Source: Parcubacteria group bacterium GW2011_GWF2_45_11 (GTDB lineage: Bacteria; Patescibacteriota; Patescibacteriia; UBA1558; UBA10009). Taken from it: a stretch of 43,298 nucleotides of DNA. The first letter of the stretch is position 1, and each line of letters begins with the position of its first letter. The position numbers and the translations under genes were made by a program. The DNA is taken from positions 1 through 43,298 of the forward strand of contig LCKE01000015.1 of the NCBI GenBank assembly GCA_001001205.1, read 5' to 3'. This document shows, in pieces, positions 1-43,298 of the stretch. Under the pieces are notes generated by a model. The model saw nothing but the letters and a program-made list of their open reading frames with translations, was not told where the DNA came from and searched no databases.

Positions 1-165
1 TTTTTAAAACGACCTTTTATGTTATTATTATCTCACAAAGTTGTATTTTAATGAATTGACTAACTTTCGGCTGTTTTTAAGCCAAAGGCGTAAGTCCTAT
101 ATATCAAAATTAATAGACTAAGCCAATAAATCTTAGGGTTTAACGGCCAAAGAAAGCCAACGTCA

Positions 166-276
166 ATGCAAGACGAATTTACCAATGACGAAGATACTGA
201 TTTAGACAAAGACACGTCATTCACCGATGAAGTAGCCGAGGAAGAGGCTGAAACGGAAGATGAAGAAACAGTGTAA
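166..276 (+). CDS. hypothetical 36-aa acidic micro-ORF
   Basis: ATG 166, TAA 274-276. Product ends ...DEVAEEEAETEDEETV. A hairpin plus T-run follows directly. No clear RBS, and it is below the ORF-track size cutoff. Confidence 0.15.
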   Translation: MQDEFTNDEDTDLDKDTSFTDEVAEEEAETEDEETV

Positions 277-291
277 ACATTTCTAACAATC

Positions 292-328
292 AAAAAATCC
301 AGCCCGAATCATCAGACTGGATTTTTTG
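292..328. terminator. bidirectional rho-independent terminator
   Basis: Stem ATCCAG (297-302) / CTGGAT (317-322), flanked by an A-run upstream and a T-run downstream. It lies just past the 3' end of valS (-). Confidence 0.6.
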
Positions 329-339
329 CTGGGCGAATA

Positions 340-2955
340 TTACCCGGGAGACGAGAGTTTTTTAAATCTGTCTTGGGCCTGAGCGAGCTTGGCTTGCTCC
401 CCCATAATGACCGTGGCCGGCGCTTTGCCGGTAAATTCCTTATTGGCCAATTTTGCCTCCTGGATATTAATATACCGTTCCAAATTCTTAAGCTCTTTCG
501 CCCGGGTTTTAAAAACTTCCTGATTAATTTTTATGTCTAAAGTAATATTGGCTGAACCAACGGACAGCTTTAAGCCGGGAGATTTGGGCGTCAGCCTCAC
601 CTTGGCCAAACCTTCAATAATTTTTTGATTGCCAGCCACCAGCTGGTGCCGGTCAGTTTCAATCGCGCAGGTAAAAATCTTTTTAGGGTTAACCCTATGC
701 TCGGCGCGGGCGTTTCTAATAGCCGAAACCAATGCCTGAATGTAAGCAAACTCGATTAAGGCCGGCTTTTTAATTTTGCCCGCCAGTGATGGCCAAGACT
801 GGATGATTAACGGCTCCGGACTTAAATTTTGCCAGAGAACTTCCGTAACAAACGGACAGAAAGGATGCCACAGAATCAGCAGGCGCTCTAAAATGTATAA
901 TAAAATTTCCTCCTTAGCCCCTTCCAGCTTGGCAACCTCTAAATACCAGTCGGCCAGTTTGGACCAGGTAAATTCATACAGCTCTTCGCCGGCCTGAGAA
1001 AATTTAAATTCTTCAATATTCTTAGTGGTGGTCTGAATAATCTTATTCAGTTCCGCCAAAATCCACTCATCAGCCAAGGTTTTTGGATTTTGATTTTTGA
1101 TTTTTGATTTTGTTTGAATCTTAACATTAGTTTCTTGAAGTTTGGATATAATATAGCGGCTGATATTCCAAAGTTTATTGACGAAATTACGGTAGCCGGC
1201 GATTTTTTCTTCATAAAGCCGCAGATCGGTCCCGGGCGTTGAACCGACGACCATGGAAAGCCGCAATGCGTCAGCGCCGAATTTTTTTATCATCTCCAAA
1301 GGATCAATACCATTACCTAAAGACTTGGACATTTTCCGTCCCTGTTTATCCTTGATCATGGCATGCAAATAAACTGTGGCAAAAGGCTTTTCCTTGAGGA
1401 AATAAAGGGACATAATAATCATCCGGGCCACCCAAAAAAACAGGATGTCGTACATGGTTTCCAAAACCGAAGTCGGATGATAAATTTTTAAATCTTTTGT
1501 TTGCTTGGGCCAGCCTAAAGTGGAAAAAGTCCATAAGCCGGCAGAAAACCAGGTGTCCAAAGTATCCTGATCCTGAATCCAGCCTTCGCCGGTGGGCGGT
1601 TCCAGACCCACAAAAATCTCCTGCTTGTTTACCTGTGGAAATAATTTACTGTTTTTTCGTATTTTTGATTTCTTGTCCGGCTGACGATACCACACCGGAA
1701 TCTGATGGCCGTACCAGATTTGCCGCGAAATGCACCAATCCCTCAGATTATCCATCCACTGAAAATAGATTTTATTAAAACGGTCTGGGATAATCGTTAT
1801 CTCATGACTGCTAACCGCCTCGGTCGCCAACTGCTTCAAGGACTTACCCCGGGAGGGCACTTTTTTGTTAACATCCACAAACCACTGTCTGGAGGTTAAC
1901 GGTTCGATTGAAGTTTTACAGCGATAACAAACGGAAAGATTGTTTTTATAATCTTCAATTTTTTCCAGCAAACCTGCTTTGCGTAAATCAGCCACCAAAC
2001 GGTTTCGACACTCTAAAGTTGACAGTCCCTGATATTTGCCGGCGGCGGCCGTCATTTCCCCCCGTTCATCAATGACTTTAATTAAAGGCAAATTATATTT
2101 TTCCGCCCATTTAAAATCCTGCTGGCTGTGCGCCGGCGTCACGCCGATGGCGCCGCTGCCAAAATTTTGATCAACTTCGCTATCGCCAAAAACCTTAACC
2201 GCAAGCTTGTGACCGGCCAGATCAATCGGTAAAACCTGACCAATCAATTTTTTATAGCGCTCGTCTTTAGGATTCACGGCCACTCCCGTATCACCCAACT
2301 TGGTTTCCGGCCGGGTGGTAGCAATGGTTAGCGGGCCGTATTTGATAAAATAAAACTGGCCTTGAGACTCTTCATATTCCACTTCATCATCGGCCAGAGT
2401 GGACTGGCACCTCGGACACCAGTTGACTACCCGATCGCCGCGATAAATCAAGCCGTCATCATACATTCTCTTAAAAGCAGTCCTGACGGCCAAAGATAAA
2501 TTTTCATCCAAAGTAAAGCGCTCGCGCGACCAGTCCAAAGAAGAGCCCATCTTTTTTATTTGCTGCCTGATAATTTTTTTTGAGGCTTCGGCAAAATCGT
2601 TAACCTTGGCTAAAAATGCCGCCCGGCCTAAATCATGCCTGGTTTTACCCTGCTGCTTCAGTTCTTTTTCCACCACGTTCTGAGTGGCGATGGCGGCATG
2701 ATCCATGCCCGGCAACCATAAAGTTTTATCGCCCTTAAGCCGGTGATAACGGATCATGATATCCTGATAGGACAGCATGGAAGCGTGCCCCAAATGCAGC
2801 TTGCCGGTCACGTTTGGTGGCGGCAAAACGATAGTGAAAGCTTTCTGCCGCTGACCGGGCAAATTATCGGGATTAAAATAGCCCGACTCTTCCCACCTTT
2901 GGTAAATGGCATCTTCATGTTTATGGGGCTCGTAAGTTTTATCTAAGGTCGGCAT
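340..2955 (-). CDS. valS: valyl-tRNA synthetase
   Basis: 871-aa ORF with class I signatures HLGH (PPNVTGKLHLGHA) and KMSKS (GRKMSKSLGNG), a ValRS-type editing/CP1 region and a C-terminal coiled coil. Confidence 0.97.
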   Translation of the reverse strand: MPTLDKTYEPHKHEDAIYQRWEESGYFNPDNLPGQRQKAFTIVLPPPNVTGKLHLGHASMLSYQDIMIRYHRLKGDKTLWLPGMDHAAIATQNVVEKELKQQGKTRHDLGRAAFLAKVNDFAEASKKIIRQQIKKMGSSLDWSRERFTLDENLSLAVRTAFKRMYDDGLIYRGDRVVNWCPRCQSTLADDEVEYEESQGQFYFIKYGPLTIATTRPETKLGDTGVAVNPKDERYKKLIGQVLPIDLAGHKLAVKVFGDSEVDQNFGSGAIGVTPAHSQQDFKWAEKYNLPLIKVIDERGEMTAAAGKYQGLSTLECRNRLVADLRKAGLLEKIEDYKNNLSVCYRCKTSIEPLTSRQWFVDVNKKVPSRGKSLKQLATEAVSSHEITIIPDRFNKIYFQWMDNLRDWCISRQIWYGHQIPVWYRQPDKKSKIRKNSKLFPQVNKQEIFVGLEPPTGEGWIQDQDTLDTWFSAGLWTFSTLGWPKQTKDLKIYHPTSVLETMYDILFFWVARMIIMSLYFLKEKPFATVYLHAMIKDKQGRKMSKSLGNGIDPLEMIKKFGADALRLSMVVGSTPGTDLRLYEEKIAGYRNFVNKLWNISRYIISKLQETNVKIQTKSKIKNQNPKTLADEWILAELNKIIQTTTKNIEEFKFSQAGEELYEFTWSKLADWYLEVAKLEGAKEEILLYILERLLILWHPFCPFVTEVLWQNLSPEPLIIQSWPSLAGKIKKPALIEFAYIQALVSAIRNARAEHRVNPKKIFTCAIETDRHQLVAGNQKIIEGLAKVRLTPKSPGLKLSVGSANITLDIKINQEVFKTRAKELKNLERYINIQEAKLANKEFTGKAPATVIMGEQAKLAQAQDRFKKLSSPG

Positions 2956-2959
2956 AAAT

Positions 2960-3949
2960 TTACTTAATAAAAGTTGCCTTCATGGCATTACGGTTAAACT
3001 CGTCAATTTGCTTGGAGTTAAAAATTCCCTGATCCACCAAAAACTGCCTTTCCTTGAACAAATTAGTGCGGTACATTTCCGGACCGTCGGTATTAATCGT
3101 CAGTTTAACGCCGTTTTTATAAAGCGTCTGATAAATTTCTTTCATAGCGGCCACGGACTTGATCACGCCACAGCGTAAATTGGAAGTCGGGCAAAGTTCA
3201 AGGACGGTTTTTTGTCTTGCCAGCTCTTTCATCAGATGCTGGTCCTGCCAGGCTAAAAAGCCGTGGCCGATGCGCTCAGGCCTGATCACCTTAACCAAAT
3301 CGCGCATTTCGCGCAAATTGCCCTCTTCGCCTGTATGAATGGTCAAACCCAGACCGGATTTTTTGGCTTGTCTGAACAGGGGATACAGCCGAGTCAGCTT
3401 AAAACCTTGAACCTGCGGTCCGGCGATATCCAGACCGACAATGCCGCGGTTTTTATATTTAAGCGCTTTGGCAAGAATAATCTCATTCTGGGTAAAAGTG
3501 AATTTACGATCCATCATCAAAATCAGGCCGGCCTTAACCTGGGGATATTCTTGAACCGCCCGATCCATGCCCCTGATGGCCGCTAAAATAATATGATCTA
3601 AATCCTTTTCGCCCGAACGGTTCCGGTTCATGGGGTTAAACCTGAGCTCGTGGATGACAATATTGCATTTACGGTAACCGCCGCCGATAACCGATTTGAC
3701 CGACGTTTCCACCGCTTCCGGCGAAGACTGTACCAGCTCGGTCCAATAAAACAAAGCCTTATCTACTTCCGCCACGCTGTTGTAACCTTCGGCCACGTCA
3801 ATGGTAATCAAATCTTCAAAATCCCAGTAATTTTTGGAGGGCAGCCTGATGCCCTGGCTGTGGGCGATTGACCACATAATCGGCGGATCAACGGCCGCAC
3901 CTAAATGATTATGTAATTCAGCCCGGTCGGGCATGTTGATTTTTGGCAT
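2960..3949 (-). CDS. add: adenosine deaminase family amidohydrolase
   Basis: 329 aa. Metal-ligand motifs AELHNHLGA, HTGEEG, RIGHGF and INTDGP are typical of adenosine/AMP deaminases. Confidence 0.85.
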   Translation of the reverse strand: MPKINMPDRAELHNHLGAAVDPPIMWSIAHSQGIRLPSKNYWDFEDLITIDVAEGYNSVAEVDKALFYWTELVQSSPEAVETSVKSVIGGGYRKCNIVIHELRFNPMNRNRSGEKDLDHIILAAIRGMDRAVQEYPQVKAGLILMMDRKFTFTQNEIILAKALKYKNRGIVGLDIAGPQVQGFKLTRLYPLFRQAKKSGLGLTIHTGEEGNLREMRDLVKVIRPERIGHGFLAWQDQHLMKELARQKTVLELCPTSNLRCGVIKSVAAMKEIYQTLYKNGVKLTINTDGPEMYRTNLFKERQFLVDQGIFNSKQIDEFNRNAMKATFIK

Positions 3950-3971
3950 ATAATTCAGTGAATTTAAATTA

Positions 3972-4100
3972 ATCCAGCACCCTTTCTAAAGGGTATTAGA
4001 TCCTTTAGAAAAGAATCTCTGCCAGGTAACCCTGCGGCAAGCCCGGCACCAGAAATTGGTGCTTGGGTAAGACCGCAGGGTATTAGAAAAGGTGCTGGAT
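3972..4100. repeat. 129-nt nested palindromic element, copy 1
   Basis: 16-bp terminal inverted repeat with one mismatch: ATCCAGCACCCTTTCT / AGAAAAGGTGCTGGAT. Inner hairpin is ACCCTGCGG...CCGCAGGGT, and its loop carries a further hairpin CCCGGCACCA...TGGTGCTTGGG. The last 36 nt (4068-4103) are identical to 42986-43021. Confidence 0.75.
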
Positions 4101-4195
4101 AAAAAATTACAGTATTATTATATCATTGTTTTAAAATAAAAACCCCTATTGCCATAAGGGTCCCAAAAATACTTTCAGGACGGTACCACCTTACT

Positions 4196-4237
4196 TACCC
4201 TGAATCAAACGAGCGAAGCGAGTTCTAATTCAGGGTA
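4196..4237. repeat. palindromic hairpin of the ACCCTG...CAGGGT family
   Basis: TACCCTGAAT (22-nt loop containing GAGCGAAGCGAG) ATTCAGGGTA. The stem ends are the same as in the neighbouring hairpins. Confidence 0.6.
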
Positions 4238-4333
4238 TCTTATTTACTGCTATAACGGGCCTGCCCGTCTGGATCTGCTAACCGCCGAAGTTTCAGCGGC
4301 GTTCTGCCAGCCACTCACCGGATGACATGATTT

Positions 4334-4440
4334 CCGGATAATCCTTAAACAAAAGAGGATACGTTTTCAGCAAATGAATTACCCTGCGGCAAGACCGCAG
4401 GGTAAACTGTGGTAATGTATCCTCATTATAAATTATCCGG
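4334..4440. repeat. 107-nt nested palindromic unit
   Basis: Outer stems CCGGATAAT/ATTATCCGG and GAGGATAC/GTATCCTC. Apical hairpin TACCCTGCGG-CAAGA-CCGCAGGGTA lies at 4380-4404. Confidence 0.65.
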
Positions 4441-4465
4441 CAGTGATCGTCAATTAAATTTAGGC

Positions 4466-4876
4466 TCAGCGGCTCCGGGCGTGGGCGTAGGGCGGACTGG
4501 TTAAAACTTCCGGCACGCCGGCCAATATATTACCCGTCACGGCGAAAATCCGGCCTAAGCCCTGAATGGAATTCCGCCAGGTCCCCAAGCATAAAGCATC
4601 AAAATGTTCGCCAACCGCTTCCGCCGCCACGGCCGTATCATACCACATGTTCCGGACGGCCAGACTCAGGCTCGGTGCCGAAGCCCGGATAAAATTATCA
4701 CCGGGTATTTTGGAATTTGCGCTGAGCAAACCATTGAACATCATCAGGGAAAAAATAATCAAACAAGAACCGAGAATATAGGTTCCCCGCAGGAGATATT
4801 CCTGAAAAGCGTCCATGGTGGCCATGAAATCCCTTTTTTTCCTAGGTAAACAAGCCTGGCAATCATTTGTCTGCAT
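4466..4876 (-). CDS. hypothetical membrane protein
   Basis: 136-aa ORF with one hydrophobic segment (ILGSCLIIFSLMMFNGLL). GGAGGAG lies 15 nt upstream of ATG 4876. An internal ATG (MATMDAF) preceded by AAGGGA is an alternative start. Confidence 0.5.
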   Translation of the reverse strand: MQTNDCQACLPRKKRDFMATMDAFQEYLLRGTYILGSCLIIFSLMMFNGLLSANSKIPGDNFIRASAPSLSLAVRNMWYDTAVAAEAVGEHFDALCLGTWRNSIQGLGRIFAVTGNILAGVPEVLTSPPYAHARSR

Positions 4877-5098
4877 AATTTGTCCCTGAGGCTCCTCCGC
4901 CTAATTGGCGGTTTCGCTCGGGGTATTTTTATTTTTGTTTTTGCTTAATTATTAATTATCTAAATTCTTAAGATCTGACAATATAAAAACATAGGCCAAA
5001 ATTCCTATGTTATGTTCTTATGATAGCACACTTAATCTAAAAAGTCAAGAACTTTTTAAAATAAAGCCCGATTCACCGGCCGCGATTTTAAAAATATT

Positions 5099-5542
5099 TT
5101 AAATTATTTTTTGGAAATTAACTCTTCTCTGATTTTCACCGCGACCGGGATTAAATTCAATTATGATAGTTTTAGCCGGTAGCCAATCTTTAACCTTATC
5201 GGCCCACTCAATCACCACAACCGTATCCGGACCGTTAAGATATTCCTTAAGGCCGATGTTGTCCAGTTCGTCAGCTGAGTTTAAACGATAAGCATCAACG
5301 TGAATAAAACCGTGGATCGTTGATCGTGGATCGTTGATCGTGTATTCTTTCATTAAGACAAAGGTCGGACTATTGACTATCTCAGTAACGCCTAGAGCGG
5401 CGGCCAATCCCTGGGTAAAAACGGTTTTACCCGAACCAAGGTCGCCGATTAAGCCGATAACCTCGCCGCCTTTCAAAGTCAGGGAGATTTTAGCCGCCAG
5501 CTTTTTTGTTTCTCCCGCATTGTTAGTAATAGATTCTGGCAT
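5099..5542 (-). CDS. tsaE: tRNA t6A37 biosynthesis ATPase TsaE
   Basis: 147 aa. P-loop [15 protein letters not shown] and the downstream HVDAYRL motif are typical of the YjeE/TsaE family. Confidence 0.9.
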
Positions 5543-5675
5543 ATAATTGATCTGTCAGGCATCGTCTGCCCCGTTTTATAAAAAAATGCCGGATAAAAGC
5601 TGGACAAACGCGAAATTATTTACAGTTTGGCTTAGACAGGATAAAATGTCAATAAGAAACCAAGTTATTTAAAGT

Positions 5676-6071
5676 ATGTCAAAAATACTTTACTGGTTGC
5701 CGCGCCTGCTTTCTCTTTTCATAACCGGCTTTTGGCTATTCTATACGGTCCGCGCTTACGGGCTTTCTTTAACGGCCTTATCAAAAAACGGCGTCTGGAT
5801 CGCCCTCTTGGTTTTTAGCCTTTTGGCCTGGCGCGGCCAGCTGATCGGCCGACTGGGTTTTATTTTAATGGCAGTACTGTATGTGATGAAAGCGGGGGCC
5901 AATCTGCCGTTTAAAACAGTGGCGCTAACTGCCGGCCCGCTTTTATTCATCGGACTGCTTTATTTTTTTGACCGACAAAGAATCTTCTTAAAACCGGTAA
6001 AAGAAACGCTGGACAATCTTAAAAAAAAATACGACGATAAAACCAAGACGGACGATCATGAACTGATTTAA
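5676..6071 (+). CDS. hypothetical multi-pass membrane protein
   Basis: 131 aa with about 4 hydrophobic helices and a Lys/Asp-rich C-terminal tail. It converges on tsaD with a 4-nt overlap. Confidence 0.6.
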   Translation: MSKILYWLPRLLSLFITGFWLFYTVRAYGLSLTALSKNGVWIALLVFSLLAWRGQLIGRLGFILMAVLYVMKAGANLPFKTVALTAGPLLFIGLLYFFDRQRIFLKPVKETLDNLKKKYDDKTKTDDHELI

Positions 6072-7162
6072 ACGATGCTTAAATTAGCTTCGGCAATTAA
6101 CTTGCGCCAGTTATTTTTTCTGGCGCTTTTTTGCTTGAAGTAACCGGTTAGGGCGATCATGGCCGCATTATCGCCGGTCAGCCATTTTTCCGGATAATAA
6201 AATGCCAGGCCTAAATTGAAAATTGACGATTGGAAATCGGCAATTAACATTTCATTGGCGCTGACGCCCCCGCCTAAAATAACGGACTTGGCCTTATGCT
6301 TAACCGCCGCCTTGATGGTTTTACCAACCAACACGTCAATAACGGCCTGCTGAAAACTGGCGCAGACGTCATTAATAAAAGCCTGGCTGAAATTGCCGGT
6401 CGGGACCATATCGTTCAGCTGATATTTTACGGCGGTTTTGAGGCCGGAAAAAGAAAAATCAAAATCGCCTGATTCCATCATCGGACGGGGGAAATTAATC
6501 TGGGACGAATTTCCTTTTTTGGCAAAATGGGCGATGACAGGGCCGCCTGGATAACCCAAATTCAGCATCTTGGCCACCTTGTCAAAAGCTTCGCCGGCCG
6601 CATCGTCTCTGGTCCGGCCGATTAGCCGATAGGTGCCCGGACCTTTAACTAAAATCATCTCCGTATGTCCGCCGGAAATGATAAGCCCAATCGCTGGAAA
6701 TAGCGTATCTTGCCCACCCGCCACGACAACGAGCCGGGCGGGTAACTTGTGGCTTGTATCTTGATTCAATAGGTAACTCCAGAGGTGCGCTTCCAGATGA
6801 TTGACGCCGACAAGCGGAACGTCCCAAACATAAGACAGCGTCTTGGCCGTCTGCAGACCAACTTGCAGAGAAGTGATTAAGCCAGGCCCCCGCGTTACCG
6901 CAATCAAATCAGGCTTTTGACCGTTTAATGCTTCTGCAATAACCGGACTTATGGTTTCTACATGCTTTCTGGCTGCCACTTCCGGCACAACCCCGCCGTA
7001 CTTTTTATGTATATTAACTTGCGACAGCACAACATTACCCAATATTTGAAATTTGAGATTTGAAATTTGAGATTTTTTTGTTTTGTGGGAATTGTAATCT
7101 GCAACTTCCAGCAAAGCGGCCGCTGTTTCGTCGCATGATGTTTCTATGCCTAAAATTTTCAT
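6068..7162 (-). CDS. tsaD: tRNA N6-adenosine threonylcarbamoyltransferase TsaD
   Basis: 364 aa. Starts MKILGIETSCDETAAAL; also carries GGVVPEVAARKH, SGGHTE and GGGVSAN, as in Kae1/TsaD. Contains lineage-specific inserts. Confidence 0.95.
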   Translation of the reverse strand: MKILGIETSCDETAAALLEVADYNSHKTKKSQISNLKFQILGNVVLSQVNIHKKYGGVVPEVAARKHVETISPVIAEALNGQKPDLIAVTRGPGLITSLQVGLQTAKTLSYVWDVPLVGVNHLEAHLWSYLLNQDTSHKLPARLVVVAGGQDTLFPAIGLIISGGHTEMILVKGPGTYRLIGRTRDDAAGEAFDKVAKMLNLGYPGGPVIAHFAKKGNSSQINFPRPMMESGDFDFSFSGLKTAVKYQLNDMVPTGNFSQAFINDVCASFQQAVIDVLVGKTIKAAVKHKAKSVILGGGVSANEMLIADFQSSIFNLGLAFYYPEKWLTGDNAAMIALTGYFKQKSARKNNWRKLIAEANLSIV

Positions 7163-7256
7163 ATGACTTTAGGGTATCACCTTAAAATAAAAAAGCCCTG
7201 GGGACCGGGCCGGCTGAGAAAAAAACTGGCAAACTTTAGTTTAATTGACTTTAAGA

Positions 7257-8474
7257 TTAGGCTCGGCGCTCTTCCCACTTGTCTAAAGCTTTGGCTAAAA
7301 TTTCCATGGCCCGCCTGAGATCGTCCTCCTTTAAAACGTAAGCAAGGCGGACTTCGTCTTTGCCGGAACCCTGGCTTAAATAAAACCCGGCCGCCGGCGC
7401 CAGCATGACCGTTTCGTTGCGGTCCTTAAAATCAGTTAAAAGCCATTGGCAAAATTCATCCGCATCTGCAACCGGCAATTTGACAATAATGTAAAAAGCG
7501 CCTTCCGGCTCGCAAAAGACCAAGCCCTCAATCCGATTAAGCCCGTCAATTAAAACTTGACGGCGCTTGGCGTATTCCGCCAAGGTCTGTTCCAGATAGT
7601 CTTCATCCTGGCCGATAATGTTCGCCGTCATTAACATGTTAATTGAACCGGCGGACAGGCGCGCTTGGCCGTACCGCAGCATCACGGCGATTATCTTTTT
7701 GTTCCTGGAACAAACCAGCCCGACCCTGGCGCCGCACAGAGAATAGCGCTTGGAAAAACTGTCCAAAACCAAAACGCGGCTCTCGGCTAAATCGGCCTGA
7801 CGTTCCTTTTCCACTGTCAGAATGGAAATCATCCGATGCTCTCCGTAAGCAAACTCGCGGTAAACTTCATCGGACAACAAGTAAAGATTTTTTTCCTGGG
7901 CGATGTCGTACAATAAATCCAGCTCCGCCCGGCGATATACCGTGCCGGTAGGATTATTAGGGTTACAAAACATGATCGCCTTGGTCTTTTCGTTTATCTG
8001 AGACAGGATCGCCTTTTTATCGGGCAGATGAAAACCCTCTTCAATTTTGGTGGCGACCGCCTTAAGTTTAACGCCGGCCATGATAGCCAGACTGTTATAG
8101 TTGGTGTAAAAAGGCTCAAAAGTAATAATTTCGTCGCCTGGATCGGCCACCGTCATAATCGCCCACAAAATCGCTTCACTGCCGCCCAAAGTGGCGATAA
8201 AATTATCCTTATCCAAATCTTGATGCCCGAGACGGTGATAATATTTCACCAGACTTTCCAGATAATCATGTTCGCCCTGGGAGTGGCTGTATTCAATCAC
8301 CGGCCCGTGATAGTTATTTAAAAAATCAAAAACTGCGGCTGGCGGCGGCAGATCGGGCTGACCGATATTCAAATGATAAACCTTGACCCCGCGCTTTTTA
8401 GCCTCCAGACCAAAGCCGGCCAGTTTTCTGATGGGACTTTGCGGGATTAAATTTGCTCTCTGGGATAACGGCAT
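7257..8474 (-). CDS. pyridoxal-phosphate-dependent aminotransferase, class I/II (AspC-like)
   Basis: 405 aa. PLP-lysine motif SFSKRYSLCGARVG and NPNNPTG are typical of fold-type I aminotransferases. Confidence 0.9.
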   Translation of the reverse strand: MPLSQRANLIPQSPIRKLAGFGLEAKKRGVKVYHLNIGQPDLPPPAAVFDFLNNYHGPVIEYSHSQGEHDYLESLVKYYHRLGHQDLDKDNFIATLGGSEAILWAIMTVADPGDEIITFEPFYTNYNSLAIMAGVKLKAVATKIEEGFHLPDKKAILSQINEKTKAIMFCNPNNPTGTVYRRAELDLLYDIAQEKNLYLLSDEVYREFAYGEHRMISILTVEKERQADLAESRVLVLDSFSKRYSLCGARVGLVCSRNKKIIAVMLRYGQARLSAGSINMLMTANIIGQDEDYLEQTLAEYAKRRQVLIDGLNRIEGLVFCEPEGAFYIIVKLPVADADEFCQWLLTDFKDRNETVMLAPAAGFYLSQGSGKDEVRLAYVLKEDDLRRAMEILAKALDKWEERRA

Positions 8475-8503
8475 ATATTTTTATGGCTACATCTTAGCAT
8501 ACC

Positions 8504-8532
8504 TTGACTTTTGTTTCAATTTCCATTAGTAT
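8504..8532 (+). promoter_or_regulatory. candidate sigma70 promoter
   Basis: TTGACT (8504-8509), 17 nt spacer, TAGTAT (8527-8532). It would give a leader of about 270 nt before tRNA-Glu. Confidence 0.35.
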
Positions 8533-8804
8533 AGCTAAAGTTTAGGACGGCCGCGGCAAAAACCTGACGACCGACCAACCGGCAAAAGCAAAACGAAAAA
8601 ATTGAAATTAAATCGTTCGCCGCGCAGTACAGGCATCCTGGCTGAGGCAACGGAATTTTCAAAAAACAGCACTCTTTATTGACTGACGGCCCTACCGTCT
8701 AATGGTTTGCCGCCTCATCGGCGACCGGCTGGAGAGGCGGACCTGCCGGCAGGGATACCAAATTTTGTTCATCCGCGCCAAAAAACTTCAAATTAAAAAA
8801 TCTC

Positions 8805-8879
8805 GCCGCCTTCGTCTAGTGGTTAGGACACCAGGTTTTCATCCTGGTAACAGGGGTCCGATTCCCCTAGGCGGTACCA
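8805..8879 (+). tRNA. tRNA-Glu(UUC)
   Basis: Cloverleaf by eye: acceptor GCCGCCT/AGGCGGT, anticodon stem CCAGG/CCTGG, loop TTTTCAT, T-loop TCCGATT, CCA encoded. Confidence 0.93.
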
Positions 8880-8881
8880 CA

Positions 8882-8906
8882 AAATCTTGCACGTCAGGAT
8901 TTTTTG
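8882..8906 (+). terminator. rho-independent terminator after tRNA-Glu
   Basis: ATCTTG-CACGT-CAGGAT stem with one G-U pair, followed by TTTTTTG. Confidence 0.5.
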
Positions 8907-8990
8907 TTTAAGCCATGGCTGAAAAATCTGTATGGAGCGACGCCGGCCTGACTCTCCGGTACCCTTAAGGGTCTTGCCTCAGCGTTTCCC

Positions 8991-9019
8991 TTGCCCTGTG
9001 GGTAAAAATATCGTATAAT
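8991..9019 (+). promoter_or_regulatory. candidate sigma70 promoter for hsp20
   Basis: TTGCCC (8991-8996), 17 nt spacer, TATAAT (9014-9019), 35 nt upstream of the hsp20 ATG. Confidence 0.5.
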
Positions 9020-9053
9020 AATAACACTAAAGTTGCTTTAAATTTTATAAATT

Positions 9054-9548
9054 ATGAAATTATTCCTTAAAAAGAAAAAACCGCAAACGGAGCAAACAGA
9101 AACAACCGAAGATAATTTTTTCCTTGACGACAGTGCCGAGAGTGTCGCCAAAGTTAAAACAACGACAGAGCCGCCCAAGAAAGAAGACAGCTGGCTGGAA
9201 GAAGATTACGAAGAAGGACAACTGTCGGTTGACGTTTACCAGACCAAAGACGCCATTGTCATCAAATCCACGATTGCCGGCGTTAAACCGGAAGACATTG
9301 ATATCTCCATTAACAACGACATGGTAACCATAAGAGGTAAAAGGGAATTTGACGACTCGGTTCAGGAAGATGACTATTTTTACCAGGAATGTTACTGGGG
9401 CGGCTTTTCTCGTTCCATTATTTTGCCGGTGGAAATTCAGCCGGATAAAGTTCAAGCGAATCTAAAAAATGGGGTTTTAACCATTACTTTGCCTAAAGTG
9501 GCCAAAGCCAAAGCCGTTTCCATTAAAGTCCAGGAAGAGGGTGATTAA
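9054..9548 (+). CDS. small heat-shock protein, Hsp20/alpha-crystallin family
   Basis: 164 aa. Alpha-crystallin domain is visible: LSVDVYQTKDAIVIKSTIAGVKPEDIDISI...GVLTITLPK. Confidence 0.9.
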   Translation: MKLFLKKKKPQTEQTETTEDNFFLDDSAESVAKVKTTTEPPKKEDSWLEEDYEEGQLSVDVYQTKDAIVIKSTIAGVKPEDIDISINNDMVTIRGKREFDDSVQEDDYFYQECYWGGFSRSIILPVEIQPDKVQANLKNGVLTITLPKVAKAKAVSIKVQEEGD

Positions 9549-9551
9549 TTT

Positions 9552-9800
9552 ATGGCCAAGCCTTTAATTATCCGCGGGATAATCGATCGTTTTGAAAATA
9601 AGCTGGCCGTTATTGTAACGCCGGACAAAACGGAAATTTTATGGCCGATTAAAAATCTGCCCGAAGAAATAGGCCAGGGCAGTGCCGTCAGGCTGACGCT
9701 TTCCACCAATGAATCCGCAGAGCAGGAACGCGAAGCGCTGGCTAAATCAATGCTTAATGATATTTTAAATAATGCTCCTGAAGAAACAAACCTCAGTTAA
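9552..9800 (+). CDS. DUF3006-like small protein
   Basis: 82 aa. The N-terminal pattern IIDRFENKLAVIV...LPEEIGQGSAV resembles DUF3006. This is from recollection and was not searched. Confidence 0.55.
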   Translation: MAKPLIIRGIIDRFENKLAVIVTPDKTEILWPIKNLPEEIGQGSAVRLTLSTNESAEQEREALAKSMLNDILNNAPEETNLS

Positions 9801-11520
9801 AATTGTCCTGCCCCTGTTGATGAAGTGGTTGCTGTCCGGCGTAACCATTTTTTTGATTGCCGCCACCGCGGTGATCATGCTGGCCTTGATTTATGATAAG
9901 GCCCATGAGTTAAAATTCTTCCCTGGCGTGACCATTAACCATCAGACGTTAAAAAAAATGAGCCATGCCGAGGCGGTCAATTTTTTCCAAAATCAGGTGG
10001 ACGACTTCACCGCCCAAGGCCTAAATTATATTCTGGAGGGCAAAGCCATCAATCTGTTAACCACTTTGCCCGCCACCTCCGATCCTGACGTTTCTCATAA
10101 TTTAATTAATTTTGAGGTGCAAAAAACGGTTGACGAAGCTTACCTGTACGGGCGCAAGCAGGGTTATAGGATGAATTTTTTTAACCAAATGTGGTCTTTG
10201 ATCTTTGGCCATGACATACCCTTAAAATTCAACCTGCAAAACAAGGAATTCTTTAACCTGCTGGAGGCTAATCTAAAACCGTTGACTCAGGCCAAAACAG
10301 ACGCCCGGCCGATCATTGATGAACAGCTTAAAATTACCATCAGACACGAAACCGCCGGCAGCACTTTTGATTATGAAGAAATCTACCGGCAAACCCTGGA
10401 CCGCCTGACCAAGCTTTCCGACCAACCAATCCAGGCGACCTTAATGACTGACCAGCCGGCGGTAACGGGAAAAAATATCAGCCCCGAACTCTTAAACCGC
10501 CTGGAAAAAGTGATCGCCACGTCAACTTTGACTCTAACTTACCATAATCAAAGCTGGCCGGTGGCCAATCAAATATTTAAAGACTGGCTGGTCTTTAAAA
10601 AATCGCCCGCTCAGGTTGAATTAGGTTTTGATTCATCAACCACGGCCGCTTATTTAACCAACGAAGTCGCCCAAGATATTTACCGGCCGACCCTGGATGC
10701 CAAGTTTGAAATTATCAACGGCCGGGTGGTGGAATTTCAGGGTAGCCAAGACGGGCTGGATCTTGATATTGACAAATCAATCAGCCAACTGGAACAAGAT
10801 TTTCTGCAAAATCAGCAGACCGCCGTTAACTTAGTGGTGAACCAGACCAAGTCTAAAATTACTACCGACAGCGTTAATGATCTGGGCATCACCCAGATTA
10901 TCGGCACGGGCTATTCTGATTTTTCCGGCAGCCCGGTAAACCGGCGCCACAATATCAGCGTCGGCGCCCAGACTTTAAACGGGGTTTTGATCAAGCCTGA
11001 AGAAGAATTTTCTTTAATCACCGCCTTGGGCGATATTAACGCGGCTGCCGGCTACAAACCGGAACTGGTGATTAAGGGAGACAAAACCATCCCCGAATAC
11101 GGCGGCGGCCTCTGCCAGATAGGCACCACGGTTTTTAGATCGGCGCTGGCTGGCGGACTGCCGATCACCTTAAGAAGAAATCATTCTTACCGGGTCAGCT
11201 ATTATGAACCGGCGGGCAAGGACGCCACCATTTACGACCCCTGGCCGGATTTAAAATTTATCAATGACACTGGCGCCCACATTTTAATCCAGTCGCGTAT
11301 AGAAGGGGATGACTTATATTTTGACTTTTGGGGGACGAGCGACGGCCGGATCATTGAACAGTCGGACTCGGTCATCTATAATATCAAAAGTCCAGGCCCG
11401 ACCCAGTATATTGAAACGCCCGACCTGGCCCCCGGAGAAAAAAAATGCACCGAAAGCGCCCACGCCGGCGCCGATGCCTATTTTGATTATCAGGTCACTT
11501 ACCCTAAAGCTCGCTGGTAA
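9772..11520 (+). CDS. VanW domain-containing protein
   Basis: 582 aa. N-terminal TM helix and a C-terminal VanW core (GGGLCQIGTTVFRSALAGGLPITLRRNHSYRVSYY). Alternative start at ATG 9820. Confidence 0.85.
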   Translation: MLLKKQTSVKIVLPLLMKWLLSGVTIFLIAATAVIMLALIYDKAHELKFFPGVTINHQTLKKMSHAEAVNFFQNQVDDFTAQGLNYILEGKAINLLTTLPATSDPDVSHNLINFEVQKTVDEAYLYGRKQGYRMNFFNQMWSLIFGHDIPLKFNLQNKEFFNLLEANLKPLTQAKTDARPIIDEQLKITIRHETAGSTFDYEEIYRQTLDRLTKLSDQPIQATLMTDQPAVTGKNISPELLNRLEKVIATSTLTLTYHNQSWPVANQIFKDWLVFKKSPAQVELGFDSSTTAAYLTNEVAQDIYRPTLDAKFEIINGRVVEFQGSQDGLDLDIDKSISQLEQDFLQNQQTAVNLVVNQTKSKITTDSVNDLGITQIIGTGYSDFSGSPVNRRHNISVGAQTLNGVLIKPEEEFSLITALGDINAAAGYKPELVIKGDKTIPEYGGGLCQIGTTVFRSALAGGLPITLRRNHSYRVSYYEPAGKDATIYDPWPDLKFINDTGAHILIQSRIEGDDLYFDFWGTSDGRIIEQSDSVIYNIKSPGPTQYIETPDLAPGEKKCTESAHAGADAYFDYQVTYPKARW

Positions 11521-11927
11521 CGGTGGTGGCGGCGGCGGAGCGAAACCGGAAGCGGCCACTTCCACGGAAGCGGTCATTGAGTAATCTTATAAAAATAACC
11601 GTGGGGGGGTCTAAAACAAAAAAACCAAACACGGGACAAATTAAAAATAAGTCCTGCACCTTTTCACCTAAAACTAAAAAGACGCTATCTTGATACTGCG
11701 TCCAAGAAAATTATTGTAAGCACAAATCTAGCAATTCAACAAATGAGAAAAGCCGGATGTAAAGCGCTTACAAAAATCCCCATGCTTGTCGTGGACGCAG
11801 AAGCAAAATAGCATCTTGTAATCAACGGACTCGTTAGTATAGCAGATATATAAATTATGTCAAGCTTAAAGTAGATAGTCGCCTGGATTTTGGCTAAAGT
11901 TAGCTTAATTCATACTAACAAAGACAG

Positions 11928-11956
11928 TTGACAAGCCGGCCGATATCCGCTAAACT
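11928..11956 (+). promoter_or_regulatory. candidate sigma70 promoter for rpmF operon
   Basis: TTGACA (11928-11933), 17 nt spacer, TAAACT (11951-11956). Confidence 0.5.
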
Positions 11957-12013
11957 GGTGCTGATCTTTATTAAAACAATTTTACCTAACAAATATTTAC
12001 TAATTATAAAATT

Positions 12014-12217
12014 ATGGCCTTACAATCGCAAAAAAGAACCAAGTCTTCAAAAAAACGCCGGGCATCGCATTTTGCTTTAACTAAAATTAATTTAAGCCAA
12101 TGTTCGCACTGCCATCAACCAGTTCAGCCTCATCACGCCTGCGCCAATTGCGGCTACTATAAAGGCAAGGAAGTCATAAAACAAAAAAGCGCCATGACTA
12201 AAAAGGGTAAAACTTAA
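12014..12217 (+). CDS. rpmF: 50S ribosomal protein L32
   Basis: 67 aa. Basic N-terminus (KRTKSSKKRRASH) and Zn-ribbon cysteines CSHC...CANCGYYKG. Confidence 0.93.
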   Translation: MALQSQKRTKSSKKRRASHFALTKINLSQCSHCHQPVQPHHACANCGYYKGKEVIKQKSAMTKKGKT

Positions 12218-12255
12218 TTGTTACAAATTACCGCTGACAAACTACTTAAACCTCC

Positions 12256-13119
12256 ATGTCTAATCGCCATCTGGCCCGAACCATAGTCTTACAAAGCTTA
12301 TTTCAATGGGACTTTAACAACCGGGCGGAAAACATCAATAAGCTTTTGGAAATGAACAGGGCGGAATTTGCCCCTGATTTTGATGACCAAGGTTTTTCCG
12401 AAAGTCTGCTGAAGTCTTTAATAGACAAAATCCAGGACATTGACGGTCTGATCAGCCAATACGCTCCGGAATGGCCGATTGAGCAAATCACGCCCATTGA
12501 CCGCAACGTCCTGAGAATCGGCATTTACGAACTAAAATTCGCCCAGGATATTCCGCCAAAAGTGGCGATTAATGAAGCGATTGAACTAGCCAAAACTTAC
12601 AGCGGCGGCTCTTCCGGAAAATTTATTAATGGAGTTCTGGGCAGTATTTACAAAGATATGCAGGCAAAGGGGGAAAAACAGGACTTGGAAGTTGATCCAC
12701 CCAGGGAATATTCCGCCGGAGGTGTGGTCTACCGTAAATCAGGCGCCGACTGCGAATTTGTCCTGGTTTTGGACGCCTACAATAAATGGACTTTCCCCAA
12801 AGGCCATATTGAAGAAAATGAAGACCGGGAAAAAGCCGCCGCCCGGGAAATCTGCGAAGAGGTCGGTATTAAAAATACCATTAATCAGGGCTACTTAGGC
12901 AGCATTGACATTAAAGTCAACGAACCCAATAAACGGGCCACACCAAAAACCGTTTTTTATTATTTGATCGAGACTGCGGATAAAACCCTGACGGTCACCA
13001 AAGAGCCGGAAGTCAAAGAAGCTAAATGGCTAACTAAAGAAGAGGCGCTGGCGACGATTAGTTACGAAAATGCCAGAGAAATTTTTAAGCTGGCTTTAAA
13101 AAAATTAAACCTTAAATAG
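12256..13119 (+). CDS. nusB: NusB antitermination factor fused to a Nudix hydrolase domain
   Basis: The N-terminal ~140 aa are NusB-like (RHLARTIVLQSLFQWDF, PPKVAINEAIELAK). The C-terminal part carries a perfect Nudix box GHIEENEDREKAAAREICEEVGI (Gx5Ex7REUxEExGU). Confidence 0.85.
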   Translation: MSNRHLARTIVLQSLFQWDFNNRAENINKLLEMNRAEFAPDFDDQGFSESLLKSLIDKIQDIDGLISQYAPEWPIEQITPIDRNVLRIGIYELKFAQDIPPKVAINEAIELAKTYSGGSSGKFINGVLGSIYKDMQAKGEKQDLEVDPPREYSAGGVVYRKSGADCEFVLVLDAYNKWTFPKGHIEENEDREKAAAREICEEVGIKNTINQGYLGSIDIKVNEPNKRATPKTVFYYLIETADKTLTVTKEPEVKEAKWLTKEEALATISYENAREIFKLALKKLNLK

Positions 13120-13200
13120 CTTGTCTATCGCATGTCGTGTATCGTGCATCCTTTATTAGGAGATACGATAGAGGATACGGGATTGACGCTTGAGGAACCT

Positions 13201-13890
13201 ATGAAACAATTTAATGAACTGGAAAAAAACCTGGGCGTGAGTTTTAAAAATACGGATTATTTAAAAATGGCGGTTGTCCACCGTTCCTATTTAAATGAAC
13301 ACAAAAGCTTTGCCCTGGATCATAACGAACGTTTGGAATTTTTGGGCGACGCGGTGCTGGAGCTGGTCACCACGGACTATCTTTACCGCACTTATCCCAA
13401 CCCTGAAGGCGACCTGACCAACTGGCGCGCCAGCCTGGTCAACGCCAAAATGCTCTCCGACATCGCCAGGGCCCTGGAGATTGAAAAATTTCTCTACATG
13501 AGCAAAGGCGAAACCAGGGACGCCAATCCCAAAGCCCGCAATTACATTCTGGCTAACGCCATCGAAGCCATTATCGGCGCCCTTTATTTGGATCAGGGCT
13601 ACGCGGCGGCGGAAAAATTTATCGGCGAAAAAATCCTGGTCAAGCTGCCTCATATTTTAAAAAACCAGCTTTACCTGGATGCTAAAAGCAAATTTCAGGA
13701 AAAAGCCCAGGAAATATACGGCCTAACGCCCTCCTACAAGGTTTTATTGGAATCCGGCCCCGATCATAATAAATTTTTCAAAATCGGCATCTACGTCAAT
13801 AACGAACTGGTGGCCGAAGGCGAGGGCACTTCCAAACAGGAAGCGCAAATGAATGCCGCGGAAAACGCGCTGGCAGTGAAAAATTGGTAA
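13201..13890 (+). CDS. rnc: ribonuclease III
   Basis: RNase III signature ERLEFLGDAVLELV plus a C-terminal dsRBD (GPDHNKFFKIGIYVNN...EGTSKQEAQMNAAENAL). ATG 13201 has GAGGA 4 nt upstream. The ORF is open from 13132. Confidence 0.92.
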   Translation: MKQFNELEKNLGVSFKNTDYLKMAVVHRSYLNEHKSFALDHNERLEFLGDAVLELVTTDYLYRTYPNPEGDLTNWRASLVNAKMLSDIARALEIEKFLYMSKGETRDANPKARNYILANAIEAIIGALYLDQGYAAAEKFIGEKILVKLPHILKNQLYLDAKSKFQEKAQEIYGLTPSYKVLLESGPDHNKFFKIGIYVNNELVAEGEGTSKQEAQMNAAENALAVKNW

Positions 13891-13901
13891 TCAACATCTT
13901 T

Positions 13902-13941
13902 AAAACAAAACCGGACGAGTCTGACTCGTCTGGTTTTGTTT
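13902..13941. terminator. rho-independent terminator after rnc
   Basis: AAAACAAAACCGGACGAGT-CTG-ACTCGTCTGGTTTTGTTT: a long stem flanked by A- and T-rich arms. Confidence 0.65.
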
Positions 13942-13994
13942 ATCTGAGCTGTAACTAACGCTTAGTTGTCTGATAGCGTTTGCGGAGCTAAAGA

Positions 13995-14345
13995 TTAATG
14001 AAATCTGCTTAAACCCATACCATCCGGCCCGGACAAACCCAGCTGTTCGCCAATCTGCCGCGCTTCGGCCATGAGCTGATGCATTTTAACTAGCTGAGCA
14101 AAATTATCAGCATTGATCTTTTCAGCGACCTTGGTCCCGGCCATTAAAGAAGCCCAGGTGTCGTAATCATTAGTCTCCACAGCCTGTTTGATATCCTGAC
14201 TTTTAGCCTGCCAGACTTCCCTTTGTTCAGTCGCGGGCGCCAATCCCTTTTTAGCAAACTCCGCATGATGAGCATAGACGGTTGTGCCGGCGATAATCAT
14301 TAAGGCTAAAAGAGTCAACGGCACCAGATATTTAATTTGTTTCAT
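13995..14345 (-). CDS. hypothetical secreted protein
   Basis: 116 aa with an N-terminal signal-like segment (YLVPLTLLALMIIAGTTVYA). The remainder is helical and charged. Confidence 0.6.
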   Translation of the reverse strand: MKQIKYLVPLTLLALMIIAGTTVYAHHAEFAKKGLAPATEQREVWQAKSQDIKQAVETNDYDTWASLMAGTKVAEKINADNFAQLVKMHQLMAEARQIGEQLGLSGPDGMGLSRFH

Positions 14346-14424
14346 GGATAAAAATGGTTAATGATTAGAGGGAGAGCGGCCAACTGCTCTGCCTAAATAT
14401 TACGCCGGCACCGCCTATTTTATT

Positions 14425-14862
14425 TTACCGGCTGATGACTGCCGGTCTTTGCTCAACCGACTGAGCCGTGACGCTGCCGTCATCATTAACCGTTCCGACA
14501 ACGCTGATGTTCTCGCCGACGGCCAAGGCCACGGCCGTGCTGGTAACGGCTTGACTGAAATGAGTCGCCGGACCATAAAAAATAATCTTAGAGCCGTCGT
14601 CCGGCAATTTGATGGTCAGGCTGGTCTCGTCCTGACTGATGATTTCACCGGACAAAAAACCGGCGCTGGAGCCGTTTAAGCGGTTAGCCAGATTCCCGCC
14701 CGCCTGGCCCTCAGCTAACTTTTGACGATTCGGCGTAAAATTACCAAAATTTTGACGGCCGGCCGTTTGATCGGCGGAGACAAATTTGGTACCAGCGTAA
14801 AAAGAACCGCCGGCCGCAATTAAACAGATAATAATGTAAGTGACGATATGTTTTTTGGACAT
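14425..14862 (-). CDS. hypothetical membrane-anchored protein
   Basis: 145 aa. N-terminal TM helix, a Gly/Asn-rich linker and a beta-rich C-terminal domain. It is the last gene of the ABC cluster. Confidence 0.6.
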   Translation of the reverse strand: MSKKHIVTYIIICLIAAGGSFYAGTKFVSADQTAGRQNFGNFTPNRQKLAEGQAGGNLANRLNGSSAGFLSGEIISQDETSLTIKLPDDGSKIIFYGPATHFSQAVTSTAVALAVGENISVVGTVNDDGSVTAQSVEQRPAVISR

Positions 14863-14926
14863 ACTTGGTTAAGGTTAAATAAAAATAAAGCTTCATTTAA
14901 ATAAAACGGGCCGCGCGCTACCTTAA

Positions 14927-16150
14927 TTATTCGTATCTCAAAGCTTCAATCGGATTTAAACGCGCTGCGCGCTGAGCCGGATAATAGCCAAAAATAATGC
15001 CAATCGCACCGGAGACGCCAAAGGCCAAAACTACCGAAGACAAAGTCACGGCCGTGGTCATGCCGCCAAATTTGTTGATTAAAGAAGCAATCAGCCAGCC
15101 CAACAGCAGGCCGAACAAACCGCCCAGGAAAGTCAGCATGACCGCTTCGGTTAGAAATTGACGGCTGATATCCTTGTTTTTAGCCCCTAAGGATTTGCGC
15201 AAGCCGATTTCCCTGGTCCTTTCGGTGACGGTGGTCAGCATCATATTCATAATGCCGATACCGCCGACTAGCAAAGAAATGCCGGCGATCGCCCCTAAGA
15301 GCAAAGTAAAAATGCCGGCGGCCGAAGAAACGGCGGAAAGAATATCCGCCTGATTTAAAATGGTAAAATCAACGGCACTGACGTCTTTAATGTTGTGCCT
15401 GACCATCAATAAATCATTAATCTGCTGTTGAACCATGGACATCAGTTCCGCCGATTGAACTTCCACGTTAATAGTGCTAACGGCATCACTGCCCGTTAAA
15501 TATTGCTGAGCCGTGGATAAAGGCACGTAAATCAGATCATCGGAACTGCCAAAGCCGCTGCCGCCCTTGGCTACGGTCACCCCAATAACGGTAAACTCAA
15601 TTTTATCAATCCGCACTTTTTGACCAACGGCGGCGGGCAGTTCCGGAAACAGGGTCGTTTTTGTTTCCGGTCCTAAAATGGCTACTTTGGAACGGCTTTT
15701 GACCTGCTGACTGCTTATAAAAGAACCCTCCGTCAAAGCCAGGCTTTGCACCGCCTGATACTCCGGTCCTACGCCATAAATGCTGGTATTGGTATTATTG
15801 CCTTTGACCGTTACCTGTTTTCGGGTGGAAACGTCTGGGGCGACGTTTTTAATATTCGGCACGGCGCCGGCGATAGCCTCGGCATCGGCTAAAACCAATG
15901 TGGAAGCCGAACCGAAACCGCTCCTGACCTGCGTGCCCACGGCCCGTTGCGCCCCGGGCATGACCATCAATAAATTGGAGCCCAAGGCCTGAAAATTGCT
16001 TTCAATATCTTGTTGCGCGCCCCGGCCGACGGAAATCATGCCGATAACCGAGCCGATGCCGATAACAATGCCTAAAATGGTCAGGCTGGAGCGGACTTTA
16101 TTGGCGGTTAACGAGGCAACTGTTTCCTTAAGCAAATCAGTGAACAACAT
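14927..16150 (-). CDS. ABC transporter permease, MacB/FtsX type
   Basis: 407 aa. TM1, a large periplasmic domain and 3 C-terminal TM helices ending in an FtsX-like motif (YPAQRAARLNPIEALRYE). Confidence 0.9.
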   Translation of the reverse strand: MLFTDLLKETVASLTANKVRSSLTILGIVIGIGSVIGMISVGRGAQQDIESNFQALGSNLLMVMPGAQRAVGTQVRSGFGSASTLVLADAEAIAGAVPNIKNVAPDVSTRKQVTVKGNNTNTSIYGVGPEYQAVQSLALTEGSFISSQQVKSRSKVAILGPETKTTLFPELPAAVGQKVRIDKIEFTVIGVTVAKGGSGFGSSDDLIYVPLSTAQQYLTGSDAVSTINVEVQSAELMSMVQQQINDLLMVRHNIKDVSAVDFTILNQADILSAVSSAAGIFTLLLGAIAGISLLVGGIGIMNMMLTTVTERTREIGLRKSLGAKNKDISRQFLTEAVMLTFLGGLFGLLLGWLIASLINKFGGMTTAVTLSSVVLAFGVSGAIGIIFGYYPAQRAARLNPIEALRYE

Positions 16151-16153
16151 AAT

Positions 16154-16855
16154 TTATACAATTCGTCTGTTAAAATTTTTCTCGTCGGAAATTATCTGGC
16201 CGTCCTGGATTTTAATAATTCTATCGGCGTGTTCCGCCACGTAACGTTCGTGAGTGATTAAAACAATAGTATGACCCTGCCGACGGTTAAGCCGCTGAAA
16301 GGTGTTTAAAACAATTTCGCCAGTTTGAGAATCTAAATTGCCGGTCGGCTCGTCCGCCAAAATAAGATCGGGAGAATTAACCAAAGCCCGGGCAATAGCC
16401 ACCCGTTGCATTTGACCGCCGGAAAGCTGGTTGGAAAGGTGCTGCCAGCGGTCTGCCGACAGACCGGCCGCCGTTAAGGCCGCCTGAGCTTTAAGTTGGC
16501 GTTCCGCTTTGGGTACCAGCGGATTATAAATCAAAGGTAGCATGACGTTCCTTAACACAGAAGTGCGGGATAATAAATTAAAGGACTGAAAAACAAAACC
16601 GATTTTTTGCGATCTGATTTCGGCCAGCTGATTATCGGATAGCTTAAACATATCCTGGCCGTTAAATTCGTACTGGCCCTCGGTCGGCCGGTCCAAGGCG
16701 CCCAAAATATGCATCAGGGTTGATTTACCCGAACCGGAAGGCCCCATAATGGCCACAAATTCGCCGCGGCCGAGGCTAAACGAAACATCCTTTAAAACTT
16801 TAAGGTCTGCTTCGCCGGTTTTGTAAATTTTTATCAAATGCCGACAAGTGATCAT
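16154..16855 (-). CDS. ABC transporter ATP-binding protein (MacB/LolD-like)
   Basis: Walker A GPSGSGKST, signature LSGGQMQRVAIARAL and Walker B LILADEPTGNLD. Confidence 0.95.
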   Translation of the reverse strand: MITCRHLIKIYKTGEADLKVLKDVSFSLGRGEFVAIMGPSGSGKSTLMHILGALDRPTEGQYEFNGQDMFKLSDNQLAEIRSQKIGFVFQSFNLLSRTSVLRNVMLPLIYNPLVPKAERQLKAQAALTAAGLSADRWQHLSNQLSGGQMQRVAIARALVNSPDLILADEPTGNLDSQTGEIVLNTFQRLNRRQGHTIVLITHERYVAEHADRIIKIQDGQIISDEKNFNRRIV

Positions 16856-18633
16856 TTGGGTATCATGCGAATCATGGTACGCATTTCGTTATTTTGATTG
16901 TTGCCGCCGCCGAATGAAGTCTGGATGCTGGCGGTGGCAGCGCTGTGGCCGTTAATTGTCTGGGTGACGATCTCGTCGCCCACATTCAGGCCGGAGACTA
17001 TTTCCGTAGATAAATCGCCGGCCAAACCGATTTCCACCGGCTGGGGCTGAAGCAACCCGTCTGTCATAACTTCCACGTAATAAATATCCCCCTGGCTCTT
17101 AAGAGCGGAGTTAGGCACAATGATAATGTCCTGCTTAAAATCGGTGATGATATTGGCCGATAAGCTCATGCCCGGCTTAATCCGTTCATCCTGGGCGTCA
17201 AAGGCCACGGTGACGTCGTAGCCGACTACCCCGGAAGAGACCTCGCCCAAAGTATCAATATCAGCCACCTCGCCGCTCAGGCTAAAATCTTCCACGGCAT
17301 CAAAAGTTAAAGTCACTTTTTGGCCTAAGGCCACCTGAGCGATATCCACTTCATTTAAAGAAATTACGGCCAGCTGTTTGGTGGTGATCAGGGAGGCCAA
17401 AACCGTGCCAGTAGAAACCTGATCACCCAGATGAACGTCGGTTTCGGCTACCACGCCGTCAAAAGGCGCGCGGACATAATAATCAGCTAAATTTTCCTTG
17501 GCGTCGGCTAGGGCGTTTTCTTTCTGCTTGAAAAAAATTCTTTGTGATTCAATGTCCAGTTCGTCTTCACCGGCTAAAAGCTGGTTGTGAGAAACATTTT
17601 TTTCCTCAATCTCCCTGTCCGCGTCAATAATGGACTGCTTATATGCGCTGATGGCATTGACCATGTTCAGCAGGCTGGAAACCTGACCGTTGGCCAACGA
17701 GGTGTTGGCGGCCAAAGTTGATTGATACTCCAAAACCTGGCTATAAACCCTTTTATTTCTTTGGGAGCGATAGTCAACCCAATAATCCAGCATATTGGTC
17801 ATCTTTTTAATGGAATCGGTAATTAATTTGGCAGTAGCCAGAGATTCATCCAATAAAATACCGATGGTTTCTTTGTCGGAGGATCGGCTTGACCGGCTAT
17901 AATGATCAAGGTTGAGATCATAAGCGCGGCGGGCGTCCTGGTAAGCGCTTTCGGCGTTGTCAAGATAACTCTGCATGGCTTCCTGCTCGTTATAATCAGC
18001 ATAAGCGATGGCATTCAACAAAGCCGATTTATTGTTTGTAAGTGCCAAGCCGGTTTCGCCGTCGGCAATTTCATAACTGTATAGGGTGCCATCCAAATCG
18101 CTCATAATGTCGGGAAAATCCAAAAAGGCGTCGGTAATGGCGTTATAACTGTCTTCAAAAGACTCGGCCAAATCGCTGACCGCCTGTTCTTTGGTCTCCT
18201 CGGCCTTGGCTAAAGCATGTTCTGACTGCAAAAGCTCAAGCTCATTGGCCGGTTTTAACAATTTTTCCAAAGACAGCCTGGCGCTGGCCAAATTAGCCTC
18301 GGCGTCCCTGACGCTTTTTAAAACCTCACTAGCATCAAGCTGAACCAATAAAGTCGCGGTTTTAACTGCCTGCCCCTTGGTCATGCCCAAATAAACAATG
18401 TCTCCCGAAGTTCTGGGCGACAGGTCTATCTGCTGGGAAACAGTCACTTGGCCACTGCCGGAAACGACCGCGGAAAGAGTGCCTGAGGCTACGGTCTGCG
18501 TCATATAACTTATTTCGTCCTGTACGGGCTTAAAATTCCGGTAAGCCCAGATCGCTCCAATGGCGATGACAACCAGAATAAAAATGGCTGATTTTTTATG
18601 GCCCGTGATCAATGCTTTGACTTTAGCAATCAT
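16852..18633 (-). CDS. HlyD-family periplasmic adaptor (membrane fusion protein)
   Basis: 593 aa. N-terminal TM helix, a very long coiled-coil middle and beta-barrel/lipoyl-like ends. Its stop overlaps the ATPase start by 4 nt. Confidence 0.8.
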   Translation of the reverse strand: MIAKVKALITGHKKSAIFILVVIAIGAIWAYRNFKPVQDEISYMTQTVASGTLSAVVSGSGQVTVSQQIDLSPRTSGDIVYLGMTKGQAVKTATLLVQLDASEVLKSVRDAEANLASARLSLEKLLKPANELELLQSEHALAKAEETKEQAVSDLAESFEDSYNAITDAFLDFPDIMSDLDGTLYSYEIADGETGLALTNNKSALLNAIAYADYNEQEAMQSYLDNAESAYQDARRAYDLNLDHYSRSSRSSDKETIGILLDESLATAKLITDSIKKMTNMLDYWVDYRSQRNKRVYSQVLEYQSTLAANTSLANGQVSSLLNMVNAISAYKQSIIDADREIEEKNVSHNQLLAGEDELDIESQRIFFKQKENALADAKENLADYYVRAPFDGVVAETDVHLGDQVSTGTVLASLITTKQLAVISLNEVDIAQVALGQKVTLTFDAVEDFSLSGEVADIDTLGEVSSGVVGYDVTVAFDAQDERIKPGMSLSANIITDFKQDIIIVPNSALKSQGDIYYVEVMTDGLLQPQPVEIGLAGDLSTEIVSGLNVGDEIVTQTINGHSAATASIQTSFGGGNNQNNEMRTMIRMIPK

Positions 18634-18644
18634 AAGATTAAAAA

Positions 18645-19403
18645 TTAATATAAAGATTTAAACGGCCGCACCTTAATAACTTTATCGCCCAAAAACATCG
18701 GCGGCCGCAGGCGCGCCGGCAAAATCTGCCTGGCTTCAAAATCAAACTCATCCACTTGACGACCTAACATTTTAATCATGTTATGCAGGCGTAAATCAGG
18801 CATGGTCCTAAAATCCTCCGGCCTGAACTGAACGTGCCACTGCTGTTGGCCGGCATCCAAAAGCCTAAATTCATCCGACGATTCCACTTTAATAATCACG
18901 CCCGCCAGAAAGCCTTTTTCCGGCGACAGCCAGATTCTGGCGCGCGGACCCAGCAAAAAACGGTACAGGTGCGAACGGTAAATTAAAGCCTCGTCAATCA
19001 CCTGACCAAAACCCAAACTGTAAAAAATACCGCCCAAAAAAATGCTGGCGATAACGCTGATGACGGTCAGCTTAAAAACGCTTAAACGATAGCCTTTTTT
19101 GGTATGCTGAAAATAGTAATAAGCCACACCCATAAACAATGCCAAACAGATAAACCAAAAATAGGGTAAAGTGACCAAAATAAACCCGAGCAGGCTGTCA
19201 TTAATATCCCGATAAATATCCCAGTCGTTATTCAGCATCATATGAATAATGACCGCGGCGGCAAACGCGCCCACCAGCAAAGCGAAAATGCCGGCCGTCC
19301 AGACCGCGTAATCTTTAAGCAAAAACTGCCAGCGGGGCCTTGGCTTAATGGCTTGAACTTTAATGGTTTGAATGACGTCCTGGCCTAAATTTTTTTCCAT
19401 CAT
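18645..19403 (-). CDS. hypothetical membrane protein (possible anti-sigma partner)
   Basis: 252 aa with 4 hydrophobic helices, immediately downstream of the ECF sigma gene. No zinc anti-sigma motif was seen, so the function is inferred from position only. Confidence 0.45.
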   Translation of the reverse strand: MMEKNLGQDVIQTIKVQAIKPRPRWQFLLKDYAVWTAGIFALLVGAFAAAVIIHMMLNNDWDIYRDINDSLLGFILVTLPYFWFICLALFMGVAYYYFQHTKKGYRLSVFKLTVISVIASIFLGGIFYSLGFGQVIDEALIYRSHLYRFLLGPRARIWLSPEKGFLAGVIIKVESSDEFRLLDAGQQQWHVQFRPEDFRTMPDLRLHNMIKMLGRQVDEFDFEARQILPARLRPPMFLGDKVIKVRPFKSLY

Positions 19404-19419
19404 ATTTTAAAATATTATT

Positions 19420-20016
19420 TTACAAAAATTGGACATGAATATCTTTGTGCCGCTCAAACTCCGCTCTGAATTTATCCTTGGCTTTATTAAGCAAAGTGCC
19501 CACCGTGCCCATCGGTTTTTTTAAAATATCGGAAATTTCCCGGTAATTCTTATCTTCAAAGTATTTTAAAACAATGACCTCTCGATATTTCTCATCCAGC
19601 CGGTTCAAAACTTTATAAATATCCGCCCGTAAGAGTGCAAGCTCAACATCCGCCTCAAGATTCAAAGAGGAAATCAGGCTGTCTATCAGCTGGCTGTTTT
19701 CACCCAAAGCCAAGCCGACAGGCCGAGCCTTAAGCCGGCGGTAATGGCTGATGACCTGATTATGCGTAATGCGATAAATCCAGGATGAAAATTTAAGATC
19801 CGGATCAAAATCGTTGAGTTTCAAGTAAACCTTGATAAAAACTTCCTGTAGCACATCCTCGGCGTCTTCGGCCGAGACGCCGGAAATCCGCCTAATATAC
19901 CGCAAAAGCTTAGTTTCGTAACGCTGGACTATAAATAAAAAATTGTCCTGATTTTGTAAGGACAGACGGACAAGCTCGGCATCGCTTTTGCCTAAGACAT
20001 CATTTGGTCTGCTCAT
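19420..20016 (-). CDS. RNA polymerase sigma factor, ECF/sigma-70 family
   Basis: 198 aa. Region 2 (DAEDVLQEVFIKVYLKL, SWIYRITHN) and region 4 HTH (YREISDILKKPMGTVGTLLNKAK). Confidence 0.9.
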   Translation of the reverse strand: MSRPNDVLGKSDAELVRLSLQNQDNFLFIVQRYETKLLRYIRRISGVSAEDAEDVLQEVFIKVYLKLNDFDPDLKFSSWIYRITHNQVISHYRRLKARPVGLALGENSQLIDSLISSLNLEADVELALLRADIYKVLNRLDEKYREVIVLKYFEDKNYREISDILKKPMGTVGTLLNKAKDKFRAEFERHKDIHVQFL

Positions 20017-20224
20017 AGGCTTATAATGTATATACGCCCTTGAAACAATTATTATTTTAAGTTTTTAATTCAAAACATTGGACAGCCGGCTGAAATCATA
20101 AGGCATAAATCCGGCGCCACCTGAAATATACCTAGCTTTAATATTTTAGTAAATCCAGTCGCCAGCCTAATTAAAGTGGTTAGTGGTTAATTTTAAAAAC
20201 GTGAATAGCGAAATTAGTTTTTCC

Positions 20225-20452
20225 TCAAGAAATAGCCATAATCTGGTAGCCTAAGAGGATTCTAACATAGTGAAGCAGATAACCGGCGACTGATCTTGGG
20301 AATGAGCTGACCAGGTTAAGATGTTCTTTTAAGTAATCAAAGACAGATTCAATCTTAGGTCTGGTTCTAAGTAAGGCATATTGCCAATCAGTGATTAATT
20401 TTTTGTTCTGTTTAAAGTGAGGCTGTGAAACAACTAAAGTGCCATAGGTCAA
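20225..20452 (-). pseudogene. IS982-family transposase, C-terminal part in a shifted frame
   Basis: Continues the transposase (RPKIESVFDYLKEHLNL). It is open only after a 1-nt frame change near 20452-20475. Confidence 0.7.
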
Positions 20453-21045
20453 AGATATGCTTTCTCATTACACTGGCTCACGTAGCCTCCGTCGTCAACC
20501 GCTACATTGGCATACTGATTAAGAATTTTAGGCATCTGCTGGGAGTCAGCATAGCTGGCCGGAGTTAAAGCTAAACCGCAAAGCTGTCTGTCTAAATTAA
20601 TACTGGCGTGAAGTTTGAATCCATAATGCCAGCCTTGGTGATTTTTACCGAAATCAGCAACATTTAAAGCTGTTTTATGCGAATCAGCCCTGACTAATTT
20701 ACACACTTGAAGCATTGTTGAATCCATTATTCTGACAGTGGAAGTTGACTGAAGTAAATCGTTTAAAACCTTACTCATTAAAGGTAAAATTCTGTGGCAA
20801 TGTTTAACGAAATTTTCATAGCAAGGCAGATGAGGAAATTCACTTTGATACTCTAAATTAATCCAGTAATAAATATCCTTTAAATTTCTTTGTTTAACCG
20901 TTAAAATATTCCAAATCAAGATGGTTATTAATTCACTATTAGCTAAACAGCTTAATCTGCCGGTTTTAGCCAGACTAGGCTTAGGCAGGGCATCATCTAC
21001 CCAAACATACAAATTTATGATATGTTTTTTATTAAGAACAAGCAT
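20449..21045 (-). CDS. IS982-family DDE transposase, N-terminal part (frameshifted)
   Basis: Motifs MDSTMLQVC, GWHYGFKLH, LTPASYADS and DDGGYVS match the IS982 transposase pattern as I recall it. The frame ends at 20449. Confidence 0.8.
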   Translation of the reverse strand: MLVLNKKHIINLYVWVDDALPKPSLAKTGRLSCLANSELITILIWNILTVKQRNLKDIYYWINLEYQSEFPHLPCYENFVKHCHRILPLMSKVLNDLLQSTSTVRIMDSTMLQVCKLVRADSHKTALNVADFGKNHQGWHYGFKLHASINLDRQLCGLALTPASYADSQQMPKILNQYANVAVDDGGYVSQCNEKAYL

Positions 21046-21140
21046 TTTGGTTTTGGTTAAGGCTATTAAGACACCTTAATTATATCAAAAAGCTTGTTTT
21101 TATTAGAGAAAGTTAATTTCGCTATTCACGTTCTATATTA

Positions 21141-21169
21141 TTGACAAATATTATAAAAGGTGCTATAAT
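21141..21169 (+). promoter_or_regulatory. consensus sigma70 promoter for pilin gene
   Basis: TTGACA (21141-21146), 17 nt spacer, TATAAT (21164-21169). It starts 11 nt after the IS982 right inverted repeat. Confidence 0.65.
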
Positions 21170-21195
21170 TATACATTAATCTTAAATATAAAACT

Positions 21196-21642
21196 ATGAA
21201 TTACAATAAAGTTAGCCAATTTTTTTCTAAAATCAAAAACGATCGGGCTGGTTTTAGTCTGACTGAATTAATGGTCACAATGGGCATTATCGGCTCAATC
21301 GCCACTGTTTCTACGGCGCAAATGGACGATCATTTGCCGGCCGCGAGAGACGCCCAAAGAAAGGCCAATATCCACCAGGTGCAAACTGCTTTAAACTTAT
21401 ATTATGACGATCATTTGACTTATCCGGTGACTGACGATTTTGAGCCGACTGCCATGGGCTGGCAGATGATTACGACAATCTTGGAAAATGAAAACAAGAT
21501 GTATATGCCTGAAGTGCCGGAAGATCCATTAAACACGGACCAATACGTCTTTACCTACTGGAGCGATGGCCAGACCTTTAAAATCAACTATGAAACCGAA
21601 GACCCGGCTGACCCATCGCCCCTGACCGCCTGGGGCGCGTAA
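21196..21642 (+). CDS. type IV pilin / pseudopilin with prepilin-type N-terminal methylation motif
   Basis: 148 aa. Leader ...NDRAG then FSLTELMVTMGIIGSIATV, the class III signal peptide pattern G|F..E plus a hydrophobic helix. Confidence 0.85.
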   Translation: MNYNKVSQFFSKIKNDRAGFSLTELMVTMGIIGSIATVSTAQMDDHLPAARDAQRKANIHQVQTALNLYYDDHLTYPVTDDFEPTAMGWQMITTILENENKMYMPEVPEDPLNTDQYVFTYWSDGQTFKINYETEDPADPSPLTAWGA

Positions 21643-21656
21643 TCTCAATCGTCATT

Positions 21657-21692
21657 AAAAACGTCCACGGTTAACCCGCGGACGTTTTGTTT
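21657..21692 (+). terminator. rho-independent terminator after pilin gene
   Basis: AAAACGTCCACGG-TTAAC-CCGCGGACGTTTT stem with one mismatch, followed by GTTTT. Confidence 0.6.
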
Positions 21693-21931
21693 TAAGGAAA
21701 AATGATTAACCTGCTCTCCATAAAGCCGGCGCCTGTGCTAGAGGATATTAAACCATCTAGACAAGAAGCCGAATAAAAAGCTGGCAGGGCATCTTTGGCG
21801 CCATGTTACAGTTTAAATTCACGCCCCTGGCCTTAACCTTTTGCACACCCGGCTGGTTACAGGCTTGCGCATTCTTATTTTGGCTGGCCTTGGGCATATG
21901 CTGATGGATGGCTGATTGATAAAACTAAATC

Positions 21932-21966
21932 AAAAAATCCCCGTTGGCGTCGGCCGGGGATTTTTG
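21932..21966. terminator. bidirectional terminator
   Basis: AAAAAATCCCCG...CGGGGATTTTT: a 7-bp GC stem flanked by A6 and T5. It lies 25 nt beyond the end of the minus-strand ATP-grasp operon. Confidence 0.55.
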
Positions 21967-21990
21967 CGTGTGGCTTTTTATGGGATGCTA

Positions 21991-22275
21991 TTATAGCTTG
22001 ATTGATGAAGGTTTGGCTAAAAAAATTCGGCCATTCTTTATTGTTACGCCGCCTTTAGCCGGATCATCTTTAAAATCAAAGTGGCCGCTGTCCAACTCCA
22101 CATAATCCAAATCCAGAGCTAAAGCCAGGGCAACGCTGGTGGTAATGGAAATATTGGATTTGTTAATACAACCCATCATAATAATTTTTCTAAAACGTTT
22201 AGCCTGCTGGGCTACCAACCCTTGAACACCCGCCGGATCTTTTGATAATGATATTTCAATGAGGAAAGCGGCTGA
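21991..22275 (-). pseudogene. C-terminal remnant of an enolase-superfamily dipeptide (L-Ala-D/L-Glu-type) epimerase
   Basis: The open frame encodes only about 95 aa: ...IEISLSKDPAGVQGLVAQQAKRFRKIIMMGCINKSNISITTSVALA...LDLDYVELD. This resembles the last barrel strands of MLE/dipeptide epimerases. The N-terminal ~250 aa are absent and there is no ATG (TTG only). Confidence 0.55.
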
Positions 22276-22334
22276 TCAAAAAAATCAAAGCTTAACTTAT
22301 GAAGTTTATATATTAACCTCAAAATCCATCATAA

Positions 22335-23711
22335 TTATTTTGGTAAATTTTTAGCGAATGATTTTAACTCTTCATTAAAAATTTTAAAAAGCCGGGCCTG
22401 GTATGGTAAAGGTAAATTATAGTTTTCATGAATTTTTGAAAAATATCTTTTATACCAAGGCCAGGGTTTAAGCACGGGCAATTTATTTTTTTTGAATAAC
22501 TCATGATAAATCGAGGGCACCTGACGTTTATAAGCCGCATAAAAAGCAAAATCCAGTTCAATTACGGAACCGCTTTTAACGTCACTGCCAAAATAATGAT
22601 TAAACATACCTTTCTTTAAAAGCAAATCCTTCTTAAAACCGAGATTAAAAGGATTCAGGCCACAGGCTCTGGCAAACAAAAACATTCTGGCGCATTTATA
22701 ACAATTGTGGCACCACTGCGAACCTTTTAAAAGAGGCTTTTCGGCGCTGCAAGAAAATTGCATCTGGCCCAGCTTGGGATAACGGTGATGCAGAATGTAA
22801 AAAATATTTACTTCTTCCAACGGCTGCAGGCTGCTTTTGACCTGAGCCTGGCCGTTGGTAAACAATCTGGCCATATTATCCTGCAACGCCATGACTGCCG
22901 CAGTCTGGTCGGCGGACAAAAACGCCTTAAAACCCTCAATAAATTCAAACTCATTATTGGCAAATTCACTGCCAAAAAAGATGTAACCGGCGCGGTGAGC
23001 CAAAACAAAAGGCAGGGCCAGCAGGGTTAAAATAGAAGTTTGCGAACCCCAGCCCAGTTCGGTTGATGAATTTTTAAACCAGGCGCGGCCGTAGCGAAAC
23101 AGTCCCGGCTCATGTTGCAAAAAATAAACCGGAACCTTAATCAACCGGCTCAGACTGGCCAGTTGTCTTTTTTTATAAGATTCTTCGTAGGGCTGAACCG
23201 GCTCCTGGGAATAGAATAAAACCGGCCGCAAGCCGATTTCCAAAGACAAGGCCAGCGTGGTTAAACTTTCCTTGCCAAAAGTAAACGGAATAACCACAGT
23301 TTTTGGATCAAACGAAAATGGCCGGCCGGTTTTTGCCTTTGGCCAGCGGCTGATTGATGAAGCAAAGGAAAATGTCAAATTATAAAACCGGCGCAGATAG
23401 CTTAAAGGCTTAACCTTGTCGGTCTTTTCGCAAATCAGCATGTCTAAAAGCTGATTTTTGTAAAATATCGGTTCAAAAAGAGGATAATTGGTAGAATAAT
23501 CAACGCCTGATTTTTTTAACATCAGCGGTAAATAATGAGTTTCGGCGAAAGTCAGGTTATCTAAAAGAAACTTCTTAAGCCAAATAGGAGTCGATTGCCA
23601 GATTTTTTTAGGATAAACAATGGGAAACTTTCTTTGTTCCACTATAATATCCAAACCTTGCCTGGTTAAACAACCCCCAACTGATAAAGTCTGAGTGGTT
23701 TTTGTTTTCAT
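22335..23711 (-). CDS. uncharacterized protein with PP-loop-like (QueC/ExsB-like ATP pyrophosphatase) core
   Basis: 458 aa. Strand-loop-helix VVIPFTFGKESLTTLALSLEIG mimics the SGGxDS PP-loop. A C-terminal Cys cluster C-x12-C-x2-C-x2-C (SCSAEKPLLKGSQWCHNCYKC) resembles the QueC Zn site. Its start overlaps the upstream stop by 4 nt. Confidence 0.7.
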   Translation of the reverse strand: MKTKTTQTLSVGGCLTRQGLDIIVEQRKFPIVYPKKIWQSTPIWLKKFLLDNLTFAETHYLPLMLKKSGVDYSTNYPLFEPIFYKNQLLDMLICEKTDKVKPLSYLRRFYNLTFSFASSISRWPKAKTGRPFSFDPKTVVIPFTFGKESLTTLALSLEIGLRPVLFYSQEPVQPYEESYKKRQLASLSRLIKVPVYFLQHEPGLFRYGRAWFKNSSTELGWGSQTSILTLLALPFVLAHRAGYIFFGSEFANNEFEFIEGFKAFLSADQTAAVMALQDNMARLFTNGQAQVKSSLQPLEEVNIFYILHHRYPKLGQMQFSCSAEKPLLKGSQWCHNCYKCARMFLFARACGLNPFNLGFKKDLLLKKGMFNHYFGSDVKSGSVIELDFAFYAAYKRQVPSIYHELFKKNKLPVLKPWPWYKRYFSKIHENYNLPLPYQARLFKIFNEELKSFAKNLPK

Positions 23712-26152
23712 AATGAAAAATTATATAAATTGTAATCGAAAGATTTTTTTTGATAGCGCTTAACGGCTAAAACGATAAGTTGTTCCAATAAGTCACCATA
23801 ATCCTCGCCAACCAGCTTAGCCGCCGCCGGCAACATGGCCTTAGGACTTAAGGAGGGATTGGGATTCAATTCCAAAACGTAAGGATTGTTATTTTTATCT
23901 ACCTTGATTTCCACCCGGCCGTAGTCATGACAATCCAAAATGCTGTAAGTGTCCAAAGCAATCTCGCTGATTAAGGAACTGAGCTTGACGTTGATGTTTT
24001 TGGCCGGCTCCTGCAGTTCAATATTATTTTTATAGATCGGATCGTTTAAAAACTTGGCTTCGAAAGGATAAATATGCCAGTAGCCTGCGGGCAACTTATC
24101 AAAAATTGAACGGGAAAGCGGCAAAACCCTGAGGTCCTTTTCTTCGCTGCCTAAAATAGCCACGTCATATTCGTCGCCTTCTATGTATTCTTCAATCAAC
24201 GCCGGGCGCTTAAGCTCCACAATCACCTGTTTAAGCTGCCTTTTAAGTTCGGCCGGATTGGTCACCACCGAATCGTTGGAAATGCCGGTGGAGTTATCGG
24301 TGTTGGAGGGCTTAACAATCAGCGGATATTCCAGATCAGCCCTAATCTCTTCGTCTAAAGAATAAACGTAATCCCATTTAGGCGTAGGGATATTATGGTA
24401 AGTCAAAAGTTTCTTGACTTTGATTTTATCAATACAAATGCCAAGAGTCAGGGGATTGGAGCCGGTATAAGGTATTTGCAGAGTATCCAGCAAAGCGGCA
24501 ACGTGCGGTTCCAGCAAACTGGAGCCGTTAATTCTTTCGCAGACGTTAAAGGCCAAATCAATATTGCTTTCCTTAAGTTCCTGATAGGCCTTGGCCACGT
24601 TATTAAAGTCAAAAAGGGTCACCTGATAACCGCGTTCGGCTAGCACTTCCATCATCTGGTTACCTACAGAAGCCGGCTCGTTCTGTACCGTGCCCTCAAT
24701 CCCGGCAAAATTATTGCCGATAATGCCAATCCTAAAATCCCGTTTGTCCTTAAGAACCAAACGGCGGATATTTTCTATCTTAGCCGCGCCTTTAAGAATA
24801 TTAGTATTAATGGCGGCCATGGAAAAACGGTTTTTACGCGACGTCTTGCCGATGGAAGAGGCCGGATCGTATTTGGCCACCTCAAATTTTATGTCTTTAA
24901 GCACTTCCTCCAAATTTTCTTCGGCGTCCAAATCGTTATAACCTTGGACTGTAACCCAGCCCATATATTCATAGCCTTCGGGCGGCACTAAAACTGAATC
25001 ACCCACTTCTTTAAAGATAAATAAATCCACGATATTTTTATTAGTCTTTAGTTTTTCATCCAGATCCAGCTTAACCAATAACCCTGAATGGGGCGGGGTT
25101 AAAGTCTGGCTAATAAGATACTTATAAGGCTCTTCGGGCTTAATCACTTTATCCAGATAAATGCCGATGGCAATTTTTAAAGCCCCATCAATCAAATCAA
25201 CATGCCAGGCCTCTTTGGAAAAAGCAAAAGCCTCGTCGCCGCCCAGGCGTAAATTCACTTCCAAGGGCATGGGGCCGGTTTTGGTGATTTTAGCTTCAAA
25301 ATGAACACAACCGTTCTGTACGCCCAATTTTTCCAAGATCTTTTCCGCCATTTCCACTAATTTATCCTGATCTTTGTCGGGCAAACTGGAAGGCACCGCT
25401 TCCTGAGTTTCAATAAAAAACGGTTCTTCCGTCTTAAAATTATCAACGATGGAAAAAAACTTCAGCTTGCCATTCTGCAAAAGCATGTCAATATCCACTT
25501 CATTGCCGTCAATATATTCTTCCACCATGATATCCATACCGTCAGCCAAGGCTGATTCGCCGGTCGTGGAAATATTTTTCTTGACGTAATTATAAATCTC
25601 CTGCAATTCCTCAAAATTCTCGGCCTTAACCACGTAGGCGCTACTGGAGCCGTAAGTCGGCTTAATCACCAAAGGAAAAACGAAATTATTCTGAACATAC
25701 TCCATATCTTCAGGGGCTTTGACCAACTTATAACGCGGGGCCGGCAAACCATGGCTGACGCAAAACTCCCTGAATAAATGCTTATTTCTAGCCTTCTTCG
25801 CCACGTCAAAAGGAATTCCGATAAAATTAAAACGGTCACAAATTCTGGCAGTCAGCAGAACATCATCCTCCCAAAAAGTCATTACGCCGTCCACGTTAAC
25901 CTTTTGCTTGTCCTGTAAAAAAACCTTGACCGCCTGCAAGGCTTCCTGATGATTACCGGTATCCGCCAAAATCCACTGGTCAACGTAAGGCTGGGCCCAG
26001 CTGACTATTTCCTTATTAAGCACAATAAGATGAAGGCCTAATTTTTTAATGCGCTGGACAATAAATTTCTTTTTGATTGAGCCGGTATTGACCAACAGGA
26101 TGGTTTTGCCTGAAAGTTCGCCGTTTTGTCCGACGATTTTGCCGTTTTTCAT
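23708..26152 (-). CDS. fused double ATP-grasp ligase (carnosine-synthase/L-amino-acid-ligase-like N-module plus D-Ala-D-Ala-ligase-like C-module)
   Basis: 814 aa. N half: VDGVMTFWEDDV, FPLVIKPTYGSSSAYV, MVEEYIDGNEVDIDML, PLEVNLRLGGD. C half: RIGIIGNNFAG, PYTGSNPLTLGICIDK, YPLIVKPSNTDNSTGI, IEEYIEGDEYDVAILG, YVLELNPNPSL. Confidence 0.88.
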   Translation of the reverse strand: MKNGKIVGQNGELSGKTILLVNTGSIKKKFIVQRIKKLGLHLIVLNKEIVSWAQPYVDQWILADTGNHQEALQAVKVFLQDKQKVNVDGVMTFWEDDVLLTARICDRFNFIGIPFDVAKKARNKHLFREFCVSHGLPAPRYKLVKAPEDMEYVQNNFVFPLVIKPTYGSSSAYVVKAENFEELQEIYNYVKKNISTTGESALADGMDIMVEEYIDGNEVDIDMLLQNGKLKFFSIVDNFKTEEPFFIETQEAVPSSLPDKDQDKLVEMAEKILEKLGVQNGCVHFEAKITKTGPMPLEVNLRLGGDEAFAFSKEAWHVDLIDGALKIAIGIYLDKVIKPEEPYKYLISQTLTPPHSGLLVKLDLDEKLKTNKNIVDLFIFKEVGDSVLVPPEGYEYMGWVTVQGYNDLDAEENLEEVLKDIKFEVAKYDPASSIGKTSRKNRFSMAAINTNILKGAAKIENIRRLVLKDKRDFRIGIIGNNFAGIEGTVQNEPASVGNQMMEVLAERGYQVTLFDFNNVAKAYQELKESNIDLAFNVCERINGSSLLEPHVAALLDTLQIPYTGSNPLTLGICIDKIKVKKLLTYHNIPTPKWDYVYSLDEEIRADLEYPLIVKPSNTDNSTGISNDSVVTNPAELKRQLKQVIVELKRPALIEEYIEGDEYDVAILGSEEKDLRVLPLSRSIFDKLPAGYWHIYPFEAKFLNDPIYKNNIELQEPAKNINVKLSSLISEIALDTYSILDCHDYGRVEIKVDKNNNPYVLELNPNPSLSPKAMLPAAAKLVGEDYGDLLEQLIVLAVKRYQKKSFDYNLYNFSL

Positions 26153-26270
26153 AAATCAAAAAAGCTAAAGACTAGCTTTTGAATTAAGTTATTAAATTTT
26201 TTAATTAAAGTTAATTGGTTTTGGAAAGCCCCGGGGGGCTGGTCGTCACTATCCATAATGTTATAGCAAT

Positions 26271-26298
26271 ATTATAAATCTTCTAAAACGGTTGTCAA
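26271..26298 (-). promoter_or_regulatory. near-consensus sigma70 promoter for the ATP-grasp operon
   Basis: On the minus strand: TTGACA (26298-26293), 16 nt spacer, TATAAT (26276-26271). The leader is about 110 nt. Confidence 0.55.
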
Positions 26299-26333
26299 GA
26301 ACAGATAATGGCTGGCTATATTTTACGACGCCG

Positions 26334-26342
26334 TGATATAAT
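26334..26342 (+). promoter_or_regulatory. extended -10 promoter (TGaTATAAT) for the recombinase gene
   Basis: TGATATAAT at 26334-26342. It lies inside the 5' extension of the long ORF, which argues for the internal start at 26425. Confidence 0.4.
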
Positions 26343-26424
26343 AGAAAGTGAAACTAGGAAACATATCCGTCCGACTCGTTGTCGTGGCAAGCGGGCATGT
26401 TACGTATTGCATCCTACATTCTTT

Positions 26425-27255
26425 ATGCAAAAATACTTTAATTACCTCAAGAGCCGGGGCTTAAGCCAGCGAACCGTCCGCAACTACCGTTTTTATTTAG
26501 CAAGGTTTTTTAACTTTGCCAAAATCGCCAATGGTTCGGACATTACGGTCGCAAAAATCACCGCTTTTACCCGTTATTTAAGCCAAATACAAATCAATCA
26601 TCGGCCTTTAAGCCAGTTGACCAGAAATTACCATCTGATCGCCTTAAGGTCATTGTTAAAATACCTGGAGCAGCAAAAACTTCCCAAACTGCCGGCGGCC
26701 AAAACCGTGGTCTTGGCCAAAACCGAGCGCCGTCCGCAGACCTTGATTAACGCTGACCTCAACAAACTCCTGGCCGCTCCCCTAAAATTCAATAACCCCA
26801 AAATCGTCAAAAGCCGCGACAAGGCGATTCTGGAACTGCTTTTTGCCACCGGCTTAAAAGTCAGTCGCCTGAGCGGGCTGACAAGGTCATGCCTTAACCG
26901 AGTTACGGGACACCTTAAAGCCAGTTCAAAAAAATGCCAGCTGTCGCATCAGGCGCTTTACTGGCTCAAGGAATATCTTAATTTACGCACAGACAACCAT
27001 CCGGCTTTATTCTTAAGCCACGACCGGGCCGCCCGGAGACGGAGCAAAATCAGCAACCTCAGCCCCCGCTCGGTCCAAAGGCTGGTGGAAAAGTACGCCA
27101 AATCCGCCGGGCTTAATAAAAAAATCACCCCCGAGACCTTAAGACGCGCCTATGCCAACCGGCTGCTCGGCCTAGGGCTGAACGTTCAAGAACTGCAAAA
27201 AAAGCTGGGACACCGTTCAATCAACGCCACCAATCTGATGTATAAGAAAAAATAA
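26425..27255 (+). CDS. tyrosine site-specific recombinase, XerC/XerD-like
   Basis: SAM-like N-domain (YLKSRGLSQRTVRNYRFYLARFF). Catalytic C-domain with ...LRRAYANRLL..., LGHRSINATNLMY (R..H-x-x-R..Y pattern). The ORF is open from 26308 but the first 39 aa look non-native. Confidence 0.85.
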   Translation: MQKYFNYLKSRGLSQRTVRNYRFYLARFFNFAKIANGSDITVAKITAFTRYLSQIQINHRPLSQLTRNYHLIALRSLLKYLEQQKLPKLPAAKTVVLAKTERRPQTLINADLNKLLAAPLKFNNPKIVKSRDKAILELLFATGLKVSRLSGLTRSCLNRVTGHLKASSKKCQLSHQALYWLKEYLNLRTDNHPALFLSHDRAARRRSKISNLSPRSVQRLVEKYAKSAGLNKKITPETLRRAYANRLLGLGLNVQELQKKLGHRSINATNLMYKKK

Positions 27256-27428
27256 TCTTTTAAACGTTGACTTTGACGACGATTAATGTTATTTTGTGCG
27301 AGTTAACCACGCCCGCTTGTCTGGCAGTTTCAGCCATAGGCTGACCCCACACACACCAGCCGTCGGGCATGACCCCTGTGGCGGGCAACGGATGCTGAGA
27401 GTAAAAAGAAATAACAATTAAACCACAT

Positions 27429-27503
27429 GCCCTGGTAGTTCAACGGATAGAATAGGAGCCTTCTAAGCTCTAGATCAAGGTTCGATTCCTTGCCAGGGCA
27501 CCA
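27429..27503 (+). tRNA. tRNA-Arg(UCU)
   Basis: Acceptor GCCCTGG/CCAGGGC, anticodon loop CTTCTAA, T-loop TTCGATT, CCA encoded. Confidence 0.93.
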
Positions 27504-27524
27504 ATCTGACTTTTAAATTAATTT

Positions 27525-27601
27525 GTCCCCGTAGCTTAACTGGATAAAGCGCAGGGTTCCGGTCCCTGAAACTGTAGGTTCAAGTCCTGCCGGGGACACC
27601 A
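27525..27601 (+). tRNA. tRNA-Arg(CCG)
   Basis: Acceptor GTCCCCG/CGGGGAC, anticodon stem CAGGG/CCCTG, loop TTCCGGT, T-loop TTCAAGT, CCA encoded. Confidence 0.93.
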
Positions 27602-27725
27602 TATAACCGAGCCGAGCTCGGCAACAAGAAGCAAAATCCAATTGCCAAATAAATTTGAATGCTCATATTGTTTGTAACTTGTATCTTGTAACTGGTGTCT
27701 TGGGAATTTATCACTTATCAATCGC

Positions 27726-27801
27726 GGTGGCTATGGTGTAACGGTTAACACAGCGGGTTGTGGTCCCGCTAATCTGGGTTCAATTCCCAGTAGCCACCCC
27801 A
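27726..27801 (+). tRNA. tRNA-His(GUG)
   Basis: Encoded G-1 (GGTGGCTA...TAGCCACCCCA), anticodon stem GCGGG/CCCGC, loop TTGTGGT. Confidence 0.93.
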
Positions 27802-27875
27802 AGTTATAAGAAGGGGCTTATTGTGTGTAAGAAAAAGCGTAATTCTAACTCTGGTTATACTATGGTGCGTGGGCA

Positions 27876-27921
27876 ATCCAGCACAGGTTTTTATTGCCTA
27901 TTTTTGTGCTGTTGATTTTTT
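27876..27921 (+). terminator. possible terminator of the Arg-Arg-His tRNA operon
   Basis: ATCCAGCACA...TGTGCTGTTGAT hairpin followed by T6. It shares the ATCCAGCAC arm with the palindromic repeat family. Confidence 0.4.
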
Positions 27922-27929
27922 ATATTTAC

Positions 27930-27971
27930 AACTTTATAAAGTTACGCCATTTTGCATAACTTTATAAAGTT
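27930..27971. promoter_or_regulatory. two copies of the 14-bp perfect palindrome AACTTTATAAAGTT
   Basis: Copies at 27930-27943 and 27958-27971 (centres 28 bp apart), next to the IS200-like right end. This is an operator-like arrangement with no assignable regulator. Confidence 0.25.
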
Positions 27972-28010
27972 TGGTAATATAGTAAATATACATTACAAAA
28001 AAATAAACTT

Positions 28011-28492
28011 CCCCGAGCTTACGCTCGGGGTATTAGCCGAACGCAAGCTTCGCTTGTCCAGAGTCCTCTTGCCCCTGCTGCTCAATATATCGCCTAATAA
28101 CCTTCAGACCAGACGCTGTCGGTGCCCCAATAGGCCTCTTTGACGAACGGGAATTTTTGCTTCAATGATTTGGCGGTATTGCTCTTTATTATCCTGACCG
28201 CATTACCCACTGACATCGTGGGAGGAATGGAGACCAAAAGGTGAATATGGTCAAAATCGTGATTAACCGTCTTACAGCTAATTAGTGGGTAATGCTTGTG
28301 AATTTCATCAAGCTTGGTCTCCAAATAGGCAAAAATTCCCTCGTTAAATATCCTCTTTCGATATTTAGTCACTAAAACAAGGTGGTAATCGCAATAGTAG
28401 ACACAATGGCTAAGTCTTGTCACTTCCATACCTTACAGTATGAGGCAAGAGGACTCTGGAATCAACTCCATCCCACGGCCTTACGGCCGGGG
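28011..28492 (-). mobile_element. IS200/IS605-family element (tnpA only), decayed
   Basis: Subterminal hairpins with an identical GTAA loop on the element strand: CCCCGAGC-GTAA-GCTCGGGG (28011-28030) and CCCCGGCC-GTAA-GGCCGTGGG (28472-28492). A 17-bp inverted repeat GGCAAGAGGACTCTGGA (28057-28073 / 28444-28460) brackets tnpA. Confidence 0.75.
28094..28429 (-). pseudogene. tnpA: IS200/IS605 Y1 (HUH) transposase TnpA, C-terminally disrupted
   Basis: HUH motif DHIHLLVSIPP is present. The frame stops after ...VWSEGY. The expected C-terminus VIRRYIEQQGQ..., with the catalytic Tyr, is readable only in another frame (about 28040-28100). About 12 codons (FVSTVG...) are missing. Confidence 0.8.
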
Positions 28493-28610
28493 AATTAAGT
28501 TGTGACTATTAAAAACTTTCGGCTCGAACTTTATTCTAAAAGGCAGAAAATTCAGATTTTTAGCCGATTTTGGCTGGGAAATTTTGGCGCAAAGCGCCTC
28601 ATTTGCGTGC

Positions 28611-28684
28611 TGGCAGGGGTGGTAGGAATCGAACCCACGTTACCGGTTTTGGAGACCGGAGTCCTACCACTGAACGACACCCCC
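28611..28684 (-). tRNA. tRNA-Trp(CCA)
   Basis: Minus strand: GGGGGTG...CACCCCTGCCA, anticodon stem CCGGT/ACCGG, loop CTCCAAA, T-loop TTCGATT. Confidence 0.9.
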
Positions 28685-28817
28685 ACAATTTTAGGTTAAA
28701 CTATTAGCAATACGTTTCTTTAAATAAACATAACACATAATCGCTTTTCATAAATTTTTTAAAAACGCAAAAATTACAAACATCAAAAACAAACCACCCC
28801 ATCACCTAATCGCAAAC

Positions 28818-29228
28818 CTAATTCCCTAAATATTGGCTAAGGTTGAGCTGGCTGACTAAATCCGGAAACTTGTCCAAAAGATAAGCGTAGCGGTCGGTGG
28901 CCTGGCCGGTGGACTCGTCAAATAACGGCGTGCCGCCGGTATAAAGGGTGCCGCGGCTGTCACCGTACTGGTTAAGATCGCGTTCGGCCAGCCAGTCGTC
29001 AATTTTAGCTTTACCCTGCACGGTTAAATCAGCAACCAGCTGATCAGCCCAATCCTGCCCGTAAGTCTCCCACCAATCCTTAGACTCGGTTAAACCGGCA
29101 TTGATCAGGCCGGGGACCTTTTCCTCGGCTTGCTTTTGACCTTCTTTAACCCAGCCCCCGATTTCATCATGCCAAAAAAACATCACTACCGCGCCCATAA
29201 TGATAATAAAAATCAAGGCTCTAATCAT
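28818..29228 (-). CDS. hypothetical membrane-anchored protein
   Basis: 136 aa with an N-terminal TM helix (LIFIIIMGAVVMFFW) and a Trp/Asp-rich soluble part. It lies 15 nt downstream of rpmG. Confidence 0.6.
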   Translation of the reverse strand: MIRALIFIIIMGAVVMFFWHDEIGGWVKEGQKQAEEKVPGLINAGLTESKDWWETYGQDWADQLVADLTVQGKAKIDDWLAERDLNQYGDSRGTLYTGGTPLFDESTGQATDRYAYLLDKFPDLVSQLNLSQYLGN

Positions 29229-29243
29229 AAAATTATGATTATT

Positions 29244-29399
29244 TTATTTAGTCTCTTTATGAATTGTATGTGTTTTGCAGAAAGGGCAATGCTTTTTAAG
29301 TTCCAACCGCTCTTTATTGGTTTTTTTGTTCTTGTGTGAATATTGCGTTACTCTTTTGCATTCAGTACATTCCAATTTGATCAAGTTATCCTGTGACAT
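29244..29399 (-). CDS. rpmG: 50S ribosomal protein L33
   Basis: 51-aa ORF translated by hand: [51 protein letters not shown]. It has the L33 CxxC...CxxC pattern and the RLELKK.CP.C..HT.H.E.K motif. It is below the ORF-track cutoff. Confidence 0.9.
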
Positions 29400-29554
29400 G
29401 GTTTTAATAGGTTAATAAATTAATTGGGTCATAGATTGAGGAAAATCTGGGAAAGGAATCAAGCCCCCAAAATCCAATACAAATTAGTCGCCGAGTCCGC
29501 CGAAAAGGCGGATATACTCCGCGAGGTGAACTAAAACTCTTTAACTTTTCATTC

Positions 29555-29648
29555 TGGAGCCGACGGTCGGATTCGAACCGACGACCTACAGTTTATGCCG
29601 CCCTTGGCGGCACCCCGCCGAAGGCGGTGGCAAAACTGTTGCTCTACC
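29555..29648 (-). pseudogene. partial tRNA-Thr(UGU) copy A with a 35-nt insert in the anticodon loop
   Basis: The 3' half at 29555-29595 is 41/41 identical to the intact gene. The 35-nt insert is at 29596-29630. Then 18 nt, GGTAGAGCAACAGTTTTG (29631-29648). The acceptor 5' strand and D-stem 5' strand are absent. Confidence 0.85.
29596..29630 (-). repeat. 35-nt two-hairpin GC-rich mini-insert (copy in Thr-UGU fragment)
   Basis: Plus strand TGCCGCC-CTT-GGCGGCA CCCCGCC-GAA-GGCGGTGG. It is 32/35 identical to 30349-30383, and all 3 differences fall in the hairpin loops. Confidence 0.85.
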
Positions 29649-29659
29649 TGCCGAACGAC

Positions 29660-29716
29660 TGGAGCCGACGGTCGGATTCGAACCGACGACCTACAGTTTA
29701 TGCCGCCCTTGGCGGC
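29660..29716 (-). pseudogene. partial tRNA-Thr(UGU) copy B: 3' half plus one hairpin
   Basis: The 3' half at 29660-29700 is 41/41 identical. It is joined at the same anticodon-loop position to TGCCGCCCTTGGCGGC (29701-29716). It shares the trailer GTCGTTCGG with the intact gene. Confidence 0.85.
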
Positions 29717-29725
29717 CCGAACGAC

Positions 29726-29801
29726 TGGAGCCGACGGTCGGATTCGAACCGACGACCTACAGTTTACAAAACTGTTGCTCTACCAACTGAGCTACGTCGG
29801 C
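29726..29801 (-). tRNA. tRNA-Thr(UGU)
   Basis: GCCGACG TA GCTC AGTTGGTA GAGC A ACAGT TTTGTAA ACTGT AGGTC GTCGG TTCGAAT CCGAC CGTCGGC T CCA. Confidence 0.93.
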
Positions 29802-29822
29802 GACTGGCGACTGGCGGGCAGG

Positions 29823-29859
29823 CAAAACTGTTGCTCGGCAAATCAGCTTAACATATCGC
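29823..29859 (-). pseudogene. degenerate 5' half of tRNA-Thr(UGU)
   Basis: GAGCAACAGTTTTG is exact (29823-29836) and is preceded by a diverged acceptor/D-arm-like stretch. It ends at the same anticodon-loop position and abuts CCTGCCCGCCAGTCGCCAGTC and then the intact gene. Confidence 0.55.
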
Positions 29860-29979
29860 TGATGGCTCGCCATAAAATTTTTGCGGACATCAACAACTTG
29901 TTAACCGCTACCCTAAAGCAAAAACTTTATTCGCTTCGGGGTATAAAATATTTGCTCAGCCTAGTTCGCAAATACTTTT

Positions 29980-30065
29980 TGGTGGGCCGGGTAGGATTCG
30001 AACCTACGAAGGCGAAAGCCAACAGATTTACAGTCTGTCCCGTTTGACCGCTTCGGTACCGACCC
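29980..30065 (-). tRNA. tRNA-Tyr(GUA)
   Basis: 86 nt, class II with a long variable arm. Acceptor GGGTCGG/CCGGCCC, anticodon stem ACAGA/TCTGT, loop CTGTAAA, T-loop TTCGAAT, CCA encoded. Confidence 0.92.
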
Positions 30066-30075
30066 ATATAGACTT

Positions 30076-30321
30076 TTAATTTTCAATTAGCTTTTTAAAT
30101 GCTTCACCGCCTTTATATGATTTTATTCGCAACTCTCTTTTATATGCTTCTTGTTTTGTTAAATACTTTTCCTGATATATAAATTTCCAAGGTACGCCTG
30201 GTTTTGTTGATCTGACTAAACCAGCATTGTGTCTTTTCAATCTTTGCTCCAAATTACCTGTGTGACCAATATAATACTTCTTAATTGAAACACTATATAA
30301 AATGTAAACAATATACTTCAT
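30076..30321 (-). CDS. GIY-YIG nuclease-domain protein (small, catalytic domain only)
   Basis: 81 aa. Motifs YIVYILYS...KYYIGHT (GIY-YIG), RLKRHN, and the conserved Arg/Glu region (KRELRIK). Confidence 0.85.
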   Translation of the reverse strand: MKYIVYILYSVSIKKYYIGHTGNLEQRLKRHNAGLVRSTKPGVPWKFIYQEKYLTKQEAYKRELRIKSYKGGEAFKKLIEN

Positions 30322-30341
30322 TATCCCTTTTCTTAAGCTTT

Positions 30342-30418
30342 AGATTTATGCCGCCTGTGGCGGCACCCCGCCAAAGGCGGTGGCAGTCTGTCCCGTTTGA
30401 CCGCTTCGGTACCGACCC
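30342..30418 (-). pseudogene. duplicate of tRNA-Tyr positions 1-41 interrupted by the 35-nt insert
   Basis: GGGTCGG...ACAGACTG (30418-30384), then the 35-nt insert (30383-30349), then TAAATCT (30348-30342). The tRNA-derived parts are identical to the intact gene 277 bp downstream on the same strand. Confidence 0.85.
30349..30383 (-). repeat. 35-nt two-hairpin GC-rich mini-insert (copy in Tyr fragment)
   Basis: Plus strand TGCCGCC-TGT-GGCGGCA CCCCGCC-AAA-GGCGGTGG. It sits between TTTA and CA, exactly as in the Thr-UGU copy. Confidence 0.85.
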
Positions 30419-30626
30419 TCGTTGTAATCGCGCTCCAGCCTCCGTTGCCGAATGAAATTCGGGTACTCCGGCTTACGCGCGCGCTTGCAATCTTAAGTTT
30501 GCTCAATCTAATAAATATTTTTTAAAATAACTATGCCATAATATAATATAAATCGGCTAAAAAATCAAGAGGATTAAATATAAAACCCAGATTTACTGGG
30601 CGTTATGGCAATACCTGCTAATTAAC

Positions 30627-30724
30627 TGGAGCCGATGTGCGGACTTGAACCGCGGACCTACTCCTTACTCCGCCTACACCCCTTGTTTTGCTTGGGGTTT
30701 CGGCGGACAGGCATGGAGTTGCTC
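30627..30724 (-). pseudogene. partial tRNA-Thr(GGU) copy with a 44-nt insert in the anticodon loop
   Basis: The 3' part at 30627-30668 is 41/42 identical to the intact gene. A 44-nt hairpin insert TCCGCC...GGCGGA-CAGGC lies at 30669-30712. Then ATGGAGTTGCTC (30713-30724). The acceptor 5' strand and D-loop are absent. Confidence 0.8.
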
Positions 30725-30741
30725 CCCGCCTGCCGATCGCC

Positions 30742-30817
30742 TGGAGCCGATGTGCGGACTTGAACCGCAGACCTACTCCTTACCATGGAGTTGCTCTACC
30801 AACTGAGCTACATCGGC
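30742..30817 (-). tRNA. tRNA-Thr(GGU)
   Basis: GCCGATG TA GCTC AGTTGGTA GAGC A ACTCC ATGGTAA GGAGT AGGTC TGCGG TTCAAGT CCGCA CATCGGC T CCA. Confidence 0.93.
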
Positions 30818-30838
30818 GCCCGGAGACTGGCGGGCAGG

Positions 30839-30859
30839 TACTAACTGAGCTACAACGGC
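30839..30859 (-). pseudogene. orphan tRNA 5' fragment (acceptor strand plus D-stem/loop)
   Basis: GCCGTTGTAGCTCAGTTAGTA is 19/21 identical to the Thr-GGU 5' end. It stops after D-loop ...GTA and abuts CCTGCCCGCCAGTCTCCGGGC and then the intact gene. Confidence 0.65.
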
Positions 30860-30971
30860 GGATTTTGTAAAATTAGCTATCAGCTTTCTAAAATCAAAGA
30901 ACCAACTATAACACAACGTATTGGAAGCTACTAGTTTAAAACTGCTTCGTTAAAAGCGTACGAAACAACAA

Positions 30972-31868
30972 TTATAATTCTTCTATCCTTTTCTTAAAAT
31001 CATCCAGCTTTTGATTTTCCGGATTAGCCTCGGCTAATTGCCTCAAAGCCTTGCGTGCGGCAACTTTATCTTGAAGTATTATACTGATCTCTATCAAAAA
31101 GTCAAGAATCTTGGGATTTTTCGGCTCTTGCGTCACCGCCTGGGTAATAACTTCAAACGCCTTATTCGGCTCATCCAGGTTTAAATAAACCTGAGCCAGG
31201 TTTAAATAAACCGAAATGTCCTTGCTGTTTAACTGTAATGACTTTAAATACTTATCCTCGGCCGTTTTTAAATCGCCGCGATCAACGGAAATTTCGCCTA
31301 AACTTTGGTAAACAAAAGGATCGGCGTCGTCTAAAATCATTAAAAATTCAAAAGTCTCTTTGGCGTGTTCATAATCTTTCTGCAACAAATAAAGCCGGCC
31401 TAAACCTTTATAAGCCTCAACGTTCTTTTCGTCTAAAGTTAAAGCTTCTATATATTTCTTTTCCGCCTCCTGGTACTTTTCCTCGTCAGTCAGCTGTTCC
31501 GCCTCTTTGATAATTTCATCATTTTTTTGCTCCTGCATCACCTTATCCTTAAAACTTGACTGCAAAACTTTATGACGGTAATCTTCCTCCAAATCCACCA
31601 ACTTCTGATATCCCTGCCTCAGCTTTAAGCCTAAGTGATTAAAGGCCGGTTTTAAAAAAACCCACAGCTTGGCGCCGCCGTCCCTCAGCCGGCGCTCCAG
31701 CCTTTGCCTGATCAGCTGCTGTTTGATGGTCATTTGCTGAATCACAGGCGAGGCTTTAGGATTAACGGATTTAACCGCCGGCAACTTACGCGCCGCGATG
31801 TAGATAATCACGCCCAAACACAAGACGATTATTAAAATGATAAAAGGGGTAAACATATAATTATTCAA
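30972..31868 (-). CDS. TPR-repeat protein with N-terminal membrane anchor
   Basis: 298 aa. TM helix FTPFIILIIVLCLGVIIYIAA and several TPR-like 34-aa units (AYKGLGRLYLLQKDYEHAKETFE, VYLNLAQVYLNLDEPNKAFE). Confidence 0.8.
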   Translation of the reverse strand: MNNYMFTPFIILIIVLCLGVIIYIAARKLPAVKSVNPKASPVIQQMTIKQQLIRQRLERRLRDGGAKLWVFLKPAFNHLGLKLRQGYQKLVDLEEDYRHKVLQSSFKDKVMQEQKNDEIIKEAEQLTDEEKYQEAEKKYIEALTLDEKNVEAYKGLGRLYLLQKDYEHAKETFEFLMILDDADPFVYQSLGEISVDRGDLKTAEDKYLKSLQLNSKDISVYLNLAQVYLNLDEPNKAFEVITQAVTQEPKNPKILDFLIEISIILQDKVAARKALRQLAEANPENQKLDDFKKRIEEL

Positions 31869-32619
31869 GGGCTTTGATTAACTGCCAGAATATTTTGGCC
31901 TCCAGGCTGGCGCCGCCCACCAGAGCGCCAACGATGGTCGGCTGCGACAAAAATTCCCTGATGTTCAAGGGATTAACGCTACCACCGTACAATAAATGAA
32001 TTCTTTTGTTAATAACTTCCAGGGGAAAATAATCCAATAAAACCTGACGAATGACCTGAGTGGTATGCTCGGCCTCGCTCGGTTCAACCGCCTGTCCGGA
32101 ACCAATAACCCAAACCGGTTCGTAAGCGATAATCAGCTGATTTTGTGCCGTCAGCTCAATCCCCGCCAAAGCTTTGTTAACCTGCTGCATGATGATAAAA
32201 TCCTTGCTACTTGATTGCCTTTGCTCCAAAGTCTCGCCGACGCAGATAATCGGTACTAAATTATTCTCCAAAGCCGCTTTGACCTTTTGCCTGACCATGG
32301 CATCGGTTTCGTTCAAATAACCGCGCCGCTCCGAATGGCCGACGATAACGTAATCACAGCCTATCTCCTTTAAATTTAAAGGCGAGACCTCGCCGGTAAA
32401 CGCCCCTTCGTCATGCCAAAAACAGTCCTGGGCGCCCAGCTTAATTCCGGAATTGGCGATTTTTGGGGCCACGGCCACCAGGGAGATAAACGACGGGCAG
32501 ACGACTATCTCCGTCTTGTCGCTCGGCTGAATTTGTTGGACTATTTGATCAACTAAATCCAAAGTCTGTTCATGCCCCAGACTCATTTTCCAGTTGGCGA
32601 TAATAAAATTTTTAGCCAT
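31861..32619 (-). CDS. tpiA: triosephosphate isomerase
   Basis: 252 aa. Motifs IIANWKM, VIVGHSERR, IAYEPVWVIGSG and LYGGSV. Confidence 0.95.
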   Translation of the reverse strand: MAKNFIIANWKMSLGHEQTLDLVDQIVQQIQPSDKTEIVVCPSFISLVAVAPKIANSGIKLGAQDCFWHDEGAFTGEVSPLNLKEIGCDYVIVGHSERRGYLNETDAMVRQKVKAALENNLVPIICVGETLEQRQSSSKDFIIMQQVNKALAGIELTAQNQLIIAYEPVWVIGSGQAVEPSEAEHTTQVIRQVLLDYFPLEVINKRIHLLYGGSVNPLNIREFLSQPTIVGALVGGASLEAKIFWQLIKALE

Positions 32620-32630
32620 ATGTTTTAAAA

Positions 32631-33104
32631 TTAAAAAATATTAACGGAAGTGATAACGCCTAAGGTGGCCAGAGCGACCAAGACGCCGGCGATCATGATG
32701 CCTGCGCTAATCAGCCAAAAGGCCTGGGCTTTAGGAATGTCTAACAAATAAGCGATTAACGCGCCGGTCCAGGCGCCCGTGCCGGGCAAGGGAATGCCCA
32801 CAAAAATCACCAAAGCCCATTTGCCGTATTTAAGATACTTTTTAACCGCCCGGTCGCGGGTGCGCTCAAAGATCCAGTGCATGGCCCTGGCAATAAATTT
32901 TTCTTTCCGGCTGAAAAAATCAGCTAAAGGCGGTAGCCAGCTCAACAAGAGATAAGTTATCAAAATATTGCCGAGCACCGACCAAAAAAAAGCTGAAGCC
33001 ACGGATAAGCCGTAAACCGTCATGGCAATGGGAATGGAAGCGCGTATTTCCGTTACCGGTAAAATCGCCAGCAACATTGTCCAGATCTCTTGGCTAAAAT
33101 CCAT
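32631..33104 (-). CDS. small multidrug-export-like membrane protein (COG2426 type)
   Basis: 157 aa, 4 TM helices. Motifs LPVTEIRASIPIA and GIPLPGTGAWTGALIA are as I recall for the Sm_multidrug_ex family. Confidence 0.65.
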   Translation of the reverse strand: MDFSQEIWTMLLAILPVTEIRASIPIAMTVYGLSVASAFFWSVLGNILITYLLLSWLPPLADFFSRKEKFIARAMHWIFERTRDRAVKKYLKYGKWALVIFVGIPLPGTGAWTGALIAYLLDIPKAQAFWLISAGIMIAGVLVALATLGVITSVNIF

Positions 33105-33187
33105 CTTTAAAATAGCTTAATTGATAAAAAAAGTAAACCAACGGCCCGGCAGTCATGCAGAGCGCTTCAACCGCTGATCCGCTTAAA

Positions 33188-34105
33188 TTAGGGCCAATAA
33201 TAATGGTCAAATGCCCACTGGGCCAGCGCTTTTAACTCCTGAAAACGCTCAAATTCGCCCAGACTGCCCAAAACCACCACGTATATTTCCTGACGATCAG
33301 GCCCTTTGACCAAACTGGTTAAACAATAGCCGGCTTCGTCCAAATAGCCGGTCTTGCCCGCCTCAATCTTTAAATAACTGCCGACCAGCTGGTTGGTGTT
33401 AGTTAAAGTGTAATGTCTCGGCGCGTTCAGGACATTAAAAGAAAACTCCGGCCTGGAAGTGGCGCTGGCGATCTCCGCCTGGGCAAAGGCCACTTTAATC
33501 AATTTAACCAGATCATTGGCGGTGGTGACATTGCCTGGATCCAGACCGGTCGGTTCAACAAAATGGCTTTGAGCCATACCCAAGCTTTGAGCCTTAAGGT
33601 TCATTTCGTTAACAAATTCTTCCGCGCTTAAGCCCGTGGATCGGGCCAAAGCCGCCGTGGCGTTGTTGGAAGATGCCAGCAGACTGGCCTGGAATAAATC
33701 GCTGACAAAGATCTGCTCGCCCGCATATACATAAATCCTGCCGCCTTCCCGATAATCCCCGGGCTGGATGGTGACAACACTTTGCCAGCCCGGATTGTGA
33801 TCCAAAAAGACCAAAGCGGACATCAGCTTGGTCAGGCTGGCCAGCGATCTGAGTTCCGCGGGATTCTTTTGCCAAAGGACAAAATCCGTCCGCTTGTCCA
33901 CAATAATGGCGGACTGGGCTGTCACATCCACGCCCAATGAAATGTTGTTCTTTTTATAAGGCGCGCCGGCTCGGTAAGCTCGTTCCAAAAAAACGATCTG
34001 CCCGTTTTCAGAAAAAGCGCTGACATCAATCGTCTGAGCGGTCATAAGCGGCCAAACCACCAGCCCAAATAAGCCTGCCAAATTAGCTAAAATCGATAGT
34101 AACAT
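33188..34105 (-). CDS. D-alanyl-D-alanine carboxypeptidase (peptidase S11, PBP5-like)
   Basis: 305 aa. Signal/TM segment, then SxxK (SLTK), SxN (SSNNA) and KTG (KTGY) motifs in the canonical order. Confidence 0.88.
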   Translation of the reverse strand: MLLSILANLAGLFGLVVWPLMTAQTIDVSAFSENGQIVFLERAYRAGAPYKKNNISLGVDVTAQSAIIVDKRTDFVLWQKNPAELRSLASLTKLMSALVFLDHNPGWQSVVTIQPGDYREGGRIYVYAGEQIFVSDLFQASLLASSNNATAALARSTGLSAEEFVNEMNLKAQSLGMAQSHFVEPTGLDPGNVTTANDLVKLIKVAFAQAEIASATSRPEFSFNVLNAPRHYTLTNTNQLVGSYLKIEAGKTGYLDEAGYCLTSLVKGPDRQEIYVVVLGSLGEFERFQELKALAQWAFDHYYWP

Positions 34106-34475
34106 ACATCGGACCTTTTAATAACTGCCAAATGTCTGCCCAGTGGATAAAAAAAGAAGCGATCAAGGAAGCGATAATAAACAAAAAGGCAAACTGAAAA
34201 GCCAGGACCAAAACAGCGAACAGCATAGCCCCGCCGCCCAGTTTAAGCGAAACTTTAACCAGAATCAGGACGATTAAAAAAGGCAGTAATAAATAAATAA
34301 CCAAATAATACAAAAAGGCCAGCAAAGGAATCAAATACTCCAGGCCGTTAGCCCTAAACGCCCAGGCTAAGCCGTTGCAAAAAAAGAAATTAAACGCCGC
34401 CACTAAAAAACAGCCTAAACTTCCCGAAAAAGTCATGCCGTAAACCCTGCTTAAATCTTGACGGTAAGCTGGCAT
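34083..34475 (-). CDS. hypothetical multi-pass membrane protein
   Basis: 130 aa with 3-4 hydrophobic helices, tightly packed between rluB-like and dac genes. Confidence 0.55.
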   Translation of the reverse strand: MPAYRQDLSRVYGMTFSGSLGCFLVAAFNFFFCNGLAWAFRANGLEYLIPLLAFLYYLVIYLLLPFLIVLILVKVSLKLGGGAMLFAVLVLAFQFAFLFIIASLIASFFIHWADIWQLLKGPMYVTIDFS

Positions 34476-35158
34476 TAAATTATGTCTGTTTTATTAATAA
34501 ATTTATACCGGCCTAAAGGCAGGTCGCCTAATTTTAGTTTATTGACCCTGATTCTGATCAAGGCGACGGCTTTATAGCCTAAAGCTTCGCACATTCTCCT
34601 TACTTGGCGCTTCCAGCCCTGGTGCAAAACAATTCTGAACTGGTCAGGCGCCACCCTGACCAAACGATCAGCCGACGCCAGCCCCTCTCCCAGTTTAACG
34701 CCGCGCCTCAAACTGTGAATTGCTCCGCTGTCCAAAGGCCGGTCAACGGTTACCAGGTATTCCTTTTCGTGCTTATATTTAGGATGAGTCAGCTCCTGGA
34801 TTAACCGGCCGTCATTGGTAAAAATCAACAACCCTTGAGAATTTTTATCCAAACGGCCAACGGGCTTGATTTTTAAATCGGACGGCAATAACTCCATCAC
34901 CGTGCGGACCTTAGGCCTGTCCTTAACAGCAGTCACATAGCCCTTGGGCTTATTCAGCATCACGTAAACCAAAGCCGCGGCCGGCTTAACCAGCTGATGG
35001 CCGCAAACAACCACGTCTTTGAGGGGGTCCACTTTAACCCCAGGCTCGGTCACAATCTGATTATTGACTTTAATCTTGCCCTGAGCGATCAGTTTTTCGG
35101 CCGCCCGACGGGAGGCGATGCCGGCATCAGCTAAGTATTTCTGCAAACGGATTAACAT
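34475..35158 (-). CDS. pseudouridine synthase, RsuA/RluB family
   Basis: N-terminal S4 domain (RLQKYLADAGIASRRAAEKLI) and catalytic motif GRLDKNSQGLLIFTNDG. Confidence 0.9.
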   Translation of the reverse strand: MLIRLQKYLADAGIASRRAAEKLIAQGKIKVNNQIVTEPGVKVDPLKDVVVCGHQLVKPAAALVYVMLNKPKGYVTAVKDRPKVRTVMELLPSDLKIKPVGRLDKNSQGLLIFTNDGRLIQELTHPKYKHEKEYLVTVDRPLDSGAIHSLRRGVKLGEGLASADRLVRVAPDQFRIVLHQGWKRQVRRMCEALGYKAVALIRIRVNKLKLGDLPLGRYKFINKTDII

Positions 35159-36051
35159 AATTCGCGTGAACGGCGCCGAAAAACCTCAAGCATCTGGTTA
35201 TCGCTTTTACTACGCAAAGCCTGGCGCCCGTAATTTATGACCTGGCTTAAATGCCCATGACCTGATTGTAAAACACTCAACTTTATGCCGGGCAAAGGGT
35301 CAACCACTAAAACTTGATGGTTCTGGCAAAACTCCGTAAAGTCTTGCTGGTTGGCGCGGATAATTTTCAAATGGTTTTTTAGTAACCCCTTAATCTCGGC
35401 CGGAAAATGCCGGGTCTGAAAAATCCTGAACAGCCAAAAGCCCAGCCGCTGCTGAACCGACCAATCCTGTTTTTTATCGGCGTTAATGATTAAAAAATGA
35501 GTCACGCCCAGATCAATGGCTTTTTGGTAAACGAACGGACTGACCAATTCCGGATCAACGTAATGGGACATGGGCGATACCCGCTCCGGCAAATGATGAT
35601 GATTAATGGTCATGGTCGCTTTCATAGACTCCCAGATGTCAAAACCGTTCTTCTCATGGTTATGGTAATAAACGATTTTCTGATTCTGATAATCATAAAA
35701 AGGGATGAACAAATCGCCCGGCTGGTTTATAAGCTTGGCCAAATCCACGGGATACCGTCGCCGGAAAATTTCATCCACCAGGTAATCAAGGTTAAAAATC
35801 GGCCGACCGCTGAAAAGATTTAATTTGTTTAAAAAAAGCCGCGTATTCAATTCCTTGGTCCATATCTGGCTGATGGCGCCGTATTGCCCGGTATAAAAAT
35901 AAGTCAGGGTCGGAGCGCTGGAGGAAGCGCCGATCAAAACGTCAAAATTTGTCACGCCAAAATTTTTGGCTAACTCAATCAAAGCGCCGGCCGTAAAAGC
36001 CACCTTCATTCCCCCGCCATAACAAATTAAGGCTGTTTTAACTTGTTCCAT
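35152..36051 (-). CDS. patatin-like phospholipase family protein
   Basis: 299 aa. Oxyanion motif YGGGMKVAFTAGAL and a nucleophile-elbow-like IGASSSA. Assigned from motifs only. Confidence 0.65.
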   Translation of the reverse strand: MEQVKTALICYGGGMKVAFTAGALIELAKNFGVTNFDVLIGASSSAPTLTYFYTGQYGAISQIWTKELNTRLFLNKLNLFSGRPIFNLDYLVDEIFRRRYPVDLAKLINQPGDLFIPFYDYQNQKIVYYHNHEKNGFDIWESMKATMTINHHHLPERVSPMSHYVDPELVSPFVYQKAIDLGVTHFLIINADKKQDWSVQQRLGFWLFRIFQTRHFPAEIKGLLKNHLKIIRANQQDFTEFCQNHQVLVVDPLPGIKLSVLQSGHGHLSQVINYGRQALRSKSDNQMLEVFRRRSRELC

Positions 36052-36142
36052 AAACTGCTTTAAACCGTCAATGATTAAACTTCAGCCGGAGCGTTAAATT
36101 TAAACGCCGCCTTGGCCTGCCTGAACAATCGCCAGAAGACTC

Positions 36143-36754
36143 CTATGACTGATTAACCGCCACCTTAATCACGCGGTCGTCATCAGCCTCCAGTTGCTGA
36201 GGCGCGGCGGCAAAAAGTTTCTCCAAATTTTCATCGCTGTTCAACTTGGCAAAATCCGGCAGCTCATTCACGGAATTTAAACCCAAAAATTTAACAAAAT
36301 CAAGGGTGACGGCATACTCGGTGGCTGAGCGCTCCTTGTTATACTCGGCCTCAACTAAGCCACGAATCATCAGATTTCTTAAAATCAGGCTGCAGTTTAC
36401 TCCCCTGATTTGCTCAATTTCCGCTTTGGTGATCGGCTGCCTGTAAGCGATAATGGTCAAAGTTTCCAAAGACGGCTTGGTCAGCTCGCCCGTCAGATCA
36501 TTTTTTAAATATTCCTGGACTAAAGCGGCGTTGTCCGGAGCGGAAGCCAGCTGAACCTGGCCGTTATTTTGCAGCAGACGGATGCCACCGCCTTTATTGT
36601 TCAAATCGCGACTGATGAGTTCTATCCGCTCCTCCACTTCCTTGGGCTTCACGCTTAAAACTTCGGCTAATTTTTTGATGGAGACCGGCTTAGACGTGAC
36701 GATCAGCAAACTCTCAATTTTTGATTTTAATTCATCAGACATAATTTTCATCAA
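36143..36754 (-). CDS. scpB: segregation and condensation protein B
   Basis: 203 aa with two winged-helix repeats (IESLLIVTSKPVSIKKLAEVL; TLTIIAYRQPITKAEIEQIRGV). Confidence 0.88.
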   Translation of the reverse strand: MMKIMSDELKSKIESLLIVTSKPVSIKKLAEVLSVKPKEVEERIELISRDLNNKGGGIRLLQNNGQVQLASAPDNAALVQEYLKNDLTGELTKPSLETLTIIAYRQPITKAEIEQIRGVNCSLILRNLMIRGLVEAEYNKERSATEYAVTLDFVKFLGLNSVNELPDFAKLNSDENLEKLFAAAPQQLEADDDRVIKVAVNQS

Positions 36755-36803
36755 TAAGTTTTTGTATTAATGCCAACCAATCACCCTTCTTTATTCTTAA
36801 TTC

Positions 36804-37514
36804 TTATTCCTGATCAATCCTCTTTATTTTAATCTCCGCGAACATGGCCGTCTGCTCCACCTCAATGGTCTGCTGTTTAACCAGTTCCAGCATGGCTAAA
36901 AAGGCCACCACCACTTCGGTTTTACCGCCCTGGTTCAATAATTTTTTAAAGCTGAAATTAACCTGGCTGATGATGTAATCCTTGATCTGCCTGATTTTCT
37001 CGCTGATGGAAATTGTCCGGCGGATCACCTCCTGGGGCAAATTAACCACCGGTTCAAGCTTTTTCAAAACCTCAAAAAAAAGCGCCGGCAAGTCCCGCAG
37101 GCTGAATTTTTCCGGCGGACTAAATCTGGGCGTAAACACTCTCAGCGGTTTTTCCCTGGCAAAAATAAAATGCTTCCGCTTAATCAGTTTATCCATCGCC
37201 TTGGCGGCCTCGTAATATTCTTTATAGATTTTTAACTGGCGTTCCAAATCCAAAGTTTCTTCATCGTCAATATCCAAAGTTGGTATTAAGACTTTTGACT
37301 TTATCAATAATAACTTGGAGGCGACCACTAAAAAATCCGCCACTTCTTCGGGATTCATGGCCGCGGCCTGATTGACGTAATCCAAAAACTGTTCGGTCAC
37401 TTTGGCCAGCGAAACCCGGGTAATGTCCAGCTCTTCGTTTTCTATCAACTGCAACAAGAGGTCCAAAGGACCTTCAAAATGTTCAAGCTGAATTTTATAT
37501 AAAGATTGGCTCAC
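36804..37514 (-). CDS. scpA: segregation and condensation protein A
   Basis: 236 aa. N-terminal kleisin motif FEGPLDLLLQLIENEELDITRVSLAKVTEQF. Confidence 0.9.
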   Translation of the reverse strand: MSQSLYKIQLEHFEGPLDLLLQLIENEELDITRVSLAKVTEQFLDYVNQAAAMNPEEVADFLVVASKLLLIKSKVLIPTLDIDDEETLDLERQLKIYKEYYEAAKAMDKLIKRKHFIFAREKPLRVFTPRFSPPEKFSLRDLPALFFEVLKKLEPVVNLPQEVIRRTISISEKIRQIKDYIISQVNFSFKKLLNQGGKTEVVVAFLAMLELVKQQTIEVEQTAMFAEIKIKRIDQE

Positions 37515-38116
37515 CTGACTTGTTTACTTTTTCTTTTTGCCTTAAGGCCGGCCGCCTGTTTAGGTTTTGACCTTAGGCTTTGTTTGCTGGACTGGCCGCC
37601 TGCTCGCTTAACCGGCCGGGCTAGCCTTTTTGGTTTATTAATCTTTCTCGCCACGGTAAAATTGCCCAAAACCGGATTTTCTACGGCCAAAAAATCCTTG
37701 ACTTTAAGACGGAGGCTTTCCACAAAACTGCCGCTGGAAAATACCGCCGTTTTAACCTTGGTTAAACTCTGGTCAACGACCACGGGAATTTTATACAATG
37801 AGCCGAAAGCGCTGATCGCGCCCGGTTTAACCTTAAAAGCGGCGGTCATGACTTTTTCCTTGGGAATGGAAATCTTGCTGACCTGGACATTTAAAACTTT
37901 GGCTAATTTTTTAAAATCCAGATTCTTATCGGCCGGCAACAGGGCCAGATAAAAATCTTTGCCCACTTTGACCAGCAAAGACTTAACCACCTCGCCCAGC
38001 TTAACTTTAAGAGTAGCGGCGGCGTCAAAAGCCGTAAAGACCTGACGGTGTCCGACAATTTCAAACTGCGCCTTGGCCTGGCCTAACTTATCTAATAATT
38101 TTTGGGATATTGGCAT
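37511..38116 (-). CDS. YbaK/EbsC-type aminoacyl-tRNA deacylase domain protein with Lys-rich tail
   Basis: 201 aa. A YbaK-like core (KSLLVKVGKDFYLALLPADKNLDFKKL...AISAFG) is followed by a basic tail of about 45 aa. Confidence 0.65.
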   Translation of the reverse strand: MPISQKLLDKLGQAKAQFEIVGHRQVFTAFDAAATLKVKLGEVVKSLLVKVGKDFYLALLPADKNLDFKKLAKVLNVQVSKISIPKEKVMTAAFKVKPGAISAFGSLYKIPVVVDQSLTKVKTAVFSSGSFVESLRLKVKDFLAVENPVLGNFTVARKINKPKRLARPVKRAGGQSSKQSLRSKPKQAAGLKAKRKSKQVR

Positions 38117-38268
38117 GAATTATTGGGTTAAGGGTTAAGTGTCACCCGCCCGACTCACCGTCGTAACGGGCGGGCACGTTATGGGTTAAGTGATTGTTTA
38201 ATTTTTTGCCGCGCCCCGCTCGCTCCGCTTGCGGCGTCGGGTCTGGGATTATTTGTTTTCTTGATTTT

Positions 38269-38589
38269 TTAATTTTTGATTATTGGCTTTCTGGCTTTCT
38301 TAAACGGCAACTGACGCTGTTCGCCCAGAATCTTTTTGGTCACCCGCCGGCCGAGCGGCGTTAAAGCCACCTCTTTAATGAACCATTTATCCTTGGTCCG
38401 TTGGCCAAAACCGACCATCAAGCCTTTATCAATCAACCGCTCCAGACTTTTGGTGATGACGTTAACCAAATCTTTTTTGCTGGGTGATTTTTTTTGCTTA
38501 GCATAAAATCCGGCAAAAATTCTGCGATCAGTCTTTTTCTGCCCGTAGGCCTCCAAGACAATAAATTTTTGCAGGACGGAAAGCTTCAT
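38269..38589 (-). CDS. hypothetical basic protein (winged-helix-like)
   Basis: 106 aa, Lys/Arg-rich, with a helix-turn-helix-like central part. No diagnostic motif. Confidence 0.55.
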   Translation of the reverse strand: MKLSVLQKFIVLEAYGQKKTDRRIFAGFYAKQKKSPSKKDLVNVITKSLERLIDKGLMVGFGQRTKDKWFIKEVALTPLGRRVTKKILGEQRQLPFKKARKPIIKN

Positions 38590-38662
38590 ACTTTCTATGA
38601 TTTATCCGGCACCCCCTGAAGTATATTTATATAACTTAAGAGTGGTGCTCGGGGCGCTGGCT

Positions 38663-38986
38663 TTATTCATTACCGGGCTCTTTATACCCCATGTCCAACG
38701 GCTCGTCATGCCTAAGCAAATAATAGCTGTTGTCATTGTCATCGTGTTCTAATAAACTTTTCTTAACCAGGTAGTCAAAATCCGCTTGGTCAAATCTGAC
38801 TATTTCAACATCGTCTTGCTTGGGTTTCCGGCGAGTTTGATCGTTATATTCTTCCTGAATCTCGGCCACGGTGAACCTGTCCCGGCCGGTCTCCTTTAAT
38901 ATCTCATAAAGTCTCCTAGCCTGATCAGCATCTTTTCCTTCTCTTTTTTCGGCTGACCAGCCAAAATGACGCTCAAAATTTGTCAT
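38663..38986 (-). CDS. hypothetical acidic protein
   Basis: 107 aa with no recognisable motif. It lies 17 nt upstream of aspS on the same strand. Confidence 0.55.
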   Translation of the reverse strand: MTNFERHFGWSAEKREGKDADQARRLYEILKETGRDRFTVAEIQEEYNDQTRRKPKQDDVEIVRFDQADFDYLVKKSLLEHDDNDNSYYLLRHDEPLDMGYKEPGNE

Positions 38987-39003
38987 AATAATAACGTTAA
39001 TGA

Positions 39004-40389
39004 TTATTTTTTGATCTTAAGGCCAAGCTCCGCCAATTGTTCCGGTTCCACGGCCGCGGGCGAATCCATTAACGGATCGCGGTTATCGGAAGTTTTAGGA
39101 AAAGCCATAACTTCTCTGATTGAAACTTCGCCGCAAAGAATGGCGACCAGGCGATCCAAGCCAAAAGCAATGCCGCCATGCGGGGGCACGCCGTATTTAA
39201 AGGCTTCCAAAAGATGCCCGAACTTCGCCTGAATCTCTTTGTCGCTATGCCCTAAAACTTCAAAAACTTTGTGCAAAATTTCGGGATTATGCGTTCTGAT
39301 GGAACCGCCGGCCACTTCATTGCCGTTTAAAACCAGGTCGTATTGCAGCGCGCGGATACTTTCCAGCTCGCCTTTTTCCAACAGCGGCAAGTCTTCTGGA
39401 TTAACTGACGTAAATGGATGATGGGTGGCGCCCCAGCGCCGGTCGCCTGCCTTATATTCAAACATCGGAAAATCAGTCACCCACAAAAAAGCGTATTCTT
39501 CGGGATTGTTTTTGTCTTGCCTAATGTCCGGCTTGTCGGAATTATATTTTTCCATCGCTACCTTATAAGTCATCCTCGGAAAAGTGATTTTAATCCCGGG
39601 TTTGATTTTGGCCAAGACAGCCATGATCATTTTTTCCATTAAAGACAAAACGTCCGCCTGTTCCACAAAACTCATTTCCACGTCCAGTTGGGTGAATTCC
39701 GCCTGCCGGTCGCCGCGCTGATCTTCGTCCCGGAAACAGCGGACTATTTGAAAATACTTTTCCAGGCCGGCCACCATTAGCATCTGCTTGTACTGCTGCG
39801 GCGACTGCGGTAGGGCGTAAAACTTGCCCGGATAATTTCTGGACGGCACCAAAAAATCACGGGCGCCTTCGGGGGTTGATTTGGACAAAAACGGCGTTTC
39901 AATTTCCAAAAAGTCATTCTGATAAAAAAACTCCCGCATCGCCCGGATGATCTGATGCCGGGTAACGATGTTTTTTTTCATCCGTTCGTGCCTTAAATCC
40001 AGATAGCGGTATTTAAGCCTCAGCTCTTCATTGGCCTGCCGGTCTTCGTTATCAATTTCAAACGGCGGCGTTGCGGCCTCCGCCAAAATAGTAACTGACG
40101 TGGCCAAAACCTCAACCGTGCCGGTCAATAAATCTTGATTAATCTGCTTCGCGCCCCTTGTCTGCACCCGGCCTTCTATGGCCAGAACATATTCGGGCTT
40201 AATGTCTTTGATGATTTCCGCCGATCGCTCATCCAATTCAGACGGCACTAAAACTACCTGCACCAACCCCGAACGGTCCCTTAGGTCAACAAACACAATC
40301 TTGCCCATTTTGCGGACCACGTGCACCCAGCCCATGAGTAAAACTTTTTGATCAACCTGATTAATGGTTTCTCTATTGTTGATTTTCAT
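39004..40389 (-). CDS. aspS: aspartyl-tRNA synthetase, bacterial type lacking the GAD insertion domain
   Basis: 461 aa. OB-fold N-domain, motif 2 FRDEDQRGDRQAEFTQLDVEMSF, motif 3 GIAFGLDRL. YNSDKPDIRQDKNN runs straight into FLWVTDFPMFEY, where the ~130-aa GAD domain sits in E. coli AspRS. Confidence 0.93.
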   Translation of the reverse strand: MKINNRETINQVDQKVLLMGWVHVVRKMGKIVFVDLRDRSGLVQVVLVPSELDERSAEIIKDIKPEYVLAIEGRVQTRGAKQINQDLLTGTVEVLATSVTILAEAATPPFEIDNEDRQANEELRLKYRYLDLRHERMKKNIVTRHQIIRAMREFFYQNDFLEIETPFLSKSTPEGARDFLVPSRNYPGKFYALPQSPQQYKQMLMVAGLEKYFQIVRCFRDEDQRGDRQAEFTQLDVEMSFVEQADVLSLMEKMIMAVLAKIKPGIKITFPRMTYKVAMEKYNSDKPDIRQDKNNPEEYAFLWVTDFPMFEYKAGDRRWGATHHPFTSVNPEDLPLLEKGELESIRALQYDLVLNGNEVAGGSIRTHNPEILHKVFEVLGHSDKEIQAKFGHLLEAFKYGVPPHGGIAFGLDRLVAILCGEVSIREVMAFPKTSDNRDPLMDSPAAVEPEQLAELGLKIKK

Positions 40390-40442
40390 AAAATTACAAA
40401 ATCGTATTTTCCGTTTTCCCCATATGACTAAATTGATTTATA

Positions 40443-40682
40443 TTATAAACCGTTCTCTTGCCTGTCCGAGATTTTTTCGCGAGTACTGACTGTGTCCCCA
40501 TAATTTCTTTCAGTCTGATCAAGATCAGGCTTAGTTCCGCGTTGTCCCCGGGGCCGCCTGATTTCCTCGGCAAAAATCTCGGCGACTTCAGGATCCTGAG
40601 GCGAATCAGAATATTCAGATAAAGTTTCTCTGATTTGATCATCAGGCAACCTAGGGACAAACCTTTCCCGTGGATTTAACAT
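40443..40682 (-). CDS. hypothetical small charged protein
   Basis: 79 aa. Preferred over the overlapping 40394-40660 frame because of its composition and ATG start. No motif. Confidence 0.45.
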   Translation of the reverse strand: MLNPRERFVPRLPDDQIRETLSEYSDSPQDPEVAEIFAEEIRRPRGQRGTKPDLDQTERNYGDTVSTREKISDRQENGL

Positions 40683-40802
40683 AAAATTTAAAATTAATGA
40701 TTAAGTCCTCCAAAATTTTTCCTTCTTACCCAGGGCCAAATCCGGCCGAACCGGCCCCCGCCTTCATTCTTTATTCTTTATTCTTCCTACGGCCTGAGTC
40801 TG

Positions 40803-42092
40803 TTAATCATTCTGGGAAACGGAATGGTTTCGCGGATATGATGCACGCCGGCCAACCAACCGACCAGTCGTGTATTTTCTCAAATCCAAATACCATTGAA
40901 AAGCTTCTACCGGCAATTTTTCTTTTTTGATTCTTTCTAGCAAGATCTGATAATCATCCTCCCTTTGCGAACCCCCGATAACTTCGCCAAAGCCTTCGGT
41001 GGCGATTAAATCATCGCACAAAGCCACTTGATCGGCGCTATCGTGCTTCATGTAAAAAGCTTTGATGTGCGCCGGCCATTTTTCCACAAAAACTGGCACG
41101 TCTGAATCTTTAGTCAGTAAAGTTTCATCATCGGCGCCCAGATCGTCATCTTCTTTAATGTCGGAACCCAGGGCCTGCAGTTTTTTAACGGCCTCGGCGT
41201 AAGTCAGCCTTAAAAACGGCGCTTTGATTTTCTTTAACGGCGCAATTTCCCTTTCCAAAATTTCCAGTTCTTTTTGATTCTCGGCCAAAACCTGGCTAAC
41301 CACAAAACTGATTAAGTCTTCCTGAATTTTCATGTTTTCTTCATGTTGAACAAAAGCGGCTTCGGCATCCATCATCCAAAATTCCGTCAAATGCTTTCTG
41401 GTTTTAGATTTTTCCGCCCGGAACACCGGACCAAAATCAAAGACCCGGCCGTGGGCGAAAATTGCCGCTTCAATATAAAGCTGCCCGGATTGCGAAAGAT
41501 AAGCCGATCCAAGATCAAAATACGGCACTTCAAACAAAGTGGTGGTGCCTTCGCAGGCGGTGGGCGTTAAAATCGGCGAATCTATTTTAATAAAGCCGTT
41601 AGCATTCAAATATGCGTAAAGTGAGTTGATGACGGTGTTTCTGAGTTGCTGGATGGCCCATTGCTTAGGGCTCCTAAGCCACAAATGACGGTTTTCCAAA
41701 AGAAAATCCGGACCATGTTCTTTGTTGCCGATCGGATATTCTTCGGCCACCTGAATCAGCTTAATATCGCTGACCTGCAATTCGTATTCTTCTTTTTTAG
41801 GATGTTTGCTGATAATACCAGTAAGTTCTACTGAAGTTTCCTGGGTGATTTTTTGACAATCAGCCCAAACCTGGGCGCTAACCACCGACTTATTGACGAT
41901 CGCCTGAATAAAACCCGCGCCGTCCCTGATTTGCAAAAAATAAAGACTCCCGCTTGATCGAAAGTTATAGACCCAACCTTGAATTTTCACCTCCTGCCCG
42001 ACAAATTTTCCAGCCTTTAATATGCTTATTATAGTCATAGATTTATGGTAATTATAATATTTTTTGGTTTTTTTGTAAAACTGGTTTGCCAT
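40803..42092 (-). CDS. asnS: asparaginyl-tRNA synthetase with deletion/frameshift at motif 3 (possible pseudogene)
   Basis: OB-fold N-domain and motif 2 ([28 protein letters not shown]) are intact. After WYLDLRKY the frame yields a non-homologous tail. The conserved end [28 protein letters not shown] is readable in the +1 frame (40790-40871, stop 40787-40789). About 13 codons (G..PH.GFGLG.E) are missing. Confidence 0.85.
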
Positions 42093-42159
42093 AAACCCGA
42101 ACGAGTAAAACGAGTGAGTGGTTTATGGCTCCAAGACTTAAGATTTCACCCCGCCGCAT

Positions 42160-42234
42160 TGGCTGTGGAGGCTGGATTCGAACCAGCGACATCATGATTA
42201 ACAGTCATGCGTTCTACCACTGAACTACTCCACA
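42160..42234 (-). tRNA. tRNA-Asn(GUU)
   Basis: TGTGGAG TA GTTC AGTGGTA GAAC G CATGA CTGTTAA TCATG ATGTC GCTGG TTCGAAT CCAGC CTCCACA G CCA. Confidence 0.93.
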
Positions 42235-42332
42235 ACTAATGTAGCGGGGCGGCTTGGACAATAACTAACTGCCACGCCGGCGCTCCTGTGATATAATAGA
42301 ATAACTAATCAACAGCTAATTTTTTTTAAAAT

Positions 42333-42749
42333 ATGACTAATCTTGAATCGTCCGAACCGGCCAGATTAAGCCGTCAATTATATCGTAATCTGGTTTTTGT
42401 CGTCGGCATCATCGCCACTTTTGCCTATAGAATCATCGTGGTTTTGAATTATTACAGCCAGCTGTGGGTGGAAATTTCCTGGTACATCGGCACGCTGGGA
42501 TTTATCTGGTACTTTGCCCATCGCTACCGGGTGGAAAACAAACGCGATAAACTGGTGGAAGAAAAACAGCTGGCGGAAAAAATCGTGTCGCAGGGGGAAC
42601 TGAGCGCAGCAGACCGTGAATCGCTGGCTTACATCTTAAATGGCCTAAAAACCAGCAAAGCCAAATGGAACTATATTTTTATCTTTATTTTCTCGGTCTT
42701 AGCCCTGATTTACGGCATTTATAACCATTTAACTCTGTGGTTAAAATAA
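42333..42749 (+). CDS. hypothetical membrane protein
   Basis: 138 aa with 3 hydrophobic helices separated by a charged helical segment. Confidence 0.6.
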   Translation: MTNLESSEPARLSRQLYRNLVFVVGIIATFAYRIIVVLNYYSQLWVEISWYIGTLGFIWYFAHRYRVENKRDKLVEEKQLAEKIVSQGELSAADRESLAYILNGLKTSKAKWNYIFIFIFSVLALIYGIYNHLTLWLK

Positions 42750-42810
42750 TCTAAACGGCCGGGCGCTGATTTCAGCTTCAACGGGCTTGGCCACGCCCTC
42801 AAAAAATCAA

Positions 42811-42904
42811 TGGCTCCGAGACCTAGAATCGAACTAGGATCGCTGCATTAACAGTGCAGGGTTTCCTGTCTGCCGGCAGGCAGGTACCAATAAACTATCT
42901 CGGA
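42811..42904 (-). tRNA. second tRNA-Asn(GUU)-like gene carrying a 20-nt hairpin insert in the D-loop (function uncertain)
   Basis: TCCGAGA TA GTTT ATTGGTA [CCTGCCTGCCGGCAGACAGG] AAAC C CTGCA CTGTTAA TGCAG CGAT CCTAG TTCGATT CTAGG TCTCGGA G CCA. The cloverleaf is perfect once 42865-42884 is removed. Confidence 0.7.
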
Positions 42905-42908
42905 ATAA

Positions 42909-43018
42909 ATCCAGCGCCCTTTTTTGAGGGTATTCGTAAGCACCACCCTAAAGTTATATAAACTATACTTCAGGGTAGGGTTGGCTAAGACCGCAGGGTA
43001 TTAGAAAAGGTGCTGGAT
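42909..43018. repeat. nested palindromic element, copy 2 (110 nt)
   Basis: Left arm ATCCAGCGCCCTTTTTTGAGGGTATT and right arm GGGTATTAGAAAAGGTGCTGGAT. 42986-43021 is identical to 4068-4103. It starts 4 nt from the 5' end of the interrupted tRNA-Asn. Confidence 0.75.
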
Positions 43019-43298
43019 AAATCTATATTAAGCATCAAAAAACCGACTCTCTTTAAAACTCGGTTGATTTTTTCCTTTCTTGCCTGCCCTGAGCGAAGTC
43101 AAAGGGCTTTCTGGTTTTATTGTTTTCTTGCTTTATGGAAAAATCACCAAGCCTTTAGTCGGTTATTATTATCGTTATTATTGTTGGTGAACTGTCTCAT
43201 ATTCTTAACTTAACAAAAAATCATTGACTAGTCAAATAAATCGCATTGGGACATCTAAAACCTTACTTTACCTTCTCTCATTGGGTCATTTAAAATGT

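Follow-up and report, generated by a model that had tools for sequence, protein, structure and literature searches.

Mobile endonuclease ORFs in fungal mitochondria, as at Allomyces atp6, bring along a duplicated or foreign segment of the host gene when they insert, and the displaced fragment remains as a pseudogene. REP elements with their tyrosine transposases and the IS200/IS605 elements are hairpin based and act on single-stranded DNA. tRNA genes, notably in the anticodon loop, are classic targets of integrases, which leave a duplicated 3' fragment behind. In T-even phages, the GIY-YIG gene segB lies among tRNA genes and promotes the inheritance or amplification of a segment that includes a full tRNA-Tyr, resulting in duplicated tRNA segments (PMC13096335). 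Further published accounts describe host gene fragment exchange through intron mobility (PMC7315562), GC clusters, double-hairpin elements, and repetitive hairpin-forming elements in AT-rich mitochondrial genomes (PMC4478555, PMC2800124), several introns at noncanonical positions in archaeal tRNA genes together with intron spread in the Thermoproteales (PMC4090602, PMC4033280), and the archaeal tyrosine recombinases (PMC8371274).

Here, we analyzed a tRNA-Thr(GGU) locus in a 43,298-nt stretch of Patescibacteria DNA (the window, meaning the whole stretch analyzed). All of its features lie on the minus strand, and their order and coordinates agree with the seven segments listed in a preliminary description of this DNA. 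The locus opens with positions 1 to 21 of an old (outer) tRNA-Thr(GGU), recognized by sequence comparison (GCCGTTGTAGCTCAGTTAGTA; 30839 to 30859), followed by a GC-rich 21-nt leader, CCTGCCCGCCAGTCTCCGGGC (30818 to 30838), an intact (inner) tRNA-Thr(GGU) (30742 to 30817), and a 17-nt trailer, GGCGATCGGCAGGCGGG (30725 to 30741). The old gene then resumes with positions 22 to 34 (GAGCAACTCCATG; 30712 to 30724; 13/13 match), is interrupted between G34 and G35 by a 43-nt GC-rich hairpin (CCTGTCCGCC...GGCGGA; 30669 to 30711), and ends with positions 35 to 76 (30627 to 30668). A terminator-like hairpin with a T run follows (30585 to 30601). The inner gene, detected by ARAGORN and scored at 69 bits by Rfam, forms a perfect cloverleaf with the acceptor stem GCCGATG/CATCGGC and an encoded CCA, and is presumably the functional gene. 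The two outer 5' pieces adjoin exactly, with no overlap and no gap, so the second does resume where the first stopped (21/22). The outer 3' part is identical to the inner gene at 41 of 42 positions, as reported before (BLAST E = 4e-17). The anticodon-loop hairpin is likewise present, at 43 nt instead of the 44 nt counted previously, because a single G could belong to either side of its boundary.

The inner and outer copies represent different alleles. The outer 5' fragment matches the intact gene at 19/21 positions, versus 20/21 for the clean gene of the relative L030 and equally for those of L032, L023, and L037. It keeps the acceptor strand GCCGTTG of these relatives and has an A in place of G18, a base that is near-universal in tRNAs. 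In the outer 3' part, C49 creates a C:A mismatch in the T stem, and T68 stands opposite T5 of the 5' fragment. Virtual splicing of the outer copy thus yields a molecule with three structural defects (T5:T68, C49:A65, and G18 to A). Judged by its sequence, the outer copy in the window is most likely a decaying pseudogene, and its 3' half has probably been kept similar to the inner gene by gene conversion.

Syntenic loci in relatives were located via the neighboring upstream tetratricopeptide-repeat (TPR) protein, with the triosephosphate isomerase (TIM) protein also used for look-up. A clean single gene with the acceptor stem GCCGTTG/CAACGGC occupies the site in L030 to L033, L023, L037 to L040, and L082; on this sequence comparison, the ancestral state is one clean gene of that allele. 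Locus L020, whose neighboring TPR protein is 56% identical, has the same outer gene, with inserts at 21/22 and 34/35, a homologue of the 43-nt hairpin at the same tRNA position, and a nested intact gene. Its cassette sits at a different point (29/30, with ACTT duplicated), the leader and trailer form a perfect 10-bp repeat of other sequence, and the acceptor and T arms of the inner copy differ along their whole length from those of the outer copy. The L020 nest is independent of the window nest. The two share both insert positions, and yet the gene is clean in relatives with a more similar TPR protein, a distribution that requires either repeated loss or horizontal transfer.

The preliminary description named assembly error and chance similarity of short fragments as what would refute it. 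Some assemblies indeed break or place N-gaps inside the locus (L007, L010), and the 13-nt and 17-nt fragment matches taken alone reach only E = 0.035. Nevertheless, at least 15 independent assemblies (ENA, JGI, and NCBI), made with different assemblers from different samples, agree on the locus letter for letter; moreover, the fragments follow one another in tRNA order and together divide it exactly, the 5' fragment carries the allele of the relatives, and a homologous nest exists in L020. Artefact and chance can therefore be regarded as already refuted.

The proposal that the intact tRNA is cargo in the loop of a D-loop hairpin insert within a broken copy is supported, and is strengthened by the comparison with relatives. 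The ends of the D-loop insert (CCTGCCCGCC...GGCAGGCGGG) fit a recurrent hairpin family, CCTGYCCGCC-loop-GGCGGR (the P family), whose loops elsewhere contain further nested hairpins. The anticodon-loop insert belongs to the same family; it has a nested CCCC/GGGG hairpin within its loop and folds as DNA at -11.7 kcal/mol (z = -4.2). The first 10 nt of the leader correspond to the 5' arm of the D-loop element and the last 6 to 10 nt of the trailer to its 3' arm, and the remainder of the leader is conserved 5' of cassette tRNAs. Homologous leaders occur at 29802 to 29822 in the window and in L054 (TCGCCCGCTAGTCGCCGGGC) and L082 (CCTGCCCGCCGCCAGGC); the word CCTGCCCGCCAGTC also precedes tRNA-Thr(UGU) at 29809 to 29822, as observed earlier. 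The trailer 17-mer recurs 3' of tRNA-Thr(UGU) in L077 (17/17) and L021 (16/17), and related forms follow tRNA-Thr(UGU) in L020 and at the Thr-UGU locus of the window. In L077, the identical trailer accompanies a different tRNA, and the GIY-YIG protein there is just 58% identical to that of the window. Folded as one RNA, the 247-nt region forms a tRNA within a tRNA (-109.1 kcal/mol; z = -5.5), and folded as DNA it reaches -50.8 kcal/mol (z = -4.7). The pairing of leader and trailer comprises the 8 Watson-Crick pairs, one G-U, and one mismatch described before. With the two joined by a GAAA loop, the fold has z = -1.0 and 31/200 shuffles fold as well, so chance alone could give the pairing at this locus in sequence of such GC content. 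Inverted repeats of 10 to 19 nt, unrelated in sequence, flank other cassette tRNAs.

A further hairpin unit, H, is a 35-nt double hairpin with the structure CCACCGCC-N3-GGCGGGGTGCCGCC-N3-GGCGGCA. It follows G and precedes (T)A(A/G); a fixed tetranucleotide was not seen. The hairpin families end at exact boundaries and lie in either orientation with respect to tRNA genes (P-family members are reversed in L022, L025, L064, and L082). They strongly prefer DNA encoding tRNA loops, where they sit behind G34 or G35 or within the D-loop. Their stems are conserved between genera and their loops vary. Hairpins are also present in non-tRNA DNA, where H is inserted without any duplication and no empty-site copies were found adjoining the insertions, and next to an intact RNase P RNA gene, a duplicated 3' fragment contains one in antisense orientation. 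The exact boundaries, the occurrence in either orientation and in non-tRNA DNA, and the antisense copy at RNase P RNA argue for insertion at the DNA level and not for introns.

Two sister loci on the minus strand of the window extend this picture. The tRNA-Thr(UGU) locus (29555 to 29840) has the same architecture, comprising an old fragment, a leader, the intact gene (29801 to 29726), a trailer (GTCGTTCGGCAGG), old positions 20 to 35, H (29630 to 29596), and a 3' half. The tRNA-Tyr locus (29980 to 30418), laid out as in L020 and 15 metagenome loci, consists of an outer 5' half (30418 to 30384), H (30383 to 30349), TAAATCT (30348 to 30342), an 81-aa ORF (30321 to 30076), and the intact tRNA-Tyr (30065 to 29980). 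The ORF product matches the Pfam GIY-YIG domain (E = 6.7e-15), and its nearest solved relatives are UPF0213 proteins (E = 2e-3). It consists of this catalytic domain only, in contrast to characterized homing endonucleases, which have a DNA-binding domain.

A metagenome scan recovered H in 31 tRNA-context loci (Tyr, Thr-UGU, and three Ser isoacceptors). An intact tRNA of the same isotype lies within 340 nt in 28 of them, which is 28/28 of those assessable, as the contigs of the other three end too early to judge; because the scan was seeded with the hairpin itself, all of its association statistics are conditional on the presence of H. GIY-YIG homologues of about 80 aa lie within 400 nt of H in 23/31 loci, in fixed layouts, and the GIY-YIG start lies at a constant 18 to 32 nt from H whatever the lineage or target tRNA. 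In L082, a GIY-YIG gene separates orphan 5' fragments of Thr-GGU from the intact gene. No polymorphism of filled and empty sites was seen within the species. The H pattern had no match in viral contigs, and the trailer pattern had three there, none near a tRNA; these look like chance, and a viral origin was rejected.

We interpret the Thr-GGU locus as the fossil of a DNA-level, self-complementing, and probably nuclease-driven invasion of a resident tRNA-Thr(GGU) gene, and assign this reading a probability of about 0.6. Comparison shows that, at the start, a clean single gene followed closely on the TPR gene and had a promoter region and a terminator of its own. Small GC-rich palindromes ending in CCTGYCCGCC...GGCGGR would then have inserted into its D-loop (21/22) and anticodon-loop (34/35) DNA. 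Subsequently, a promoter-less cassette would have come to lie in the loop of the D-loop palindrome, bringing a complete replacement tRNA-Thr(GGU) of the allele GCCGATG/CATCGGC between a short leader and a short trailer, both conserved. Given what is generally known of tRNA maturation, transcription would run from the old promoter through the nest as far as the old terminator, and RNase P and 3' processing would free the inner tRNA as the working gene, the outer pieces being left as the decaying pseudogene. No promoter-like match was found in the GC-rich leader, and a terminator-like site was found only after the outer 3' part, where it appears to close the transcription unit, so that the whole nest would constitute one such unit. 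The invasion would not be lethal, because the invader brings along a copy of the essential gene that it disrupts.

By analogy with the equivalent modules at tRNA-Tyr in the window and at tRNA-Thr(GGU) in L082, the likely driver would be a putative mini GIY-YIG nuclease; as in homing, a break in a naive tRNA gene would be repaired by copying the invaded allele. Inside the Thr-GGU locus there is no nuclease, transposase, or recombinase gene, nor any ORF in 30627 to 30859. With the nuclease gene absent, the module would be non-autonomous or have lost its nuclease. The junction duplications vary (0, 4, 12, 14, and 35 nt) and do not point to one insertion chemistry.

Insertion itself is indicated by the exact 21/22 partition and the A[AB]B layout, which tandem duplication cannot produce. 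This layout, in place of ABAB, bears directly on an explanation that dispenses with a cassette, in which local duplication and gene conversion among neighboring tRNA-Thr genes gave redundant copies, and independent palindromes then settled in these alone because insertions into working copies were lethal. Such safe-haven logic would account for hairpins being seen solely in redundant fragments, and H standing alone in non-tRNA DNA without duplication implies that the hairpins are independently mobile. The near identity of the 3' halves (41/42 here and 41/41 at Thr-UGU) is what local duplication or conversion predicts, the unit number at Thr-UGU varies between assemblies, and the layouts at Tyr and at RNase P can formally be described as partial duplications in tandem. 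However, the inner 5' part is of another allele than the outer one, which is ancestral, and the L020 copies diverge along both arms. Homologous leaders and an identical 17-nt trailer also accompany cassette tRNAs of different isoacceptors in distant lineages, and the spacing between H and the GIY-YIG start is constant across lineages and targets. We therefore consider an origin without a cassette unlikely, if still deserving of attention.

The fold of the region as a tRNA in a tRNA, with the outer acceptor stem formed, invites a different explanation at the RNA level. The outer copy would itself work as a tRNA gene and have two introns in hairpin form, the second tRNA lying inside one of them, and one precursor would yield two tRNA-Thr molecules, with RNase P/Z freeing the inner one and a cut-and-ligate reaction removing both inserts from the outer one. 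The single promoter region and single terminator, the placement of the inserts exactly in loops, and the conserved stems and variable loops of the hairpins between genera are in line with this scheme, as are archaeal tRNAs with multiple introns at noncanonical positions (PMC4090602, PMC4033280). The L020 outer copy even forms a perfect cloverleaf once all three inserts are virtually removed, and removal at the RNA level may occur there. Against this stand the three defects of the window outer copy, including the lost G18, and the truncated outer copies at Tyr (window and L020) and Thr-UGU (L020, L037, L054, and L068), which cannot yield a tRNA because they are truncated. The same hairpin families also lie antisense to RNA genes and in non-RNA DNA, and no hairpin-bearing copy was seen without an intact partner (28/28 assessable H loci). 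No bacterial enzyme is known to perform such splicing. Nesting of two working tRNAs in one RNA is thus improbable, and resolution of the nested precursor in RNA with splicing of the outer copy equally so; the evidence points to DNA events and not to a nested RNA intron system.

Known intron types were also rejected. The bulge-helix-bulge of archaeal/eukaryal-type tRNA introns (two 3-nt bulges and a 4-bp helix) is absent from both the sequence and the minimum free energy fold as we read them. Instead, the junctions of each insert are directly opposed at the base of one continuous helix, arranged in H as TG/CC...GG CA/ (slashes marking the junctions). Furthermore, the interrupted gene is not the sole copy in any assessable locus, given the intact gene of the same isotype there, and it is probably not functional, as many interrupted copies are truncated and that of the window has three defects. 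Group I introns have a core of about 200 nt or more, and the inserts here span only 35 to 43 nt; there was no Rfam intron match over 27900 to 31000 even at E <= 1. A group I remnant around the GIY-YIG ORF is excluded by the lack of room for a ribozyme core and of any Rfam match. Rfam returned tRNA matches only, with no intron or ribozyme family; YrlA stayed below threshold (30 bits versus 69) and reflects the tRNA fragments.

The locus could alternatively represent leftover attachment sites of a tyrosine-recombinase integrative element that regenerated the tRNA gene and was itself deleted since. The use of tRNA genes, and notably of the anticodon loop, by integrases that leave a duplicated 3' fragment fits this idea, and a XerC-like recombinase gene lies 3.4 kb away (26308 to 27255). 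Yet this recombinase resembles an ordinary Xer protein and is unlinked to the loci in relatives, and the same architecture recurs without a nearby integrase. Just 73 nt separate the intact gene from the 3' fragment, where a kilobase-scale element with an integrase would be expected; 5' fragments are present besides 3' fragments; and the breaks fall at 21/22 and 34/35, with conserved-family hairpins at the junctions. Leftover attachment sites are accordingly a very improbable source. MITEs share the inverted ends, but their duplication length would be fixed, and here it is 0 nt, versus 4 nt in L020 and 14 nt at Thr-UGU; no target-site duplication of fixed length was found, and H inserts without any. 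IS200/IS605 and REP elements have a Y1 HUH transposase with cognate subterminal hairpins and insert 3' of a fixed tetra- or pentanucleotide. An IS200-like transposase is an unlikely mobilizer here, as the Y1 ORF 2.3 kb away (28094 to 28429) is truncated and its hairpins are unrelated to those of the tRNA loci.

Returning to the DNA-level invasion, its resemblance to described systems is partial. With SegB, it shares a GIY-YIG nuclease gene embedded among tRNA genes; such an ORF in or beside the insert is absent at the Thr-GGU locus and present at Tyr in the window, at Thr-GGU in L082, and at 23/31 H loci. A variant target copy with variable junctions, which in homing are co-conversion tracts, was found as well: the inner gene carries another allele than the ancestral gene, the GIY module has its left junction at different points between positions 41 and 47, and the junction duplications range from 0 to 35 nt. 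Unlike SegB, which belongs to phages, the modules here reside on a Patescibacteria chromosome, the protein of about 80 aa is a catalytic domain only, closest to UPF0213, and the old gene is left as nested fragments with conserved hairpins. The fungal mitochondrial ORFs offer a parallel in self-complementing insertion, by which the disrupted essential gene is restored from the incoming segment, in the old part remaining alongside, and in GC-rich hairpins near the junctions; however, the target here is a bacterial tRNA gene, a complete gene is supplied and not just a terminus, and a nest results. Mitochondrial GC clusters are likewise short, rich in GC, palindromic or double-hairpin in form, and sharply delimited within an AT-rich genome; they are apparently mobile, nest in one another, and are tolerated only at harmless sites. 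They differ from the bacterial units in sequence family, and the latter prefer tRNA-loop DNA, with one family tightly linked to a mini GIY-YIG gene. Archaeal tRNA introns also include short hairpin inserts in the D-loop and anticodon loop, with related inserts across different tRNA genes, whereas the bacterial inserts lack a bulge-helix-bulge, lie also antisense and outside RNA genes, and occupy defective or truncated copies that are always accompanied by an intact one. The likeness to IS200/IS605 and REP elements lies in the use of hairpins and in the IS200-like transposase ORF 2.3 kb away; here, no conserved tetranucleotide or guide geometry was seen, and the linked protein is a GIY-YIG and not an HUH enzyme.

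This arrangement was not found described in literature on tRNA introns in candidate phyla, GIY-YIG genes with tRNA genes, nested tRNA genes, and hairpin elements, a search covering subscription journals only to a small extent. The small DNA elements that would invade Patescibacteria tRNA genes and bring a replacement copy thus apparently form an undescribed family. More broadly, and with slightly less than even confidence in the reading as a whole, the conserved hairpin units (H and CCTGYCCGCC...GGCGGR) and the 80-aa GIY-YIG protein may constitute an undescribed class of mobile element in Patescibacteria that targets DNA for tRNA loops and other hairpin tips and delivers a replacement copy, repeated rounds of which would build nests. 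If so, the essential tRNA genes of these ultra-small bacteria would be a battleground for tiny selfish elements that avoid killing their host by carrying a spare copy of their target. This would explain why Patescibacteria assemblies show odd tRNA fragments and broken contigs and why tRNA genes are missed or miscalled in them. The pairing of a compact 80-aa nuclease with a 35-nt DNA partner, which may recognize hairpin tips, could be of practical interest, and the system would provide a bacterial counterpart to the debated link between archaeal interrupted tRNA genes and tRNA-targeting mobile elements. Such loci would also offer a natural record of successive tRNA allele replacements and a route for horizontal tRNA gene turnover. 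In the window assembly, the Thr-UGU locus has one extra 66-nt unit compared with other assemblies, and L054 and L068 show three successive generations with different acceptor stems.

The tRNA-Thr(GGU) locus lies at positions 30627-30859 on the minus strand, where the preliminary description had proposed an intact gene inside a second, broken copy. The proposed segment order was borne out, with all listed pieces present. On the minus strand, positions 1 to 21 of the outer tRNA (30859-30839, two differences from the intact gene) are followed by a 21-nt GC-rich leader (30838-30818), the inner intact gene (30817-30742; called by ARAGORN, 69 bits in Rfam), and a 17-nt trailer (30741-30725). The outer copy resumes with positions 22 to 34 (30724-30712, 13/13 match), is interrupted by a 43-nt hairpin (30711-30669), and ends with positions 35 to 76 (30668-30627, 41/42 identical, E = 4e-17), after which a terminator-like hairpin follows (30601-30585). 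At 21/22, the outer pieces partition the tRNA exactly, with neither gap nor overlap. Folding the region as one RNA or as DNA, both proposed beforehand as checks, gives a predicted tRNA within a tRNA (-109.1 kcal/mol, z = -5.5, and -50.8 kcal/mol, z = -4.7, respectively). The 10-nt leader/trailer pairing comprises the base pairs originally described but by itself does not exceed chance. The window has nine tRNA genes, only three of which (Thr-GGU, Thr-UGU, and Tyr) are accompanied by partial copies in their vicinity.

Genes for the window's triosephosphate isomerase and GIY-YIG proteins occur on many contigs from ENA, JGI, and NCBI that were assembled independently, at least 15 of which have an identical Thr-GGU locus. 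An assembly artifact, which fits poorly and has a negligible probability, was rejected on this ground. Assemblers sometimes break the locus (L010; L-numbers denote other contigs or assemblies compared with the window) or leave N-gaps (L007), as expected from its internal repeats. Unlike Thr-GGU, neighboring loci differ between assemblies. At Thr-UGU, the window carries an extra 66-nt unit (29651-29716), consisting of half of a 35-nt double hairpin termed H, a 3' half, and GTCGTTCG. Over eight further assemblies of this species lack the unit, and L009 contains additional ones around an N-gap; the differences reflect either real copy-number variation or repeat collapse during assembly. Within-species variants at the Tyr locus include a 34-nt nested hairpin in the loop of H hairpin 1 (L002, 12040-12140), with a different junction before the GIY-YIG ORF as well (a variant common to L062), and a deletion of H and the start of this ORF (L004). 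In L070 (1850-2000), a tRNA-Ser(GGA) module is joined at H to the Tyr module of the window species (GIY-YIG 100% identical); the join arose either by recombination at H or as a chimera created at the 35-nt repeat during assembly.

Related Patescibacteria share the gene order TPR protein, tRNA-Thr(GGU), tRNA-Tyr, tRNA-Thr(UGU), and L33, and the TPR-protein homologues found bear Komeilibacteria names. Single, clean, tightly packed genes are present in L030 to L033 and L037/L038 (63 to 67% TPR identity), as well as in the more distant L023, L039, and L040; in L030, the three tRNA genes span only ~280 nt from the TPR gene to L33. Comparison with these relatives shows the clean single gene to be the ancestral state. 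Their Thr-GGU acceptor stem is GCCGTTG/CAACGGC. In the window, the outer 5' fragment likewise reads GCCGTTG, whereas the inner gene has GCCGATG/CATCGGC, which identifies the outer copy as the old resident and the inner gene as the newcomer. The segment that splits the old gene, exactly at 21/22, contains a different allele in full. The outer copy is in decay: after virtual removal of its inserts, it has T5:T68 and C49:A65 mismatches and A instead of G18, and it looks like a pseudogene. Homogenization with the inner gene is evident in its 3' half, from T68 and the 41/42 identity.

Hairpins of conserved families interrupt these genes. One, the P family (CCTGYCCGCC-loop-GGCGGR), accounts for the insert in the anticodon loop and for the ends of the one in the D-loop. 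Its loops hold further nested hairpins, and in L022, L025, L064, and L082 it lies inverted within orphan tRNA fragments, in their D-arm region. At the syntenic site of L022 (5905-6055), the sole Thr-GGU-like sequence has no ARAGORN call, its 5' acceptor GCCCACC is unpaired with the 3' CATCGGC, and immediately upstream of it is a P-family hairpin; a working Thr-GGU gene, if any, must be elsewhere. The insert at Tyr and Thr-UGU is H (CCACCGCC-N3-GGCGGGGTGCCGCC-N3-GGCGGCA), which can fold as two hairpins or one long hairpin. Between the window and the relative L020 (56% TPR identity), H is ~90% conserved, differing in the loops and by one inserted G, while the noncoding DNA around it has diverged.

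A metagenome scan for H found 44 places. Of these, 31 are tRNA contexts (after G34 in Tyr and after G35 in Thr-UGU, Ser-CGA, Ser-GGA, and Ser-UGA), nine are in other DNA with flanks lacking duplication, and three are H-like stretches in GC-rich coding sequence, likely chance matches. The remaining H is antisense beside an RNase P RNA gene (L058, 13464-13551 in original coordinates), directly after the intact gene and within a duplicated copy of its last 12 nt, a layout as at tRNA genes. Bulge-helix-bulge geometry is absent at the inserts, and Rfam gave no intron or ribozyme match. The exact boundaries, both orientations, and non-RNA sites favor insertion in DNA over an RNA splicing system, and the hairpin families behave as DNA insertions. 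Nested introns acting at the RNA level would agree with the perfect outer cloverleaf of L020 but are very improbable given the defects of the window's outer copy, the truncation of outer copies at other loci, the antisense and non-RNA hairpins, and the lack of a splice motif. In the displaced 3' halves of outer tRNA-Tyr in L049, L050, and L053, part of the T arm has given way to further GC hairpins (CGTCCCGCC...GGCGGGAC), which makes the T-loop region another site that is hit.

Nesting of this type is found repeatedly and, at the sister loci, is associated with GIY-YIG genes. Loci with H in a tRNA context usually have such a mini nuclease gene as well. An intact same-isotype gene lies at most 340 nt from the H-bearing fragment in all 28 assessable tRNA-context loci (the other three contigs end too early). 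In one layout, which 15 loci share (the Tyr locus of the window among them), the 5' half is followed by H, 7 to 13 nt of the 3' half, ~20 nt, the GIY-YIG ORF, and the intact tRNA. In a second, the intact tRNA precedes a 12- to 17-nt spacer, 6 to 8 nt of the 5' half, H, and the 3' half. Both surround one intact gene in L064, L062, L050, and L041, so that H borders the resulting nest on either side. On its right, the window's Thr-GGU locus follows the second layout: the intact gene is succeeded by 17 nt, then by 13 nt of 5' sequence from the old copy, the hairpin, and the 3' half. In L082, orphan 5' fragments of Thr-GGU are separated from an intact copy of that gene by a GIY-YIG gene (42% identity to that of the window), and a different double hairpin comes after position 17. 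The GIY-YIG protein encoded in the window consists of the catalytic domain alone (Pfam PF01541, E = 6.7e-15) and shows weak similarity to group I intron endonucleases; its nearest solved relatives are UPF0213 proteins.

L020 has a GCCGTTG-type outer gene with hairpins at 21/22 and 34/35, as in the window. Its inner intact gene (GCCGAGA) is placed at 29/30, unlike in the window, with ACTT duplicated, between a perfect 10-bp inverted repeat (GCCAATAGCC/GGCTATTGGC) unlike the window's in sequence. Other inverted repeats flank the cassette tRNAs of L054 and L078, and three fragment generations with differing acceptor stems are present in L054 and L068. Homologues of the window's leader occur in L054 and L082. 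The 17-nt trailer recurs behind tRNA-Thr(UGU) in L077 (identical) and L021 (16/17), adjoining a decayed 3' half of the outer copy at its position 36. Plain duplication, followed by hairpin insertion in redundant copies as safe havens, explains part of these data, as H moves independently and such copies are the only places where it can persist; it is nevertheless unlikely, leaving unexplained the exact A[AB]B partition, the inner/outer allele difference, and the shared leader and trailer.

We favor a DNA-level invasion with a pseudogene outer copy (probability of roughly 0.6). A break in a tRNA gene would be followed by acquisition of the segment through homing-like recombinational copying from an invaded allele, with hairpin tips as preferred break or insertion points. 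Junction duplications vary (0 to 35 nt), more in keeping with recombination than with a transposase of fixed chemistry. Remnants of integrase attachment sites are a poor fit and highly improbable. As the driver of this mechanism, the mini GIY-YIG nuclease is the candidate, although this specific role is put forward tentatively, at below even odds. The inner tRNA would depend on the old promoter for its expression and on RNase P and 3' processing for its release, and repeated rounds may have built the nests.

Some mitochondrial endonuclease ORFs bring a replacement gene fragment along on insertion, and the nest would work alike. Phages likewise have free-standing GIY-YIG homing endonuclease genes situated among their tRNA genes, and the nest would resemble these too in its working; for one of them, SegB, amplification of a tRNA-Tyr segment was recently shown (PMC13096335). 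A further likeness is to the GC clusters and double-hairpin elements found in AT-rich mitochondrial genomes (PMC4478555, PMC2800124). By the tests run, the Thr-GGU locus belongs to none of these three families: it is devoid of a nuclease gene, no DNA-binding domain is present in the protein of the sister locus, and the sequences of the hairpin families are new. Neither tRNA-in-hairpin-in-tRNA nests nor an H/GIY-YIG module in bacteria was described in the literature searched, whose incomplete coverage means that this is no proof of absence. Self-complementing, nuclease-associated selfish insertions are a known kind, of which the locus would be a variant.

Elsewhere in the window, a half-hairpin resembling H hairpin 2 (27369-27384) lies within a GC-rich stretch (27340-27400) between a XerC-like recombinase gene (26308-27255) and tRNA-Arg. 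Another GC-rich, apparently structured stretch (30430-30505, minus strand), with no Rfam match, is located just upstream of the tRNA-Tyr unit; its outline is conserved in L021 (6290-6355), a relative with a clean tRNA-Tyr. A truncated IS200-like Y1 transposase ORF of 111 aa (28094-28429, minus strand; region 28040-28480), with its C-terminal YIEQQ motif downstream and out of frame, lies between a perfect 17-nt inverted repeat (28057-28073/28444-28460) and has GC hairpins with GTAA loops at both ends.

Follow-up and report, generated by a model that had tools for sequence, protein, structure and literature searches.

A tRNA-Asn(GUU) gene interrupted at position 21/22 by a widespread palindrome, probably a scar of GIY-YIG-linked mobile DNA

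Why should a tRNA gene with four fully paired stems carry a 20-nt palindrome in its D-loop? The question is raised by Asn2, a second tRNA-Asn(GUU) gene in the window, which is the whole stretch of 43,298 nt analyzed here. The same palindrome was found in many uncultured microbes, often at that tRNA position and near GIY-YIG genes, and therefore the insert is read as a scar of mobile DNA and not as an intron. With moderate confidence, we propose that Asn2 is a redundant second tRNA-Asn(GUU) gene, probably impaired, into which one copy of the palindrome (P) was inserted precisely between positions 21 and 22 as the DNA-level scar of a GIY-YIG-linked mobile palindrome. Among the options offered by an earlier sequence-only reading of this DNA, a tolerated pseudogene or foreign copy is the best fit.

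The interrupted gene and its neighbors

The features of Asn2 and of the adjacent asparagine genes are as follows.

42811..42904, minus strand: Asn2, full-length tRNA-Asn(GUU) with a 20-nt palindrome in the D-loop (sequence, Rfam, tRNA-profile nhmmer)
42885..42904, minus strand: Asn2 positions 1-21, comprising the acceptor 5' strand, U8 A9, the D-stem 5' strand, and the D-loop AUUGGUA (blastn-short with the insert-free tRNA, query 1-20, and sequence)
42865..42884, strand given as ".": the insert P', CCTGCCTGCCGGCAGACAGG, with one mismatch against the perfect palindrome P, CCTGCCTGCCGGCAGGCAGG (sequence)
42811..42864, minus strand: Asn2 positions 22-76, comprising the D-stem 3' strand, the GUU anticodon arm, a 4-nt variable loop, the T arm, the acceptor 3' strand, G73, and CCA (blastn-short, Rfam)
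42160..42234, minus strand: Asn1, canonical uninterrupted tRNA-Asn(GUU), 67 nt upstream of asnS (ARAGORN; Rfam, 75.7 bits)
40803..42092, minus strand: asnS, asparagine--tRNA ligase (NCBIfam NF003037, 442.9 bits, cut-off 414)

Read on the minus strand from 42904 to 42811, Asn2 is TCCGAGATAGTTTATTGGTA[CCTGCCTGCCGGCAGACAGG]AAACCCTGCACTGTTAATGCAGCGATCCTAGTTCGATTCTAGGTCTCGGAGCCA, and the insert lies exactly between A21 and position 22, directly after the GGTA of the D-loop as had been noticed from the sequence. The flawless cloverleaf claimed for the gene without these 20 nt was confirmed, as all four stems are paired (acceptor, 7 bp; D, 4 bp; anticodon, 5 bp; T, 5 bp) and U1-A72, U8, A14, G18G19, A21, U33, the anticodon GUU, the T-loop UUCGAUU, G73, and an encoded CCA are present. 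The variable loop consists of 4 nt, and the Levitt pair U15/U48 is non-standard. The bacterial Asn identity set, which comprises the anticodon G34 U35 U36 and the discriminator G73, is complete in Asn2 as read from the sequence.

Asn2 was overlooked by ARAGORN and by Rfam at default filters. With permissive filters, Rfam reported a tRNA (RF00005, 42814-42904 on the minus strand, 54.2 bits with a gathering score of 29, E-value 7.5e-11) with a 21-nt D-loop insert, and the tRNA-profile nhmmer search matched the insert-free gene over model positions 3-73. The number of chance matches to the 20-mer expected in the window was 0.00. In the predicted minimum-free-energy fold of the Asn2 RNA (z = -2.6), the acceptor, anticodon, and T arms are kept and P forms a separate hairpin, while the AU-only D-stem is absent. 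No sigma-70-like promoter was found upstream of Asn2 on the minus strand, but the same was true of Asn1, which makes this weak evidence; the scan for promoters and terminators around Asn2 was uninformative.

Asn2 with the identical imperfect-palindrome insert was also found in two assemblies from other samples (L081 and L082), and the insert is therefore not an assembly artefact. Only two substitutions were observed among the three strains, both compatible with the structure: G6-C67 is replaced by G6.U67, and U15 by A15, which would give a standard A15-U48 pair. Such changes are also expected from continued function, but prove nothing about it. The inverted words that had been described as bracketing the gene, GCCCTCAAAAAA (42795-42806) and TTTTTTGAGGG (42920-42930), are present in the window; they are not conserved, as the right word is altered without compensation in L082.

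The canonical tRNA-Asn(GUU) that had been reported nearby is Asn1 (100% identical in L081, L083, and L084). The host is a bacterium, with AsnRS, AspRS, and ValRS of bacterial type and Patescibacteria MAGs as closest relatives. In a synteny search with AsnRS, limited to one genome per species, 80 loci were obtained with a best identity of 71%; a tRNA-Asn gene was near asnS in two of them and interrupted in none. Uninterrupted orthologues of the Asn2 body, for which a search had been suggested, were found neither in the viral contigs, where an exact search gave no match, nor among the distant relatives (67-77% identity) of the 138-aa ORF neighboring Asn2, where no tRNA-Asn adjoined the ORF. A blastn search of Asn2 against GenBank phages and plasmids, by which the 20-mer itself is undetectable, returned weak matches to generic tRNA arms only. 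The insertion into Asn2 is deduced by analogy rather than seen directly, because no empty-site allele was found.

The palindrome in other DNA and in other tRNA genes

P was detected at 46 sites in 38 loci of IMG/VR, as a perfect palindrome at 42 of the 46, and in at least 120 metagenome loci, for which the search pattern demanded G-D-N-A before P and thus enriched D-loop contexts. The G+C content of the P loci ranged from 0.29 to 0.68. The one-mismatch variant P' also occurs in L109, L150, L172, and L228, diverged copies are found in, for example, L096, L179, and L255, and the copies in L117 and L125 are embedded in longer repeats with diverged flanks. The highest count was six copies in one 29.5-kb viral contig, and P is common in non-tRNA DNA as well. 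No copy of perfect P was present in plasmids (7.3 Gb) or in GenBank phages (2.3 Gb). P is widespread among uncultured bacteria and their viruses, and is one of several GC-rich hairpins that accompany small GIY-YIG cassettes.

Two candidate descriptions of the insertion were rejected. P does not always lie in the loop of a pre-existing hairpin, as stems of at least 5 bp were present at 8.7% of the metagenome sites versus 3.2% of controls and at 7.0% of the viral sites versus 3.5%, which is a modest enrichment and not a rule. Nor does P behave as a transposon with a fixed target duplication: 7-nt direct repeats flank 16% of the viral sites versus 2% of controls, a minority, and none of the tRNA sites. 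No common target word was found 5' of P.

Within tRNA-profile matches, P occupied model position 21-22 at at least 15 metagenome sites and in L130, with tRNAs including Val, Arg, Asp, and Thr, and nearly all copies at 21/22 lie in 5' tRNA fragments. The other tRNA sites were 35/36 of tRNA-Met (three copies in L215), the variable loop of tRNA-fMet (L121), and T-loops (L201 and L219); the inserts in tRNAs fall in RNA loops, namely the D, anticodon, variable, and T loops. Insertion was exact when compared with an intact copy of the same locus (GGATA[P]GAAT versus GGATAGAAT), with neither duplication nor loss. The tRNA-Asn of L130 contains a true group I intron (86 bits).

The tRNAs that carry P elsewhere are decayed. 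In a strict D-arm test, all 13 D-loop P sites were fragments, the 14th passing site (L219) being a T-loop insertion; in L097, a 13-nt deletion of the T arm, relative to L121, lies beside P; and a full-length tRNA-Met with P in the anticodon loop adjoins intact copies. These contexts suggest that P-bearing tRNAs are dispensable. Of the approximately 17 cases listed with P in the D-loop, Asn2 alone is a clean full-length tRNA.

Small GIY-YIG genes beside hairpin-bearing tRNA fragments

The 43-kb window contains, in addition to the one P', four related arms. The word CCTGYCYGCC, which is related to the 20-mer, occurs six times in the window versus 0.38 expected, five of these at junctions of tRNAs or tRNA fragments. 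The Thr and Tyr clusters comprise the following features.

30839..30859, minus strand: Thr-GGU 5' fragment, positions 1-21, ending in ...GTTAGTA and joined to a P-like left arm (sequence, blastn-short)
30829..30838, minus strand: P-like left arm CCTGCCCGCC, matching the left arm of P at 9/10 bases and located at the 21/22 junction of Thr-GGU (sequence)
30742..30817, minus strand: intact tRNA-Thr(GGU), nested between the pieces of an outer broken copy (ARAGORN, Rfam)
30725..30734, minus strand: P-like right arm GGCAGGCGGG (9/10), directly before the Thr-GGU fragment 22-34 (sequence)
30712..30724, minus strand: Thr-GGU fragment, positions 22-34 (blastn-short)
30669..30711, minus strand: 43-nt GC-rich hairpin (CCTGTCCGCC...GGCGGA) lying between 34 and 35, within the anticodon of the broken Thr-GGU copy (sequence)
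30627..30668, minus strand: Thr-GGU fragment, positions 35-76, with a C49.A65 mismatch (sequence)
30384..30418, minus strand: tRNA-Tyr 5' fragment, positions 1-35 (blastn-short)
30349..30383, minus strand: double hairpin CCACCGCCTTTGGCGGGG TGCCGCCACAGGCGGCA inserted into the anticodon loop of Tyr, with the GIY-YIG start codon 27 nt downstream
30076..30321, minus strand: ORF of an 81-aa GIY-YIG nuclease, followed directly by the intact tRNA-Tyr (Pfam PF01541, 6.7e-15)
29980..30065, minus strand: intact tRNA-Tyr(GUA) (ARAGORN, Rfam)
29555..29836, minus strand: Thr-UGU cluster, with an intact gene at 29726-29801
Minus strand, within that cluster: Thr-UGU fragments 22-35 (29823-29836), 36-76 (29660-29700 and 29555-29595), and 18-35 (29631-29648)

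The sequence-only reading had assigned the Asn2 insert and the joint of the Thr-GGU 5' fragment to a single insert family and a single tRNA position. This holds, as CCTGCCCGCC follows ...GTTAGTA at 21/22, and the claim is greatly strengthened by the P loci outside the window. The Thr-UGU fragments are joined by CCTGCCCGCC (29813-29822) and by ...CGGCAGG and TGCCGCCAAGGGCGGCA hairpins, and a double hairpin nearly identical to that of the Tyr gene (CCACCGCCTACGGCGGGG TGCCGCCAAAGGCGGCA) stands at the corresponding place in L263.

A reading of the Thr-GGU locus as P-like arms carrying a tRNA cargo was dropped, because the comparison with L263 is fitted better by a decayed array (5' fragments, hairpins, and a lost GIY-YIG ORF). 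The U5.U68 mismatch of the outer Thr-GGU pieces was likewise dropped as a sign of decay, because L263 shows that the 5' piece is from a different allele (GCCGTTG/CAACGGC); the only remaining signs in the outer copy are G18 to A and C49.A65.

The only protein family recurrent within 800 nt of P (loci L096-L272) was GIY-YIG, at 17 loci. P-selected loci (775 kb) contained 16 GIY-YIG ORFs, 13 of them within 50 nt of P, whereas control CPR loci (658 kb) contained none. A GIY-YIG ORF was beside a hairpin-bearing tRNA piece in 16 of the 120 P-selected loci among the matches listed, and also at the Tyr locus of the window. In the GIY-YIG-bearing P loci, P sits 12-33 nt upstream of the GIY-YIG ATG, and the order is a 5' tRNA fragment with P, an ORF of approximately 80 aa, and an intact copy of the same tRNA. 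The Thr and Tyr genes of the window show degenerate versions of this fragment, hairpin, GIY-YIG, and intact-tRNA layout.

Homologues of the 81-aa ORF numbered 295 at E <= 1e-8. In a sample chosen from the GIY-YIG side regardless of P, every locus consisted of a hairpin-bearing 5' fragment, the GIY-YIG ORF, and an intact tRNA just downstream; this sample includes the cultured Melioribacter roseus P3M-2 (CP003557, about 2,580,400-2,584,000), with two tandem units (L258 and L259) and an intact tRNA-Ser(GCT) gene, and close relatives of the Thr/Tyr cluster of the window, and its GC-rich hairpins are other than P. The family alignment showed conservation of the catalytic residues Y6, Y17, G19, R27, H31, and E63. 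The proteins, of approximately 80 aa, represent the catalytic domain alone, closest to UPF0213 and SLX1, with no separate DNA-binding domain. The tRNA species hit by the module are Asn, Thr, Tyr, Val, Arg, Asp, Met, Ser, and Trp.

Among P loci sampled without selection for D-loop-like flanks, a GIY-YIG gene was nearby in 1 of 38, and most copies of P are without one. The link between P and GIY-YIG may be partly indirect, in that GIY-YIG cassettes make dead tRNA fragments in which P can persist.

In the literature searched, no description was found of the P/GIY-YIG/tRNA module, and nothing relevant on the 20-mer or on UPF0213/YhbQ. The module, made up of a small GIY-YIG gene, a conserved GC-rich palindrome, and the displaced 5' fragment of a tRNA, is compact and apparently undescribed, and its range from Patescibacteria to the cultured M. 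roseus makes bench study possible. Standard tRNA finders, which miss Asn2, would also mishandle the many tRNA fragments with hairpins that CPR and other genomes contain. The sequence-only reading had missed that the insert is a near-perfect copy of a widespread palindrome tied to small tRNA-targeting GIY-YIG cassettes.

Origin of the insert and comparison with known systems

Under the scar interpretation, small GIY-YIG gene cassettes would invade tRNA genes and be placed before an intact tRNA copy, leaving a displaced 5' fragment in which a hairpin occupies 21/22, the anticodon loop, or both. Asn2 could then have arisen by either of two routes. P may have been inserted or copied straight into the D-loop by gene conversion, aided by the highly conserved D-arm sequence; or a [1-21]P[22-33]-GIY-[1-76] cassette may have been lost by recombination between both copies of 22-33, the product of which would be exactly [1-21]P[22-76]. 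No GIY-YIG ORF or remnant was found within 12.5 kb of Asn2, so the cassette-loss route is without a local trace. P would not be removed from the Asn2 RNA, and the transcript would carry an extra 8-10-bp hairpin beside the D-stem, probably making a poor or inactive tRNA. Such impairment would be tolerated because the canonical Asn1 beside asnS provides tRNA-Asn.

As a tentative extension, it is possible that a previously undescribed class of mobile element has its cis-acting sites in P and the sister hairpins, so that the GIY-YIG protein would have an enzymatic role on P. The protein of approximately 80 aa would cut tRNA genes, and the cassette would spread by recombination and supply or regenerate an intact tRNA instead of using a self-splicing intron. 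The 20-bp palindrome would mark and inactivate the displaced piece or shield it from recutting, and it could remain or be copied solo, as in Asn2. The module raises the question of how a single 20-bp palindrome can be kept identical in such different genomes; on this reading, the near-identity of P over hosts of 29-68% G+C would reflect recognition by the conserved nuclease. Alongside self-splicing introns and integrase att sites, the module would give selfish elements a third means of occupying an essential RNA gene without host death.

The best surviving alternative, which we consider unlikely, is that Asn2 is a working tRNA, in which the P hairpin is tolerated as a protrusion where the D-loop meets the D-stem, and AsnRS charges the 94-nt RNA for use in translation. 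The perfect stems, the complete conserved and identity nucleotides, the three arms retained in the predicted fold with P separate, and the preservation of Asn2 and its insert in three strain-level assemblies with structure-compatible changes only are consistent with this, as is the phage tRNA-fMet of L121, which carries P in its variable loop and is otherwise intact. Class II tRNAs naturally bear an extra arm in the variable loop. However, A21 joins the U8-A14 tertiary interaction and position 22 begins the D-stem, and to our knowledge a 20-nt helix at that site has no natural precedent. The AU-only D-stem is not formed in the predicted fold, P is found elsewhere in dead fragments and beside the deleted T arm of L097, the canonical Asn1 is present, and the promoter result, weak as it is, also stands against a working gene.

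It is very improbable that P in Asn2 is a REP-like element moved by a Y1 transposase of the IS200/RAYT type into single-stranded DNA, with tRNA loops struck as the non-template strand folds. The size and shape of P are REP-like, its exact insertion into tRNAs without target duplication resembles that of IS200/IS605, GTAG precedes the L117 copies, and the window contains a truncated IS200-family TnpA (28094-28429). This TnpA, however, scored as IS200 (92 bits) and reached only 23.6 bits with the RAYT model (cut-off 80), and its own end hairpins are unrelated to P. Moreover, GIY-YIG and no Y1 transposase family was recurrent within 800 nt of P (L096-L272), and no target word is shared 5' of P.

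The sequence-only reading had also left room for an excised mini-intron, that is, a processed intervening sequence cut from the pre-tRNA with its ends re-ligated or left as a two-piece tRNA, and this we regard as very improbable. Removal of exactly 20 nt gives a perfect tRNA, the inserts in tRNAs are all in RNA loops, and CPR rRNA genes carry unusual intervening sequences, all of which would suit such a mini-intron. An archaeal-type tRNA intron has a bulge-helix-bulge, in which two 3-nt bulges with a 4-bp helix between them mark the exon-intron junctions, and calls for a host with a splicing endonuclease, as in archaea or eukaryotes. No such motif is present in the predicted fold of Asn2; pairing in P' extends over all 20 bases apart from one internal C.A mismatch, and splice sites would fall in the helix because P pairs to its very ends. 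A group I intron has a ribozyme core of at least about 200 nt and usually lies in the anticodon loop, whereas the insert of 20 nt contains no group I or II ribozyme and gave no match to RF00028 in Rfam. The host is bacterial, and we know of no bacterial pathway of tRNA splicing endonuclease and ligase that would process inserts of this kind. Furthermore, the same 20-mer is common outside tRNAs, and the P-carrying copy in GIY-YIG-bearing loci is a truncated fragment incapable of yielding a tRNA.

That P arose as an artefact of assembly or of the library, for example as an adapter-like junction, is scarcely credible: an identical 20-mer across contigs of very different G+C and the lack of perfect P in the plasmids and GenBank phages might suggest one, but three assemblies with differences elsewhere share one imperfect variant at one site, tRNA sequence runs on through the flanks without a chimeric join, and there are diverged copies (L096, L179, L255) and copies within longer repeats with diverged flanks (L117, L125).

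The scar interpretation can be set beside several known systems. Free-standing GIY-YIG homing endonuclease genes lie in tRNA gene clusters, for example that of SegB in phage T4 (PMC13096335). The likeness lies in a GIY-YIG gene among or beside tRNA genes, in tRNA duplications and rearrangements, and in a cassette that needs no intron since an intact gene copy is kept. The proteins here differ in consisting of approximately 80 aa and the catalytic domain alone, in belonging to cellular genomes (CPR and Ignavibacteria) and not to phages alone, and in being accompanied by a displaced 5' tRNA fragment with GC-rich hairpins such as P; Asn2 differs in having no nuclease gene nearby.

Integrases of islands and prophages also leave a partial beside a complete tRNA copy, since the mobile element restores the interrupted gene, and the pieces left are 3' fragments that flank, as direct repeats, integrase-carrying elements of at least several kb (PMC9897764). 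Here, in contrast, the pieces are 5' or internal and tens to hundreds of nt apart, the element is approximately 0.3-0.4 kb, no integrase is present, and the fragment contains hairpins. The non-canonical tRNA introns of archaea (PMC3241643, PMC3978253) resemble Asn2 in a short D-arm insert whose removal restores the cloverleaf, and nested or split pieces are superficially alike; unlike them, Asn2 has no bulge-helix-bulge and a bacterial host, and copies of its insert are found in dead fragments and in DNA beyond tRNAs.

REP/RAYT systems share with P the short GC-rich palindromes scattered in genomes, the precise insertion, and the suspected partnership with a dedicated nuclease family. They differ in that no RAYT is tied to P, that P is identical over very different organisms whereas REPs are genome-specific, and that P is inside tRNA genes. 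Unlike a MITE, which has terminal inverted repeats and a target-site duplication, P shows no such duplication at its tRNA sites, as judged against intact copies of the same locus; given the 7-nt direct repeats at some viral sites, one may exist in other contexts.

The Rickettsia palindromic elements and the GC clusters and double-hairpin elements of fungal mitochondria are small mobile palindromes that invade AT-rich genomes and can occupy RNA or protein genes without destroying the fold. Double-hairpin forms exist among them, and the window likewise has CCACCGCC..GGCGGGG followed by TGCCGCC..GGCGGCA. They differ from P in sequence, host, and size, and we know of no report that places any of them at a fixed site of tRNAs or links them to a GIY-YIG partner.

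The interrupted tRNA-Asn(GUU) gene

The minus strand of the second tRNA-Asn(GUU) gene (Asn2), from 42904 to 42811, comprises TCCGAGATAGTTTATTGGTA, the insert CCTGCCTGCCGGCAGACAGG, and AAACCCTGCACTGTTAATGCAGCGATCCTAGTTCGATTCTAGGTCTCGGAGCCA. When the middle 20 nt were removed, a complete cloverleaf was read in the sequence, and the flawless fold proposed by the sequence-only reading was borne out by all stems and the CCA end. Asn2 was missed by ARAGORN and by Rfam with default filters (nine tRNAs listed in the window), whereas Rfam with permissive filters recognized it as a tRNA with a D-loop insert of 21 nt, scoring 54.2 bits against a gathering score of 29. No chance match to the 20-mer is expected within the window. 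The separate canonical tRNA-Asn(GUU) that had been noticed nearby (Asn1) was located beside a gene identified as asnS with NCBIfam.

Features of the two tRNA-Asn(GUU) genes
42811-42904 (-), Asn2, insert at 42865-42884
Asn2 acceptor: 7-bp stem, U1-A72
Asn2 D-arm: U8; D-stem GUUU/AAAC; D-loop AUUGGUA with A14, G18G19, and A21
Asn2 anticodon arm: 5-bp stem, loop CUGUUAA
Asn2 variable loop: 4 nt
Asn2 T arm: CCUAG/UUCGAUU/CUAGG
Asn2 3' end: G73, CCA encoded
42160-42234 (-), Asn1, canonical tRNA-Asn(GUU), 67 nt from asnS

The identical insert and the Asn2 gene were found in two strain contigs, L081 and L082, which were independently assembled from other samples and diverge from the window elsewhere. 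Among the three strains the tRNA has only two variable positions, C67 to U, by which the G6-C67 pair becomes G6.U67, and U15 to A in L082, and the insert is invariant. The Asn2 sequence is therefore genuine and the insertion predates the strain split. Both inverted words previously described around Asn2 are present, but the right-hand one is altered in L082 without compensation, and they carry no weight. The palindromic repeat copy said to adjoin the gene turned out to be one copy of a family bounded by ATCCAGCACC and GGTGCTGGAT (3961-4103, 42939-43029, and 38626-38649), in which a 41-nt stretch at 4063-4103 matches 42981-43021 at 98% identity.

A 138-aa ORF without a Pfam or NCBIfam match lies between the two tRNA-Asn genes (42333-42749, +). 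At E <= 1e-5, 241 homologues were found, of which the named ones, mostly from Patescibacteria, are typically of about 130 aa and stand in varied genomic contexts; contigs L083 and L084 end inside it, just short of Asn2. The last ~40 nt of the window (43257-43298) are wholly unlike L081 and L082, both of which run on into a Germane-domain gene, and a rearrangement, divergence between strains, or an effect of the contig end could account for this mismatch. Bacterial-type ValRS, AspRS, and AsnRS are encoded in the window together with a XerC-like recombinase, and the closest AsnRS relatives (at most 71% identity) are from Patescibacteria (CPR) MAGs.

The palindrome P and its GIY-YIG neighbour

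The Asn2 insert is a one-mismatch variant of a perfect 20-nt palindrome, P. A search of IMG/VR with the degenerate pattern CCTGYCYGCCGGCRGRCAGG revealed 46 sites in 38 viral loci (G+C 0.38 to 0.68), and the perfect palindrome, CCTGCCTGCCGGCAGGCAGG, was present in 42 of the 46; the Asn2 variant recurs in L109, L150, L172, and L228. The metagenome pattern specified P after a D-loop-like G-D-N-A and so enriched such flanks, and it yielded at least 120 loci (G+C 0.29 to 0.67), a count that is a lower bound and not a frequency. No perfect P was found in PLSDB plasmids or GenBank phages using a 30-nt blastn query carrying P (best match 19/20), and P thus belongs mainly to uncultured lineages. The 20-mer was absent from the open-access full-text literature searched.

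A profile made from the tRNAs of the fetched loci was searched against flanks from which P had been deleted. Of the 142 metagenome sites listed, 18 were crossed by a profile hit, 15 at model position 21-22 and three at 35/36 of tRNA-Met. Two viral sites were crossed, in L130 at position 21 and in L121 at about 45. In L130, P follows ...GCTCAGTTGGTA and precedes GAGC of tRNA-Asn, which is the exact site between A21 and position 22 (21/22), and in L121 it lies within the variable loop of an otherwise intact tRNA-fMet. P occupies the same variable-loop site in a related, truncated tRNA-fMet (L097), which is decaying, 13 nt of the T arm being lost directly beside P. The flank table also placed P in T-loops (L201 and L219). 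Thirteen D-loop P sites passed a strict test of D-arm geometry, and every one was a truncated fragment; the 14th passing site was the T-loop insertion of L219. In L176 and L248 the tRNA continues 3' of P without a proper 5' part. Among P-site tRNAs, Asn2 alone gave a profile match over positions 3-73.

Outside tRNAs, P often lies between direct repeats, mostly some 7 nt long (8 nt long in L098 and 14 nt in L104), or within short tandem repeats of ~7-nt period; examples are L098 1660, L104 8396, L115 3391, L156 3693, L240 2761, and L241 4480. Seven-nt direct repeats surround 16% of the viral sites, an unbiased set, versus 2% of random control positions, and they could be target duplications or repeated footprints. 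P was also found between two inverted tRNA 5' fragments (L177 9507; ...GGTA|P|TACC...) and nested in other P-like palindromes (L100/L123 and L119), arrangements suggesting either that recombination occurs at P or that one P inserts into another. A preference of P for pre-existing hairpin loops was only weakly supported.

An all-against-all comparison of ORFs showed that GIY-YIG is the sole strongly recurrent family within 800 nt of P (17 loci). In 775 kb of P-selected loci a GIY HMM detected 16 ORFs, and 13 of these lie no more than 50 nt from P; in 658 kb of CPR control loci it detected no ORF. The protein is the catalytic domain alone, with invariant catalytic residues, and the solved structures closest to it are those of the UPF0213 proteins BH0048 and EF2693, SLX1 being more distant. 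Some of the association between P and GIY-YIG may be indirect if dead tRNA fragments serve as refuges for P.

L130 has the order tRNA-Asn 1-21, P, 22-33, 6 nt, an 88-aa GIY-YIG ORF, and a full tRNA-Asn whose anticodon loop is interrupted by a group I intron (RF00028, 86 bits). Many metagenome loci share this layout, with tRNAs including Arg, Asp, Thr, Val, and Met: a 5' fragment, P at 21/22, positions 22 to about 33, 12-33 nt, ATG, a ~80-aa GIY-YIG ORF, and an intact tRNA. In the L130 stretch 826-1466, the intron of the tRNA-Asn(GUU) is called at 1182-1416, and a Cys/His-motif-rich ORF separates the 5' exon from the intron core; since the GIY-YIG cassette and the 5' fragment that carries P lie immediately upstream, one tRNA gene is occupied by selfish elements of two kinds. 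In L179, L182, L184, and L215, the GIY-YIG ORF has no stop of its own and reads through the first 21 nt of the next tRNA (peptide ...W-x-x-S-S-x-G), ending at the TAG of U20-A21-G22, the same spot that P occupies in the upstream fragment.

Hairpin arrays at other tRNA genes

The tRNA pieces in the window were mapped using blastn-short with all tRNAs, read beside the sequence. Between 29555 and 30860 (-), tRNA-Thr(GGU), tRNA-Thr(UGU), and tRNA-Tyr are each accompanied by ordered second-copy pieces joined to GC-rich hairpins. Pieces 1-21, 22-34, and 35-76 surround the intact Thr-GGU gene; the first ends in ...GTTAGTA followed by CCTGCCCGCC, the second is preceded by GGCAGGCGGG, and the anticodon of the broken copy is split by a 43-nt hairpin between 34 and 35. 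The 3' part of Thr-UGU (36-76) occurs in three identical copies with two internal pieces, joined by CCTGCCCGCC, ...CGGCAGG, and TGCCGCCAAGGGCGGCA. For Tyr, the order is a 5' piece (1-35), a double hairpin, a GIY-YIG ORF, and the intact gene.

30076-30321 (-), 81-aa GIY-YIG ORF, Pfam 6.7e-15

The word CCTGYCYGCC occurs six times in the window versus 0.38 expected, and five of the six are at Thr/Tyr tRNA junctions. With piece 1-21 of Thr-GGU joined to CCTGCCCGCC, this bears out the earlier proposal that Asn2 and Thr-GGU carry one insert family at one tRNA position. Near relatives of the Thr-GGU/Tyr/Thr-UGU/Trp cluster (L263-L272) mostly have a GIY ORF ahead of both Thr-GGU and Tyr, of which the window retains the Tyr one only. 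Judged from these layouts, the Thr loci of the window are decayed arrays of the hairpin/GIY element.

Homologues of the GIY protein of the window number 295 at E <= 1e-8; Patescibacteria supply many of them, and cultured Melioribacter some. The contexts of four homologues were fetched regardless of P. In every one, a 5' fragment with GC-rich hairpin inserts, usually from the same tRNA, precedes the ORF, and an intact tRNA (Ser-GCT, Ser-CGA, Thr-GGU, or Tyr) follows it closely. Melioribacter roseus P3M-2 has two tandem units ahead of tRNA-Ser(GCT), with a 36-nt double hairpin in the D-loop at GGCTG|AAACC, and the palindrome TGCCGCC-N3-GGCGGCA is common to the window, L260, and L263. Since these loci share the layout with other hairpins, P is one among several conserved hairpins belonging to a single kind of element, and cultured M. 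roseus offers a tractable model of the GIY/hairpin/tRNA module.

The M. roseus units (L258/L259; CP003557, about 2,580,400-2,584,000) are 357 bp long, each with the GIY-YIG ORF, the tRNA upstream region, tRNA-Ser 1-21, the double hairpin, and 22 to about 35, and the intact tRNA-Ser(GCT) lies downstream. TGCCGCC-N3-GGCGGCA is found at 29597-29611, 29702-29716, and 30350-30364 of the window, at about 1381-1397 of L260, and at about 1462-1478 of L263. This second conserved palindrome family frequently forms a double hairpin with CCACCGCC-N4-GGCGGGG inside tRNA anticodon loops, some 25 nt ahead of the start codon of a GIY-YIG ORF. GC-rich hairpin repeats of the CCCGCC...GGCGGG type lie in AT-rich intergenic DNA (6704-6746, 26364-26404, and 38141-38181), and a related cluster including CCCGCCTGCCGGCGGACAGG lies directly 3' of asnS in another CPR genome (L008 2240-2390).

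Origin and function of Asn2

The Asn2 insertion most likely occurred at the DNA level and was precise. At every locus where an intact copy accompanies a P-bearing piece, the two differ by exactly 20 nt. P may have been directly inserted or converted into the D-loop; because no part of a tRNA is more conserved than the D-arm, short homology would be available on both sides of P. Alternatively, the GIY ORF may have been lost from [1-21]P[22-33]-GIY-[1-76] by recombination between the two 22-33 copies. Either route would yield [1-21]P[22-76]. The GIY HMM detected no GIY remnant near Asn2, and no empty site was found among relatives of the neighbouring 138-aa ORF or viral contigs.

Asn2 is probably a redundant, impaired, or dead tRNA copy. 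That it is instead a tolerated, working expanded tRNA is less likely: the flawless cloverleaf, the full set of identity elements, and two structure-compatible strain differences speak for function, but A21 and position 22 are structurally important in tRNA, P-bearing tRNAs elsewhere are fragments or decaying, and it is Asn1 that adjoins asnS. An excised mini-intron, an option left by the sequence-only reading, is unlikely, since P pairs end to end and so forms no bulge-helix-bulge, no ribozyme is present, the host is a bacterium, and copies of this 20-mer are frequent in DNA outside tRNAs. A REP/RAYT element fits the shape of P but fails on the partner enzyme.

A classical MITE does not fit the tRNA sites, target duplication being absent there. 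A truncated IS200-family TnpA (28094-28429, -; 111 aa; NF033573, 92 bits; flanks to about 28030-28500) has end hairpins, CCCCGGCCGTAAGGCCGTGGG and CCCCGAGCGTAAGCTCGGGG, that are unrelated to P, and a frameshift at its 3' end is possible.
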